Shown: piece by piece, positions 1 through 60,452 of the stretch
How positions within the stretch are numbered: position 1 is the stretch's first letter
How the letters are laid out: each line of letters starts with the position of its first letter
Sequence record: SRR2962707_1499
Direction: 5' to 3' (one strand)
Length of the DNA: 60,452 bases
Translations under genes and position numbers: made by a program
Notes under the pieces: model-generated
The model's database searches: none
Told to the model about the DNA's origin: nothing
Seen by the model: the letters and a program-made list of their open reading frames with translations, nothing else

Positions 1-232
1 ATCTGGCTTCAAAATCCGCAAAGGAAGCATCTATCGAATGATCAAGATGGTCGTCTGACGGTTCCCCTTCTAATAATACGTCGTCATCAGACCCAGCCGT
101 ATTGTCTGTAGCTTGATCATTTACCTCAGCCGGCGACTCATCAATGGTCGCTTCTTGCAGTAAATCATCTAAATAGCGCTGCACCGCAAGCTGCGGAGCA
201 ATCATACTGTCTTTCGTTTTCGTCTCTTTCAT
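1..232 (-). CDS. CheW-domain/ParP-like chemotaxis protein, N-terminal part (runs off window)
   Basis: Hand translation from ATG 232: MKETKTKDSMIAPQLAVQRYLDDLLQEAT..., open to the window edge. Lies directly after the ParA-like gene, as ParP/PA1463-type genes do. Confidence 0.7.
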   Translation of the reverse strand, partial: MKETKTKDSMIAPQLAVQRYLDDLLQEATIDESPAEVNDQATDNTAGSDDDVLLEGEPSDDHLDHSIDASFADFEAR

Positions 233-241
233 AACCCTGGT

Positions 242-1015
242 CTAATCCGCCGGATTCAGTAAGGTGCTCATAAGACTCTCATAAGCTTTCACGCCCCGAG
301 CATTCGCGTCCAATGCTGACGGAGCAACCCCTGCCGTACTCGCATCTCTTAATTTTGTGTCTACAGGAATCACAGAATGCCAGACCAATTCATCGTAGGT
401 ATCTTTCAAGCTACGTAAGCTTTTATTGGATGCCTGGGTTCTTCTATCAAACAAGGTTGGCACGATAATATACGGTACCGGACGCTTTCTCGCACGATTG
501 ATCATCGTCAGCGTACGAACCATTCGCTCTAAGCCTTTTATCGCCAAAAACTCTGTTTGTACTGGTATCACCAACTTTTGACAAGCCGCCAACGCATTGA
601 TCATCAACACACCCAGTACCGGTGGGCTATCGATCAAGACATAATCGTAATCGTCCCATAAAATGGCCAGAGTTTTAGACATCACCAAGCCCATACCACC
701 TTGGGCTTGAGCATGACGCTCAAGCGTTGCAAGTGCCGTCGAGGATGGCAACAATGATAAATTCGGATGGCCTGTTTCTAAAATAAGCTGTCCAGGTAGG
801 CTATTAGGGATTTTGCCATTTACCTGAAAAAGGTCATAAGCACTGTGCTCTATAGAATCTGGATCAAAGCGAAAATAACTGGTTAATGAGCCATGTGGAT
901 CCAAATCGATCATTAATACTCTGTTTCCGGCATCTGCCAATAGGCCAGCTAAGGAAACCACTGTTGTGGTTTTGCCTACCCCTCCCTTTTGATTTGCCAC
1001 TGCCCAAATGTGCAC
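242..1015 (-). CDS. ParA-family ATPase (chemotaxis-associated ParC-type)
   Basis: Deviant Walker A KGGVGKTT, DLDPHG, DSPP; located in che cluster. Confidence 0.92.
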   Translation of the reverse strand: MHIWAVANQKGGVGKTTTVVSLAGLLADAGNRVLMIDLDPHGSLTSYFRFDPDSIEHSAYDLFQVNGKIPNSLPGQLILETGHPNLSLLPSSTALATLERHAQAQGGMGLVMSKTLAILWDDYDYVLIDSPPVLGVLMINALAACQKLVIPVQTEFLAIKGLERMVRTLTMINRARKRPVPYIIVPTLFDRRTQASNKSLRSLKDTYDELVWHSVIPVDTKLRDASTAGVAPSALDANARGVKAYESLMSTLLNPAD

Positions 1016-1084
1016 TCTGAGTCCCCTGAGATCCTATGCTGTTATTTTGCTTACTATTTCATTGCAATCATATACAGTAAGTGA

Positions 1085-1933
1085 CTACTTAAACAAGTAA
1101 TCATATAGATTTGCCGCCTGCGTTTTACTAATCCTAAGTACGACGCGTCGATTTTGCTGACGCGCAGCATCACTGCTATTGCGCACCTTCGGATGCTCAC
1201 TAGAGAAACCAATCGGCGCAATAAGTTTAGGGTCAACGCCTCGATAAACAAGCTCCTCTACCACCGAAGACGCTCTTAAGCTGGACAAATGCCAATTTGA
1301 GATAAGACGCTGCGATGTGACGGGAAGATTATCGGTATTACCATCCACTAAAATAGGGGCTGGGTAGCTTTTTAAAATATTACTAATGACGATCAATAAC
1401 GCCACCGCTTCATTCGTCAGCTGATACTCACCTTCCCCAAATAACAGGGCGGATTTCAACTCCAAATTAACCCATTGCGGTGACTCTGTGATGGAGACTT
1501 GCCCTGACTGCTGCAACGATTGAAAGTCGCTGCTGATGACGCGATCTAATACATCGTAGATTGTTGGCTGAGGGATACCGCTCTCTGGAATTGGATCTGG
1601 GGCTTTTACTTCCATATTAGGAGGATTAGAAGGTATCGGCTGCGCATCCACGGCATCTTGATCTTTGGGCTCACCAATAATCGGCTGACCAATATTGATT
1701 GGCTTAACGGACTTTTGCACCGCATCAAAGACCCCATTGAGCGTCTCTGTCAGGCGTCGATCATTGCCCTGTGTTTTTAGAGAAATTGAATATAAGGCAA
1801 CGAAGAAAGCAAACAGCAAGGTGATAAAGTCAGCGTACGAAAGAATCCAGCGGTCTCTTCCTTGCGCGCCATCAGAAGCGCTGCTTCTGCGCACTCGCCG
1901 ACGACGTGAGGAATGAGCCCCTTCATCACTCAT
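1085..1933 (-). CDS. motD: Flagellar stator B subunit, MotD-type (OmpA-like C-terminus)
   Basis: WILSYADFITLLFAFF TM with conserved Asp; NWHLSSLRA, NRRV; follows cheB-motC. Confidence 0.85.
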   Translation of the reverse strand: MSDEGAHSSRRRRVRRSSASDGAQGRDRWILSYADFITLLFAFFVALYSISLKTQGNDRRLTETLNGVFDAVQKSVKPINIGQPIIGEPKDQDAVDAQPIPSNPPNMEVKAPDPIPESGIPQPTIYDVLDRVISSDFQSLQQSGQVSITESPQWVNLELKSALLFGEGEYQLTNEAVALLIVISNILKSYPAPILVDGNTDNLPVTSQRLISNWHLSSLRASSVVEELVYRGVDPKLIAPIGFSSEHPKVRNSSDAARQQNRRVVLRISKTQAANLYDYLFK

Positions 1934-2663
1934 AACTATTCAACTCTATGTCTAAACGTTGTGGGTGTTTGCCTGTTGCTATGCCATGCACACCATCAAT
2001 AATTAACTGATGGTAAAGCAGCTCTTGATCGACATAAGAAGACAATTTTTTAGAGATAGGAAAAATAACCAGGTTAGCAAACCCTTGTCCGTATAGCGTT
2101 GACACAAACGCCACCGCAATACCATGGCCGAGCGCAGACGGGCTGTCTAAATTCGCCATTGCCTGAATCAGACCCAGTACCGATCCCATAATACCTAAGG
2201 TCGGCGCATACCCGCCGATCGATTCTAAAAAGCGGACACTTGCCATGCGTTTATCATGAATCCGGTTCGCTTCATCGTGCAAGCGATCGGCTAATAATTC
2301 AGGGTCAGTGCCATCAATTGCCATCTGCAAAGCACGGGCAGCAAAAGGGTTCGGAAAGGAGGCTATGTCAGACTCTAAGGAAAATAAAGAAGTACGGCGG
2401 GCTTTTTGCGCCAGCTCAATAAGGTAAGCTCTGGCAAACGAAAAGTCGTAAACAGGTGGAAACAGACTCCACTTAGCAAGATAAAAGGCGCGCAGAGCAT
2501 CTTGAATACTACTCTGCATTAAGGTGGCGCCAACACTTCCAACAATGACAATAATAGCGGAAGGCAGGTTAAGAAGAAGAACAACTTCCCCTCCACCTAA
2601 CCAATTCGCTAGAAAAACCGAGCTAAAAGCGAGTAACAGTCCTGCTAAGGTGACAAAATCCAC
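1926..2663 (-). CDS. motC: Flagellar stator A subunit, MotC-type
   Basis: GGYAPTLGIMGSVLGLIQAM, STLYG; four hydrophobic segments; GTG start overlaps cheB stop. Confidence 0.85.
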   Translation of the reverse strand: MDFVTLAGLLLAFSSVFLANWLGGGEVVLLLNLPSAIIVIVGSVGATLMQSSIQDALRAFYLAKWSLFPPVYDFSFARAYLIELAQKARRTSLFSLESDIASFPNPFAARALQMAIDGTDPELLADRLHDEANRIHDKRMASVRFLESIGGYAPTLGIMGSVLGLIQAMANLDSPSALGHGIAVAFVSTLYGQGFANLVIFPISKKLSSYVDQELLYHQLIIDGVHGIATGKHPQRLDIELNSYE

Positions 2664-3727
2664 TAAGAAACCTCACGAGCAATTCGTTCACCAATATGAT
2701 TAAGGTCTATGATGTCATCCGCAAGGTTCGCCTTCTCAACCGCCATCGGCATACCATAAATAACACACGACGCTTCACTTTGAACCCAAACGGTCGACCC
2801 AGAGCTTTTCAGCATGCGAGCCCCTTCTCGACCGTCTACCCCCATCCCCGTCATAATCACGGAAAGGACTTTTCCCGGATAACATTTTGAGGCAGAGCCA
2901 AATGTTACATCCACGGAGGGTTTATAATTAAGTCGCTCATCGCCTTCTAGTATTCGCACACAACCACCGTTGCGTGGGTCAACCATCATTTGCTTTCCAC
3001 CTGGCGCCAGTAACGCCACACCAGGCAAAAGGCGGTCGCCATCTTTTGCTTCTTTCACTGTGATCTGACAGATGTTATTGAGCCGTTCAGCAAACGCGCC
3101 GGTAAACGCGGCAGGCATATGCTGTACCACCACCAATGGCGCTGAAAAATCCTTGGGCAATTTGCTCAACACCATCTGCAAGGCCATAGGACCGCCCGTT
3201 GACGTACCAATTGCCACTAGACTTACTCGTTTGCGTGCGCGAGGAATAATCACCCCACGATCGGTCACAATCGGCTTCGGAGCCACTCTAGGTTCTAGAC
3301 TACGAACCGGCGCTCTCGTGCCGGCAAGTCGAGTACGAGCAACCGCCAATACCCTTTCAACCAAAGTCCGTTTTACCACCGCAGAATCCCGAGAAATGTC
3401 CTCGAAATTCTTTGGCATAAAATCAACCGCCCCGGCTTCTAATGCATCCAATGTCACCTTCGCACCTTCGTGCGTCAATGATGAAAACATGAGAACCGGT
3501 GTCGGCTTCAACTTCATGATATTCGTCACCGCTGAAATGCCATCCAAAATCGGCATTTCATAATCCATGGTAACAACATCAGGCGACAAAGATTGCACTT
3601 TGTCTACCGCTTCACGACCATTATTGGCGGTTCCAACAACCGTCAGCCTAGGATCGGCCTCAAAAATCTCAACGAGACGACGTCGAAAAAAACCTGAATC
3701 GTCTACGACCAGAACCTTAACCGGCAT
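2663..3727 (-). CDS. cheB: Chemotaxis methylesterase CheB
   Basis: N-terminal receiver; GTSTGGP, QHMP, MTGMGVDG catalytic motifs. Confidence 0.97.
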   Translation of the reverse strand: MPVKVLVVDDSGFFRRRLVEIFEADPRLTVVGTANNGREAVDKVQSLSPDVVTMDYEMPILDGISAVTNIMKLKPTPVLMFSSLTHEGAKVTLDALEAGAVDFMPKNFEDISRDSAVVKRTLVERVLAVARTRLAGTRAPVRSLEPRVAPKPIVTDRGVIIPRARKRVSLVAIGTSTGGPMALQMVLSKLPKDFSAPLVVVQHMPAAFTGAFAERLNNICQITVKEAKDGDRLLPGVALLAPGGKQMMVDPRNGGCVRILEGDERLNYKPSVDVTFGSASKCYPGKVLSVIMTGMGVDGREGARMLKSSGSTVWVQSEASCVIYGMPMAVEKANLADDIIDLNHIGERIAREVS

Positions 3728-3756
3728 AACGCGCTACCCCTAAATAAAAATCTTAT

Positions 3757-6006
3757 CTACCTTGATGCATAGCTTTTGATCATGCTCGGCACATCGAGAA
3801 TTAATGCAATACGACCATCACCTGTAATTGTCGCTCCCGCTATGCCTACCGTGCCTTGTAGCATTTTGCCCAGTGGCTTAATAACCACTTCTTCTTGGCC
3901 GACTAGCTGATCCACAACAAAGCCAACTTCACTGGTGCCAACTTGAACCACCACCACATGGGCTTCTTTTGGCTCTGTTTGCTTGCCTTCGCCTTTTATC
4001 AGCCAACTTTTCAGGTGGAAAATCGGCAGGGTTTTCCCCCTAATAACCACCACTTGCTGACCGTCAACCACATTGGTTTTCTGTAGATCTAAGTGGAATA
4101 TTTCATTCACACTCACCAATGGGAAAGCGAACGCTTGATCCGATAAAGTCACCATCAAGGTGGGCATAATCGCCAGCGTTAGAGGCACTTTAATAATAAA
4201 GCGTGACCCTTGCCCTAACACAGACTGAATGTGTAGGGTGCCGTTCAATTGAGAAATTTTCGTTTTAACAACGTCCATTCCCACACCACGTCCTGACACA
4301 TCCGTGATTTCAGTTTTTGTCGAGAAACCAGGCGCAAAAATCAGATTAAAGGCTTCGTCATCCGACAAACGCTCTGCCGCGTCCATGTCCATCAAGCCTT
4401 TTTCAACGGCTTTACGACGCAGTACATCAGGGTCCATACCCGCGCCATCATCATCGATGGACAAGAGTATATGATCGCCTTCTTGCTCTGCAGAAAGCAC
4501 CACATGACCAACTCGAGGCTTACCATTGGCTTCACGAACATCCGGCACTTCGACACCATGGTCAACCGAGTTTCGGACCAAATGCACCAATGGATCAGCA
4601 AGGGCTTCTACTAGGTTTTTATCTAAATCTGTCTCTTCGCCACGCAGCTCAAGATTGACTTCTTTCTTCAAGTTTCGAGCCAGATCTCGAACCACTCGAG
4701 GGAACTTACCAAAGACTTTCTTGATCGGCTGCATTCGTGTCTTCATGACCGCGTTCTGCAAATCGCCTGTCACTACATCCAGGTTAGCCACCGCTTTGCC
4801 CATAGACTCGTCTTCGCTTTGTAGGCCTAAACGTACCAAGCGATTTCGAACTAAGACAAGCTCGCCAACCATGTTCATAATGTCATCAAGTCGCTTCGTA
4901 TCTACACGAACCGTCGCTTCTTGCGTCACCGGAGAATTGCTCGATTTTTCTTTCACCGGCTCCGTGCGTTTTTTCTCAACCGCTGGCTTAGCAGCAGGTT
5001 TCGGGGCTGACGCTTTTTCCGCTTTCTTCTGAGGCGCTTCCGCTTTAGTTTCAGCGGCATTCGCCTCAGCGGTTGTCTTCGGCGCCTGGCCTTTACCGTG
5101 CAAACTGTCTAATAAAGATTCAAATTCATCTTCTGTTATCAAGTCGCCTTCGGTCGAAACAGATGCTTTTTCCTCTGCCGCTTTATCTGAAGATGGGGCT
5201 TCTTTCGCCTCTTCAACCTGCCCTGGTGCATTACTACCATGGAGTTGATCAAGCAGTTTCTCAAATTCATCTTCTGTTATTTCATCGGCACCAGACGACT
5301 CAGCAATCGGCTCAGCCGGCTTTGACTCTTCAGCAGAAATACCCGGTGCACTTGAACCATGAAGTTGATCAAGCAAGGCATCGAATTCGTCTTCGGTAAT
5401 ATCATCTGAACCTGTTACCTCGCCGGACGGTATGGATTCTGCATTGCTAGAATCGCCTCCCCCTAAAGCATCGAGTAAAGATTCGAACTCGTCGTCAGAA
5501 ATATCATTGTGCTCAACGGCATCGCCTTGCTCTGAAGCATCACTCAACACAGAAGACTCTTCCTCTGCACTGTCGTTCACCTCAGGCGCTTCGTCTGCCG
5601 CCATTTCCGCTTCGCTTGGTGGCACAGCATACGCACTTAATGCACTGATTAAGTCAGGATCTGCACGTTCAGGTTCACCACCTGCCCGTACGGTATCAAA
5701 CATTTCGTTTACAGCATCTAACGCCTGTAATACGACATCCATTAACTCTGAATCAATTTTACGCTGACCATTGCGCAAGATATCAAACACACTTTCCGCG
5801 TAATGACAGCAATCTACTAAAGCGGTTAACTGGAGAAAACCCGCACCGCCTTTGACGGTGTGAAAACCACGAAAAATAGCATTAAGTAGCTGTTTATCAT
5901 CTGGGTTTTGCTCTAGATCTACTAATTGTTCGGAAAGCTGTTCAAGCAGTTCGCCAGCTTCTACCAAAAAATCCTGCAGAATTTCTTCATCGACCTCGAA
6001 ACTCAT
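3757..6006 (-). CDS. cheA: Chemotaxis histidine kinase CheA
   Basis: P1 FRGFHTVKGG, HLVRNSVDHG, DDDGAG, SGRGVGMDVV, C-terminal CheW-like domain. Confidence 0.98.
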   Translation of the reverse strand: MSFEVDEEILQDFLVEAGELLEQLSEQLVDLEQNPDDKQLLNAIFRGFHTVKGGAGFLQLTALVDCCHYAESVFDILRNGQRKIDSELMDVVLQALDAVNEMFDTVRAGGEPERADPDLISALSAYAVPPSEAEMAADEAPEVNDSAEEESSVLSDASEQGDAVEHNDISDDEFESLLDALGGGDSSNAESIPSGEVTGSDDITEDEFDALLDQLHGSSAPGISAEESKPAEPIAESSGADEITEDEFEKLLDQLHGSNAPGQVEEAKEAPSSDKAAEEKASVSTEGDLITEDEFESLLDSLHGKGQAPKTTAEANAAETKAEAPQKKAEKASAPKPAAKPAVEKKRTEPVKEKSSNSPVTQEATVRVDTKRLDDIMNMVGELVLVRNRLVRLGLQSEDESMGKAVANLDVVTGDLQNAVMKTRMQPIKKVFGKFPRVVRDLARNLKKEVNLELRGEETDLDKNLVEALADPLVHLVRNSVDHGVEVPDVREANGKPRVGHVVLSAEQEGDHILLSIDDDGAGMDPDVLRRKAVEKGLMDMDAAERLSDDEAFNLIFAPGFSTKTEITDVSGRGVGMDVVKTKISQLNGTLHIQSVLGQGSRFIIKVPLTLAIMPTLMVTLSDQAFAFPLVSVNEIFHLDLQKTNVVDGQQVVVIRGKTLPIFHLKSWLIKGEGKQTEPKEAHVVVVQVGTSEVGFVVDQLVGQEEVVIKPLGKMLQGTVGIAGATITGDGRIALILDVPSMIKSYASR
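5095..5508 (-). repeat. Four imperfect in-frame repeats in CheA linker (I[TS][ED]DEF[ED]xLLDxL)
   Basis: Copies at about 5095-5145, 5236-5286, 5356-5406 and 5458-5508. Confidence 0.9.
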
Positions 6007-6018
6007 CCTCAGCTCCTT

Positions 6019-6810
6019 TTAGAAACCAAGACTTGATAGCAAGTCGTCTACTTCGTCTTGACTATTTAGTACTTCAGGGTTGTTTTGTTTATTAATAGCT
6101 GGGCCATGTCCACGAGTGTCATCGTGTTCTGCCTCTTTCTCTTCGTATTGAATCCCGGAGATACTATCAACGCGTCCTGCAACAGCAACAAGATGAACAA
6201 GGCGTTCTTCTACATCTCGAATTAAATCATTCACTCTAGCAATAACCTGACCCGTAAGATCTTGGTAGCCTTGCTCTAAGAGAATGGTGTTGAGGTTGGA
6301 GTGTAAAGCGGTGGCACTGTTATCCGCATATTGTAAAAAAACATCAATACGCTTGTATAACTCACGAAATTCTTGCGGCGTGAGATCACGTTGAATCAAT
6401 CGGCCCCAATCCTTCCGTAATTCTTTTGCTTGAGCCTGCAATTCACTGGCAACAGGCATACTGCTATCTACCATATCCATGGTTTTGTTAGCAGCAGAAC
6501 TCGTTAGTTCAATGACATAATTTAGGCGATCAGACGCATCCGTGATCTTGGTTCCAGAATCACTGGCTTTATCGCCTACGACTAAATCCATTGAATCGAT
6601 TTGAAAATCTCGAATAGCATCATGGAGGCTGCGTGTTAATGTGCCCACCTCTTTATAAAAGCTACTGTGCCGAGCGTCACTCAGTTCCTGTATTATCTTA
6701 ATAGCGCCACTAAAATCACCTGTCTCCAAATGATTTAATAAATCAACAGCACCATCTCTAACTAAGTTTTCAAAATCTCCTAGTTCAGATCCAGATTGCT
6801 TTGACATCAA
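6019..6810 (-). CDS. cheZ: CheY-P phosphatase CheZ
   Basis: YQDLTGQVI catalytic motif; C-terminal QDEVDDLLSSLGF. Confidence 0.96.
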   Translation of the reverse strand: MMSKQSGSELGDFENLVRDGAVDLLNHLETGDFSGAIKIIQELSDARHSSFYKEVGTLTRSLHDAIRDFQIDSMDLVVGDKASDSGTKITDASDRLNYVIELTSSAANKTMDMVDSSMPVASELQAQAKELRKDWGRLIQRDLTPQEFRELYKRIDVFLQYADNSATALHSNLNTILLEQGYQDLTGQVIARVNDLIRDVEERLVHLVAVAGRVDSISGIQYEEKEAEHDDTRGHGPAINKQNNPEVLNSQDEVDDLLSSLGF

Positions 6811-6816
6811 CAGTCC

Positions 6817-7221
6817 TTATTTAGCCGCATCGATTCGTTCGAATATTTTCTCAATTTTTTCTTTGAGAGCTACCGCAGTAAAAGGCTTAACAACATAGCC
6901 ATTTACACCAGCTTGTGCCGCTGCAATAATCTGGTCACGTTTCGCTTCCGCCGTTACCATAAGAACGGGGATGCTTTTTAATTTCTCATCCGCTCGAACA
7001 GCACGAAGCAACTCGATTCCAGTCATCCCTGGCATATTCCAATCGGTCACAAGAAAGTCCACTGTGCCTGCTTGAAGAATCGGCAACGCTGTTGTTCCAT
7101 CATCCGCTTCAACTGTATTGGTAAACCCCAAATCCCGCAGTAAGTTTTTGATGATACGTCTCATTGTCGAGAAATCATCAACAATCAGGATCTTCATGTT
7201 TTTATCCAATGCACCCTCCAC
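6817..7221 (-). CDS. cheY: Chemotaxis response regulator CheY (likely start TTG 7209)
   Basis: [30 protein letters not shown] lies just upstream of TTG 7209. Confidence 0.98.
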
Positions 7222-7252
7222 ACTCTAACGTTAGTCTTTCAAAACACATAAT

Positions 7253-7990
7253 TTAGTCCTGCCAGTCACTTAATCGAGCCTTTAACCGCATCGCGGCTTG
7301 GCTGTGTATTTGACTGACTCTAGATTCACTGACACCTAACACCGCGCCAATTTCTTTTAAATTTAACTCTTCATTGTAGTAAAGAGATAATACAAGTTTT
7401 TCTCTTTCTGGGAGTAAGTCGATCTCTTTCGCCAACTGCCCCTGAAAGCCACTCTCTTCTGTCATGGCATAGGGCGTACTATTAACGTCCGATGACATGC
7501 CATCCAAGACACCACTGTCACTTTCAATGATTTCTTCATAGCTGAATAGCTGAGTGGTCATTGATGAATGAATAATGTCATGATATTCATCAATGCTAAT
7601 GGCCATGTGAGCCGCTACTTCCATATCGGTTACATCACGGCCAACTTTAGATTCTAACTCATGTATCGCTGCCGATACGGCACGACCATTTCGTCTGACG
7701 GAGCGAGGAGCCCAATCTGCTTTGCGAATCTCATCCATAATGGAACCACGAATGCGAATTCCAGCATAGGTTTCAAAACTAGCGCCTTTGTTTGATTCAA
7801 ACCGTTTATAGGCTTCAATCAACCCCATCATTCCCGCTTGTGTTAAATCATTTACATCAACACTGTTTGGCAAGCGAGCCAACAGATGATACGCAATTTT
7901 TTTAACTAAATAACCATACTGGTCAACAATAGCATCAACTGACAAGGTCGCTTTTTTAGCGTATGTGTTATATCCGTTTTTGGTTTGCAT
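7253..7990 (-). CDS. fliA: Flagellar sigma-28 FliA
   Basis: FETYAGIRIRGSIMDE, DWAPRS, LGVSESRVSQ. Confidence 0.98.
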   Translation of the reverse strand: MQTKNGYNTYAKKATLSVDAIVDQYGYLVKKIAYHLLARLPNSVDVNDLTQAGMMGLIEAYKRFESNKGASFETYAGIRIRGSIMDEIRKADWAPRSVRRNGRAVSAAIHELESKVGRDVTDMEVAAHMAISIDEYHDIIHSSMTTQLFSYEEIIESDSGVLDGMSSDVNSTPYAMTEESGFQGQLAKEIDLLPEREKLVLSLYYNEELNLKEIGAVLGVSESRVSQIHSQAAMRLKARLSDWQD

Positions 7991-8091
7991 AAGTTATAGC
8001 GTAAACAACCTTTAACTATTTGAATCCAATGCACATAATAACTGTACTACAGACTTTGGCTCGGGGCTTGACCTAATCAAGCACCATATTA

Positions 8092-9375
8092 CTAACTGCC
8101 ATATCTTAATGCACCGTAAAGTTGACTATAATGCTCTGCCGTATATACCGCTCGACTAATTAAATTGTGGGCCCGTGCAGGCTCAATATCATCTGGAATG
8201 CGTTGACCGTCAGCGATATAAACAACCGGTAACCCTTCCTCTACCACCACACTAATCGCTTCGCCTAGCGAGGCAGACTCATCAAGTTTACTCAATACAC
8301 AGCCATCTAACTGCACTTGAGAATACACATCGATGACGGTTTTCAATACTTGTCGTTGGCTAGTACAAGGCAATACAAGCAATTTCTTTAATCCGACACG
8401 CGCCCGTTTCATCATTAACAACTGACGTTCTAGGTTAGAATCCCGAGGATTCATCCCTGCCGTATCAACCAGCACCAATGAATAATCTGAGTACTTTGCC
8501 AGCACTTCGTTTAAATCAGAATACTCATTAACAACTTCAACTGGGACATTGAGTATACGACCAAATGTCCGAAGTTGCTCATGAGCGGCAATTCGATAGG
8601 TATCTGTGGTTACTAAAACCACACTTCCCGAGCCGTGCTTCAATACATGTTGGGCGGCAATTTTACCAATTGACGTGGTCTTGCCCACACCCGTCGGGCC
8701 CATAAAAGCAATACAGCCCTGTAATTCATTATTATTAGAACGAATAGGAATGTAATCCGCTAGATGAGCTAATAATCGATTCCAGTCGTCTTCTCGCCCT
8801 TTTAAATCAATATCGTCTAAAAGGCGCGATATCACAGTGTCAGATAACCCCAAGCGCTTTAGTTTCTCTCTCGCTTGAGCTTCAATCGGATTCACTTTCG
8901 AGTTAGCGGCGGTCTGTTGCTCCAACATATCTCGAACGTGTTGCAGCTCCAGTTCCATTTCATGAATCTGACGCGCGTTGTCTCGGTTTTTTAGCGACAG
9001 CGCCTCTTCCACTAACGGATCTTCTTGATCCTCTTGCAATGGTGGCAAATCAAAAGAAGCGGCCTGCGGTTCTGGTGCGCTAGGTTGAGCTGGCGAATAC
9101 TGCTTTGCTCGCTCTATACGTTCAAAATATTCTGCACTCGGGTCTTGATTCTGCTCAGGTCGCTTCGCTTGGGCAGGACGAGGAGAAGGTGTTGACGCTT
9201 TCTTTTCGGCCATACTAGAAGGCAAAGAGCCGTCATAATCCAATGCTGCAACAATCTCTATTTCCCCTGTCGCTAGGCGTTGGTTCGACAAAATGACCGC
9301 GTCAGGGCCCACAGCATCACGGACTTTCCGTATTGCTTGGCGCATGTCGGGTGCTCGAAACCGCCTAATTTGCAT
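8092..9375 (-). CDS. flhF: SRP-type GTPase FlhF
   Basis: GPTGVGKTT, DTYRIAA, DTAG, SKLDE, GQRIPDD. Confidence 0.96.
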   Translation of the reverse strand: MQIRRFRAPDMRQAIRKVRDAVGPDAVILSNQRLATGEIEIVAALDYDGSLPSSMAEKKASTPSPRPAQAKRPEQNQDPSAEYFERIERAKQYSPAQPSAPEPQAASFDLPPLQEDQEDPLVEEALSLKNRDNARQIHEMELELQHVRDMLEQQTAANSKVNPIEAQAREKLKRLGLSDTVISRLLDDIDLKGREDDWNRLLAHLADYIPIRSNNNELQGCIAFMGPTGVGKTTSIGKIAAQHVLKHGSGSVVLVTTDTYRIAAHEQLRTFGRILNVPVEVVNEYSDLNEVLAKYSDYSLVLVDTAGMNPRDSNLERQLLMMKRARVGLKKLLVLPCTSQRQVLKTVIDVYSQVQLDGCVLSKLDESASLGEAISVVVEEGLPVVYIADGQRIPDDIEPARAHNLISRAVYTAEHYSQLYGALRYGS

Positions 9376-9474
9376 GAATACTACAATCCTTCTAGTTTAT
9401 TTTTCTTACAAATCCATAGCTTACCCGAAAGGTTTTGATAAATATAGATAGTAAATCATTACAATCAATACAGA

Positions 9475-11601
9475 CTATTGACCTATCACACCGACCACAG
9501 TGATTCTTTTGTGATCAGGCACTTCCTGATAAGACAATACTGACATATTTACCATTCCATAGCGCATAAAGCGCGCCAACATAGGTCGTATTGGTGCAGA
9601 AACAATCAAGATAGGCGTATTGCCCATTGCTTCTTGCTGTTCGGCAGATTCTTTCAAAGAGCTTTGCAATTGTTCTGCCATTTTTGGCTCTAAAATCAAG
9701 GCTTCTTCATTCTTAATGCCAGATTGCTGACTCTGTTGCACTGTTTGCATGAGCATCTTCTCTAATTGAGGGTCCAGCGTCAGCACCGGAATCTCTTCTA
9801 CGCCATCTGCCAATGTCTGAATAATCATTCGAGAAAGCGCTGTACGCACGGCCGCCGTGAGCACCATAGGGTCCTGAGTTTTCGGCTGAACCCCCATAAT
9901 GGCCTCAGCAATGGTGCGCATATCTCGCAATGGCACACCTTCGATCAATAGGTTCTGCAATACTTTTAGAAGCACACTTAAAGGAACCGTATTTGGCACC
10001 AATTCTTCCGCTAACTTAGGATTGTATTGCTTCAGCAAGCTGAGCAATTGCTGAACTTCATCATGACCAATCAATTCATACGCGTGTTTGTGCATAATTT
10101 GATTGAGATGGGTTGCCACCACAGTACTCACGTCCACCACGGTATAACCGTAAGTTTGTGCTTGGTCACGTTTTTTCGGGTCAATCCACACCGCATCCAA
10201 CCCAAACGAAGGGTCTTTACCGGCAATGCCGTCAATAGAGCCAAACACCTGACCTGGGTCGATCGCCAAATCTTTATCTGGGTGCACTTCGGCTTCTGCC
10301 AAACTCACCCCCATCAAGGTCACACGATAGGCATTAGGCATCAAATCTAAATTATCGCGAATATGAACACTTGGCACCAAAAAGCCAAGGTCTTGGGACA
10401 GCTTACGACGCACCCCTTTAATTCGGGCCAGCAATTCACCACCTTGCGACTTATCAACCAGTGGAATCAGCCGATAACCAACTTCCAGCCCCAACATATC
10501 CACTGGCGCCACATCATCCCAACTCAAGTCCTTAGATTCAGAAGAAGGTGCCACATCGGAAGAGCTCGACTTACTCGGCCCTTTCACGCCAGCCAAGGCT
10601 TTTTGTTTCTTGCGATACTCTAAATAATACGCAAACCCACCCAATGAAAAGGCCAGTGAAAGGAACGAAAAGTGCGGCATTCCAGGCACAATCCCCATGA
10701 TGGTCAATACCGCCGCGGCCACATACAAAGCCTTTGGCGAACCGAACATCTGAGTGAATACTTGCGTGCCCATGTCACCCGACTCATTCACTCGAGTTAC
10801 CATAATGGCCGCCGCGGTAGACAGCATCAAAGAAGGCAACTGCGCCACCAAGCCATCACCAATGGTTAACAATGAGTAGCGTTGGATTGCTTCAACAAAT
10901 GTCAAATCATGCTGCGCCATACCAATCGCCAAACCACCAATAATGTTGATGCCTAAGATTAGCAGACCCGCAACCGCATCCCCTTTCACAAACTTTGAGG
11001 CACCGTCCATAGAACCGTAAAATTCGGCTTCAGAGGCAATTTCTGACCGGCGTATTTTGGCTTGATCCGCGTCAATCATGCCTGCGTTCAAATCGGCATC
11101 GATCGCCATCTGCTTACCTGGCATCGCATCCAAGGTAAAACGCGCGCTTACTTCAGAGATTCGTCCAGCACCTTTGGTCACCACCGCAAAGTTGATGATC
11201 ATCAAGATGGCGAAAACCACGAAACCCACAACATAGTTGCCACCAATAACCACTTCACCAAAGGCTTGAATAACCTTACCTGCGGCATCCGGGCCTTCGT
11301 GACCATGAAGCAAAACCACTCGAGTAGAGGCCACGTTTAGCGCCAACCTCATTAGTGTGGAAACCAGTAGTACCGTAGGGAAAACGGCAAAATCGAGAGG
11401 ACGTAAAGAATAAATAGCCACAAGAAGAACAACGATGGCCAAGGCAATGTTGAACGTAAACAGCACATCCAACAGAAAAGCGGGAACCGGCAATATCATC
11501 ATTGCCAAAAGAGACAGTAGTAAAATCGGGATACCTAAATTCCCAGCGACCGCTCCTTTAAACTGCCCTGTCATTTTTTGACGGTCAAAAATCACACACA
11601 C
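9475..11601 (-). CDS. flhA: Flagellar export protein FlhA (exact start uncertain)
   Basis: RFTLDAMPGKQMAIDADLNAG, FYGSMDGASKFVKGDA. Confidence 0.98.
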   Translation of the reverse strand: MCVIFDRQKMTGQFKGAVAGNLGIPILLLSLLAMMILPVPAFLLDVLFTFNIALAIVVLLVAIYSLRPLDFAVFPTVLLVSTLMRLALNVASTRVVLLHGHEGPDAAGKVIQAFGEVVIGGNYVVGFVVFAILMIINFAVVTKGAGRISEVSARFTLDAMPGKQMAIDADLNAGMIDADQAKIRRSEIASEAEFYGSMDGASKFVKGDAVAGLLILGINIIGGLAIGMAQHDLTFVEAIQRYSLLTIGDGLVAQLPSLMLSTAAAIMVTRVNESGDMGTQVFTQMFGSPKALYVAAAVLTIMGIVPGMPHFSFLSLAFSLGGFAYYLEYRKKQKALAGVKGPSKSSSSDVAPSSESKDLSWDDVAPVDMLGLEVGYRLIPLVDKSQGGELLARIKGVRRKLSQDLGFLVPSVHIRDNLDLMPNAYRVTLMGVSLAEAEVHPDKDLAIDPGQVFGSIDGIAGKDPSFGLDAVWIDPKKRDQAQTYGYTVVDVSTVVATHLNQIMHKHAYELIGHDEVQQLLSLLKQYNPKLAEELVPNTVPLSVLLKVLQNLLIEGVPLRDMRTIAEAIMGVQPKTQDPMVLTAAVRTALSRMIIQTLADGVEEIPVLTLDPQLEKMLMQTVQQSQQSGIKNEEALILEPKMAEQLQSSLKESAEQQEAMGNTPILIVSAPIRPMLARFMRYGMVNMSVLSYQEVPDHKRITVVGVIGQ

Positions 11602-11634
11602 ATCCCACTAAAATTAAACACTCATTTGAAACGG

Positions 11635-12771
11635 CTACTTGCCGTCCCATTGAAATTCGTCTGGTACTTCTAAACTCGGCATTACATCTGGACGAGGCGC
11701 GCCATTTCGCGCATTGCGTAACTGATAAACATACGCTAATAATTGAGCAACGGCTTTAAATAACCCCTGAGGAATTTCTTCGCCGATTTCTGTATGGTGA
11801 AAAATAGCTCGAGTTAAGGTGGGCGATTGTATCACAGGGATATCATAGTGATTGCCTACTTCTCGTATTTTCAAAGCAATGAAGTCACTGCCTTTGGCCA
11901 GCATAACTGGGGCCTTACCACCATTTTGATCATACTGTAACGCCACTGAGAAATGGGTTGGGTTAGTGATAATAACATCCGCTTGAGGCACATCTGACAT
12001 CATTCGGTTCATCGCGGCCTGACGCTGCAATTGACGAATCCGCCCCCTTACTTGCGGGTCACCCTCTTGCTGTTTGAATTCGTCTTTGACTTCTTGCTTG
12101 GTCATTTTGAGCTTTTGTTTGTGTGACCATATCTGAAACGGCACATCAATAGCAGCAATAAAAACCAACGCCAACGCCACAAACACAAACGACCAAATAA
12201 CCATGCTGGCGCCGTGAGCAATCGCCATTTGCACCGATTGGAACGTCAGCCCTAAGGCTTCGTCAAGAAAGTGCGTAATGACAATGGCGGCAACGCCACC
12301 CACCAAGGTCACCTTTGCAATCGACTTCAACAACTCCACCAGCGATTGCACAGAAAACATGCGCTTTAATCCCGAAATAGGATTCATCTTGCTCAACTTG
12401 GGTAACAACGGCTCCCAAGAAAAATTCAACCCACCAAGGCAAATACTGCCAACTATGCCTGCGGCGGCCAAAATCGCCATCATCACGAACATCGAATCCA
12501 TCACAGACACAATGGAGCTGTAAAGATGAAAGACCATCCTGCCATATTGAAAGACATCGGCTCGCTCGATCACAAAATTAAAGCCAAACACCGACTCAAG
12601 GTCTTTTGTTAGCATGGTGCCGGTACCGTAAATCGTCACCGCGGCGACAACTAACAGCAGTGCTGCACTCAGATCTTTAGAGCGAGGTAAATTACCTTTC
12701 TTTCGAGCGTCTTCGAGTTTCTTACTACTGGCACTCTCCGTCTTTTCACTGCCGTCTTCGTTCTCAGCCAT
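11635..12771 (-). CDS. flhB: Flagellar export protein FlhB
   Basis: NPTH autocleavage motif, EGDPQ. Confidence 0.98.
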   Translation of the reverse strand: MAENEDGSEKTESASSKKLEDARKKGNLPRSKDLSAALLLVVAAVTIYGTGTMLTKDLESVFGFNFVIERADVFQYGRMVFHLYSSIVSVMDSMFVMMAILAAAGIVGSICLGGLNFSWEPLLPKLSKMNPISGLKRMFSVQSLVELLKSIAKVTLVGGVAAIVITHFLDEALGLTFQSVQMAIAHGASMVIWSFVFVALALVFIAAIDVPFQIWSHKQKLKMTKQEVKDEFKQQEGDPQVRGRIRQLQRQAAMNRMMSDVPQADVIITNPTHFSVALQYDQNGGKAPVMLAKGSDFIALKIREVGNHYDIPVIQSPTLTRAIFHHTEIGEEIPQGLFKAVAQLLAYVYQLRNARNGAPRPDVMPSLEVPDEFQWDGK

Positions 12772-13546
12772 GCAAACGAATCTCCCACACGTCTTTCATC
12801 CAGCTTGTTATTTCGTGGAAAAACAAGCGATAAATATCCAAAAAGTCTTTTAGCATTATCCAGAAAAAGAACAAAGAGAACAGCATTATGATAGGAAAGC
12901 CCAACGCAAAAATATTGAGTTGAGGCGAGGCTTTCGCAACCACGCCAAAAGCAAAGTTCATCACCAGAACCGCAATCGCTAACGGCATCACTACCAACAA
13001 TGCTTTTTCAAACATCCAGCCCCCCAGTAACACCAGCTGCCAATAATGTTGGCTATCGAAGCCGCCACCGATCGGCCAGTATTGAAAACTCTCAGCCAAA
13101 TACTCAATCATCACCAAGTGACCATCGGTTCCAAGGAACGCCAGCGCCACCATGGACACATAGTACTGCCCCATGGTGGCGACGGATACACCATTGGCTG
13201 GGTCATTCGACATGGCAAAACCAAGGCCTGCCTTCATTGCCGCCAATTGCCCCGCAAGAGAAAACACTTGGAACAAAATAGTAATAACAAACCCTAGAGC
13301 AAAACCAATCACCAATTGCTCAGCAATTAAAACGATAAAAGCCGGAGAAATAGGATCGTAAGCGGGCACATGAATAACAGGGGTGACGATAATGGCAATC
13401 AAAAAGGCAAAGGCGACGCGCACTTTCGCATTCACCAAACGACTACCAAACAACGGCAACGCCATAAGAAATGCGCCTATGCGAAAAAAAGGCAGCAAAA
13501 AACTGATAGTAAGGTTCAATAGTTGATCAGGGTTAAGATCAAGCAT
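12764..13546 (-). CDS. fliR: Flagellar export protein FliR
   Basis: GLGFA..DPANG, PQLNIFALGFP. Confidence 0.96.
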   Translation of the reverse strand: MLDLNPDQLLNLTISFLLPFFRIGAFLMALPLFGSRLVNAKVRVAFAFLIAIIVTPVIHVPAYDPISPAFIVLIAEQLVIGFALGFVITILFQVFSLAGQLAAMKAGLGFAMSNDPANGVSVATMGQYYVSMVALAFLGTDGHLVMIEYLAESFQYWPIGGGFDSQHYWQLVLLGGWMFEKALLVVMPLAIAVLVMNFAFGVVAKASPQLNIFALGFPIIMLFSLFFFWIMLKDFLDIYRLFFHEITSWMKDVWEIRLHG

Positions 13547-13815
13547 CAGCCGATTATCATTGGAATATTAATAAACAGGCTGGTCGTGAAGTCCGTTAAC
13601 TTGGTTAAAATCCAAGGCCCCAACTGCATGATAACCAAAATAGTAACAATGAGTCGCGGCAAGAAAGACAATGTCTGCTCGTTGATTTGTGTGGCGGCTT
13701 GAAAAATACTCACCAACAACCCGACCAACAAACTTGGCACCATGACGGCTCCTACAATCACCACTATCAAATAAAAACCCTGACCATAAAGGTCTAAAAC
13801 AACTTGAGGATCCAT
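13546..13815 (-). CDS. fliQ: Flagellar export protein FliQ
   Basis: FQAATQINEQTLSFLPR. Confidence 0.97.
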   Translation of the reverse strand: MDPQVVLDLYGQGFYLIVVIVGAVMVPSLLVGLLVSIFQAATQINEQTLSFLPRLIVTILVIMQLGPWILTKLTDFTTSLFINIPMIIG

Positions 13816-13817
13816 GG

Positions 13818-14555
13818 TTACATCCCAAAACTGGCGGCTAGGGTTCCCATAATCATAGACCAGCCATCTACCATTACAAAGAGCATGATTTTAAACGGCA
13901 AAGAGATAATAACCGGAGACAACATCATCATCCCCATTGCCATCAAAACACTCGCCACAACCATATCCACAATCAAGAAAGGGATAAAAATCATAAAGCC
14001 AATTTGAAACGCCGTTTTCAGCTCACTGGTCACAAACGCTGGCATCAAAATAGTAAACGGTAAGGTTTCTAATGATTGAATCTTTCCCTCTTTGCCGGCC
14101 AACTTCACAAACAACGCAATATCATCTTCACGAGTTTGCGCCAGCATAAAGTCACGCATAGGCGTTGCCGCCGCTTCGACCGCTTGAATCGACGTCATCT
14201 GCTCCTTCAAGTACGGCTGAAGCGCCACTTCATTCACCTTATCTAGGGTTGGCGTCATAATAAATAAGGTCAGAAACAACGCCATACCCACCATAATTTG
14301 GTTCGATGGTGTTTGCTGTAAACCTATTGCCTGACGCAAAATAGCCAACACTACAATAATTCGGGTAAAAGCAGTCATCATCATCAATGCAGCTGGCAGC
14401 AATGTCAGCGCAGTCATGATAAAGAGAATCTGCAAGGATACTGAATAATCCTGACTACCGTCGGCGTTGGTCACCACTTTCACCGCAGGAAGCCCGACTT
14501 CCGCCCATGACAGAGTTGGAAACAACAATAGACAGAGCAGCGCTAAACGCATCAT
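13818..14555 (-). CDS. fliP: Flagellar export protein FliP
   Basis: [33 protein letters not shown]. Confidence 0.98.
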
Positions 14556-14977
14556 GATGCCACTCCTTTATCTGCATCATCGAGATGAGAACTCGATTCC
14601 GCTTCAGTCATTACCTGCGCAAATGCCTTACCGTTGGTTGAAAAGCTTTTAAGGTGATTAATGGATTGAGAGGTCACTCCCAACAAGATTTTTTCGCCTT
14701 CCACTTCAATCAAGACAATTTTTTCCTTAGCGCCTAAGGATTGGCTACTAACCACTCGAATATCAGACTGCCCAAAACGCATTTGAGTGACTTGCAACTT
14801 TTTAACAAGCCACAAACAAGCGGGAATAAACACCACAATAAAAGCCAGAGATAACACGACTTTCCAAATAGAATAAGTGGTTGGCATTTCTTGAGGAACT
14901 GCGGCATGCACATAGGAAACAGCCATGCTAAGCATGGCTGTTATTAGGGTAACGCTTGTCTTTAAACAGGTTTTCAC
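14552..14977 (-). CDS. fliO: Flagellar protein FliO
   Basis: TM then [22 protein letters not shown]; lies between fliN and fliP. Confidence 0.9.
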
Positions 14978-14982
14978 AAGGC

Positions 14983-15444
14983 TTACTTCAATCGTCTGAT
15001 ACGCTCATTAGGACTAACAACGTCTGTTAGGCGAATACCATATTTGTCGTTTACTACCACCACCTCACCATGGGCAATCAAGGTACCATTTACCAAGACA
15101 TCCAATGGTTCACCAGCGAATCGATCCAACTCTACGACAGACCCCTGCGTCAGCTGCATGAGGTTACGTATGGCGATTTCCGTGTTGCCTAATTCCATTG
15201 ATAAGGTAACAGGGATATCCATAATAAGATCAAGATCAGACCCCACATCGGCACCCGAGCTTGATGGTGTAGAAAGCTCTTCCAGCTTAACCGGCTTTAC
15301 ATCTTGCTCGGACATGGCGGCTGCCCACTCATCATCAAGATTGTCCTCGGCGCCAGCATCGCCTGCTTCAGACATGGCCGCCGCCCACTCATCAGCGAGA
15401 TCTTCGTCCATTCCTGCTGCATCTGGATTTTGTTCTTCTGCCAT
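14983..15444 (-). CDS. fliN: C-ring protein FliN
   Basis: DIPVTLSMELG, GEVVVVNDKYGIR. Confidence 0.97.
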   Translation of the reverse strand: MAEEQNPDAAGMDEDLADEWAAAMSEAGDAGAEDNLDDEWAAAMSEQDVKPVKLEELSTPSSSGADVGSDLDLIMDIPVTLSMELGNTEIAIRNLMQLTQGSVVELDRFAGEPLDVLVNGTLIAHGEVVVVNDKYGIRLTDVVSPNERIRRLK

Positions 15445-15445
15445 G

Positions 15446-16423
15446 TTATTTCGTTACCTTGTTAATTTTAAAGTCTTCAACCATCTGCACAGAATAGCGT
15501 TCATTGCTCACACCAAGCTTTCCTTTAAAAGTAGGAACGCTGTTGGCGCGCACTGTGACAAATTCTGGCATTTCTATAGGAATGATATCACCAGCCTTAA
15601 ACTTCATCACCTCACGCAAAGATATTTTACGATTCGCCACGTTCACCTTAAGGTTCACATCGATGTCTTTCACATCTTGCTCTAGGGACCTTCCCCAACG
15701 GTCATCTTTTTCATCAACATCACTTTGTACCCCCGCATCCAGTAGCTCTCGAACGGGCTCAATCATAGAATACGGCAAGGTAATATGCAGTTCTCCACCA
15801 CCACCATCCAGCTCAATATGGAAGGTAGACACCACCACAACTTCACTTGGGCTAACAATGTTTGCCATCGCCGGATTTACTTCAGAGCTAATGTACTCCA
15901 ACTCTAATTTTAATACCGGTGCCCATGCTTCAGTCAAATCAACAAAGACTTGCTCTAACATAAGCTGCACGATGCGTATCTCGGTAGGCGTAAACTCACG
16001 GCCTTCAATTTTGGCGTGACGGCCATCACCGCCAAAGAAGTTATCTACCAACTTGAACACCAACTTGGCATCCAAAATAAATAACGCGGTGCTCCTTAAT
16101 GGTCGAAACTTCACCAAGTTCAGACTTGTTGGTACGTACAAGGTATGAACGTACTCTCCAAACTTCATGATTTGAAGCCCGCCAGACGACACGTCCGCGG
16201 TTCGTCTCAGCAGATTAAACAGACTAATTCGAGTATAGCGAGCAAAACGCTCGTTGATCATCTCCAAGGTAGGCATGCGCCCACGAACAATACGCTCTTG
16301 GCTCGTAATGTCGTAAGAAGCCACCCCATTGGCGTCTCTTATATCTTCCTCTTCAGGTGTTTCATCCGCGCCATGTAAAAGAGCGTCGATTTCATCCTGA
16401 GATAATAAGTCTTGCGCTGACAT
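15446..16423 (-). CDS. fliM: C-ring protein FliM
   Basis: LSQDEIDALL CheY-binding peptide, FFGGDG. Confidence 0.98.
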   Translation of the reverse strand: MSAQDLLSQDEIDALLHGADETPEEEDIRDANGVASYDITSQERIVRGRMPTLEMINERFARYTRISLFNLLRRTADVSSGGLQIMKFGEYVHTLYVPTSLNLVKFRPLRSTALFILDAKLVFKLVDNFFGGDGRHAKIEGREFTPTEIRIVQLMLEQVFVDLTEAWAPVLKLELEYISSEVNPAMANIVSPSEVVVVSTFHIELDGGGGELHITLPYSMIEPVRELLDAGVQSDVDEKDDRWGRSLEQDVKDIDVNLKVNVANRKISLREVMKFKAGDIIPIEMPEFVTVRANSVPTFKGKLGVSNERYSVQMVEDFKINKVTK

Positions 16424-16428
16424 AATCG

Positions 16429-16947
16429 CTACTGCATCACAAAGTTAGTAAACAACACGCTATCAATACCACCTTTTCCGGTTTCTTGCTGAAGAATACC
16501 ATTAATGGAATCTAATGCTGCCTTCTTTAAGGCGGCTTTACCATCCATTGTTTGTAAAGCATCAAATGACTGGCTCGATAGCAGCAGAACCAAGCTGTTT
16601 CGAATTAACGGCATGTGCACTTTTACCGCATCAATTTGCACCTGATCTCTGGACTTAATGGTCATATCGAGTTGCAGATAACGCTGCTTGCCATCCACCA
16701 TGAAATCCACCACAAAGGGGGCATCTAGTTTAAGGTAGATAGAAGGCGCATTGACCATAGCGGCGTCTTCTGTGCTGACAGCATCACCAGAGGTTGCGTC
16801 ATCAGAACCGCTGAACAAAAAGAAATACGCAGCAGCACCGCCACCACCTAACAAAACCAAGACAATAGCTAAGATGATAATGAGCTTTTTCTTACCGCCT
16901 TTTTTTTCAACCTCTGCCCCAACATCTAAACCATCTGCTTCAGCCAT
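16429..16947 (-). CDS. fliL: Basal-body protein FliL
   Basis: KKKLIII then TM; C-terminal VLFTNFVMQ. Confidence 0.95.
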   Translation of the reverse strand: MAEADGLDVGAEVEKKGGKKKLIIILAIVLVLLGGGGAAAYFFLFSGSDDATSGDAVSTEDAAMVNAPSIYLKLDAPFVVDFMVDGKQRYLQLDMTIKSRDQVQIDAVKVHMPLIRNSLVLLLSSQSFDALQTMDGKAALKKAALDSINGILQQETGKGGIDSVLFTNFVMQ

Positions 16948-17062
16948 GATAAAACCTTTGTTATTGATTACTTGATAAAAGAAAGCGCATCACTAAGCTT
17001 CTTGCGCCAATAAGTCTCTATTCTACAAAGAATAAAAAATAGCACCATGCCTTTCCCTTAAT

Positions 17063-19195
17063 TTAAGCATAGTAATCAACACCCGATGGCGATACATAAG
17101 AAATATTTCGAACGGACAGGTCGTCATCCCCATCGTCGCCAGTTAAAAAGCGACTGGCATTAGCCGTTGACCCGCCTTCTCTAGTATCTTGGTATTGACC
17201 GCCGCTGGTCTCTTGTTGAGACACACCCACATCTACGCTATCCAGATCCATCCCTTGCTGAGCAAGCATGTCCCTCAATCTGCCCATTTGGCTTTCTAAT
17301 AAATCTCTGGCTTGAGGCGTGGCGGCCATAAAACTCACCTGGGTATTGTTATTGTCACTATCCACAGACACCTTCACCGTTAAACTGCCTAACTCAGGCG
17401 GGTCTAGCTTTATGTGTGCTGTATGCCCGCCAGATTGCGCAACAAAGGCCACTTTTTGCCCCATTTCCCCAGCCCAGCCTGGATGATTCGGAGGCACAGA
17501 CATGGCTAAATTTTGCGGAGAGTTCATCGGCTGCATATTGGCTGCGGCTGGCGAAAGTCGGTTAGTTGTATTATTTGTCGCTGTGATTGAGCTATTCAGC
17601 CCTCCGGACTCAGAGTCTCTAGAGGTACCATCCCATTGACTGGCCATTTTACCAATCATCGCATCTTGCTCTTTCTTACGTAACTCTAGCGGCTCATTCG
17701 CCAACAAACTGTCTTTGTCTATTGTTGAAGCCAGATTGCCATCCGCCGTTAAACCATCCGTTTGTCCATTCGCGGCACCACCAACTGCCAAAGCGCCTGC
17801 CGCCAATGGCTGAGCGTTTTTGACCTCGTTGGCTAAAGCCACCTGATCGGCCACTTTAGTGGTTGGTGTGGGAATACCAGACACAGCGCTTTTATCGACA
17901 CTGGCATCAGAGGCCGTCGTCGCAGCCGCAGTCGCCGCGGGAGCACTCCCTCCCATCTGAGAAAGCACCCAAGATAATTCTGTACCATCAGCCGCATCCG
18001 GTGCTTCGCTAGATTCAGCAGGTTCAACTTTACCGTCTTTAGCTAAGAGCATCGGAGCATCCGCTTTATCTAAAGCAGCTTTTGCGCCGTTAGCATTCAC
18101 CCCCTTCGCCGCCAGACCAATGGTCGCTAGACCTGCAGCTACTTCCTTCGCTTTGCCTTCTTTAGCCTGTAATGCTCTCACTTCTGCCGGGACTTTATCG
18201 CTTATTTTTTCAGTCCCTTGTGACTTGATTGGCTGAACACCCGACGCCGCTAACGGTTGACTAGATGATAATGAATTCGTCGCTATATTCCCTGAAGCAC
18301 TAAGCTCAGGGGCGGACTTGGCAGAGCCGGATAGATCGGAAGCAGATCGCTCAGAAGCAGGTTTTGCATCAGAAAGAGACTGTTCAGGTGCAAGCTCTAA
18401 CTCCGAGGCCACACCTGCCTGGTTTGGATTCTGGTTATCCACATCTGAAGAAGTAGTCAGTTTATTTCCACCGACCTTCTCTACCATCCCTTGATCAGGG
18501 TTATTGGCTTGCAAACTATGAGCGGCAGCATCAGACGTTGCCTGCGCGCCCTCAACTTGACCCGCCATATCTGAAGCGTCATTAACGCCAAGCGCCTCCC
18601 CTTTTGAGGTCATGGCAGCGTCTACTGGTGGCGTGGTACTCGGAACCGTCTTGCTTACCCCAGAGTCACTGGTTACAGCCGTCGACGTCTCGTTCTGCAC
18701 ATCATCAGCCCCCTCAGTTACGCTTCGCAAAACACCAGACTCCGTCTTACCGCTTTTTGCCAAAAGCTCGCTGTCTGGCGAATTTTGTCCTGTATGGTGC
18801 AAACTCTTGCCGTTATCTATCACTTTTTCTTGGGTGGCGTTTTTAGCCTGGCTGGTGAGGTCCCCATTGCTTGCCCGCGAATGACCATCTTGTAAAGAAG
18901 ACTCACTGCTGCTGCGATCATTGCTTGAAGAAGACAACCTGGATTCTTTTGCGGCCCCTTCTTGGCTAGGATTTGAGCGAGTCACGTTATCTGCACCCTC
19001 ATCAGTACTCACAACCGCTTCACCCTTACTTTGTGTAGGCTGTGATTTCGCGTCGGAAGCTAACTCCCGCTTCGCTTTTTGAAGGTTTTCTGCAAATACT
19101 TGACCACGAGAATCAGCACCTGACGAATGGGTGTTGATAGTGGATTTTGATGGGGGTTGTGAAGATGACAACACCGAGTTTGTGACTGTTTGCAT
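17063..19195 (-). CDS. fliK: Hook-length control protein FliK
   Basis: Long low-complexity body; C-terminal LDPPELGSL...VDYYA; GGAGG precedes ATG 19195. Confidence 0.93.
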   Translation of the reverse strand: MQTVTNSVLSSSQPPSKSTINTHSSGADSRGQVFAENLQKAKRELASDAKSQPTQSKGEAVVSTDEGADNVTRSNPSQEGAAKESRLSSSSNDRSSSESSLQDGHSRASNGDLTSQAKNATQEKVIDNGKSLHHTGQNSPDSELLAKSGKTESGVLRSVTEGADDVQNETSTAVTSDSGVSKTVPSTTPPVDAAMTSKGEALGVNDASDMAGQVEGAQATSDAAAHSLQANNPDQGMVEKVGGNKLTTSSDVDNQNPNQAGVASELELAPEQSLSDAKPASERSASDLSGSAKSAPELSASGNIATNSLSSSQPLAASGVQPIKSQGTEKISDKVPAEVRALQAKEGKAKEVAAGLATIGLAAKGVNANGAKAALDKADAPMLLAKDGKVEPAESSEAPDAADGTELSWVLSQMGGSAPAATAAATTASDASVDKSAVSGIPTPTTKVADQVALANEVKNAQPLAAGALAVGGAANGQTDGLTADGNLASTIDKDSLLANEPLELRKKEQDAMIGKMASQWDGTSRDSESGGLNSSITATNNTTNRLSPAAANMQPMNSPQNLAMSVPPNHPGWAGEMGQKVAFVAQSGGHTAHIKLDPPELGSLTVKVSVDSDNNNTQVSFMAATPQARDLLESQMGRLRDMLAQQGMDLDSVDVGVSQQETSGGQYQDTREGGSTANASRFLTGDDGDDDLSVRNISYVSPSGVDYYA

Positions 19196-19222
19196 AATTT
19201 CCTCCGGCAATAGAAAGCAACA

Positions 19223-19238
19223 TGCAAGACAAAGGCCA
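19223..19238 (-). promoter_or_regulatory. Sigma-54 (-24/-12) promoter of fliK
   Basis: Minus strand TGGCCTTTGTCTTGCA = GG-N10-GC with TTGCA, about 28 nt before the start codon. Confidence 0.7.
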
Positions 19239-19249
19239 ATCTAACTATT

Positions 19250-20950
19250 TCAGTTTAGCTGCCAACGAAAACACGCACTGACAGAGCGTCCGCCATGAGA
19301 AAACTCCAGTTTTTCACATAACTGATTTAGCAGCGCCAAGCCTCGATTATAAGGCACGTCTGTATTGTCTAAATCAAACGCTACGCTCTGATAGTCAAAA
19401 CCAGGCCCACTGTCTGTGACTCTCAGTTCGAGCTCACCTGACGCAGAGTCAGAGGTCGCCTTTACTTGAATCGTCACTGAACCTTCTTCTAATGCACATA
19501 AAGCCTGCTCCCTCTCTTCATAATATGAAGCAAACCCCTCTAGGGTATTCTTCTTATCAGAAGACAGCCTTAACACACCATGTTCAAGAGCATTAGAATA
19601 CAGCTCAGACAAAATCATAAACACATGACTCGCGTATTGTTTTAACCCTGGCGCCGTGGTGATAATTTGAAGTATATAAGGAAGTGGATCCGTCGAACGC
19701 AAAGAGTCAGCGTTTAACCTGTATTCAAAAGAGAAATCTGCCGGAGCTTCTTGCTTATAAGACGGTTCACTAGCGTCCGCTGAATGCACGCCAATTTGGG
19801 GGGTGAGTGAAACTTCTAAACAAGAAATATCATCATGTGGACTCTCTAAAACACCCGCTTGCGCCATCCGATCAATGAGCCAACTCAAGCCGTTATGTGA
19901 CAAAACTTCACGGTTGTAAAGCGAAGCAACCATGGTTTCATAGAAGGAGGTTCCTTGCGCTGTCTTGGCTTCAAAAAGGCCATCGGAATAAACCAGCAAC
20001 GCATCGCCCGCTTGAAACGATACCGGATCAATAGCAAACTCAAAGTCAGCAGGAGACAGCACGCCTAACGGTAAATTCTTTGATATAAGTCTTTTAGGTT
20101 GTTGCTCAAACTGAGAGAAAAACAATAAATCAGGCAACCCACCATTCCAGATTTCCATGCTTTTGTCGTTGGCTTTAATATCAATAAAAGCCGCACTGCA
20201 AAACATATCTGGTGGCAAAATTCGCTTAAGACGTGCGTTTATTTCAGGCAATATTTGCCTCATCAAAAAGCCTTTTTTCGTCCAATCAAAGAATATATCC
20301 GCCAATGGCAAAGCACCAATAGCAGCAGACAACCCCTGACCTGTAAAGTCACCCAGTAATAAGTGCATCCCTCCATTAGGCTTATAAGCCGCCAATATGA
20401 CATCGCCGTTGAAGGTATGACTACCATAATGAAAAGTATGTAAAGCAGGGTCGCTTAAACAGTTCGAGTGGGTAATATTTTCGTAAACCACTTTCGCCAC
20501 TTCCTGCTCATACACCAACATTTCATTATATTGGGATAAAGCTTGGTTTTGCTTCGCCAGTGTTTTTTGCATGACTAAAATTCGTGTCATTGCGTCCAGT
20601 TTAGCCGCAATTATCGTTGAGCAATAAGGCTTAGAAATGTAGTCTGTGCCGCTTATTTTCAAGCAATCTAATAGCGACACCGAGTCACGATCGCCAGATA
20701 AAAACACAATCGGGACAAACACACCATTCGCAATGCGCTGTATTTCTAGGGCAACCGATCGACTATTGCAAAAAGAGGGCGTGACGCCTAAACAAACCAA
20801 TTGAATAAGCTCAGGATCAAATAAATCAATGGCTTCGCGACCATCATTCGCAACCACCACTGCATGACCAAGTTGCTCGAATATCGTTTTTAAAAGCACA
20901 CGATCTGGGGTCGCTTCATCCGCAATAAGAATGGTAATGTTTGCTTCCAT
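19250..20950 (-). CDS. HsbR-like partner-switch protein: degenerate receiver + PP2C/SpoIIE phosphatase + anti-sigma HATPase
   Basis: GDFTGQG, YSDGL, HDDIS (PP2C); ELYSNALEHG, DSGPGFD, RGL (HATPase); receiver has LVCLG in place of the Asp. Confidence 0.88.
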   Translation of the reverse strand: MEANITILIADEATPDRVLLKTIFEQLGHAVVVANDGREAIDLFDPELIQLVCLGVTPSFCNSRSVALEIQRIANGVFVPIVFLSGDRDSVSLLDCLKISGTDYISKPYCSTIIAAKLDAMTRILVMQKTLAKQNQALSQYNEMLVYEQEVAKVVYENITHSNCLSDPALHTFHYGSHTFNGDVILAAYKPNGGMHLLLGDFTGQGLSAAIGALPLADIFFDWTKKGFLMRQILPEINARLKRILPPDMFCSAAFIDIKANDKSMEIWNGGLPDLLFFSQFEQQPKRLISKNLPLGVLSPADFEFAIDPVSFQAGDALLVYSDGLFEAKTAQGTSFYETMVASLYNREVLSHNGLSWLIDRMAQAGVLESPHDDISCLEVSLTPQIGVHSADASEPSYKQEAPADFSFEYRLNADSLRSTDPLPYILQIITTAPGLKQYASHVFMILSELYSNALEHGVLRLSSDKKNTLEGFASYYEEREQALCALEEGSVTIQVKATSDSASGELELRVTDSGPGFDYQSVAFDLDNTDVPYNRGLALLNQLCEKLEFSHGGRSVSACFRWQLN

Positions 20951-20953
20951 AAA

Positions 20954-21256
20954 TTACTCGGACATCGTAAAAAGGCGGTTGAAATTAGCCATTTCTAACA
21001 CTTGGCTAACAACGGCGGAGCAATGACTGAGAAGCACTTTGGCCCCTCGTACATCGGCGTGTTTTTTAAGCAGCAGTAACATACCCAATGCCGAACTATC
21101 TAAGTAGCTAACATTCGATAAATCAACGGTGTACGTTTTAGCTTGAGGCGTTGACACAAAAGCATTGCGAAACACACGATGGCAATAAACATCAAAACGC
21201 CCATTCACTTTAATCATCAGATGCGCTGAACTTTCATCATAACGGTTTTCTATCAC
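20954..21256 (-). CDS. STAS anti-sigma antagonist (HsbA-like)
   Basis: VDLSNVSYLDSSALGMLL, ANFNRLF; GTG 21256 preceded by GGAGGG. Confidence 0.92.
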   Translation of the reverse strand: MIENRYDESSAHLMIKVNGRFDVYCHRVFRNAFVSTPQAKTYTVDLSNVSYLDSSALGMLLLLKKHADVRGAKVLLSHCSAVVSQVLEMANFNRLFTMSE

Positions 21257-21288
21257 AATCCCCTCCAAACACAAGAAGGAGAGCTTAG

Positions 21289-23202
21289 TTAAGACTCGTC
21301 CAACCCATCTGTATTTTCTATTAAAGCGATTATTTCTTTGTTACCGCTATCATCCAATCGAGTTACCTCGAGTAATAAATTGTCAATTCGGTCTTGTATT
21401 TCATTGACCGATTGTTTGGCACGCTCCAATCGAGCAGCGCCGATACTGTGATCCGACTCTAAAAGAGACAAGGTTAGGGAAACCCCTTCCTGCATGGCAA
21501 AAATCTGCTGCTGCACACTACTAATATCGTGTTCTAAATCAATGGAAAAACGCTGGCGAATTTGCTCAGAGCTGTCTTCTGTCGCCGATAAACTAGCGAG
21601 CACTCCAGCACGAACTTCATTCAAACAGCGGTCAACATCATTCAAGAGTAAGACCTGCCCTGCGACGTCTTTTTCTACCAAAACCAAACGCTGTAGCAGC
21701 AGTTCATAGCCAACTAAAATGGTGTCATCAATCTGATGAGACAAAGAAGAGACATTTCCTAACTCGCTAACAAGCGACTCTGATAAGGCGTTATTAACCG
21801 GCACAATCGACTTAATATGCTCACAATTGTCGTTTATTTTTGCCGTTAATAGCGTTTTTATTTGTTGTAGTTTAGTAATTTTAAAATCGAGTGAAGACTG
21901 CAATTCTGAGTGTTCTGCGGCGTTTATAAGATCAATAACAGAACGTCGTATTTCTTCCAATAGCAGTGAGAAATCTTGAAATGGGGAGTCGCTTCTAAGC
22001 ACGCGTATTGGGTAATGCCAAGTACCTTGAACCATGAGTTCTAAGCTTTTTCTTAACACTTCAATTTCCGCTAACTGTGAAAGAGGTGTCAGCGATACTA
22101 AGAAGGATACATCATCACTTTCCTGATCTATTAATCGCTCTACAACAACGGAGTAGCGCCCTTCTAACAAGCTCAATTTAATATCATGGTCGCCACTTAA
22201 AATGTTATCCGGTAAACGCTCGCCAAGCGGCCCATCTATGCCTGGGTCAATGTCAAACAGAGGCTCGAATACACTTGCGTTCTGCTCCCACAAATCACTA
22301 AACCCTTTGCTCAGCCACTTAACATCTCCCTTCTCATCTGCAATCAGAAAAGCGCTGGTTAAATGAGACATACCTAATGTCATTAATTTTTGATCCAAAA
22401 TAGACTCTGATAATTCGAGCTCGCGCGCGGACAATTCATTCTCAAACAGTCGGCCCAAATCCGTGAATTCATCAATGACGTTATAATTCTGATCCGATGC
22501 AAAGCTTCCTTGTTTATGCTTTTCAAGCACCACGTGCAAATGCTGAAAGCCTTTTCCTAATCGTTTCACCAAAGTGGTCGACAAAATAACAAGCAGTAAA
22601 GCAATACCACCAAAAACAACCAACAATCCCCACTCACCGTAATCAAACAAGGTCTTATTACGCGCGTTCAGTGCTAATTGCTGTTCAGCGAACTCCCTTC
22701 CTTGTTCCCCTGCTCGAGCGATAAAACGACGAATTTTCTCTTTTTCTTGAACAAATAAACGTCGACTCTTCGCCACTCGCGACGCCTGATGCTGCTCCGT
22801 AATTTTTTTAAGGAAAGACAACTCTGGCTTCACATCCAGAAAACGAGCATTGGCATTAACCTGCTGATAGCGGGATAACAGAAGGTCGATATGGGTATAA
22901 ACTTCGAGCAATTTCATTGGCAGCAGTTCGCTCTCTTTAACCTCTGAAAAAGAAACGTTAACCCCTGCTCTTTGGTCACTCAAAAGCCACTCAAACCAAT
23001 AACGCTCCGCGGTGTTTGTGTGGATCATTAATGTGGCCAAACCAGCCTGCTTCTCCGCTCGCTCACCGAACTCCAAATCAACAAACTTATACAGCCCGAC
23101 AGCGCCCACGACGAGCGCCAGCAAGAGGGCAAAAACCCCTTTCTGCACAGAACCAATCAACTCTTTTCGAGGCAAATTCAAAGAAGCATCTTGCTTAGTC
23201 AT
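21289..23202 (-). CDS. Membrane protein, probable highly degenerate chemoreceptor (2 TM, HAMP-, PAS-like, coiled coil)
   Basis: 637-aa open frame; hydrophobic segments at about aa 22-40 and 191-213; DEFTDLGRLFE (HAMP-like); AFLIADEKGDVKWLS (PAS-like); no canonical signalling tip. Confidence 0.55.
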   Translation of the reverse strand: MTKQDASLNLPRKELIGSVQKGVFALLLALVVGAVGLYKFVDLEFGERAEKQAGLATLMIHTNTAERYWFEWLLSDQRAGVNVSFSEVKESELLPMKLLEVYTHIDLLLSRYQQVNANARFLDVKPELSFLKKITEQHQASRVAKSRRLFVQEKEKIRRFIARAGEQGREFAEQQLALNARNKTLFDYGEWGLLVVFGGIALLLVILSTTLVKRLGKGFQHLHVVLEKHKQGSFASDQNYNVIDEFTDLGRLFENELSARELELSESILDQKLMTLGMSHLTSAFLIADEKGDVKWLSKGFSDLWEQNASVFEPLFDIDPGIDGPLGERLPDNILSGDHDIKLSLLEGRYSVVVERLIDQESDDVSFLVSLTPLSQLAEIEVLRKSLELMVQGTWHYPIRVLRSDSPFQDFSLLLEEIRRSVIDLINAAEHSELQSSLDFKITKLQQIKTLLTAKINDNCEHIKSIVPVNNALSESLVSELGNVSSLSHQIDDTILVGYELLLQRLVLVEKDVAGQVLLLNDVDRCLNEVRAGVLASLSATEDSSEQIRQRFSIDLEHDISSVQQQIFAMQEGVSLTLSLLESDHSIGAARLERAKQSVNEIQDRIDNLLLEVTRLDDSGNKEIIALIENTDGLDES

Positions 23203-25069
23203 AGTTACTCACACTTTCTAAAGAGTGTTGCGGCCAAAGGTAATGAATAAAATCCGATATCGTATTGGTATTTATCACAAAATTATTCTCGTATGCAGCA
23301 TTACATCCAAGTACGCACAAACCATCGCTGTCTGATAGCACGCTCAAATGACTCACATCCGCCATTGCCACCTCATCTGGTAGCCGAGCACACCAAGTAA
23401 AGAATGGCGCCTGAAAAGCCAAAGAACAGCCGTCGAGCAAAAGCACCATACGATTAACGACTTCGTTCTGACATAATACGATACGGTTAAAATATTCCAT
23501 ACCGTAAAGTAGCGCACTTTCACGCTTACCCTCTCCTGTCGAGAATGAGCCAAGAAGCGAATGAGAAGCAGCCGAGACAATATCCAGCACTAGGTTAGCC
23601 TCAATCCACAAGAGGCCGCCTTTTAGCGCAACTTGGTAATAGCCAGTTTTCTGTGCTGAGCGCTCGCCACCGGGCACCTCTTTAACCCCAGGTAAAAGGC
23701 ATTCAGCCAACCAGGGCTCAATGAAGCGTCTGGATTTTGCCGTTAGCCAAATGTTTTTTATCCGCTTTCCAGCTTGATAAGAAACAGCACAAACACCTTC
23801 TTCTTGATGCAAACTCTTGATAGCAACAGCCACATAACGACCATCTTGATTGATCACAAAGAGCTCAAGACTTGTGTCATTCAAACACTGAAAAACACCA
23901 TCTTCAATCAAAAAAAGGTCCGCATTAACGTGCAAACTCGCCCCAATCCCAGTCTCAAAGTAGCACTTCCAACCAGAATCGGTTCGCTGGAAACGCGTAT
24001 TTTGAAGTGCAAAACAGCCGACAAAGTCGGCCTGATCAAATGCCCAGCACTGCTCACCAACATCAACCACATAGAGCCAAGAAGAGAGCAGATCACGCCC
24101 TAAACAGACCTTGTTACTAGCAAGATCAACTTTCGATTCAGCCACACTGGTAGCATCACTATCGGAGTCGATTTGCAAATAATGATAGCCTGCAATTCGA
24201 ACAGGACGAGCCAACTGCCCAGCAGTCACAGCAATCGGTAGCATAGACAAAGAGCGAGGCACTAAACGCTCGCCATTCACCAGCTTGCCGCCACGCTCTA
24301 TCGATGAGAAATAGTCAGAAAATTCAACATAATAATGTGTTCTTATCGATTCAGAAATCGACGCTAGCAAAGCACGACGCTGGCGCTGAGGAAGCGCCTC
24401 AGATAAAAAAGTCGCACCATAGCTGGATAGCAAAAACGCAGCCTTTGGCTCGTTCTCGTCCGTTGCCGAGTAACGCCAAGTAAAGTTAGCAAAGCGCGCG
24501 CTTAGCCAATCCAAAGGCTGTACAGTACACAGATGAAAATACCCCGTTCCCACACTATCCAAGTCTTCATCAAGATGAAAAGACACCTTGCCAATAGCGG
24601 ACAAACAAGCCATTGCGCCTGTGATATCCAGTGGACTTGAAACACTTGGACGCCCCTCATACAAATAGCAAGGAAGCGTACGAACCAAGGATTTTTTTTG
24701 TTCCAATAAGCGCCAACAAAAACGCTCTTCAGTAAACAAAGAAAGCGTTAATCCTACATAAGCCTCTCCAAGAGCCCAAGCCAAAGTGTATTGCTCAAGG
24801 CTGTCCGCCATTTCATATAACGCCATGGCTAACTTACTATCGTATATAGGTTGCTTGCTAATAACATTGTCGACACTGAGCAGGCCAAGTCGTGTCCGTT
24901 CACAGACAATATCAGGGGCATGATTGGCGACTAAACAGTGAGATAAATCTGATAACGCACACTTGATATTGATCAAGCCAGACTTAGGGGAAGGTGGGTA
25001 GGCATCAATTGCCTCAGCCAACGCGGAGATAACAGAAGAGTAAGTGCTAACAACAATATCCTTTGGCAC
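23195..25069 (-). CDS. Probable highly degenerate CheA-CheW fusion (pseudokinase)
   Basis: 624-aa open frame with GAGG RBS; by-eye similarity to P1, P2, P5 and CheW segments; no His or ATP-box motifs. Confidence 0.5.
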   Translation of the reverse strand: MPKDIVVSTYSSVISALAEAIDAYPPSPKSGLINIKCALSDLSHCLVANHAPDIVCERTRLGLLSVDNVISKQPIYDSKLAMALYEMADSLEQYTLAWALGEAYVGLTLSLFTEERFCWRLLEQKKSLVRTLPCYLYEGRPSVSSPLDITGAMACLSAIGKVSFHLDEDLDSVGTGYFHLCTVQPLDWLSARFANFTWRYSATDENEPKAAFLLSSYGATFLSEALPQRQRRALLASISESIRTHYYVEFSDYFSSIERGGKLVNGERLVPRSLSMLPIAVTAGQLARPVRIAGYHYLQIDSDSDATSVAESKVDLASNKVCLGRDLLSSWLYVVDVGEQCWAFDQADFVGCFALQNTRFQRTDSGWKCYFETGIGASLHVNADLFLIEDGVFQCLNDTSLELFVINQDGRYVAVAIKSLHQEEGVCAVSYQAGKRIKNIWLTAKSRRFIEPWLAECLLPGVKEVPGGERSAQKTGYYQVALKGGLLWIEANLVLDIVSAASHSLLGSFSTGEGKRESALLYGMEYFNRIVLCQNEVVNRMVLLLDGCSLAFQAPFFTWCARLPDEVAMADVSHLSVLSDSDGLCVLGCNAAYENNFVINTNTISDFIHYLWPQHSLESVSNYD

Positions 25070-25130
25070 CTAATATCACCTCAATTCGATGAGCGACGCC
25101 ATCCAAAGTTGATCACTTAAAAAAGGATGA

Positions 25131-25571
25131 CTAACGTATATTATCCATAAAACGACGCATGGCAAATTCATCGTTCTGGCGCTGTTCTTTCTTATCTTCT
25201 AACTGCAGCTCTTGTTTATGATGTTTTTCTTTTAGCCAATCCATGCTTTTTGTTTTGGTTTTCGCTTCCATCCAGCCACGCATGGTCATATTCGCTTGCT
25301 GTTGAGAACGCCCTACCGCAGCTTCCTGTTGTTTGATGGCTTGTTGAACACGATCCACAAAGTGTTGATAGTTCGTGGTGAGATAAGCACTGAGGCCCAA
25401 TAAATTACGCTCGGATTCATATTGCCCCGCGTATTCTTTCAACTCTTCCAGTTTATCCTGATCATGCTGTACCTTGGCTTTATCGGCCGCCAACTGCCGA
25501 GCAATAGCGTCTTCTTTGCGTTTAGCGATATCGACTAATAATTGAGCTCGTTGGGATTTTTTCATAACCAT
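25131..25571 (-). CDS. fliJ: Flagellar export chaperone FliJ
   Basis: Helical, NYQHFV..., EQRQNDE; follows fliI. Confidence 0.92.
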   Translation of the reverse strand: MVMKKSQRAQLLVDIAKRKEDAIARQLAADKAKVQHDQDKLEELKEYAGQYESERNLLGLSAYLTTNYQHFVDRVQQAIKQQEAAVGRSQQQANMTMRGWMEAKTKTKSMDWLKEKHHKQELQLEDKKEQRQNDEFAMRRFMDNIR

Positions 25572-25619
25572 TCTCTAATGCGAACTAATTGAATACTAGA
25601 CGCTTTTCCACACAAAGGT

Positions 25620-26960
25620 CTACTCTCCTTTTGTCATCGCCTGCACCAGCGCCTCTAAACTGCCATCGATGGTAAAACTTTCTCCAAGCCCTTGCTGAAG
25701 AAACTCACGGATATCTGGCATACGCATGATCGCTTGATCTAGGTCTGGGTCGCTGCCTCGAGAATAGGCACCAATAGCAATAAGATCTTGATTTTGCTGG
25801 TATTTCGAATACAGCTGCTTCACTCGCATGGCACCTTGTAGATGCGCCTCGCTGACAATATTAGGCATAGCTCGGGAAATAGACGCCTCGATATCAATCG
25901 CTGGATAATGGCCTTCTTCAGCCAAACGGCGCGACAACACAATATGACCATCCAAGATGGCGCGTGACGCGTCAGCAATAGGGTCTTGTTGGTCATCGCC
26001 TTCCGTCAAAACAGTATAGAAAGCAGTAATAGAGCCACTGCCACTACGGCCATTTCCGGCACGCTCGACCAATTGAGGGAGTTTGGAGAAAACCGAAGGT
26101 GGGTAACCCTTAGTCGCTGGCGGTTCACCAACCGATAAGGCGATTTCACGTTGCGCTTGGGCATAACGCGTCAGAGAATCCATTAGTAGCAGAACACTTT
26201 TCCCTTGGTCTCGATAATATTCTGCAATCCGTGTCGCCAACATGGCTGCCCGCAACCGCATTAAGGCCGAATCATCTGCAGGAGACGCAACCACCACAGA
26301 ACGAGCAAGCCCTTCTTCCCCTAGCGTTTGCTCGATGAACTCTTTCACCTCACGGCCACGCTCACCGATTAAACCAACAATGGTGACCTCAGCTTCGGTA
26401 AAGCGCGTCATCATGCCGAGCAACATACTCTTACCGACACCACTACCAGCAAACAAACCAATTCGCTGGCCTTTGCCCACCGTTAGAAGACTATTAATGG
26501 ATTTAATACCCACATCAAGTGGCTCATGAATAGGTTGACGCTGGAGCGGGTTAATCGTGTCACACTGCAAGCTAACAGAATCTTTGGTTCGGATCGGACC
26601 TTTGCCATCCAATGGCTTGCCCACGCCGTTCACGACTCGACCAAGCAGCTCATCGCCTACCGGCATTTTGCTTTCTTCGACAAGCGGCCGCACTCGCGCA
26701 CCAGGAGAAATACCATCAATCGCTTCAGTAGGCATTAAATAGGTTAGGTTTCCTGTGAAGCCAACCACTTCAGATTCCACCCAACGATTATTTCGCACTT
26801 GCACCAAGCAGCGATCGCCTAAGGCAACCACACAGCCAACCGCTTCCATGGTTAAGCCCACCATACGAGTGACTTTACCTTCTAATTGGGGAGGAATTGG
26901 TGCCGCTGACACATTTTTTAACTTCTGTAAGCGCTCTGCTAATGTCGACACTGGCGCCAC
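25620..26960 (-). CDS. fliI: Flagellar export ATPase FliI
   Basis: [33 protein letters not shown]. Confidence 0.98.
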
Positions 26961-26962
26961 CT

Positions 26963-27766
26963 TTATTCTTCAGGAGTAGATAGATGACGCAGCTCGTTAC
27001 ACACCGTCTCTAAGCGTTGTTCAACTCGACCATCCACATGAAATGATTTTGAATCCAACAAAAAGCCGCCTTCAATCAAACTTTCATCTTCATCCACTTG
27101 TAAGGTCAAACGGTCACGTACTGCCAACGCTTCTAGTACCGAGATATCATTGGGGTGCAGGCGTAATCTAATGCGCCCTTCATACTCACCAATCTCTTCA
27201 AATATGCGAGATAGCTGAGCTTTTAAAACCATATGGGCTTCTTCTTTCATTTGCGAAAGACAGACATTTTCAATCAGTCGAGTCATGGTTTGGTACAGTA
27301 TGGCTTCTGCTGCAGCACGACTTTCTTCCAGTGGCATTGTGATTTCACGAACCACATCGGCCAATAACTTTTCAACACTTTCCAGCTGGCTTTGAGCAAT
27401 TTCTTTAGCGGCGGCTTCACCTTCTTCGCGACCTTGAATAAGACCTTCTGCATGGCCCTTTTCAAATCCTTCTGGCTCACCTTTTGCCAAACCATCTTCA
27501 TAACCTTTGGCGTGGCCGTCACCCTCCCCCTGAATAAAGCCTTCGTCATAGGCAGCAGATCGAATTTCTTCAAGTTGAGACGCGGTTAATGGCTCATAAA
27601 CCAAACTGTCTTGATCCACTTCTTCTGTGGTAATCGAGGTATCTTTTTGAATGAGAATGGCAGGACCTGTGTCTTCAGTTACCTTATTATTCTCAAGATT
27701 AGGCAACTCCCAGCGCTCATAGGCCGTTAATTTGCGTTCGATTTTTTTCTCGTCTTCTTCTGACAT
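26963..27766 (-). CDS. fliH: Flagellar assembly protein FliH
   Basis: YERWELP, GxxxG repeats, LHPND. Confidence 0.93.
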
Positions 27767-27773
27767 TCTTTAT

Positions 27774-28784
27774 TTAAACCATCTGCTCACCGCCACCACC
27801 AAGAACGATTTCTCCGTTATCGGCAAGGCGTCTGGCAACCGCCAGAATTTCTTTTTGAGCAACTTCCACTTCACTGACACGAACAGGACCTTTTGCTTCA
27901 AGGTCGTCTTTGAGCATGTCCGCGGCACGAGAAGACATATTTTTAAACACTTTTTCTTGCATATCAGGGTCCGCGCCTTTCAAGGCCAAAATCAAGGTTT
28001 CGGACTCTACTTCACGTAATATCACCTGAATACCGCGATCATCAACATCCATCAGGTTATCAAAGACAAACATCAAGTCTTGAATGGTGTTTGCCAAATC
28101 TTCATCAACGTCCCGAATAGAATCCATCAACTCGGACTCCACCGAACTGTCGATAAAGTTCATAATGTTGGCCGCGGTACGAATACCACCAATGGATGTA
28201 GATTGCGTTGACTGATTGCCAGAAAATTGTCTTTCTAGAATATCATTCAGCTCTTGCAAAGCAGCAGGCTGAACGGTATCCAGCGACGCCACACGCAACA
28301 CAATGTCTAACCGCACTCGTTCATCGAAGTTAGCCAAAATATCGGCTGCCTGATCCGGATCAAGGTAGGAAATAACAATCGCTTGAATCTGCGGGTGCTC
28401 ATAACGGATAACATCGGCTACCGCCCTTGGCTCCATCCACTTCAAGGTATCCAAACCTGTGGTGTTGCCGCCTAACAAGATGCGATCGATCAAACTACTG
28501 GCTTTTTCATCGCCCAACGCTTCTTTCAACATGTTGCGAATATAGCCGTCAGCCCCTAACCCCAAACCGGTTTGATCGCCAACCAGAACCAAAAAGTCAT
28601 CCAGTACTTTTTCAACCTGATGACGCTGCACGTTGGAAAGCTGAGCCATGGTTTGACCAATGCGCTGTACTTCTTTTGGCCCCATGTGCTTAAGAATTTG
28701 CGCAGCATCTGATTCGCCAAGCGACATCAATAATACGGCGGCTTTCTCAAGTGAGCTTAAATCATTTTGACCAATATCACTCAT
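27774..28784 (-). CDS. fliG: Rotor protein FliG
   Basis: EHPQIQA, MFVFDNL, NMSSRAA. Confidence 0.98.
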   Translation of the reverse strand: MSDIGQNDLSSLEKAAVLLMSLGESDAAQILKHMGPKEVQRIGQTMAQLSNVQRHQVEKVLDDFLVLVGDQTGLGLGADGYIRNMLKEALGDEKASSLIDRILLGGNTTGLDTLKWMEPRAVADVIRYEHPQIQAIVISYLDPDQAADILANFDERVRLDIVLRVASLDTVQPAALQELNDILERQFSGNQSTQSTSIGGIRTAANIMNFIDSSVESELMDSIRDVDEDLANTIQDLMFVFDNLMDVDDRGIQVILREVESETLILALKGADPDMQEKVFKNMSSRAADMLKDDLEAKGPVRVSEVEVAQKEILAVARRLADNGEIVLGGGGEQMV

Positions 28785-30464
28785 TTAACCTTCCATCACC
28801 CATTGTTTCACAACTTGAGCAACACGCTCCGGCTCTTCGGCAATCAAGCCTCGAATGGCATTAATTTGACGTTCGATTTTCTCTGGCGAACCAGGAACCA
28901 TCACATCTTCAGCACTCACTAAGGAGACTTGATCGTCTGAAATTTCATCGGTCTCATCGGAGAAAATAGCCGCTTCGGTATCTTCTGCCACCGCAATTTT
29001 ATTCTGCTCACTCAGCGTTTTCAGAATCGGTCGCACTACAATCAGCAGCAAGATCAGCACAAACAGACCCACTAAACTTGGTTTCAACAGATTAAGAAAC
29101 CAGGCTTCTTTGTAAAACGGAACCACTTCAGCAGGCGCTTCTGGTTCAGGCAAAGCAAACGGCGAGTTAATCACACTGACACTGTCGCCACGAGAAGGGT
29201 TATAACCCACTGCGTCCCGAACCAATAATGTCAGCCGACCTAATTCTTCATCGCTCCAAGGCGTTCTCTCGACCGCGTTAGTATTCGGATTGATGCTCAC
29301 CAAATCATCCACCACAACCGCCACCGACAATCGATGAATCGTACCTTGCTGGTTTTTGGTGTAACTAATGCTTCTGTCTAATTCAAAATTCCGCGTGGTC
29401 TCTTCCCGAGACTGCCCATTCGACGCGTTGTTTGAGCTTGATGCGCCAATCGGTGCGCCATTTTCATCCACCGCTTCGGGGGCCGTTACCGCGCCTGGCG
29501 GCTGATTGCTTAATGCGCCTGGAATACCACCATTGGTCGCTCCAGCACCTTTTTTCTCTTTCAGCGTCTGTTCGCTCCGCAGCGCCAATAAGTCAGGGTT
29601 ATATTGCTCTGCCGTTTTTTCCACCGCCGTAAAGTCCACATCGGCAGACACTTCTGCTTTAAAGCGGCCATCGCCGACAACAGGACCTAATATGCTGTTG
29701 ACTCGCTGTAACAGAACATCTTCAACACGACGGGTGTAATCAAACTGTTTACCCGCAACAGACAGCTGCGAAGAAGGGTCTTTCTCTGTTAATAAGGTGC
29801 CGCGCTGATCCACCACGGTGACATTTTTCTCGGTCAATTGAGAAATACTAGACGCCACAAGGTTCACAATCGCATCCACTTGGCTGCGATCTAAACGTCG
29901 TCCTGGGTACAATTCAAGAAAAACAGAGGCTGAAGGCTTACGTGTATCGCGCACAAACACAGATTCTTTAGGAATGGCCAAGTGCACACGTGCAGATTTA
30001 ACACTCTGCAAACTGGAAATGGTTTTGCTTAACTCCCCTTCCAAACCACGTCGATAGCGCGCGCTCTCCACAAACTGAGAGGTGCCTAAGCCTTGGTCTT
30101 TATCAAGAATTTCCATCCCCACGGTCTGATCAGAAACAATGCCAGAACCGGCAAGTTTTAGACGTGCTTGTTGATAATAATCGGACTCAACAAGCAAAGC
30201 GCCTGTATTTTGGTCAATTTTAAAGGGAATATTATTGGTGTTAAGAACTTCTACGATTTGATCCGCACTGTAATTAGTAATACTACTCAATACGGGTTTG
30301 TAATCTGGCCCACTGGTCCATAAGACCGCCGCCAAAGCAATAGCAATAGAGGCAGCAAGGCCGACCATTAAAGCAAGCTGTCGAATGACAGTTAGCTTAT
30401 TAAAGCCAGTCACAAGGTCTAGATAGAGCTTTTGCTCTGATTGTTCAGCTGGGACATTATCCAT
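28785..30464 (-). CDS. fliF: MS-ring protein FliF
   Basis: LEGELSKTI, ARVHLAIP, SASVFL; two TMs. Confidence 0.97.
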   Translation of the reverse strand: MDNVPAEQSEQKLYLDLVTGFNKLTVIRQLALMVGLAASIAIALAAVLWTSGPDYKPVLSSITNYSADQIVEVLNTNNIPFKIDQNTGALLVESDYYQQARLKLAGSGIVSDQTVGMEILDKDQGLGTSQFVESARYRRGLEGELSKTISSLQSVKSARVHLAIPKESVFVRDTRKPSASVFLELYPGRRLDRSQVDAIVNLVASSISQLTEKNVTVVDQRGTLLTEKDPSSQLSVAGKQFDYTRRVEDVLLQRVNSILGPVVGDGRFKAEVSADVDFTAVEKTAEQYNPDLLALRSEQTLKEKKGAGATNGGIPGALSNQPPGAVTAPEAVDENGAPIGASSSNNASNGQSREETTRNFELDRSISYTKNQQGTIHRLSVAVVVDDLVSINPNTNAVERTPWSDEELGRLTLLVRDAVGYNPSRGDSVSVINSPFALPEPEAPAEVVPFYKEAWFLNLLKPSLVGLFVLILLLIVVRPILKTLSEQNKIAVAEDTEAAIFSDETDEISDDQVSLVSAEDVMVPGSPEKIERQINAIRGLIAEEPERVAQVVKQWVMEG

Positions 30465-30491
30465 TAAAAAGCGCCAAGCGATATATCATGC

Positions 30492-30857
30492 CTAAATTGG
30501 CATATTCATGATTTTTTCATACGCATCCACAAGCTTATTACGCACCTGCGTCATAGCTTCAAATGAAATACTCGATTTTTGCAGACCTATCATGACTTGA
30601 GGCAAATCTACACCGGCGTCGCCGCGTTCGTATGACTGCGCCAAACTCTTTGCATCCTGCTGCAATGAATTCACATTGTTGACCGCGTCTTTTAGCATGT
30701 CTGCAAAATCGGCACGACCAACCGCATCCCCTTGTTCTCCACCTATTTTAGAAATACCAGGCATAGGCGAGCCAGGCGCATGAACTTGCGCCTTCATTTC
30801 CCGCATTTGGGAAAGCACTTGATTAATATCTGGTCTATCTGTGACCATGCTACTCAC
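30492..30857 (-). CDS. fliE: Basal-body protein FliE
   Basis: QVRNKLVDAYEKIMNMPI. Confidence 0.96.
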   Translation of the reverse strand: MSSMVTDRPDINQVLSQMREMKAQVHAPGSPMPGISKIGGEQGDAVGRADFADMLKDAVNNVNSLQQDAKSLAQSYERGDAGVDLPQVMIGLQKSSISFEAMTQVRNKLVDAYEKIMNMPI

Positions 30858-30915
30858 CTACAAAAAACATATTGATACAGCTTAGCATAAAGGTAATTAA
30901 AACAAGATACAAAAA

Positions 30916-32262
30916 TCAATCCACATCTAAACCACTTTCGCGCATTTTGGCAATTTTGTAACGCAATGTTCGCGGGCTAATACCCAACTTATCAGCCACA
31001 ATCTTGCGTTTACCGTTTGCCTCGATCAACGCTTGGGCAATAATGCGGAATTCATGCTGCTGAACCCCTTTACCCAAAATAGAAGCCGCGCTGTCTTCTT
31101 CCTCTTCTTGAACCTCGCTTACCGCTGGCGCACTCATCATATCGAATGCCACGTGTTCTTCATGGATTTGGCCGTTAGGGCTTAAAATAAGAGCGCGCTG
31201 AATCACATTATCCAACTCTCGCACATTACCAGGCCAAGGGTGCGCCTCAAGTTTACTCAAAGCTGAGGGTTTTAAGACCGCATTTGCGACGCGCATTTTG
31301 ACCGCATGTTTCTCTAAGAAACGCTGAGCAATAGGAATAATATCCCCTTTCCTTTCGCGAATCGGCAACCAGCGCAATGGAAAAACATTTAACCGGTAAT
31401 ACAAATCTTCTCGGAAACCACCATCGCGTACATATTCAGCCAAATCGCGGTTAGTGGTTGCGATCACTCGCACATCAAGCTGAATGGTTTTCTTACCGCC
31501 AAGGCGCTCAACTTCCTGTTCTTGAAGCACTCGAAGCAACTTAGCTTGCAACCCAATGTCTATTTCGGTGATTTCATCCAGCAACAAAGTACCACCATTA
31601 GCCTGCTCAAACTTACCCGCTTGAGCAGAAACCGCGCCAGTATAAGCGCCTTTTTCATAACCAAATAAAATCGCTTCCAGCATATTTTCTGGAATGGCAG
31701 CACAGTTAATAGCGACAAAAGGGGCGTTATTTCGAGCCGATTCTTGGTGAATGTAATTCGCTAATACTTCTTTACCCGTGCCACTCTCACCACAAATCAA
31801 GACCGTTGAATCGGTCACCGCAACGCGCTTCGCCAACTCCAACATAGCAATACTTGAAGGGTCTTTAGCAATTGGCTGATGACTCTGTGAGGCGGTTTTT
31901 TTCACCGTGTATTTTTCGATGGCTTCTAGCAGTTCTTTTTCTTGGAACGGCTTTAATAAATAATCCACCGCGCCGTCACGCATGGCTTCAACGGCATGCG
32001 CGATATCACCATACGCCGTCATTAACATGATGGGCAATTCGGGATAATTCTCAATGACATGATGCAGCAAACCATAGCCATCCATACCCGGTAAGTTGAC
32101 ATCGGAAACCACCATATCAAACGTACTTACCTTAAGCGCTAATACGGCATCTTCCGCATTGAACACCACTTTACACTGATAATTAGCCAGCATTAGTGTG
32201 TCTTCTAACGCTTCAGCCAACCCTTTATCATCTTCAACGATGAGTAACTTAACATCAGACAT
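30916..32262 (-). CDS. fleR: Sigma54-dependent response regulator FleR/FlrC
   Basis: Receiver with Asp (SDVNLP), GESGTGKE, GAYTGA, LLDEI, WPGNVREL, HTH SPRTLRYK. Confidence 0.93.
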   Translation of the reverse strand: MSDVKLLIVEDDKGLAEALEDTLMLANYQCKVVFNAEDAVLALKVSTFDMVVSDVNLPGMDGYGLLHHVIENYPELPIMLMTAYGDIAHAVEAMRDGAVDYLLKPFQEKELLEAIEKYTVKKTASQSHQPIAKDPSSIAMLELAKRVAVTDSTVLICGESGTGKEVLANYIHQESARNNAPFVAINCAAIPENMLEAILFGYEKGAYTGAVSAQAGKFEQANGGTLLLDEITEIDIGLQAKLLRVLQEQEVERLGGKKTIQLDVRVIATTNRDLAEYVRDGGFREDLYYRLNVFPLRWLPIRERKGDIIPIAQRFLEKHAVKMRVANAVLKPSALSKLEAHPWPGNVRELDNVIQRALILSPNGQIHEEHVAFDMMSAPAVSEVQEEEEDSAASILGKGVQQHEFRIIAQALIEANGKRKIVADKLGISPRTLRYKIAKMRESGLDVD

Positions 32263-32263
32263 A

Positions 32264-33418
32264 CTACGCCCTTACAAGAGGAAGCTGCAGACTTGCCGTC
32301 GTGCCCACTCCCTCGATACTGTCTATTTCAAACAAGCCATGATGCGCTCTTGCAATCGCTTTCACAACCATCAAACCTAATCCTGTTCCGTGCTGTTTCG
32401 TTGTCACAAAGCCTTCTTGAACATGCTCTAATTGAGCCTGCGACATGCCTTCTCCTTGGTCTTTAAAAGCAATTCGCAACACACCGTCTTCGCAGCGCCA
32501 TTGCAGAATAACCAGCCCCCCTTCGGATTGAGCATCGATGGCATTATTCAGCAGGTTTAGCAAAGCACCAATTAATGCTTCTTTATTACATTGGATCAAC
32601 AGCGAGGCAATGTCTTGCTCACCATCAATCTCTAATAGGGTATTTTTTTGATCGCATATATCACGACACTCCGCGATCAGATTATCCATGAACACGCTCG
32701 CGTCTAACTTTTCATCCAGTTTAATATCACTACGCGAAAAGATCAGCATGTCACGAATTTGCCGTTCTATATTTTCTAAACGATTAGAGAGTTTATCCGC
32801 AAAACGCTGACGCATCACTGGAGATAAGTCGCTTTTTTGTAAATGCCCTGCGTATAAGGTCGCTGACGACAACGGGGTTCGAATTTGATGCGCTAACGCG
32901 GCAACCATTTTTCCCATATTCGACAAGCGCTCATGGTGTGATAGTTTTTTCTGTAGCAAATAGGCTTCGGTTAAATCGACAAAAATCAATAATTGTCCTG
33001 GCACGTCACCAAGAGAAGCCGTTTCTACACGCACACGCCGACCAGATGTCATGCTAATCTCGTGACCATCGTCTTTTTGTGGGCGAAAGCTCAAGGGCAC
33101 AATGTCGCCCCACGAACGCCCAATTAAAGGCAACTCAAACAGACGATCAGCAACAGGGTTTGCCATTACTACCAAACCTTCCGCGTTTAACAATAAAACG
33201 CCAACTGGCATGGACTCGAAAAGCTGTTGGAATTGCTGTACTAGAATACGATTTTTATCTTGCTCTTCTCGGCGATTTTGTTCAGATTTTTCTAATTGAG
33301 CGGAAAGTTGGGCGACCTGCTCCTGTAAGTCTAAATAAGACTTAGCAAGCACATCTGAAGATTCTGAAAATACTTGAAAGGCCGCCTTTAACTCGGCAAT
33401 CTCTTCGTCCTTTGTCAC
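32264..33418 (-). CDS. fleS: PAS sensor kinase FleS/FlrB
   Basis: LAHQIRTPL H-box, NLLNNA, GTGLGL. Confidence 0.93.
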   Translation of the reverse strand: MTKDEEIAELKAAFQVFSESSDVLAKSYLDLQEQVAQLSAQLEKSEQNRREEQDKNRILVQQFQQLFESMPVGVLLLNAEGLVVMANPVADRLFELPLIGRSWGDIVPLSFRPQKDDGHEISMTSGRRVRVETASLGDVPGQLLIFVDLTEAYLLQKKLSHHERLSNMGKMVAALAHQIRTPLSSATLYAGHLQKSDLSPVMRQRFADKLSNRLENIERQIRDMLIFSRSDIKLDEKLDASVFMDNLIAECRDICDQKNTLLEIDGEQDIASLLIQCNKEALIGALLNLLNNAIDAQSEGGLVILQWRCEDGVLRIAFKDQGEGMSQAQLEHVQEGFVTTKQHGTGLGLMVVKAIARAHHGLFEIDSIEGVGTTASLQLPLVRA

Positions 33419-33921
33419 TAAAACTCCGACTTATCAATATTGTACCGACGCATTTTTTCAATCAATGTGGTTCTTTGGATCTGCAAATTTTGCGCCGCTC
33501 GAGAAACCACTCCCTGTGCTGACACCAATGCCTGCCTGATGAGCAAGGCTTCCAAATGGCGCACATGCAAATTTAGATTCACACCAGAAGGCTGAGGCAG
33601 CAAACGTCTTTGCTGTATTTCTTTCAGCACACTCCAAAAGTCTTGGGAGCGCCAAGGCAGAGGACAATACCACACATTTTCTTCGGTTCGCTCACCATTG
33701 ATAATACTCAATGATGAACGCAAAGAAATCACGGGGATCATCTCATCCAGCTGAACACACTCAACAGAGTGACCAATAACCACAAAATCAGGTAAATGGA
33801 ACGCTGTGAACGACGTACTGTGCTCGACACCAATAAAGGTCAGCACACTTGAGACACTCAGTATCTCTTCGTCATCTAATCCACATAACCAAGCTCTCAC
33901 TCTATTCACCCTCATTCGCAA
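33418..33921 (-). CDS. fleQ: Truncated FleQ/FlrA: N-terminal FleQ-like domain fused directly to Fis-type HTH, no AAA+ domain
   Basis: C-terminus LIRQAL..AQGVVSRAAQNLQIQRTTLIEKMRRY is FleQ-type; N-terminus VSSVLTFIG...EMIPVI; syntenic before fleS. Confidence 0.8.
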   Translation of the reverse strand: MRMRVNRVRAWLCGLDDEEILSVSSVLTFIGVEHSTSFTAFHLPDFVVIGHSVECVQLDEMIPVISLRSSLSIINGERTEENVWYCPLPWRSQDFWSVLKEIQQRRLLPQPSGVNLNLHVRHLEALLIRQALVSAQGVVSRAAQNLQIQRTTLIEKMRRYNIDKSEF

Positions 33922-34045
33922 TATACAAACGCCGCCAATCCATAAGGATAGCGCTAAGCAGGAAGTAAGTCGCTCTTCCCTGATCTAATAATGCGAATTG
34001 AATTCTAGGTTTCAACCCTTCACTCAGCAACTATTGCCTGAAAGA

Positions 34046-34732
34046 CTAGAGTTTCGACAAGATTTGATCAAACTCATCATCGCCATCCGCTGGCGATGCA
34101 TGCCAGGTTAATGTTCCAAGCAAGGGAGCAGGCAGCATATTCGTTAAGCTTTGCAGGTTTTCTTCATAACAAGGCATGGAGTCCTGCCCACCATTCGCCA
34201 CCCAACCCGCAATATTAAGGCCATCACGTAAAATGGCTTCGGCGCTTAACATCGCATGATTTAGACAACCCAGCTTCATGTTCACCACCAGCACCACTGG
34301 AAAATTAAGGCTCTTTGCCAACCCAGATAACAACTCACGATCATTAAGTGGCACTCGCCAACCACCGGCACCTTCGACGATAGCAAAATCATAAGGCGTC
34401 AATAATGCCCCTTTTAAAAAGCCTTCAAGACGAGACACAGTAATCAGACGATTTTCTTGTGCGGCGGCAATATGCGGTGCTATAGCAGGCTCAAGCACAA
34501 CCGGATTTACCTGTTCATAAGGCAATCGCACACTGCTTGCCGCTTGGATCAATAAAGCATCATCATTGCGTAGTGCTCCATCGACCCGTTCCGCCCCTGC
34601 AGCAATGGGTTTTAGTCCAAGAGAGCGGAGTCCAGCACGATGCGCGGCTTTTAATAAACCAACCGTGACATAAGTTTTTCCTGCATCGGTATCTGTTGCC
34701 GTCACAAAAAACGTTTTTTTCACTAGTAACAC
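34046..34732 (-). CDS. bioD: Dethiobiotin synthetase
   Basis: TDTDAGKT, KPIAAG, EGAGGW, LGCLNHA. Confidence 0.96.
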   Translation of the reverse strand: MLLVKKTFFVTATDTDAGKTYVTVGLLKAAHRAGLRSLGLKPIAAGAERVDGALRNDDALLIQAASSVRLPYEQVNPVVLEPAIAPHIAAAQENRLITVSRLEGFLKGALLTPYDFAIVEGAGGWRVPLNDRELLSGLAKSLNFPVVLVVNMKLGCLNHAMLSAEAILRDGLNIAGWVANGGQDSMPCYEENLQSLTNMLPAPLLGTLTWHASPADGDDEFDQILSKL

Positions 34733-34749
34733 CCCATTAAGACACTTTA

Positions 34750-35583
34750 TTAAGAACAGGGCTTTTGCAAAACAACAAAAGCCACTTGGTAACGCAAAGG
34801 AATTCCTCTCTTCTCTCTAAGCTGCTCATATTGCTTGATAAAGGTTTTCCACTTAGAAGGAGACATGCTGTTATTTTGCTTGTTAACCACCAAGCTAGCA
34901 CCGACTTTTTTTAACGAATGAATGGCGTCTTCTGGTGCTGAAAACCACATAGGCACAGTGGCCAACTCTGAATGCTGTATTTGCCAATGACACTCTGTCA
35001 CCTGTGCAAGCAATGCTTCTAACCTTGGGTATTGATTCACATGAGGCGCATTATCGATGCCTTGCCATGCCTGCTCAATTTCTGGCATTGAGCCTTCACA
35101 CAAGGTAGAAAACACCAGATACCCACCAGGCGCGGTGGCCCGATAGAGCTCAGAAAAAAGCGTTTTCGGCTGCAAACACCATTGCATAGCCAAGCTTGAA
35201 AACAACAAATCAAAGGCATTATCAGAAAACGGAAGTGACTCAGCGTCCCCACAAACAAACGAAAGCGCGCCTTGCTGGCTGGGCAAATCAGTCAACAAGT
35301 GATTGCTCGTTCTGGCGGTTTCTAGCATTTGAAAAGATAAATCCAATGCCATAAATAGAGAAGGTGAAAGCGTTTGAGACAGAGTAGCAAGTGCTTGCCC
35401 AGTTCCAGTCCCTACGTCTAAAACAGCATTAGCGTGAGAACAAGGCAAATGCCTAAAGAGCCGATCCAACACCACTCGTTGAAAATCGGCATAAGCATCG
35501 TAGGTTAAAGCGGCACGATCAAATCGCTGGGCAACTTGTCGTTTATAGTGAAAAGAATCTTCACCATCATTAGCTATTGGCAT
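34750..35583 (-). CDS. bioC: Malonyl-ACP O-methyltransferase
   Basis: LDVGTGTG SAM motif, SSLAMQW; bio operon context. Confidence 0.92.
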   Translation of the reverse strand: MPIANDGEDSFHYKRQVAQRFDRAALTYDAYADFQRVVLDRLFRHLPCSHANAVLDVGTGTGQALATLSQTLSPSLFMALDLSFQMLETARTSNHLLTDLPSQQGALSFVCGDAESLPFSDNAFDLLFSSLAMQWCLQPKTLFSELYRATAPGGYLVFSTLCEGSMPEIEQAWQGIDNAPHVNQYPRLEALLAQVTECHWQIQHSELATVPMWFSAPEDAIHSLKKVGASLVVNKQNNSMSPSKWKTFIKQYEQLREKRGIPLRYQVAFVVLQKPCS

Positions 35584-36367
35584 CTATAAAGGTTTCGATA
35601 TGCTGTACGCAAACATCTTCTGCCTCCAAGAAGGATTGATGGGCACAATCTGGCACAACAATCACCTCTTGGAGCGGATTCGCATCGATTTGCGTTGTTA
35701 AAGTCGTTGGGGCCACTAAGGTGTCGTTCTGCCCCAATATATGTAAGTTCGGTAAATCCAACAGCGCACTCTCGCGACGAACGTCTAATGCTCTCAATAA
35801 TCGCAACCCACCCACTAACGCGGTTTTATTAAGCTGCTTTGGCAGCAATGCTTGAAGTTGCTTCATTAAAGGACGCTCTTGTTTTGCCCCTCTTACTTGC
35901 AACATCAAAAATCGCTTCATACCTTGTTCGGGGGACTCATCAACCAACTGAGAAAATTCGTCAAATAACATAGGTGCCATGCCTTCAGGCCAATTTTCTC
36001 GTTGCAAAAAGCTAGGAGAAGCCGACAAGGTAATCAAACCTTTTACACAACTAGAACGACGTGCTGCCACATAAGTAGACACCATGCCTCCCAAAGACCA
36101 ACCGATCCACCAGCAGTCTTTCGGCGCAACAGCAATAAGCTGCTCCGACAAAGCGTCTATGTCGTAATTCGGTTCGATTCGCGTTTGTTCAATCCGGGCT
36201 TCATCCAAAGAAATTCCTGGTAAATTGGCCATCACCACATAGAAACGTTGGCTTAGACGCCGCGCCAAAGGCTTCATCACTTCTTTTGGCATCCCCCAAC
36301 CTGGCACCATAAAAATAGCCGGACAATTTGGATCACCAAGAACTTCTGTTTCGATGCGTATGCGCAT
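35570..36367 (-). CDS. bioH: Pimeloyl-ACP methyl ester esterase
   Basis: PGWG, GWSLGG nucleophile elbow, AHQSF; probable ATG 36367. Confidence 0.88.
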   Translation of the reverse strand: MRIRIETEVLGDPNCPAIFMVPGWGMPKEVMKPLARRLSQRFYVVMANLPGISLDEARIEQTRIEPNYDIDALSEQLIAVAPKDCWWIGWSLGGMVSTYVAARRSSCVKGLITLSASPSFLQRENWPEGMAPMLFDEFSQLVDESPEQGMKRFLMLQVRGAKQERPLMKQLQALLPKQLNKTALVGGLRLLRALDVRRESALLDLPNLHILGQNDTLVAPTTLTTQIDANPLQEVIVVPDCAHQSFLEAEDVCVQHIETFIDANS

Positions 36368-36375
36368 ATTTCCCT

Positions 36376-37551
36376 CTACTGCAATGACGTTAAAACACAC
36401 TCTAGTGAATCACACAGAAAAACCAAATCGTCGTCTGTATGAGACGCACTCAAAGTGATACGCAAACGAGCGCTACCGACAGGCACTGTGGGCGGACGAA
36501 TAGCCGTACACCAGATACCAAGAGATTTTAACGCATCACTCACCTTGATGGCAGTGCTGCTTTCTCCAATGACAATAGGCTGAATAGCGGTGTTTGATGC
36601 CATCAGCTTAACAGGAAGTTGAGAGAGACGGTGACGAAAATACGCAATATGCTGCGCTAATTTCTCGCGCCGCGCTTGCCCTTCAGCAGATTGAATCAGC
36701 TTAAGCGCCGTGAGCGTCGCCCCAGCAATGGCCGGTGACATGGCCGTGGTATACACATAAGGACGAGCAAATTGCGTTAAATAATCGGCCATCGCATGGC
36801 TGGTCGCAACAAAGGCTCCAGAAGTGCCAAAGGCTTTACCAAAAGTGCCCACTAAAATAGGCAATGACTCAGCGTCCAAATTTTCTAAGGCCAGGCTGCC
36901 GCGCCCTTGCTCACCAACACAACCTAAACCATGCGCGTCATCAACCATCAATAACCAGTCACGCCTAGCCGCCAACTTAGACAATTCGGCCAAGGGAGCC
37001 AAATCACCGTCCATACTAAAAATGCCATCCGTGACCAACAAACCCGGTGTTGCCAGCTTGCTGAGTAACTTCTCCGCACTTGCCACATCCCCATGCAAAT
37101 AACGGCGTAATGGCGCTTGCGCTAAAACGGCACCATCTAGCAAGGAGGCATGGTTGAGCTTATCTTGCGCGACGGGACGATCTTTCGCAGCCAAGGCAGA
37201 AATCACCCCTAAATTCGCCATATAACCGGTGCTAAAAAGCATCACTCGCTCATAGCCCAACCAGTCAGCAAGCGCTTCTTCCAACGCTTGATGAGGCGCT
37301 AAATGACCACAAACAAGATGCGATGAGCCGCCGCCCACTCCGTACTGCTGGGCAGACTCATGAAGGCTACGGATCAACTCAGGGTGATTGGCTAGACCAA
37401 GATAATCATTGGAGCAAAAGGCTTTATATTGATGGTTAGCAAAGGTCGCATTAGGCGTTTGCGGCCCTTCTAGGGTCACCGTTTGACGTAGTAAGGATTG
37501 TTGGCGGCGCTCATTCAGCGCCGCCTCCACCCAAGGGGGCGTATTAGGCAT
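36376..37551 (-). CDS. bioF: 8-amino-7-oxononanoate synthase
   Basis: [26 protein letters not shown]; probable ATG 37551 overlapping bioB stop. Confidence 0.96.
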
Positions 37552-38599
37552 TGGCTTCGTAAAAGAGTTTGGACTCTTCTTGCTTAACCACTTGCGCAGC
37601 AATGGCGTCTACCACGGCAGCGTCTGAATGCTCTTCACGTTGCTCAGGTTTAATGCCCAATTTGGCGAACAACATCATATCTTTGTTCGCTTCTGGGTTA
37701 CTGGTCGTAAGCAGTTTTTCGCCGTAGAAAATCGAGTTGGCACCGGCTAAGAAGCACAGGGCTTGTGTTTGCTCACTCATGCCTTGACGGCCTGCTGATA
37801 GACGAACATGAGATTTCGGCATAACAATACGCGCCACGGCAATAGAACGAATAAAGTCGAATTCATCAAGGTCATCGACGTTTTCCAATGGCGTACCAGC
37901 CACTTTGACCAGCATGTTAATTGGCACACTTTCAGGATGCGGCGTCATTAACGCTAATTGACGAATCAAACCAACACGGTCTTTTTGCTCTTCGCCCATG
38001 CCCATGATGCCACCACAGCATAATTTAATACCAGAACCTCGCACTCGTGACAAAGTGTCTAAGCGGTCTTGATAAGTACGCGTTGTGATAATGCTGTCAT
38101 AAAATTCAGCAGAGGTGTCTAGGTTATGATTGTAATAATCCAAACCTGCTTCAGACAGGCGCTTCGCTTGCTCATCGTTTAATGTGCCGAGCGTGACGCA
38201 AGACTCTAGTCCAAGCGACTTTACGCCCTTGATCATTTCTAATACGTAAGGAAAATCTTTTTCTGAAGGATGCTTCCACGCCGCGCCCATGCAAAAACGG
38301 CTAGCGCCCTTTTCTTTGGCCAATGCCGCTTCTTCCAACACCTTCTGCACTTCCATGAGCTTTTCTTTTTCTAGCTCGGTGTTGTAATGTCCACTTTGAG
38401 GACAGTATTTACAGTCTTCAGGGCAAGCACCTGTCTTAATGGAAAGAAGGGTACTAACCTGTACTTCATTGGGCGCAAAATTCTCACGGTGTACTGTCTG
38501 TGCACGGAACAGGAGATCCGTAAAAGGCAAATCAAAAAGCGCTTGAATTTCAGCATGCGTCCAATCGTAACGCGGCTCATTGGTGTTAGTAGCAGACAT
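37544..38599 (-). CDS. bioB: Biotin synthase
   Basis: CPEDCKYC radical-SAM motif, [14 protein letters not shown]; probable ATG 38599. Confidence 0.98.
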
Positions 38600-38616
38600 A
38601 GTACCCTCAAAAATAA

Positions 38617-39390
38617 GTGTCAAGGATGGCAATACTAATGAACCATGGAAAACTGTCAACCATAAATATTATCAAGGTTTACAACAGATTGTTTATCGAG
38701 CAATGTTATTTATGCCATGCTCCGAGCCGAAAACCTCTCTGTTCTTACTGTGAAGCTGGCTTCAATCGTAACGCGTTTGCCTGCCCATTATGCAAACGCC
38801 CAAGCCAAGGAACTTTGAGTTCTATTTGCGGCCAATGCCAAGTTTCTCCCCCGCTCTACCACAACTGCCTTGCTCCTTTGCGGTTCGAAGGCCTCACACA
38901 GCACCTCATCCACGCGATTAAATTCCAGCAACAGGCACACTATATTCGCCCCTTAATACAAGTACTCAGCGAGACACTCATCGAACACTATGACTCTGTG
39001 GATAACTGGCCTAGCCAAATCATTTTTGTGCCAAGTCATCCAGCACGAATCAAAGAGCGCGGCTTTTGCCAAACCCAACTTATGGTGGCTGAATTGTACA
39101 AAATACTCTTGCTGCAATTAAAAGAGAAAACGCCAAAGCACACTAAAAAGAGCCCTATTAAAAAAGCTCTGCATACCCAAGCGCAACACACGCTAAGTAA
39201 GAAAAAACGTTCAGAAAATCAACAAGGTGTATATCAAGTAACAGGTGAAATAGAAGACCATGTCGCCCTTTTTGACGACGTCATGACCAGTGGCAACACC
39301 CTAGAAACCTGCGTGAAGCTGTTAAAAAAAGCAGGCGCGAAACAGGTCGATGTTTGGGTTATCGCCAGAACGCCAGAAAAAAACCAGTAA
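38617..39390 (+). CDS. comF: ComF-family protein (Zn ribbon + phosphoribosyltransferase); start uncertain, possibly TTG 38689
   Basis: Four CxxC pairs, [15 protein letters not shown]. Confidence 0.88.
38653..38684. promoter_or_regulatory. BirA operator (bioO)
   Basis: cTGTCAACC-N14-GGTTTACAa, matches the TGTAAACC-N14/16-GGTTTACA consensus; upstream of bioB. Confidence 0.85.
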
Positions 39391-39450
39391 TAAAACCACG
39401 CTGGCAAGCGGAGTCACCATTGTTTAGTATGCGCGAGCTTAAACTACAAA

Positions 39451-40752
39451 ATGGTTTCCACTATGCAAGACTCACTGACATCACAAGAGTACATCGAACT
39501 CGACAAACAACGGCTCTGGCACCCTTATACTTCGATGAGTGCCCCTACCCCACATTACCTAGTCGAACACGCTTCTGAGTGCGAAATCACGCTCGCGAGC
39601 GGAGCAACACTCATCGATGGTATGTCCTCATGGTGGAGTGTGATTCATGGATACAACCACCCAAGCATCAACCAAGCCCTTAAGTCACAAATCGATGATT
39701 TCTCTCATGTGATGTTTGGCGGCTTTACCCACAAACCCGCCATCGACTTAGCCAATAAGCTCGTCAACATGACGCCTGAGCCACTACAAAGAGTGTTCTT
39801 TTCAGATTCAGGGTCTGTTTCCGTTGAAGTCGCACTTAAAATGGCGATTCAATACTGGCACTCCCAAGGCAAGCCAACTAAGCAGTATTTTGCCACCCCA
39901 AAAAGTGGCTACCACGGTGACACTTTTGCCGCCATGTCCGTGTGTGATCCAGAAAATGGAATGCACAATCTGTTTAATGGCGCGGTCACTGAGCAGTGCT
40001 TTGTGTCGCCCCCGCCCATTGGCATCAATAATCCGGTAAAAGAAGAGTATATCGACGAAATTCGTCAATTATTCATAGAAAAACACCAAATCATCGCAGG
40101 TTTTATTATCGAACCCGTGGTGCAAAACGCCGGCGGAATGCGGTTTTACAACCCCGAGTATTTAAACCGACTTCGCGACTTATGCGATGAGTTCGACATC
40201 TTGCTTATTTTTGATGAAATCGCCACTGGATTCGGTCGCACCGGCAAGTTGTTTGCCACGAATCACACCAATATTTGCCCAGATATCATGTGCGTTGGTA
40301 AAGCCTTAACTGGCGGCTATATCACGCTAGCCGCGACCTTAACCACAGACAAGGTCGCCCTCGGCATCAGCGATAAAGGGGGCGTATTTATGCATGGTCC
40401 TACTTTTATGGGGAACCCACTCGCTTGTGCCGCGGCTAACGCCAGCCTATCGCTGCTCGCCAGTTATGACATTGAAGCACGTATCGGTCAGATTGAACGC
40501 TGGATGACAGAAGCCCTCGCGCCCTGCGCCAGCCTTGCACAGGTTGCCGATGTCAGATGTTTTGGCGCCATCGGCGTTGTCGAGCTAAAATCCGCCGTCG
40601 ATCAACACCAAATTCAACCCAAATTCGTAGAACGAGGGGTTTGGGTGCGCCCCTTTGGCAAACTGATCTATTTGATGCCTCCCTACATAATCACGCAGTC
40701 ACAAATTCAAGCCCTTGGTAACGCCATTTATGAGATTGCCAGCGAAGAGTAA
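39451..40752 (+). CDS. bioA: DAPA aminotransferase
   Basis: WHPYT, DGMSSWW, DEIATGFGRTG, GKALTGG, HGPTFMGNP. Confidence 0.97.
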   Translation: MVSTMQDSLTSQEYIELDKQRLWHPYTSMSAPTPHYLVEHASECEITLASGATLIDGMSSWWSVIHGYNHPSINQALKSQIDDFSHVMFGGFTHKPAIDLANKLVNMTPEPLQRVFFSDSGSVSVEVALKMAIQYWHSQGKPTKQYFATPKSGYHGDTFAAMSVCDPENGMHNLFNGAVTEQCFVSPPPIGINNPVKEEYIDEIRQLFIEKHQIIAGFIIEPVVQNAGGMRFYNPEYLNRLRDLCDEFDILLIFDEIATGFGRTGKLFATNHTNICPDIMCVGKALTGGYITLAATLTTDKVALGISDKGGVFMHGPTFMGNPLACAAANASLSLLASYDIEARIGQIERWMTEALAPCASLAQVADVRCFGAIGVVELKSAVDQHQIQPKFVERGVWVRPFGKLIYLMPPYIITQSQIQALGNAIYEIASEE

Positions 40753-40797
40753 CCCAGCGCTCAAATCGGCTTGTTAGCCGATGAACAATGGCAAAGC

Positions 40798-40833
40798 AAA
40801 AAAAAGAGCGCCCTATGCTGGCGCTCTTTTTTT
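40798..40833. terminator. Bidirectional intrinsic terminator (bioA / pomB)
   Basis: A8-GAGCGCC ctatgct GGCGCTC-T7. Confidence 0.9.
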
Positions 40834-40862
40834 ATTCTCTCATCGAGAAACGAGTCCTGTTG

Positions 40863-41858
40863 TTAAAAAATCTCACCCGGCGCTAAATTAAAGCGCTTGT
40901 CATCAAGGCTCGACTTATCCACCTCAACGGTATTGTTGTTTGCGTTGCTTTTCGGCACTTGTGGACGCGCTAAATCATTTTGTTTAATCACAATTTCCAC
41001 TCGGCGGTTGGTCGCCCTGTTGGCCGGACTATTATTTGGCACCAAAGGGCGCGTATCGGCAAAACCCGTTACCGCAAAACGATTCTGATTTAACTTGCCA
41101 GAAGCAAACAGCTCTTCGGCAACAGAGATAGCTCGAGCGGAAGACAGCTGCCAATTCGATTTAAAGCGTCGACTGTCAATGGGCACGTTATCCGTATGCC
41201 CTTCAACAGAAATAGAGCCTTTCACACCCACCAACAAATCCCGCACCATATCAATCACAGGAATAAAGTCATAATTTAGCTCAGCGGAGCCTGACTCAAA
41301 CGTGCCTTTGTCTTTTAGACGTATGGTGATGGTTTGCTCTTGGGTTTCAACTTCGACCGTTCCTTTGGAGATTTCTTCACTCATCACCGAGGCTATTTGA
41401 CGAGCATCGTCTTCGGTTTGCTGAATTTTCTTTTCGCGCTCTAAATCCGCTTTTGACTTATCCACAAAAACTTCTTGAGAAGGCTGTCCTGCGCCATCAT
41501 GTTCGTTCATCTCCGCCGTCCCAGGCTTGCACAACACTTCTAACGTATGATCTGGCTTGTCGTCCGCCTTTTGGCGAACTTCATTTATTGGCGTCGGTTC
41601 CGGCCGCCCCGGACTAAACTCTTGGGCAATAATAGAGGTTCCCATCGGAATACTTTCCGCTTCAATCTCTTTTTGCACACCAAAGGCTTCACGCATTGAT
41701 CCGGCCAATTGCTTGAACTTTAAGACATCCATTTCTGCGAATGACAGCAGCAATACAAAGAAACACATCAGCAACGACATCAAGTCGGCAAAGGTTCCCA
41801 TGTAGGCCGGCAGCCCCTCTATACATTCAGGGCAGTCTTGTTCTTCTTCATCACTCAT
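40863..41858 (-). CDS. pomB: Stator B subunit, PomB-type
   Basis: YMGTFADLMSLLMCFFVLLLSF, VEGHTDN, NRRVEI. Confidence 0.93.
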   Translation of the reverse strand: MSDEEEQDCPECIEGLPAYMGTFADLMSLLMCFFVLLLSFAEMDVLKFKQLAGSMREAFGVQKEIEAESIPMGTSIIAQEFSPGRPEPTPINEVRQKADDKPDHTLEVLCKPGTAEMNEHDGAGQPSQEVFVDKSKADLEREKKIQQTEDDARQIASVMSEEISKGTVEVETQEQTITIRLKDKGTFESGSAELNYDFIPVIDMVRDLLVGVKGSISVEGHTDNVPIDSRRFKSNWQLSSARAISVAEELFASGKLNQNRFAVTGFADTRPLVPNNSPANRATNRRVEIVIKQNDLARPQVPKSNANNNTVEVDKSSLDDKRFNLAPGEIF

Positions 41859-41884
41859 CCAATAACCCGACTACAGCTAAAAAG

Positions 41885-42640
41885 TTATTCACGTTCAATA
41901 CGCTTACCTTCGGCAATATAGGTTTTCAACACACCATCTACTACACGAGGGTTTTGCCCTGCTTGAATCGCCAGTAAAGCTTCTAGAATCAATTTTTGAC
42001 ACATTAATTCTTCATTGGCTCGGTTCTGCAATTTTGCTTGGATCGGCAAACACACCATATTGGCTAATGCCGCACCGTACAAAGTCGTCAGCAAGGCAAC
42101 CGCCATGGCAGGCCCGATGGCCTTAGGGTCATCCATGTTGGCCAACATTTGCACCAACCCCACCAAGGTCCCAATCATCCCCATGGCTGGCCCAACGTCG
42201 CCAAATGCCTTAAAGACTTTCGCACCTGCATCATGACGAGCAAACGCCATATTCATATCATTAGAAAGCTGACTTTTCACCACAGAACCGTCATGCCCGT
42301 CCACCAGCATCTGAATGCCTTTAGACAAAAACGGATGACTCACTTCTTTGCCTTCAAGAGAAAGCAATCCACCTTTACGCGCTTCATCGGCCAAACCGTA
42401 GATTTCATCGATTAACGTGTCTAACGGTGTGCTTTTGAACATGAAGGCTTTTGCGGCAACTTTACCTGCGCCAAGAAACTGCCCGAGAGGATATTGAATA
42501 AGCACAACAAAAGTGGAACCAATCAATACAATCAACACAGAGGCGGGGTCTAAAAACATCCCTGCTGAGCCGCCTAACAGAATAGCCATTAAAACAATGA
42601 CAAAAGAGCCGACCAACCCAATTAACGTTGCGATATCCAC
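41885..42640 (-). CDS. pomA: Stator A subunit, PomA-type
   Basis: ARKGGLLSLE, DVGPAMGMIGTLVGLV, AVALLTTLYG; divergent from xseB. Confidence 0.94.
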   Translation of the reverse strand: MDIATLIGLVGSFVIVLMAILLGGSAGMFLDPASVLIVLIGSTFVVLIQYPLGQFLGAGKVAAKAFMFKSTPLDTLIDEIYGLADEARKGGLLSLEGKEVSHPFLSKGIQMLVDGHDGSVVKSQLSNDMNMAFARHDAGAKVFKAFGDVGPAMGMIGTLVGLVQMLANMDDPKAIGPAMAVALLTTLYGAALANMVCLPIQAKLQNRANEELMCQKLILEALLAIQAGQNPRVVDGVLKTYIAEGKRIERE

Positions 42641-42812
42641 ACACGTCTCCTACCAAAAAAGCTATAATAAACACAGTTTAACTAATTCTAAACGAAAGAA
42701 TATAAAAAGGATCAGATCTTTGATCAGTATTTTTGTAATTTCTACAGAGCTGATACTCGAAGAATTTATCATTTTCTGTTACAAATTATCGTGATACCCA
42801 AGAGAATTAATC

Positions 42813-43055
42813 ATGCCTCGTAAAAACAGCGTCCGTCATTTCGAAGAAAACCTAAACGAGCTAGACAGCATAGTGGCTCAATTAGAATCTAATCAGTTAC
42901 CACTCGAAGAAGCCTTAAAGGCCTTTGAAAAAGGGGTTAAAATTAGTCAGGATTGCCAATCCGTACTCACTCAAGCTGAGCAAAAGGTTCAAATATTGCT
43001 CGATAAGCAAGATGGCGAACACTTAGAACCCTTTGATCCGGAATCTGCTTCGTGA
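42813..43055 (+). CDS. xseB: Exonuclease VII small subunit
   Basis: FEENLNELDSIV..LEEALKAFEKG..AEQKV. Confidence 0.95.
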   Translation: MPRKNSVRHFEENLNELDSIVAQLESNQLPLEEALKAFEKGVKISQDCQSVLTQAEQKVQILLDKQDGEHLEPFDPESAS

Positions 43056-43933
43056 ATTTAGACCAGTTTTCTCAATACGCTTGCCAACGCGTCGACTCTT
43101 TTCTTAAGCAGCAATTAGATATTTACCCGCCAGCGGTAAATTTGCAAGAAGCGATGTCTTATAGCTTATTTAATGGCGGAAAACGCATTAGACCCATGCT
43201 AACGTACGCGACCGCGGCCTTGTTTGCCGAGCCTAATGCGTTAACCGATGCCAGTGCGGCGGCCATTGAATCTATCCATGCCTATTCATTGATCCACGAT
43301 GACTTGCCCGCGATGGACGACGACGACTTACGCCGAGGAAAACCCACCTGCCATATTCAGTTTGACGAAGCAACCGCGATCCTAGCCGGCGATGCTCTAC
43401 AGACGTTCGCGTTTGAATTGCTCAGCGCACCGTCATTAAACAATGCTAAGATACAACTTCAACTGATTCGTGAATTATCTCTCGCCTCCGGTAGACATGG
43501 CATGATTACCGGCCAAATGATTGATCTTGCCAATGTTGATCAAACCATTTCCATTGAAACACTAGAACAGATGCATGCCCATAAAACCGGTGCTCTGATT
43601 CGTGCCAGTGTTCGCATGGGCGCGCTCAGTACCGAGCAAGCCAGTGCCCAGCAGTTAGCCGCACTGGATGCGTACGCCAAAGCAATCGGGTTGGCCTTTC
43701 AAGTGCAAGACGACATCATTGATATCACCAGTGATACGCAAACACTTGGAAAAACACAGTTTTCGGATGAAGAGGCCAACAAGCCAACTTACCCCAAACT
43801 GCTTGGCCTCGAAGGCGCTACCGCCTTGGCAAAACAGCTGCATGATCAAGCAATTGAGGATATTTCCTCATTTGGAGAGGCCGCGCAGCCGTTAGTTGAG
43901 CTTGCAAACTATATTATTGGTCGCAACCACTGA
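43052..43933 (+). CDS. ispA: Farnesyl diphosphate synthase
   Basis: GGKRIRP, HDDLPAMDDDDLRRG, FQVQDD. Confidence 0.96.
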   Translation: MNLDQFSQYACQRVDSFLKQQLDIYPPAVNLQEAMSYSLFNGGKRIRPMLTYATAALFAEPNALTDASAAAIESIHAYSLIHDDLPAMDDDDLRRGKPTCHIQFDEATAILAGDALQTFAFELLSAPSLNNAKIQLQLIRELSLASGRHGMITGQMIDLANVDQTISIETLEQMHAHKTGALIRASVRMGALSTEQASAQQLAALDAYAKAIGLAFQVQDDIIDITSDTQTLGKTQFSDEEANKPTYPKLLGLEGATALAKQLHDQAIEDISSFGEAAQPLVELANYIIGRNH

Positions 43934-43980
43934 TATACTAGCGCGTTAATTATTTCGCTTTAATTTATGAGACCTTACTG

Positions 43981-45873
43981 GTGCCCATGTTCGAAGAAAT
44001 CCCAACCTCGCGTCCCAACACGCCACTATTAGATAAGGTGAATGCGCCGTCAGATTTGCGCGCATTGAAAAAAGAGCAACTGCCTCTTCTAGTACGCGAA
44101 CTGCGCGAATTTATGCTTTTCAGCGTTGGTCAAACTGGCGGACATTTTGGTGCAGGCCTAGGCGTTGTCGAACTGACCGTCGCTCTACATTATTTATTTA
44201 ATACGCCTGAAGATCGTATTGTTTGGGATGTGGGCCATCAGGCTTACCCTCACAAAATTCTCACCGGTCGCCGCGATGCGTTATTGACCATAAGACAAGA
44301 AAACGGCATTTCTGGTTTTCCAAAGCGAGAAGAAAGCGAATACGACACCTTTGGTGTCGGTCATTCAAGTACCTCTATTGGTGCCGCGCTGGGCATGTCG
44401 CTAGCCGCACGCCAATTAAAAACAGGCCGTAAAGCCGTTGCCGTGATTGGCGATGGCGCTATGTCTGCCGGCATGGCATTCGAAGCGTTAAACCACGCAG
44501 GCGATGTAAAAGCCGATATGCTGGTAATTCTCAACGACAATGAAATGTCTATTTCAAAACCCGTTGGCGCGCTATCGAGTTATTTTGCCCGCATGTGGGC
44601 CAGTAAAACCTATGAAAACCTTCGTGAAGGCGGCCGTAAAGTTTTCTCTGGCTTGCCATCTGCGTTGGAGCTGGCACGTAAAGCAGAAGAGCACATGAAA
44701 GGTCTGGTTTCACCTGGCACCTTGTTTGAAGAGCTCGGCTTTAATTATATTGGGCCTATTGATGGTCACGATATGGACCACTTATTGACCACGATCGCAA
44801 ATCTAAAAGATCGATCCGGCCCACAATTTCTTCATGTGATCACCAAAAAAGGCAAAGGCTTTGAGCCTGCCGAGGGTGACCCGATCGGCTATCATGCGAT
44901 CAATAAGACAGAACCAGATAGCCCATCCACGTCCCCAAAAGTTAAATTGCCGAAGTATTGCAATGTTTTTGGTCAATGGGTGTGCGATGCGGCCGAGCAA
45001 GATAACAAGCTTGTCGCCATCACCCCTGCAATGAAAGAAGGCTCTGACCTCATTGAGTTTGCTGAGCGTTTTCCACAGCGTTATTTCGATGTGGCCATCG
45101 CAGAACAACACGCCGTTACTCTGGCGGCAGGTATGGCCTGTGATGGGGTAAAACCCGTTGTGGCGATTTATTCGACCTTTCTGCAACGCGCCTATGACCA
45201 GCTGATTCACGATGTTGCATTACAGAATTTAGATGTGTTGTTTGCCATCGATCGGGCTGGACTCGTCGGTGAAGACGGTCCGACTCACGCCGGCGTCTAT
45301 GACCTTAGCTACTTGCGGTGCATTCCAAATATGGTCGTCATGGCACCGTCTGATGAAGATGAATGCCGTAAAATGCTGCAAACCGGGTATCAATATAACG
45401 GCCCTGCCGCAGTACGCTACCCTCGAGGAACCGGACGTGGCGTAACCATAGAACCTACCCTTAGCACACTAGAAATTGGCAAGGCCCGCACCTTACACAG
45501 CGGCGAATCTGGCATTGTTATCTGCGCTTTTGGTCGCCCCACTTATGACGCGCTACAAGCGGCACAAAACTTAGATGCCACCTTGCTGGATATGCGCTTC
45601 GTCAAACCAATAGATCAAGCAGCTTTGCTGGCGCAAGCAGACGCGAAACTAATGGTCACTGTGGAAGAGAATGCCATCATGGGCGGCGCAGGATCCGCCG
45701 TTAGTGAGTTTTACTTGTCTCAAAACATTACCATGTCGACCCTTCATATTGGACTGCCGGACCAATATGAAGAACACGCCAGCCACAGCGCCATGCTAAG
45801 GCACGTTGGCTTAGATGCCGATGGCATAGAAAGACAAATCAAACAAAGATTGGCTGAAATAGCAAAAGGGTAA
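43981..45873 (+). CDS. dxs: 1-deoxy-D-xylulose-5-phosphate synthase
   Basis: [33 protein letters not shown]. Confidence 0.98.
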
Positions 45874-45910
45874 ACTCACCCCAAGCGATTCAACGAACAT
45901 CACTTAACAT

Positions 45911-45942
45911 AAAGAACCAACAGCCCGCCTGTTGGTTTTTTT
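45911..45942 (+). terminator. Intrinsic terminator after dxs (probably bidirectional)
   Basis: AACCAACAG cccgc CTGTTGGTT followed by a T run. Confidence 0.85.
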
Positions 45943-45972
45943 ATGTCAGTCGTTTAGCAAGGTCAGAAACAA

Positions 45973-47133
45973 CTAGCCTACGATCAAGTTACGCTCTGGA
46001 ATGTTGTGTAAACAATAATGCGTAATGCCTTCATGCAGGGCGCTGGCAATCTTATTTTGGAAAGCCTTAGTTCGAAGTTTCTTCTCTTCGTGTGGGTTAG
46101 AGATAAACGCCGTTTCCACCAAGGCAGACGGAATATCCGGTGACTTAAGAACCGCAAAAGCCGCCCTTTCAACCCGTTTATGCAGCACTTTTTCTGTTTT
46201 AGCAAGATTGCTAATCACAGTGTTCGCCAGATCCGTACTGGCTTGTAAGGTGCCTGTTTGAGATAAATCGAGCAATACCTTAGCCAGCATATTGTCTTTG
46301 GTATTTAACGATACGCCACCAATTAGATCCGAATTATTCTCTCTATGCGCCAAGCGTCGCGCCATCACGCTCGTCGCGCCTTTATTAGACAAGATATACA
46401 CAGAAGAACCTCGTACCGAACGGTCTTCACAGGCATCGGCATGCACAGAAACAAAAATATCCGCCTTATGTTTATGCGCGATATTGACCCTATCACGCAA
46501 TGGAATAAACACATCTTTGTCCCGCGTCATAATGACTTTAAAGCCTTGCGTGCGGTTTAACTTTTCGCGCAGCATACGCCCAATGGCCAATACCACGTCT
46601 TTTTCATGGGTACCGTGTTTGCCCGTTGCTCCTGGGTCTTTGCCGCCGTGACCTGGGTCCACAACAACAATAATGTCACGCTTTTCGGGCTGCCTTGTGG
46701 CCACTTTATGTTGCACCACAACAGAATCTGTCAGCGTTATTATCAGTTCATTATGACGCGCACCACGACGAACCGAGGTGGAGTTAAAGGCAATGTGCTT
46801 TTCTAAATCAAACACCAGGCGCAAAGTATCCCCATGGTGAATGGCCCAACGCACATCTTTAAAAAGCCCTAATTTGTGGAGCGATTTAACAGCATAGGCA
46901 TTTTTTGTTTGCGGCAGATCCACCACTAAGCGTTCAGGATTCTTTAACGTGAAGACCTTGTAATGAGGCGTATGAGTCAACTTCAGGGTGAGGTGCGCGT
47001 TGCTCCCTTTGCGGTATGTGGCTATTTCTTCTAGAGTGTTGCCTTGTTCTGCAAACCCAGAAACAGGCAAAAGAGTGGCACAAGAGGCCAATAAAAAACG
47101 TCGAATGAAAGTACGTCGAGTGCTGCTTGTCAT
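45973..47133 (-). CDS. amiC: N-acetylmuramoyl-L-alanine amidase with AMIN domain, Tat-exported (AmiC-like)
   Basis: TRRTFI twin-Arg signal; RLVVDL; DPGHGGKDPGA, SVHAD, LVETAFISN. Confidence 0.85.
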   Translation of the reverse strand: MTSSTRRTFIRRFLLASCATLLPVSGFAEQGNTLEEIATYRKGSNAHLTLKLTHTPHYKVFTLKNPERLVVDLPQTKNAYAVKSLHKLGLFKDVRWAIHHGDTLRLVFDLEKHIAFNSTSVRRGARHNELIITLTDSVVVQHKVATRQPEKRDIIVVVDPGHGGKDPGATGKHGTHEKDVVLAIGRMLREKLNRTQGFKVIMTRDKDVFIPLRDRVNIAHKHKADIFVSVHADACEDRSVRGSSVYILSNKGATSVMARRLAHRENNSDLIGGVSLNTKDNMLAKVLLDLSQTGTLQASTDLANTVISNLAKTEKVLHKRVERAAFAVLKSPDIPSALVETAFISNPHEEKKLRTKAFQNKIASALHEGITHYCLHNIPERNLIVG

Positions 47134-47350
47134 AGGTGATACGTGATTAATTAAAAGAAGTTAGTTGTGTAATGAAAATCAACACAAGGTGTTACAAAGT
47201 AACAAATACCCAATCAGATTTCAAAAACAGAGTATGAGCTTTACACAAACCTCAAACTTCAGTAAACGCGTATTTTGCCCTCTTTATTCAGATAAAAAAA
47301 AGCCCCGCTTCACAGCAGGGCCTTATAAACGCATTGTGTCTAGGGATTCA

Positions 47351-48694
47351 TCACGCAGGAACGGTAATCAAATCCAAGCGTTGACGAAAACGCATCACAG
47401 CCAAACCAGCCAAAACGCCGACACCACATACAAAGGCGACGTAATAAGCAGGTGAAAGTGGGTCTTCACGCAACATCAAGCTAACCACCATTGGCGTTGT
47501 TCCACCAAAAATGGCATACGCCACATTGTAAGAGAACGACAAGCCTGAAAAACGGATCGCCGCTGGGAAGCTCTTCACAGCAATCGCCGGCACAACCCCT
47601 ACCAGTCCAGTGAAGAAGCCGACTAAGGCATACAATGGGAACAAGTACGTTGTGTCATGCAGCATGGTGCTATAGAAAACCCAGTAACTGATGGCCAAGC
47701 CAATACTGAAAATAATCATAATAGGACCATTACCAAAACGGTCTGCCAAAGCACCACAAACCACAGAGCCAATCACCACAAAAATAATTGCTAAGCTGTT
47801 GGCTTCCAAAGACAGTTTTGCGTCCAGATGAATCAGCTTTTGCAACAAAGATGGCGTCATCAATACGGTTACAACCACCGCTGCTGTCAGCACCCAAGTT
47901 ACCGCCATAGACACAGCCACTGAAGGCGCATGGTTTTTCAGCACGGTTTTAATTGGCAACTCAACCGCCAATTCTTGGCTTTCCTGCATTTCTTTGAAGA
48001 TTGGCGTTTCTTGTAACCAGCGACGCAAGTACATTGCGATAAAGCCGAACACACCACCCAACAAGAAAGGAAAACGCCAAGCGTAATCAGAAATCTCATC
48101 CGCTGTGTAAACCGTATGCATACCTGTTGCAATCAAAGAGCCGATCAAAATACCAGCAACCAATCCTGCAGACAGAATGCCACACGCTAAACCAACATGA
48201 CGTTTGGAGACGTGCTCAGTAACAAATACCCAAGCTCCAGGCGCTTCACCACCAATCGCTGCACCTTGTAACACACGGAAGAAAAGTAATAACAACGGCG
48301 CGGCAATGCCAATGGTTTCATAAGTTGGCATTAAACCAATGGCAAACGTTGGAATAGCCATCAGCAAGATACTCATCATAAACATACGTTTACGACCAAG
48401 AATATCGCCAAAGTGCGCCATGATAATGCCACCCAAAGGACGCGCTAAATAACCCGCAGCGAAAATCCCGTAGGTTTGTACTTGGCGAAGCCACTCTGGC
48501 ATGTCGGTTGGAAAGAACAAACTACCAACGACATTGGCAAAATAGACAAAAATAACAAAATCATAAAACTCGAGCGCGCCACCGAGCGCCGATAAGCTTA
48601 ATGTTTTGGCATCGTTTTTATTCAATCTGCGATGCGGATCGGACTGACCATCAGCATCACCATTTAGATGAGTATTATTAGGTTTTGAGTTCAT
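47351..48694 (-). CDS. MFS transporter, metabolite:H+ symporter (ProP-like) family
   Basis: [27 protein letters not shown]. Confidence 0.92.
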
Positions 48695-48966
48695 GATTAT
48701 TTTATTAACAGCTACTGTTTGTTTGAGACTTTTGTTTAAGGTAATCCGCTATAAACCCGCACCATTATTATTTAATTCGTTTCAGTGTCGTGTTTTATTT
48801 TATAGCAGGGGGAATGAATACTACTGAGGCTTTTCCATAAAAGAAAGACGTATTGTGCATTTTCTCGTCGTTCGTCTAGCCGAAACGCAACAAGTGAAAA
48901 GCTAGACCGATTCGAAAGAAAATAATTCATGTTAGAACAGGAGGATAAAGCGTATTAATACAAACC

Positions 48967-49001
48967 CAAAAGCACCTTACAGGGCAGCAACAAGGTGCTT
49001 T
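48967..49001 (-). terminator. Hairpin / probable terminator in long intergenic region
   Basis: Minus strand AAAGCACCTT-N14-AAGGTGCTTTT. Confidence 0.55.
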
Positions 49002-49484
49002 CAAGGAACAAATCCATCCCCTGTGGCGCCGCGGCTTTTAGTCGCTAGAGAAATCTGCTTCTTTGTGTTTTCAGGCTTTCAACAGTAACTGTGTCAACGT
49101 TATCACGGCTAATCTCTGTCATTGGAGGTTTTAGTCGTTTAATTGCTCGACATGTCATCACGTAAATATCCATATATTGAATACGTTAAACACAATAAAC
49201 TGAGTGATTAAGAAGGTTAACCAGCAAGCCCAAAGATACCGTGCATTTACCTATTTTGACGACTCGTAGGCAGTCACCATAAAGCCATTGGTAAATGGCA
49301 CCACTTTATTAAAGCGCTGCGGTTATAGAACAGCCATGAATTCAATCGCCAACTTAATGTCTGTCTAAAAAAACAAAAAACGTTCTCTTTTTTGCCTTTA
49401 TTGACCACTTTAGACAAATCCCTCTTGCCTCTTTAAGTACTCTCCTTTACATTCAAAAAGCTTAAATTTTTCAAGGAGATAAAA

Positions 49485-49748
49485 ATGTATAAAGCACTAT
49501 TCATCGCTTCTTCCGCACTATTATTAACCGCATGTTCTGGCGCCAATGTAACCAGTCAAATCCGTGATTTTGATGCCACGACACCAGAAAAAATGATGCG
49601 CTGTGTGACGGTTGAAACAGGTGATTCTGACACCAATGAAGAATTAAAAGCCTACGATGGTTGGACCATGGTTTATGCATCTGAATACACCACAGATAAT
49701 AAAGCCACAACAGAACTTACCATGTGCTTCGAAAAATCTGCTCAGTAA
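49485..49748 (+). CDS. Small lipoprotein, unknown function
   Basis: AAGGAG RBS; signal peptide with lipobox LTAC. Confidence 0.8.
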   Translation: MYKALFIASSALLLTACSGANVTSQIRDFDATTPEKMMRCVTVETGDSDTNEELKAYDGWTMVYASEYTTDNKATTELTMCFEKSAQ

Positions 49749-49756
49749 TTTTGGCA

Positions 49757-49797
49757 TTTAAAATGGCGGGGCACGAAATAACACCCGCCACTTTAAA
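49757..49797. terminator. Hairpin between convergent genes
   Basis: TTTAAAaTGGCGGG...CCCGCCAcTTTAAA. Confidence 0.65.
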
Positions 49798-49815
49798 CAA
49801 AGAAGACAATTAGAA

Positions 49816-50205
49816 CTACTGGTTAGACAAAAAACACGTAGCGCAGATTTTATTACCTGATGGATCACGTAAATACGCTAAATACAGCTTTCTAGTGCCA
49901 TTTTCTCTTATTCCTGGCGCTGATTCACAGGCTTCACCACCCGCTGCAACACCAGCAGCATGCCATGCATCGACTAATTCTGGAGTCGTTGCTTTAAAGC
50001 CTATCGTCGAGCCATTTCCGTACGTGGCCGCTTCCCCATTAATGGGCTTGGTAATGGCAAACGCACCGCTTTCACTAAAGTAAAAGAAACGCTGGTTAGA
50101 CTCGTCAACAACCGCAGGCTCAAACCCCAACACACCTAAGATGGCATCATAGAAAACTTTCGACTTTTCAATGTCATTCGTACCGAGCATTACATGACTG
50201 AACAT
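49816..50205 (-). CDS. VOC/glyoxalase-family protein
   Basis: MFSHVMLGTND..FYDA.L..LG, YLAYLRDPSGNKI; GAGG before ATG 50205. Confidence 0.9.
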   Translation of the reverse strand: MFSHVMLGTNDIEKSKVFYDAILGVLGFEPAVVDESNQRFFYFSESGAFAITKPINGEAATYGNGSTIGFKATTPELVDAWHAAGVAAGGEACESAPGIRENGTRKLYLAYLRDPSGNKICATCFLSNQ

Positions 50206-50394
50206 AACTACAACCTCGTGATAATGAACGCGATAATACAATCGCTTAGGGTCAGATGAAGCACAGCTACTTTCTCTAAAGCACTGCCATTTCATGTGAA
50301 TCACATCATAATATATAAAAACACGTTTGTATCACCTGCCATAAAGGTCAATGTTAGGCTGTCTTTTGTCTGCCAAACAGCGTGGCTTTTGACG

Positions 50395-50730
50395 TTACGA
50401 CACCCCGCGCGGAGCAAACATGATAATGGCCATGCCCACCAGCGCCACTCCCGAACCAACCAAATCCCATGCGGTAGGACGAATGCCATCCACCGCCCAG
50501 AGCCACAATATCGCGGTAAAAATATACACACCACCATACGCAGCATACACTCGCCCAGCAGCAGAAGGATGCAAGGTAAGCAACCACGCAAATGCGATTA
50601 AACTCAGCGCGGCAGGCAGCAATAACCATATCGATTTACCTTCTCGTAACCACAGATAAGGAAGGTAACAACCTATAATTTCAGCCAGTGCGGTCACCAT
50701 AAAAAGACCGACTGTTTTTAACTCAGGCAT
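50395..50730 (-). CDS. ynfA: YnfA/UPF0060 small membrane protein
   Basis: [21 protein letters not shown]. Confidence 0.9.
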
Positions 50731-51028
50731 AGCATTCAACACCTTAAAAAAACACGTGAGACAACACCGCCGTTAATCGGCAATGCAAAAGAAAACGCAA
50801 TGACGAGATTCACCGCATTAGCGACCAAGATCAACAAAGTGAACGCCAGTCTAAATACCATAACCTGAAATAACAAAGCCATGGCCCAAGATGACAAAAC
50901 CAAACCGAAAATAACGCCTTAGCCAAAGAGAAACGCCATCGTTAGATAGCACATTATTTATCCATTTCCAGCACCAAGTTCCGCTATAGTAAGCATCATT
51001 CGTCGTTTTCACCATATGGACATTACTT

Positions 51029-52921
51029 TTGACCCAACTCGATATCAACCAAGAAAAACCAGCATCTAGGGATCAAGACCCTCACCATAAGGTGACTACC
51101 TTGAACAGCGACAAAGACAAGCCTGGCTTAAACGCATTTTTACCTTTTCTACGCCCCTATCGCCTTCAGGTGATATACGCCTTAATCGCGTTAGTCATCA
51201 CCGCGGGAGCCATGCTGAGCCTGGGTAAAGGCGTGCAGTTTTTAATTGATAGAGGATTAGCCTCAGGCTCAGAAGCGGATTTAACCAAAGCCCTGTGGAT
51301 ATTTATGGGGCTAGTCATCTTACTAGGCGTTGGCAGCTTTTGCCGATTTTTTCTCGTCTCTTGGCTAGGTGAGCGGGTCGTTGCGGACATACGAAAAGCG
51401 ATCTTTGCCCACTTACTCACGCTCTCCCCGTCTTTTTTTGAAGACAATCCACCGAGTGAAATTCAATCGCGCATCACCTCAGACACCACCTTATTACAAA
51501 GCGTTATTGGCTCTTCGTTGTCGATCGCCTTACGCAGCAGCTTAATGTTGATCGGCGGCATTATTTTCCTACTCGTTATGCATTTTAAGCTGACCTTGAT
51601 CCTATTGGTTTGCGTGCCTTTTGTGGTGATACCTGTGTTGTATTTTGGCCGCCGAGTACGTCGTCTATCTCGCTATAGCCAAGACGAAATCGCCAATGTA
51701 GGACGTTACCTGTCTCAAGCTCTGCGTCACATTAAAGTCGTGCAGGCGTTCACCCATGAAAAACACGATGAACAACGCTTTTCTGCGGCGGTTGAGCAAG
51801 CGTTTGCTGTCAGCGTGAAGCGCATACTACAGCGTTCTTGGCTGGCTCTAATGGCCATTTTGCTGTCGATGGGCGGCATTGGAATCATGCTCTGGTTTGG
51901 TGGTAAAGATGTCATTTCTGGCGCCATTAGCGCGGGAGATCTGGCTAGCTTTTTGTTTTATTCGATTGTTGTCGCTGGTGCGGTGACGGCGTTATCTGAA
52001 GTCATGGGCGAACTGCAACGGGCAGCAGGCGCCACAGAACGCATTATGGAGTTGCTCAATGAGCGCAGCGTCATTGTCGGTGGACAGCAACCAGTCCCTA
52101 CGGTGCCAGAATCGAAAAGTATGCCTGAATCACAAAACACAGTGGGCGTTAACAACAGCCCAGAGGCACAAACAACGCCTTTGTTGACGTTACAGGATGT
52201 GACTTTTCGCTACCCAACACGACCAACGACAGCGGTCTTAAAACACCTCAATTTCTCAATACAACAAGGCGAAACTGTCGCCCTTGTCGGCCCTTCTGGC
52301 GCGGGTAAATCCACCCTCTTTGAGTTGCTATTAAGGTTCTATGATCCGCAGCAAGGGCAAGTTCGTTTTTCTGGGCAAGATATCAAAACCTTCGACCTTG
52401 GTGCTTGGCGTCAACAGCTGGCGTTAGTCCCTCAAGAAACCGCGTTGTTTGATCAAAGCGTGACAGACAACCTAGGTTATGCGAACCGCGATGCCAGTGA
52501 GAACGCCATTCAAAGTGCGGCGAAGCAATCCAATGCTCACGAGTTTATTCAACGTTTGGATAAAGCCTATGAGACGCGATTAGGGGAAGATGGTGTGCGC
52601 TTATCGGGCGGCCAAAGACAGCGCATTGCCATTGCTCGCGCCATTCTAAAAGACGCCCCTATCTTGTTGCTTGACGAAGCAACCAGTGCGCTGGATGCGC
52701 AAAGTGAGCACATGGTACAGGCCGCACTTGAACAGCTTATGATAGGACGAACCACCTTGGTGATTGCCCATCGCTTAGCCACAGTATTAAACGCTGACCG
52801 TATTATTGTGTTGGATCAAGGGGAAATAATTGCCCAAGGCACTCATTCCGAATTACTCGAAACATGCGCCTTGTACAAACGCCTAGCGGATTTGCAATTT
52901 GGTGAGCCGTCAGCGAATTAA
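51029..52921 (+). CDS. Fused ABC exporter (TM + NBD), MsbA-related; start uncertain
   Basis: Six TMs; GPSGAGKST, LSGGQRQR, LLLDEATSALD, IAHRL. Confidence 0.93.
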   Translation: MTQLDINQEKPASRDQDPHHKVTTLNSDKDKPGLNAFLPFLRPYRLQVIYALIALVITAGAMLSLGKGVQFLIDRGLASGSEADLTKALWIFMGLVILLGVGSFCRFFLVSWLGERVVADIRKAIFAHLLTLSPSFFEDNPPSEIQSRITSDTTLLQSVIGSSLSIALRSSLMLIGGIIFLLVMHFKLTLILLVCVPFVVIPVLYFGRRVRRLSRYSQDEIANVGRYLSQALRHIKVVQAFTHEKHDEQRFSAAVEQAFAVSVKRILQRSWLALMAILLSMGGIGIMLWFGGKDVISGAISAGDLASFLFYSIVVAGAVTALSEVMGELQRAAGATERIMELLNERSVIVGGQQPVPTVPESKSMPESQNTVGVNNSPEAQTTPLLTLQDVTFRYPTRPTTAVLKHLNFSIQQGETVALVGPSGAGKSTLFELLLRFYDPQQGQVRFSGQDIKTFDLGAWRQQLALVPQETALFDQSVTDNLGYANRDASENAIQSAAKQSNAHEFIQRLDKAYETRLGEDGVRLSGGQRQRIAIARAILKDAPILLLDEATSALDAQSEHMVQAALEQLMIGRTTLVIAHRLATVLNADRIIVLDQGEIIAQGTHSELLETCALYKRLADLQFGEPSAN

Positions 52922-52928
52922 TAAAGGC

Positions 52929-53390
52929 TTATTTGGCGGTGGCAGCTGACCCTAACTTGTTCAGCACCCCTGAGATTTTCTTAATAGCAGCGTCACAACC
53001 TTGAATATGGTGGCGCTCTTTAAGGTACTCTGGGTTGTTAAAAGACAACCAAACTTTTTGATTGGCGTCTTCGCTAATAAGCGCTTTTTGAGGCAGGTCA
53101 ATGGCCACATCTTGGGCACACTTCATCAAGGGCGTGCCCACTTTTGGGTTACCAAACAGAATCACTTGAGTCGGCCTTAGGGACAACCCCGCGCCTTCCG
53201 CATTTTTTTGGTGGTCAATTCGAGCAAACACATTCAAGCCTTTACTTTGTGCAATAGACGCAAAACGATCTGCGGTTTCTTGCACCGAATAATGGCTTTC
53301 ATAGCGCAATAAACTGTCTGCGGCATTGGCGGCAAAAGAAGACAATAGCGCCACAACGCCTAACGAAGCCACCTTGATTACTTTCATCAT
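52929..53390 (-). CDS. Secreted DUF302-like protein
   Basis: Signal peptide (ANA); FARIDH, FGNPKVGTPLM, DLPQK. Confidence 0.82.
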   Translation of the reverse strand: MMKVIKVASLGVVALLSSFAANAADSLLRYESHYSVQETADRFASIAQSKGLNVFARIDHQKNAEGAGLSLRPTQVILFGNPKVGTPLMKCAQDVAIDLPQKALISEDANQKVWLSFNNPEYLKERHHIQGCDAAIKKISGVLNKLGSAATAK

Positions 53391-53590
53391 AAAACCTCCC
53401 CTCCATAAGAACTAAGCTTACTAAGCCGATAACCTATCGGCTGTTGCACTGTTTTGTATCCGCTTCGTGTGAAGCTTATCGAACAATAGCACACTAAGCA
53501 TGGCAATATTCAAGGGGGAAACGGCTAAATAATAGCCAATGAATGCAAAGACCACAGGACTGATTAAAGTTTGCAGAGCAAAAAGATCGA

Positions 53591-53887
53591 TTAGTTTTTT
53601 CGTTTATGCAGCTTGCGTTTGACAGCAGCCGACAGCGTCATTACTAACAGAGCCAAAAGCATAGGTACGCCAATCAGCACCAACTCTTTGACAAAGGGTA
53701 AGACATACATCAAGACAGCCGGAATGTTAGGCTTGCCTTCTCCATCCCCGCCATGTGTGTAACCTTGCTGATTAATCTGCTCAGCCCAGCTGGTCAGATC
53801 CAACATCGCCAATAAACCAGCCACTGCAAGAGAAACAAGCAAAATAATCGTAAAACGCGACTTCCAGTGATAGCTTAAATATTTCAT
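53591..53887 (-). CDS. Small two-TM membrane protein
   Basis: Two hydrophobic segments; 4-nt overlap with upstream gene. Confidence 0.7.
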   Translation of the reverse strand: MKYLSYHWKSRFTIILLVSLAVAGLLAMLDLTSWAEQINQQGYTHGGDGEGKPNIPAVLMYVLPFVKELVLIGVPMLLALLVMTLSAAVKRKLHKRKN

Positions 53888-54354
53888 AACGCCACTCCTT
53901 TGGCGGACATTTTCTTCGTCAGATTAACGATCCAACGCCAATGCAACGCTAAATGAACACCAATAACAGGCATGATCAAAGACGCAAATTCGTTATGAAC
54001 CTTAGACCAAAAATCTTGTATGGAGATCGTGATATGAAGCACAGGCAATAACGACACAGACACTAAAAATCCGCTCACAAAAACCAACAGCATCATGATG
54101 TATAAGAGGTAATTCAGAATGGTGCTAAAGCGCTCTTTAAAGGTCGAGCGCAATAAAAAAAGCCGTGCGCTTTTTTTGATCCAATCCCAATGCAGCAGTA
54201 AATGAATCGCAAAAGGCACCACAAACAATAAGCTTCCCCACTCATGCAATAGAATGCCTGTCGATTGCGGTGCTGAAATTATCATAAAACTCACAATCAG
54301 CAGAACGTCCATAACATAACGCGTTTTCTGCAAGTTTTGCTTCCAATCTGACAT
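53884..54354 (-). CDS. Four-TM His-containing membrane protein (DUF4405 / cytochrome b-like)
   Basis: Duplicated motif HEW...HLLLHWDWI and HNE...HLALHWRWI. Confidence 0.72.
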   Translation of the reverse strand: MSDWKQNLQKTRYVMDVLLIVSFMIISAPQSTGILLHEWGSLLFVVPFAIHLLLHWDWIKKSARLFLLRSTFKERFSTILNYLLYIMMLLVFVSGFLVSVSLLPVLHITISIQDFWSKVHNEFASLIMPVIGVHLALHWRWIVNLTKKMSAKGVAL

Positions 54355-54480
54355 GACTTCATTAACCTTAAAAAGTAATCATTTTTTTACTGAACAACTG
54401 ACGTTCTACGCAGTCATAAGTCTTTTACATGCAAAACGCTTGTCTGGCATTTTGGTTGCATGATTAAGGCCAATAAAATA

Positions 54481-54529
54481 GAGTTGATAACGTCATATAT
54501 CCTACCAAAATAGATGACAAAATCAACTA
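54481..54529. promoter_or_regulatory. Two putative MarR operators in divergent promoter
   Basis: GAGTTGAT-AAC-GTCATATA (54481-54499) and TAGATGAC-AAA-ATCAACTA (54511-54529), imperfect 8-3-8 palindromes. Confidence 0.6.
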
Positions 54530-54556
54530 AAAACCTTTAACCCACGTGGAGCTTTT

Positions 54557-54991
54557 GTGAACTTAAATGAAGCGCTTTTTAGCTTAATACACACTGTTCG
54601 TAACACCATGATTCAACAGTTAAAATCATTAGATATGAACTTGTCTCCAATGCATTTAAAGTCATTAAAAGCGGTCTCTAAAATCGAACAATGCACAGGT
54701 CAAAAACTGGCGGATTTTATGGGCAGAGATAAGGCACAAGTGAACCGTTTGATTAAAGAGTTGGTGAACCAAGAATTGCTCATCAAGAAAGACAATGAGA
54801 AGGACAAACGCAGCCAATTACTCATCTTAGCGGCCAGCGGAGAAGCGTTAATAGAAGAGTTTAACAAGGTGGAAAACGAAGTGTTTAGCGCAATGGCATC
54901 AGAACTAGAGCCTGATCAAATTGAAAGTTTTATTCAGATTACGCAAACGTTCAAATCCAACCTTGATGCCGCTTATGGGAAAAAGAACTAG
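54557..54991 (+). CDS. MarR-family regulator
   Basis: DKAQVNRLIKEL wHTH, DKRS wing motif. Confidence 0.92.
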   Translation: MNLNEALFSLIHTVRNTMIQQLKSLDMNLSPMHLKSLKAVSKIEQCTGQKLADFMGRDKAQVNRLIKELVNQELLIKKDNEKDKRSQLLILAASGEALIEEFNKVENEVFSAMASELEPDQIESFIQITQTFKSNLDAAYGKKN

Positions 54992-55015
54992 CGCTTAAGA
55001 GACGACTTTTTAGAC

Positions 55016-55053
55016 ATAGCACCTCACTAAAAGCGATTAGTATGAGGTGCTAT
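55016..55053. terminator. Inverted repeat between convergent genes
   Basis: ATAGCACCTCA...TGAGGTGCTAT (11-bp stem). Confidence 0.65.
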
Positions 55054-55092
55054 TGGATGACATTATTCGATAAAATCGTTTGAATTAAACCG

Positions 55093-55377
55093 TTAAGATT
55101 TTTTCAGAGATTTCATAAACTCGGAAAAATGCGGTCTAAACTCTTGAAAAATTTCATGTTTTGAGTTTCTCAGCATCACTTCCCCAAACAGCTTAATACC
55201 AAGTGCTAACTCCCTGGCATCGCTCTCATCTAGATCGATCTTTCCTTTCATCGTCTCAACGATTTTAAAAATATCATCGTGATTACGGGTTTCAAACTCT
55301 AATGGGCTGGCCTCCACTGCATTGCCTTTAGGATCCTCAAGATGTTCGATAGTAAATTTGTATAAATGACCTTTCAT
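55093..55377 (-). CDS. DUF3861-like protein
   Basis: NHDDIFKIV, GIKLFGEVM, FMKSLK; GGAGG before ATG 55377. Confidence 0.8.
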   Translation of the reverse strand: MKGHLYKFTIEHLEDPKGNAVEASPLEFETRNHDDIFKIVETMKGKIDLDESDARELALGIKLFGEVMLRNSKHEIFQEFRPHFSEFMKSLKKS

Positions 55378-55576
55378 AGTGCCTCCGCTGCGCGTATACA
55401 TGCTGTCAAATTAAAGGTTGGCGAATCAAATGAACGGCAAACAACGCCAACAAATTTTGTCTTGCCTACTCCCTTGTTAGGTGCAAAAAAATCAAAAACA
55501 ACGGGCGTGACATTTTTAATCTAAATTGCCAACCTTCATACCATCAACCAAGCAGTGGAAAATCCAAAGGGGACCG

Positions 55577-56023
55577 TCAAAGCCAACGACGCACTCTGGC
55601 GCAATAGTTCTGATACTCTTCTCCGAATTTTTCCGTTAACGCAGCCTCTTCTGGCTTGATCTGAAAATACGATAAATACACGACAAAACCAACAATGGGC
55701 AAAACCACCCACAGCGTATTCAACCAAAATGCACCGCCAACTAAGATCATAGCCAACGACAAATACATGGGATTACGCGAGTATTGAAACACCCCAGACA
55801 CTACCAAGACATTAGCCTTGTTGGGCTTATGAGGGTTCACCGTTGTCTTTGATTGGGTAAACGACAGAACCGCAGAAACAGCAATGACAGCGGCAAGCAG
55901 CCAAATGGCATAACTCAATACCAATGACCAACCAGAAGCCTCAAAATGGAAACCAGATAAGGCAAGCATGATGACCGCAACAACGAGAAAAATAACAAGA
56001 GGGGGGATTTTTAAGGCAAGCAT
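55577..56023 (-). CDS. Isoprenylcysteine carboxyl methyltransferase (Ste14/PEMT)-family membrane protein
   Basis: KIPP, SRNPMY, EEAAL..KFG..Y..Y...VRRW. Confidence 0.88.
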   Translation of the reverse strand: MLALKIPPLVIFLVVAVIMLALSGFHFEASGWSLVLSYAIWLLAAVIAVSAVLSFTQSKTTVNPHKPNKANVLVVSGVFQYSRNPMYLSLAMILVGGAFWLNTLWVVLPIVGFVVYLSYFQIKPEEAALTEKFGEEYQNYCARVRRWL

Positions 56024-56193
56024 AGTCATTCCTTTGAGATCTATTGGCGATAGGAAAAGGAAACAAAAGACACTGTAAAAGGCGCCTTTATTCCGCAACT
56101 AGATCATCACTTTATTCCTGCCATTCAGAAAAGCCAAGCGCTATATTTGGCTCTCAAAAACGCATTTCTGTACGCTGAACACTTACCTATTTA

Positions 56194-56484
56194 CTAAGGC
56201 GTCAGATGAAGCATTCCACCAACCATTAACATAAAGCCAATCAAAACAGGCGAGGTGACGATACCCACAGCAATAAGTACAAACGCAAAAAGGTTGAGGC
56301 CAATGCCAGATATATTCATCTGTAAAAGGGCACCCAGTAGGCCGAAAATAGCAATCAAGGCCGCCAGCGGAACAAACACAACACTCAGCATTAAAATGCC
56401 CAACGCAGCAAACACACAAGCAAGGATACCTGCAGTACTGCCCGCGTTATTTGCTTTTACATAAACCACTTCTCGCTCAGCCAT
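56194..56484 (-). CDS. Small hydrophobic membrane protein
   Basis: AAGGA RBS; nearly entirely hydrophobic 96 aa. Confidence 0.65.
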   Translation of the reverse strand: MAEREVVYVKANNAGSTAGILACVFAALGILMLSVVFVPLAALIAIFGLLGALLQMNISGIGLNLFAFVLIAVGIVTSPVLIGFMLMVGGMLHLTP

Positions 56485-56703
56485 GGTATTTCCTTAAGGT
56501 ATTGATAGGAAAACCATTGTAGTCAGATCGCAGCCAGATAAGAATCAAACAAGGGTAATTCCATGTTGTAGAAATGTTAACGCGATCGAAAAAGCGATAA
56601 GTCGATTGCGCTAGGAATCATAGAAAAAAGCGCGTCTTAAGCCTAGCAGGGAAGCACAAAACACTGCGAGTTGGCAGCTTTCAAGTATTGCCACAAACAG
56701 GCG

Positions 56704-58224
56704 CTATAAGGCTTTGGATGGGGTATCTTCAGAAAAATAATAGACGCTATTACGACCTTCTGTTTTTGCCTGATACATGGCTTGGTCGGCACTTTTAAGC
56801 AAACCATCAATGCTCACGCCATCATCAGGGTAAAACGCAATGCCGATACTCGCCGTGCAATACACGCTTTCCCCTTGGATCACATAAGGCTCCGCAAGGG
56901 CCTGCAGTAAGGTATTGCCAATCATGTCTATTTCAGTCGGCGCGGTGCCAGAAAACACAATGATAAATTCGTCTCCACCCAAGCGCGCAGCGATATCACT
57001 CTTTCTAATGCACGCTTGAATACGTTTCGAACACTCGACCAACACACTGTCGCCAGCACCATGACCTAGGGTGTCATTCACATGTTTAAACTTATCAAGA
57101 TCCAACATAGTGATGGCCAGCTGCCTCTTCTCTCGCTGGGCGGCATTGATTGACGCAGCCAGGTGCTCTTGAAGCAGGTTGCGGTTAGGCAAACCGGTTA
57201 AGTTGTCGTAATTGGCTTGCCGCCAAATTATTCTATCTGCTTTTTCTCGTTCAATGGCAATACGAGCAAGATTGACAAACTGCTCAATCAATTTAAATTC
57301 AGAGACTTTGGGGGTGAGCTGTTTACGATAAAAAATATCGAAGCTGCCCAGCACATTACCCTGATTGCCTAATATAGGCTCAGACCAACACGATGCTAAT
57401 TGCGCCGACTTCGCCGCCTTTTGCAAAGTGGGCCAATCAGAATAAGCCGCTATGTCTTCGATAATAACGCGAGCGCCTGTCGCGGCGGCATAACCTGCAT
57501 CAGGGCGAATCTCCAACTCTTTTATCGCGTTATGATAAGCCTCTGGCAAGCTCGGCGCTGCCCCTAAGGTTAAGCGTTTGCCGGTTTTATCAAGCAATAA
57601 AATGCCACATCTGGCGTCAGGAAATTCGTTTTCAATGGCTTTTACTATGGAGGAAAGCACCTTGGATAACGTGCTGGAGCTGGCAATCAACTCGAGAATC
57701 GTATTGTGATGTTGGTTGATTTGGTCTTTTTCCAATAGTTGACGATTTTTATTTTGCATAAAAACCGAAAAGATTAGCGCAAATATATTGGTCACGATAA
57801 AGGCCGCGACCAAACGAGGCAGGGTAAAACTGTCAAACTGCTCATAAATTAAGAGACAGCCTATTGTAATCAATAGAAAGTTAAACACACCAGCAATCAG
57901 AGTCGGCAGTAAATAAAAGCTAGCGATTATGATAGGAAATAACCAATAAATTAACGCCACACCTTTTATATAAATACCGATTAAGATAGTAACTTGCGCA
58001 AGAATGGCAAAAATGGCGCTAAAAAGTGGCACATTGCTGGTAAACCAAACGCCTAAAAAAATGGCAAAAATACCGCCTACCGCAGCAAAATCAACCGCTA
58101 TATGCGCTGTATCCCCAGCCATCATACTCATGATCAGAAAAGGCGATAGAACCAAGGTCGCTGTCGCCGTAATGGCAAGCAAGATCTTATCTTCTAGAGT
58201 GCGGTTCTCCATTTTGACGGTCAT
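56704..58224 (-). CDS. Membrane diguanylate cyclase (multi-TM + GAF + GGDEF)
   Basis: DNLTGLPNR, DLDKFK.VNDTLGH, RKSD I-site five residues before GGDEF; GAF SCWSEPI. Confidence 0.93.
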   Translation of the reverse strand: MTVKMENRTLEDKILLAITATATLVLSPFLIMSMMAGDTAHIAVDFAAVGGIFAIFLGVWFTSNVPLFSAIFAILAQVTILIGIYIKGVALIYWLFPIIIASFYLLPTLIAGVFNFLLITIGCLLIYEQFDSFTLPRLVAAFIVTNIFALIFSVFMQNKNRQLLEKDQINQHHNTILELIASSSTLSKVLSSIVKAIENEFPDARCGILLLDKTGKRLTLGAAPSLPEAYHNAIKELEIRPDAGYAAATGARVIIEDIAAYSDWPTLQKAAKSAQLASCWSEPILGNQGNVLGSFDIFYRKQLTPKVSEFKLIEQFVNLARIAIEREKADRIIWRQANYDNLTGLPNRNLLQEHLAASINAAQREKRQLAITMLDLDKFKHVNDTLGHGAGDSVLVECSKRIQACIRKSDIAARLGGDEFIIVFSGTAPTEIDMIGNTLLQALAEPYVIQGESVYCTASIGIAFYPDDGVSIDGLLKSADQAMYQAKTEGRNSVYYFSEDTPSKAL

Positions 58225-58410
58225 ATTTGATTCGCTTCCTATGCGGGGGCACAACGATGCCTACTTTTCACTCAATAAATACTCCATTCTTCACCAGTGG
58301 CTACTGTCCGTCAATCCTACTATGGGAGATATAGCAGGAATATAGCGCGAATACCCAAAAGAAAAGACGCTATACCTGACTAGGATCTACTTTCTAGAAT
58401 AAGCTTTATT

Positions 58411-58430
58411 GGTTATGATAATCATTATCA
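58411..58430. promoter_or_regulatory. Fur box
   Basis: GGTTATGATAATCATTATC matches GATAATGATAATCATTATC at 17/19; perfect 7-1-7 TGATAAT-C-ATTATCA. Confidence 0.88.
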
Positions 58431-58449
58431 AAAATAAACCAATCCTATT

Positions 58450-59652
58450 ATGCCTATGATGAGCGCCGCAGTCTTAACAAAACATTATTACTTTGTGCAC
58501 AGTGCGTTTGCCAACAAACGCATGATACTTCCGTTGCTGTTGTGCGTGCTTTGGCTCATACCAGAAGGTCAAAGCTTGGTAACTTCGGTGTTGGCCGAGG
58601 CCTTCTTGCAAGTCTCAGCGTTTGTGGCCTTTACCTTGGCCCTGTATTACGGCCTCAGTCACCACTTTGACTCTTCTCGACTACAAGGTTGGATGCAACA
58701 AAAACCCTATCGTGAAGTCTTTTTCGCAGGCCTAATGGGAGTGTTACCAGGATGTGGTGGTGCGATTGTCATTATCACCCAATACACGCAAGGTAAAATC
58801 GGCTTCGGTGCCGTGGTCGCGGTACTGACCAGCACCATGGGCGATGCGGCTTTTCTACTGATTAGCCAAAGACCAGAAGACGCTGCCATAGTGCTCCCTA
58901 TCAGCATAGTGGTTGGTATTGTTTCAGGCTTAATCACCAATGCGTTTCTGCCTGCGCCAGCATTAGAATGCAAGCAAACAGGCTCAGCATGGTCGCCAAA
59001 TACAACGCCTGAGCCGAATCCATTTGAGCTTTGGGTGAGTCGCTTAAGCGTGGCCTTTTGGTGTCTGCTCATTCTACCAGCCAGTGCGGTCGCCCTATTG
59101 ATTGCCATGCAATACGATGCGAATACCCTCCTGAGATTACCAGAGCAATCCATTGAATTATTTGGCAGCGTGGCTGGCTTTGTCTGCTTATTGCTCTGGG
59201 CGTTAAGCGCGAAGACCGACCGCTACTCAGAACTCACCAAAGAAAATGATAACCCATTGCCAAAGCACTGGATTCGAAAAGTCGCCCAAGACACTCAATT
59301 TGTCACCAGCTGGGTGGTGGTCGCCTTTGTCGTTTTTGAAGTGGTGTTGCGCTATTTCGGAGATGGTATTCTGCAGTCACTACAAGAATGGGGCAGCGCG
59401 TCTATCTTCTTCGCAGCCATGATTGGTCTACTACCAGGGTGTGGCCCGCAGATCATGGTGACTGGCTTGTACTTACAAGGAGCGATTCCACTTTCCGCGC
59501 AACTTGCCAACGCCATTAGTAACGATGGTGACGCCCTATTCCCTGCCATTGCCTTGGCCCCAAAAGCGGCACTACTTGCAACCCTCTACTCGACCGCACC
59601 TGCGCTTGTTGCGGGCTATGGGTATTATTGGCTTATTGAAAGCAGTGTTTAG
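58450..59652 (+). CDS. Putative metal (Mn/Fe) transporter, DUF2899-like
   Basis: Internal duplication LPGCGG..TMGDA / LPGCGPQ..SNDGDA; about 10 TMs. Confidence 0.8.
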   Translation: MPMMSAAVLTKHYYFVHSAFANKRMILPLLLCVLWLIPEGQSLVTSVLAEAFLQVSAFVAFTLALYYGLSHHFDSSRLQGWMQQKPYREVFFAGLMGVLPGCGGAIVIITQYTQGKIGFGAVVAVLTSTMGDAAFLLISQRPEDAAIVLPISIVVGIVSGLITNAFLPAPALECKQTGSAWSPNTTPEPNPFELWVSRLSVAFWCLLILPASAVALLIAMQYDANTLLRLPEQSIELFGSVAGFVCLLLWALSAKTDRYSELTKENDNPLPKHWIRKVAQDTQFVTSWVVVAFVVFEVVLRYFGDGILQSLQEWGSASIFFAAMIGLLPGCGPQIMVTGLYLQGAIPLSAQLANAISNDGDALFPAIALAPKAALLATLYSTAPALVAGYGYYWLIESSV

Positions 59653-59683
59653 CGCGCCCTTTTACCGCGTTCAAACAAGCTTG

Positions 59684-60002
59684 CTAGCAACCGTAATCCC
59701 GCTCTACCTTTGAGATGCGCACTTTAAACGACGCATACCAAGATTCACGACCGGTTTTTTTGCGCGGCCAAATGCTCTGCATTCGCTTTCCAGCGCTTAA
59801 TAGACGCTAAATCTGCCCAGTAAGAGACGGTTATTCCTACTTCTTCCCGCGCTGATTCAACCCCTAAAAAGCCCGGCTGCTGCTGTGCGAGCTCGACCAT
59901 TCGCATCGCCATTTCACCATAACCATTTTCCCCTTCGGTGCGTATCGAAGTGAAAATCACCGCATAGTAAGGCGGCTTGGGAGTACTCGCTATAAAAGAC
60001 AT
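59684..60002 (-). pseudogene. Antibiotic-biosynthesis-monooxygenase (ABM) family gene with +1 frameshift
   Basis: PPYYAVIFTS, PGFLGVES, ITVSYW; the C-terminus GRESWYASFKVRISKVERDYGC* continues in another frame after an A7 run. Confidence 0.8.
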
Positions 60003-60068
60003 GCATACTTCTCTTGTTGGATTAAACACAGGCAATCCGCCTCACCACCTAGTGAGAATGCCCTAAGA

Positions 60069-60317
60069 TCACGACTGAAAACTCACTTCCGTAAAGTGTG
60101 GGTTATCTATGGTTATCGCAAGCTTAACCAACGCCGCGAGTACCACCAACTGAACCCCATTATCCGTCTGTATTTTTATACACTCGGCACGGTTTTCATT
60201 GCGCGCCGTATCCAACGCAACACCCTCTATCCACCCCCCTGAGGCCATCGTTAACCTAATCGGGTAATGGAATAAGCAAACGATCTCAACATAATCGTAT
60301 TCGTGGCAAGTAATCAT
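60069..60317 (-). CDS. rof: Rho-binding antiterminator Rof/YaeO
   Basis: MITCHEYDYVEIVCLFHYPIRL...NPHF. Confidence 0.85.
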   Translation of the reverse strand: MITCHEYDYVEIVCLFHYPIRLTMASGGWIEGVALDTARNENRAECIKIQTDNGVQLVVLAALVKLAITIDNPHFTEVSFQS

Positions 60318-60452
60318 AAGGAGTCTCTAATAAAATGCATGATCGTAAAACCATAATGCACCATACGAAAAAAACGACCAACAGCTTATCCAGCCTTATC
60401 ACCAAATCATTGACTATAAGCAAGCTTATAAAACTAGCCAGCTTATAAAACT

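Follow-up and report, generated by a model that had tools for sequence, protein, structure and literature searches.

What are two large genes, annotated in the databases as hypothetical, doing between fliJ and fliK of a Marinomonas flagellar operon, directly ahead of a partner-switch pair, and do they still signal to it? The four genes lie on the minus strand of the window, the 60,452-nucleotide stretch of record SRR2962707_1499 that we analysed (Table 1). An earlier description from the letters alone (the sequence-only reading) had seen four packed ORFs of 624, 637, about 100 and 566 aa with an 8-nt overlap and no stops, and the coordinates confirm this, the intergenic gaps being, in order from fliJ to fliK, 61, -8, 32, 3 and 39 nt. 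The STAS ORF has 100 aa if it starts at the GTG that has a GGAGG site, and 106 aa from an upstream TTG. In 10 orthologous loci the fliJ stop overlaps the ORF1 start, and in 55 of 57 the gap between regulator and fliK is 21-103 nt, with no room for hptB. An orthologous locus (L077) is covered by RNA-library contigs of a single study; two of the runs assemble a nearly whole genome, so this cover is not proof of transcription.

Table 1. Features of the fliJ-fliK slot in the window, grouped by gene.
Feature	Position	Strand	Basis or remark
fliJ, upstream flank	25131..25571	-	Pfam FliJ, E 2e-24
ORF1, 624 aa pseudo-CheA, P1-P2-P3-(P4 remnant)-P5-P5	23195..25069	-	AF2, Foldseek, VIA
ORF1 P1 (Hpt-fold), phospho-His replaced by Ser40/Asp41	24692..25048	-	ortholog alignment
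ORF1 P2-like alpha/beta domain (receiver-binding in CheA)	24470..24667	-	secondary structure, position; assignment in part putative
ORF1 P4 remnant, ~80 aa	24095..24331	-	~190 aa between P3 and P5 in intact slot CheA
ORF1 two CheW-fold domains, aa 328-458 and 477-611	23237..24088	-	both nearer CheA P5 than free CheW
ORF2, 637 aa shortened Aer2-like receptor	21289..23202	-	AF2, Foldseek; 8-nt overlap with ORF1
ORF2 signalling hairpin, ~143 aa (~20 heptads)	21349..21780	-	dN/dS 0.036; best-conserved ORF2 part
STAS anti-anti-sigma factor (HsbA/CrsA type), 100 aa, D53-S54	20954..21256	-	Pfam STAS_2, E 1.5e-13
REC-PP2C-HATPase regulator (HsbR/CrsR type), 566 aa	19250..20950	-	Pfam Response_reg, SpoIIE, HATPase_c_2
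Kinase/anti-sigma (HATPase) domain of regulator	19262..19750	-	N, G1, G2 residues invariant in 57/57 rows
fliK, downstream flank	17063..19210	-	Pfam Flg_hook

Our results suggest that these genes are the eroded remnant of a stage-1 F7 cluster that ancestrally stood between fliJ and fliK, a well-supported reading to which we give a probability of about 0.9. Intact clusters occupy the same slot in related families: cheY-cheA-cheW-(aer2)-cheR-cheD-cheB precede the STAS/REC-PP2C-kinase pair in 17 of 40 outgroup loci, from 9 families, and 12 of these 17 clusters have fliJ/fliI and fliK both in view. This order matches that of stage-1 F7 systems (Ortega 2020, PMC7184735), and Marinomonas retains its sequence of CheA, receptor and STAS-phosphatase genes. 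The coupling is thus ancestral gene order, and not the new four-gene insertion that the sequence-only reading had supposed. It had also placed hsbA-hsbR-hptB in this slot in Pseudomonas, correctly for P. putida, and the Marinomonas locus shows this Pseudomonas slot to be the tail of an F7 cluster. Identity of the slot CheAs to E. coli CheA is 52-56%, against 41-47% to the flagellar CheA of the window (the CheA tree was a quick search), and the slot receptor of L115 shares the architecture of ORF2. The regulator tree has long branches and does not settle if the Marinomonas clade falls inside the slot regulators.

It is likewise well supported that Marinomonas lost cheY, cheW, cheR, cheD, cheB, mcpA and hptB, and kept altered versions of cheA and aer2, which are confined to this genus as ORF1 and ORF2. 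Searches of 60 loci with tblastn found no remnant of cheW, cheR, cheD or mcpA, and cheY and cheB queries, where inspected, matched the receiver of the regulator. CheD is also absent from the nearest genome. The lack of an Hpt gene, already remarked upon in the window, extends to all 60 Marinomonas loci, versus presence of hptB in 39 of 40 outgroup loci; among 30 Hpt loci from 5 genomes the best score on the HptB profile was 71 bits, versus 112-148 for profile members.

The first protein is a CheA by fold. The AF2 model of ORF1 (pLDDT 83.8) has CheAs as its top 8 Foldseek matches (best E 7e-7), and VIA gives Z-scores of 14.4 to a CheA P1, 11.6 to CheA P3-P5 and 10.6 to CheW. The domains follow the CheA order from P1 to P5, with P4 present only as a remnant and P2 weakly supported (Foldseek match to P1-CheY/P2 2lp4, E 0.023). 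Sequence methods see little of this: Pfam and NCBIfam had no match to ORF1 or ORF2, a PDB sequence search with the ORF1 profile returned 0 matches, and whole-protein profile alignments of both with slot proteins were weak (P 0.01-0.05). Against outgroup ORFs, slot CheAs made up 11 of the 12 proteins matched by the ORF1 profile at E<=1. A homologue search with the ORF1 alignment returned one protein with only 8000 candidates scored, which is no gauge of rarity. ESM Atlas matches, scoring under 0.9 and thus taken as leads, were CheW/Hpt for ORF1 and HAMP_2/MCP for ORF2. The structure matches back the earlier description of the two proteins as relics of a CheA and a chemoreceptor.

ORF1 is catalytically dead throughout the genus, without the phospho-His and most of the ATP-binding domain in 51/51 orthologs. 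The sequence-only reading had found no His in P1, and this is borne out: positions 40 and 41 each carry a His in a single one of the 51 orthologs, helix B has no conserved His, and the motif H[ST][ILV]KG is found in 0/51 ORF1 versus 25/26 CheA sequences, in a register that we infer from hhalign (P=1.6e-4) and the helix pattern. The N, G1 and G2 boxes, present in 26/26 CheAs, occur in none of the 51 orthologs, and about 110 residues are missing relative to the intact P4, whose length was taken from the Pfam bounds of the L115 CheA. The two CheW-fold domains align weakly to each other (P 0.016), and the second has mean profile scores of 9.5 bits on slot P5 and -0.4 on slot CheW. Its better score on CheA P5 gives no support to a fused cheW gene, and a duplication of P5 seems the likelier source. 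ORF1 might instead belong to a split CheA whose other half acts in trans, as with CheA3 and CheA4 of R. sphaeroides; such CheAs are known, and the best VIA match of ORF1 is the P1 of CheA3. Yet in a split pair every half retains the His or else the ATP site, ORF1 is without both, and the only other CheA in the nearest genome is the complete flagellar one, which makes this explanation extremely improbable.

The second protein is a shortened receptor. ORF2 is modelled (AF2 pLDDT 80.6) as a periplasmic helical bundle between two TM segments, followed by HAMP, PAS, a HAMP-like domain and a short hairpin, i.e. with PAS and HAMP ahead of a cytoplasmic hairpin as in Aer2-like receptors. Two TM segments are predicted in 61/61 orthologs, and Foldseek matches include the Aer2 PAS-HAMP, McpB and the Tsr core unit. 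Most members of the family keep the MCP tip AAxxGE...RxFAV, with a departure from the canonical sequence upstream of the turn and a 3-residue insertion. Pfam MCPsignal matched 0/61 orthologs, and the hairpin falls outside class 36H. A C-terminal x-[HFYW]-x2-[HFYW] pentapeptide ends 11 of 61 ORF2s (the window copy lacks it), 17 of 17 slot receptors and 9 of 316 other proteins. We did not adopt an alternative hhalign register, in which the hairpin would be a refolded return arm, since the predicted turn falls on the GE...RxFAV motif of the tip; alignments of the cut domain were not significant for either register.

Downstream, the locus carries a partner switch, with a STAS protein bearing the phospho-Ser and a REC-PP2C-HATPase regulator. 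The STAS DSS, PP2C Asp motifs and HATPase N/G boxes listed in the sequence-only reading are all in the window (PP2C D183/D201/D323/D373-374; HATPase E449/N453/D513/G515/G517/G537), and the STAS D and S are invariant in 49 aligned rows. The claim that every phosphotransfer element is lost holds for the lineage of the window, with Gly at receiver position 55 (GGC, 20788-20786), but not for the genus: 44 of 57 orthologs keep the Asp, and these canonical receivers have a dN/dS of 0.03, from which it follows that phosphorylation remains important in most species. The PP2C motif GHG reads GQG here (Q205), a change common to 4 of 51 PP2C-bearing orthologs, all of them receiver-dead. This lineage also shows faster divergence of STAS and REC. 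The output half, called intact, has its motifs in the window; across the genus STAS and PP2C are the parts most often lost. STAS is absent from 12 of 60 loci and PP2C deleted or decayed in 8, and both are dispensable, while ORF2 remains in 60/60 and the kinase/anti-sigma domain in 58/60.

Could ORF1 and ORF2 simply be decaying slowly, with no signalling role and held by weak constraints such as the avoidance of misfolded membrane proteins or read-through to fliK? Both are under purifying selection, with dN/dS far from 1 across Marinomonas (0.25 for ORF1 in 13 pairs, 0.105 for ORF2 in 14 pairs), and the ORF1 P1 and P2 stand at 0.21 and 0.22, although cheY is gone. Disruption, which would have counted against a maintained system, touches only one of them: ORF2 is unbroken in 60/60 loci, and ORF1 has been deleted from 7 of them and recently broken in 3, 10 in all. 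These losses, the dN/dS of ORF1, its divergence within the genus to 10-28% identity, and the piecemeal erosion of the same fliJ-fliK slot in other families would suit decay. Against it stand the strongly constrained ORF2 hairpin, the absence of ORF2 breaks and the five-domain fold of ORF1 kept across the genus. As the clean loss of neighbouring genes is tolerated, ORF2 could equally have gone. We thus regard decay as very improbable.

If the relics are maintained, what do they do? Our tentative proposal, held at slightly less than even odds, is a kinase-free adaptor mechanism coupling ORF2 and ORF1 to a regulator that holds RpoS. ORF2 would be a membrane-anchored receptor dimer with a short hairpin lacking methylation helices, and ORF1 a non-catalytic adaptor binding this hairpin through its two P5-like domains. 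The retained P1/P2 face of ORF1 would dock the receiver of the HsbR/CrsR-type regulator and, through this binding, localise or bias the regulator. Other Hpt proteins or hybrid kinases may still phosphorylate the receiver in trans in most species, which could not occur in the lineage of the window. As output, the kinase/anti-sigma domain would most likely hold RpoS, and STAS and phosphatase would form a release loop that is optional. We infer the wiring of the relics to the switch only from their co-retention, and the physical contacts, any sensing and an RpoS output in Marinomonas are likewise proposals. A receiver or pseudo-receiver is present in each of the 52 loci with ORF1, and its deletion is confined to loci without ORF1 (4/8). 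Also in favour are five genomes, named below, that have both relics and a pseudo-receiver-HATPase but neither STAS nor PP2C. Joint loss of ORF1 and STAS has P 0.004 unweighted and 0.07, not significant, with branch-length weighting.

As to output, the kinase domains of HsbR and CrsR bind RpoS in P. aeruginosa and S. oneidensis (Bouillet 2019), systems for which binding of the STAS protein to the HATPase domain or to FlgM has been shown too, and the literature favours RpoS over FlgM/FliA as the output. The sequence-only reading had the relics feed the switch, with output to FlgM/FliA through the STAS protein. Such control by the slot genes was shown in P. aeruginosa, where HsbA binds FlgM; it was not found in P. 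putida, where deletions of hsbA, hsbR and hptB in the same slot had no effect on FliA output. The position in the fli operon, the invariant STAS Ser and the presence of flgM in 5/5 genomes tested are in keeping with this route, but the 12 STAS-less loci are in flagellated genomes, 6 with ORF1 and all with ORF2, and we find it improbable. Loss of the regulator does not track loss of rpoS (kept in 63/64 genomes) or flgM.

The gene losses also allow two other roles. Five genomes of two lineages (L062, L076, L078, L079, L081) keep ORF1, ORF2 and a pseudo-receiver-HATPase without STAS or PP2C, a three-gene chain that lacks the His and the ATP site, a canonical receiver, the phosphatase and a cognate STAS. 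Receptor and doubly dead CheA might form a phosphorylation-free unit controlling an anti-sigma factor through direct receiver binding, cut in these genomes to receptor, pseudo-CheA and pseudo-receiver-anti-sigma, an unlikely but not negligible proposal; if true, a chemosensory machine would have turned into an allosteric sigma-factor switch. Alternatively, ORF2, with ORF1 as an optional adaptor, may have been co-opted from its F7 origin to serve outside the switch, for instance as a polar landmark or as a guest of flagellar F6 arrays, which McpA-like receptors join according to the literature, the STAS and regulator neighbourhood being merely inherited order. ORF2 stands alone at two loci (L033 and L080), and its hairpin is as constrained as FliJ, whatever the status of ORF1, STAS or regulator (70-73% identity to L042 in ORF1-less L033, L052 and L053), which suggests that its main partner may be something else; the overlap in 10 loci would couple its operon translationally to fliJ. 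The departure of the ORF2 tip from the canonical sequence and the receiver fold never deleted where ORF1 is kept speak against co-option, which we hold to be a real possibility, if a doubtful one.

Overall, the Marinomonas locus is a variant built on known systems, one without description in the literature searched. What stage-1/2 F7 systems do is an open question (Ortega 2020), and a non-catalytic CheA and receptor kept under selection throughout a genus, next to a known stress-response switch, hint at signalling by binding rather than phosphate transfer. A maintained CheA without His and ATP site would amount to a pseudokinase that serves as a scaffold in bacterial chemosensory signalling. 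These marine bacteria can be cultured and form a natural deletion series, with ORF1, STAS, PP2C and receiver lost in varied combinations, so that the F7-to-RpoS link and chemosensory roles independent of the kinase are directly testable.

Comparison with known systems places the variant. Stage-1 F7 clusters (V. cholerae cluster III type; PMC7184735) share the order CheA, Aer2-like receptor, STAS, serine phosphatase regulator, the slot in 9 related families, and a PAS receptor, with pentapeptide remnants in some ORF2 orthologs; unlike them, Marinomonas lacks cheY, cheW, cheR, cheD, cheB and mcpA, its CheA has two P5-like domains and no His or ATP site, and its receptor hairpin has ~20 heptads instead of 36. 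HsbA-HsbR-HptB of P. putida shares STAS then REC-PP2C-HATPase after fliJ and directly before fliK, but has hptB, absent from 60/60 Marinomonas loci, and lacks the two upstream relics, the dead receiver of the window's lineage and the frequent losses of STAS and PP2C. The split CheAs (R. sphaeroides CheA3/CheA4; CheA.IX, XI, XII) resemble ORF1 in lacking a catalytic module; their partners lack Hpt or HATPase and complement each other, whereas ORF1 is without both activities. McpA/CttP and ParP resemble the relics in being chemosensory parts in non-canonical, structural or guest roles. McpA keeps a Pfam-detectable signalling domain and ORF2 does not; ParP is a CheW-fold protein and, unlike ORF1, has no full CheA body and receptor of its own. 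CrsA-CrsR with Che1 (F7) of Shewanella oneidensis has the same three-domain regulator and STAS protein, F7-linked and with proposed RpoS control; Che1 is catalytically complete, whereas the chemosensory half in Marinomonas is non-catalytic.

The four minus-strand ORFs lie between fliJ and fliK, where the sequence-only reading had placed them. Pfam identifies the third and fourth as STAS and REC-SpoIIE-HATPase_c_2 proteins (the switch) and finds no match for ORF1 or ORF2; a Marinomonas arenicola "hypothetical protein" is an ORF1 copy at 95% identity. FliJ was detected in 63 of 64 genus genomes, and we surveyed 60 of these 63 loci, omitting G001 (the genome nearest the window, near-identical), G084 (contig end) and G078. 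ORF2 is full-length in all 60. Of these loci, 52 have ORF1 (whole in 50, split in one, truncated in one) and one has it as a pseudogene; the other seven have lost it by deletion, and ORF1 profile search found no copy elsewhere in those genomes. STAS is kept in 48 loci, and 58 still encode the HATPase part (once on another contig); tblastn found no remnants of hpt, cheW, cheR, cheD or mcpA in the 60 loci. In an order-wide sample, full-length ORF2 matches occurred in 13/13 Marinomonas genomes and 0/388 others, where matches were weak and limited to the N-terminal TM-HAMP-PAS region. Searching 1.84 billion representatives gave 25 ORF2 matches at E<=1e-10; seven were looked up, and all four named ones are Marinomonas.

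Some damage is recent: the regulator is split by an insertion (L027), fliK is interrupted and ORF1 truncated (L032), STAS is a remnant (L041), and ORF1 is a pseudogene (L046) or split (L049). The sole genome without a FliJ or ORF1 match (G028) carries a chemosensory cluster of another arrangement (L162). FliK ORFs span about 510 to 850 aa across genus loci (L022-L081; 715 in the window) and about 400-570 in outgroups, a spread that may mean variable hook length.

Coordinates of features in the window and in G001
Feature	Location	Strand
FliK ORF	17063-19210	
PP2C GHG His-to-Gln, regulator codon 205	20336-20338	minus
ORF2 D-x-x-H-D (D555, H558, D559)	21529-21531 region	minus
Second STAS paralogue	G001:C4:1047891-1048178	

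The AF2 model of ORF1, from 51 sequences (pLDDT 83.8), matches CheA. All eight Foldseek matches under E 0.001 are CheA chains, and VIA comparisons gave Z 14.4 with CheA P1 (rmsd 3.6, 125 aligned), 11.6 with CheA P3-P5 (rmsd 9.5, 228 aligned) and 10.6 with CheW (rmsd 3.2, 120 aligned); for both CheW-fold domains, the CheA P5 profile scores higher than that of free CheW. Between P3 and P5 lie about 80 residues, compared with about 190 in an intact CheA coded between fliJ and fliK in an outgroup (a slot CheA). None of 51 ORF1 sequences has an N, G1, G2 or His-box motif, against 26, 26, 26 and 25 of 26 CheAs; the phospho-His position corresponds to residue 40 or 41, each of which is His in 1/51. 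With these gone, both ends of the kinase reaction are dead in ORF1 throughout the genus. Hpt-P2-CheW protein clusters without a listed HATPase, matched in Thermodesulfobacteriota in the ESM Atlas, are candidates for other truncated CheA lineages.

The ORF2 model (pLDDT 80.6, pTM 0.37) runs through TM, helical periplasmic domain, TM, HAMP, PAS, HAMP-like unit and disordered linker and ends in a hairpin about 143 residues long. The Foldseek matches were WalK/VicK, Aer2 PAS-HAMP, McpB and the Tsr core unit; given WalK/VicK among these, the N-terminal two thirds alone cannot tell a receptor from a sensor kinase. The majority sequence of the hairpin turn, AAxxGE...RxFAV, resembles the Tar tip. The Aer2 pentapeptide ends 11/61 ORF2 copies against 9/316 neighbouring proteins, and four of these 11 carry the WDEF ending of the slot receptor in L115, an outgroup locus with an intact F7 cluster; that receptor also shares the domain order of ORF2. 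Tip motif, pentapeptide and domain order point to an Aer2-like receptor. Its hairpin length suggests that the methylation helices went, together with cheR, cheB and cheD. Directly past the turn, a near-invariant D-x-x-H-D (His in 59/61 copies) is ORF2's most conserved surface.

The outgroups give good support to an origin of the insert in a stage-1 F7 cluster. The regulator profile matched 125/301 genomes of the order. Among 40 sampled outgroup loci from 21 families, cheY-cheA-cheW-(aer2)-cheR-cheD-cheB precedes STAS-regulator in 17 (nine families; aer2 in 16/17), fliJ/fliI and fliK flank both sides in 12 of the 17, and hpt lies downstream of the regulator in 39/40. The L115 order, STAS-Y-A-W-Aer2-R-D-B-McpA-STAS-RR-hpt, is the stage-1 F7 order as given in the accessible part of Ortega 2020 (PMC7184735), but with one cheW. 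Slot CheAs are nearer to E. coli CheA (an F7) than to the window's flagellar CheA. In sequence, the relics resemble slot proteins weakly, but the resemblance points one way: 11/12 outgroup matches of the ORF1 profile at E<=1 are slot CheAs, and whole-protein hhalign gave P 0.01-0.05. Other families eroded the slot differently, the most reduced form being STAS-RR-hpt, as in P. putida according to an excerpt of 10.1101/2021.08.29.457346; independent erosions (L123, L141, L143, L149) left cheY, cheD and one unassigned ORF only, a McpA-like gene only, or cheR only. Elsewhere in the genome, some Marinomonas carry a second, mostly intact cluster of stage-2 type (L153-L161; mcpA-STAS-RR-Y-A-W-Aer2-R-D-B), and in these the degenerate F7 has an intact counterpart. 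Of 64 genus genomes, 25 have CheD; none was found in G001.

The relics remain under constraint. Nei-Gojobori values summed over 14 non-overlapping pairs (picked by ORF2 dS 0.05-1.2) gave dN/dS of 0.246 for ORF1 (13 pairs, maximum 0.38), 0.105 for ORF2, 0.10 for STAS, 0.051 for the regulator and 0.030 for fliJ, so neither relic is near 1; the ORF2 hairpin stands at 0.036 and, within ORF1, P1 at 0.21, P2 at 0.22 and the P4 remnant at 0.38. Frequent disruption applies in part to ORF1 (10/60 loci) and not to ORF2.

The output half, taken as intact from the window alone, proved to be the labile part, as STAS retention already indicates. The proposed loss of every phosphotransfer element holds for the window's lineage only: the ORF1 His and hpt are lost across the genus, but 44 of 57 aligned regulators, not counting two that are broken or cut, keep Asp at receiver position 55 (Gly 4, Asn 2, Lys 1, unaligned 6), and its losses sit on separate branches. 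G001 has a single standalone Hpt and a number of hybrid kinases, which could serve intact receivers as phosphodonors in trans. Gly55 and PP2C H205Q occur together in the window and its sister L022; H205Q recurs in L057/L060, an unrelated receiver-dead pair, and is thus convergent in two lineages without the receiver Asp. The two closest relatives of window and L022 have lost ORF1, STAS and receiver. Identity to the comparison locus L042 is 56% for the window's receiver and 47% for its STAS, against 72% and 63% in the sister clade, with the HATPase unchanged at 68%. The losses in these relatives and this divergence indicate a lineage relaxing towards a HATPase-only state.

A link between the relics and the switch is plausible from the sequence patterns. 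The receiver fold is retained in all 52 ORF1-bearing loci. Five of them (L062, L076, L078, L079, L081) lost STAS and PP2C, leaving only a pseudo-receiver on the HATPase; in the last four it lacks the acidic pair and Lys, with Asp kept in three. The receiver is deleted in 4/8 ORF1-less loci (three events), and P1 and P2 are constrained although the cluster lacks cheY. Against the link, L033 and L080 keep ORF2 by itself, the ORF2 hairpin shows no relaxation where ORF1 is absent, and joint loss of ORF1 and STAS gives P 0.07 with branch-length weighting.

As for the output, HsbR of P. aeruginosa and CrsR of S. oneidensis bind RpoS through their third domain (PMC6482189, in part), and the system left FliA output and swimming unaffected in P. 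putida (10.1101/2024.11.25.625174, in part). That the HATPase persists where STAS is gone is in keeping with an anti-sigma role, though a second STAS paralogue could act as its substrate. Together, these make RpoS the likelier output, by transfer from homologs. The second paralogue lies elsewhere in the genome in 5/5 genomes tested (G001, G008, G030, G033, G064); in at least two genomes it adjoins a frame of about 385 aa matching the regulator's REC-PP2C part.

Searches of the open full-text literature (outside subscription papers and bioRxiv supplements) turned up no account of these Marinomonas proteins, nor of a CheA without both the His and the ATP site. In the Ortega supplement (PMC7184735), Marinomonas matches are confined to a single file, where the displayed row belongs to a McpA tree. 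The Shewanella CrsA/CrsR pair is located in its F7 locus, according to the available text of PMC9855816, and known truncated CheAs, in that of 10.1101/2022.05.07.491035, miss the His or the ATP site, not both. The parts and their linkage are known from other systems; the new element is a conserved, non-catalytic CheA-receptor pair.
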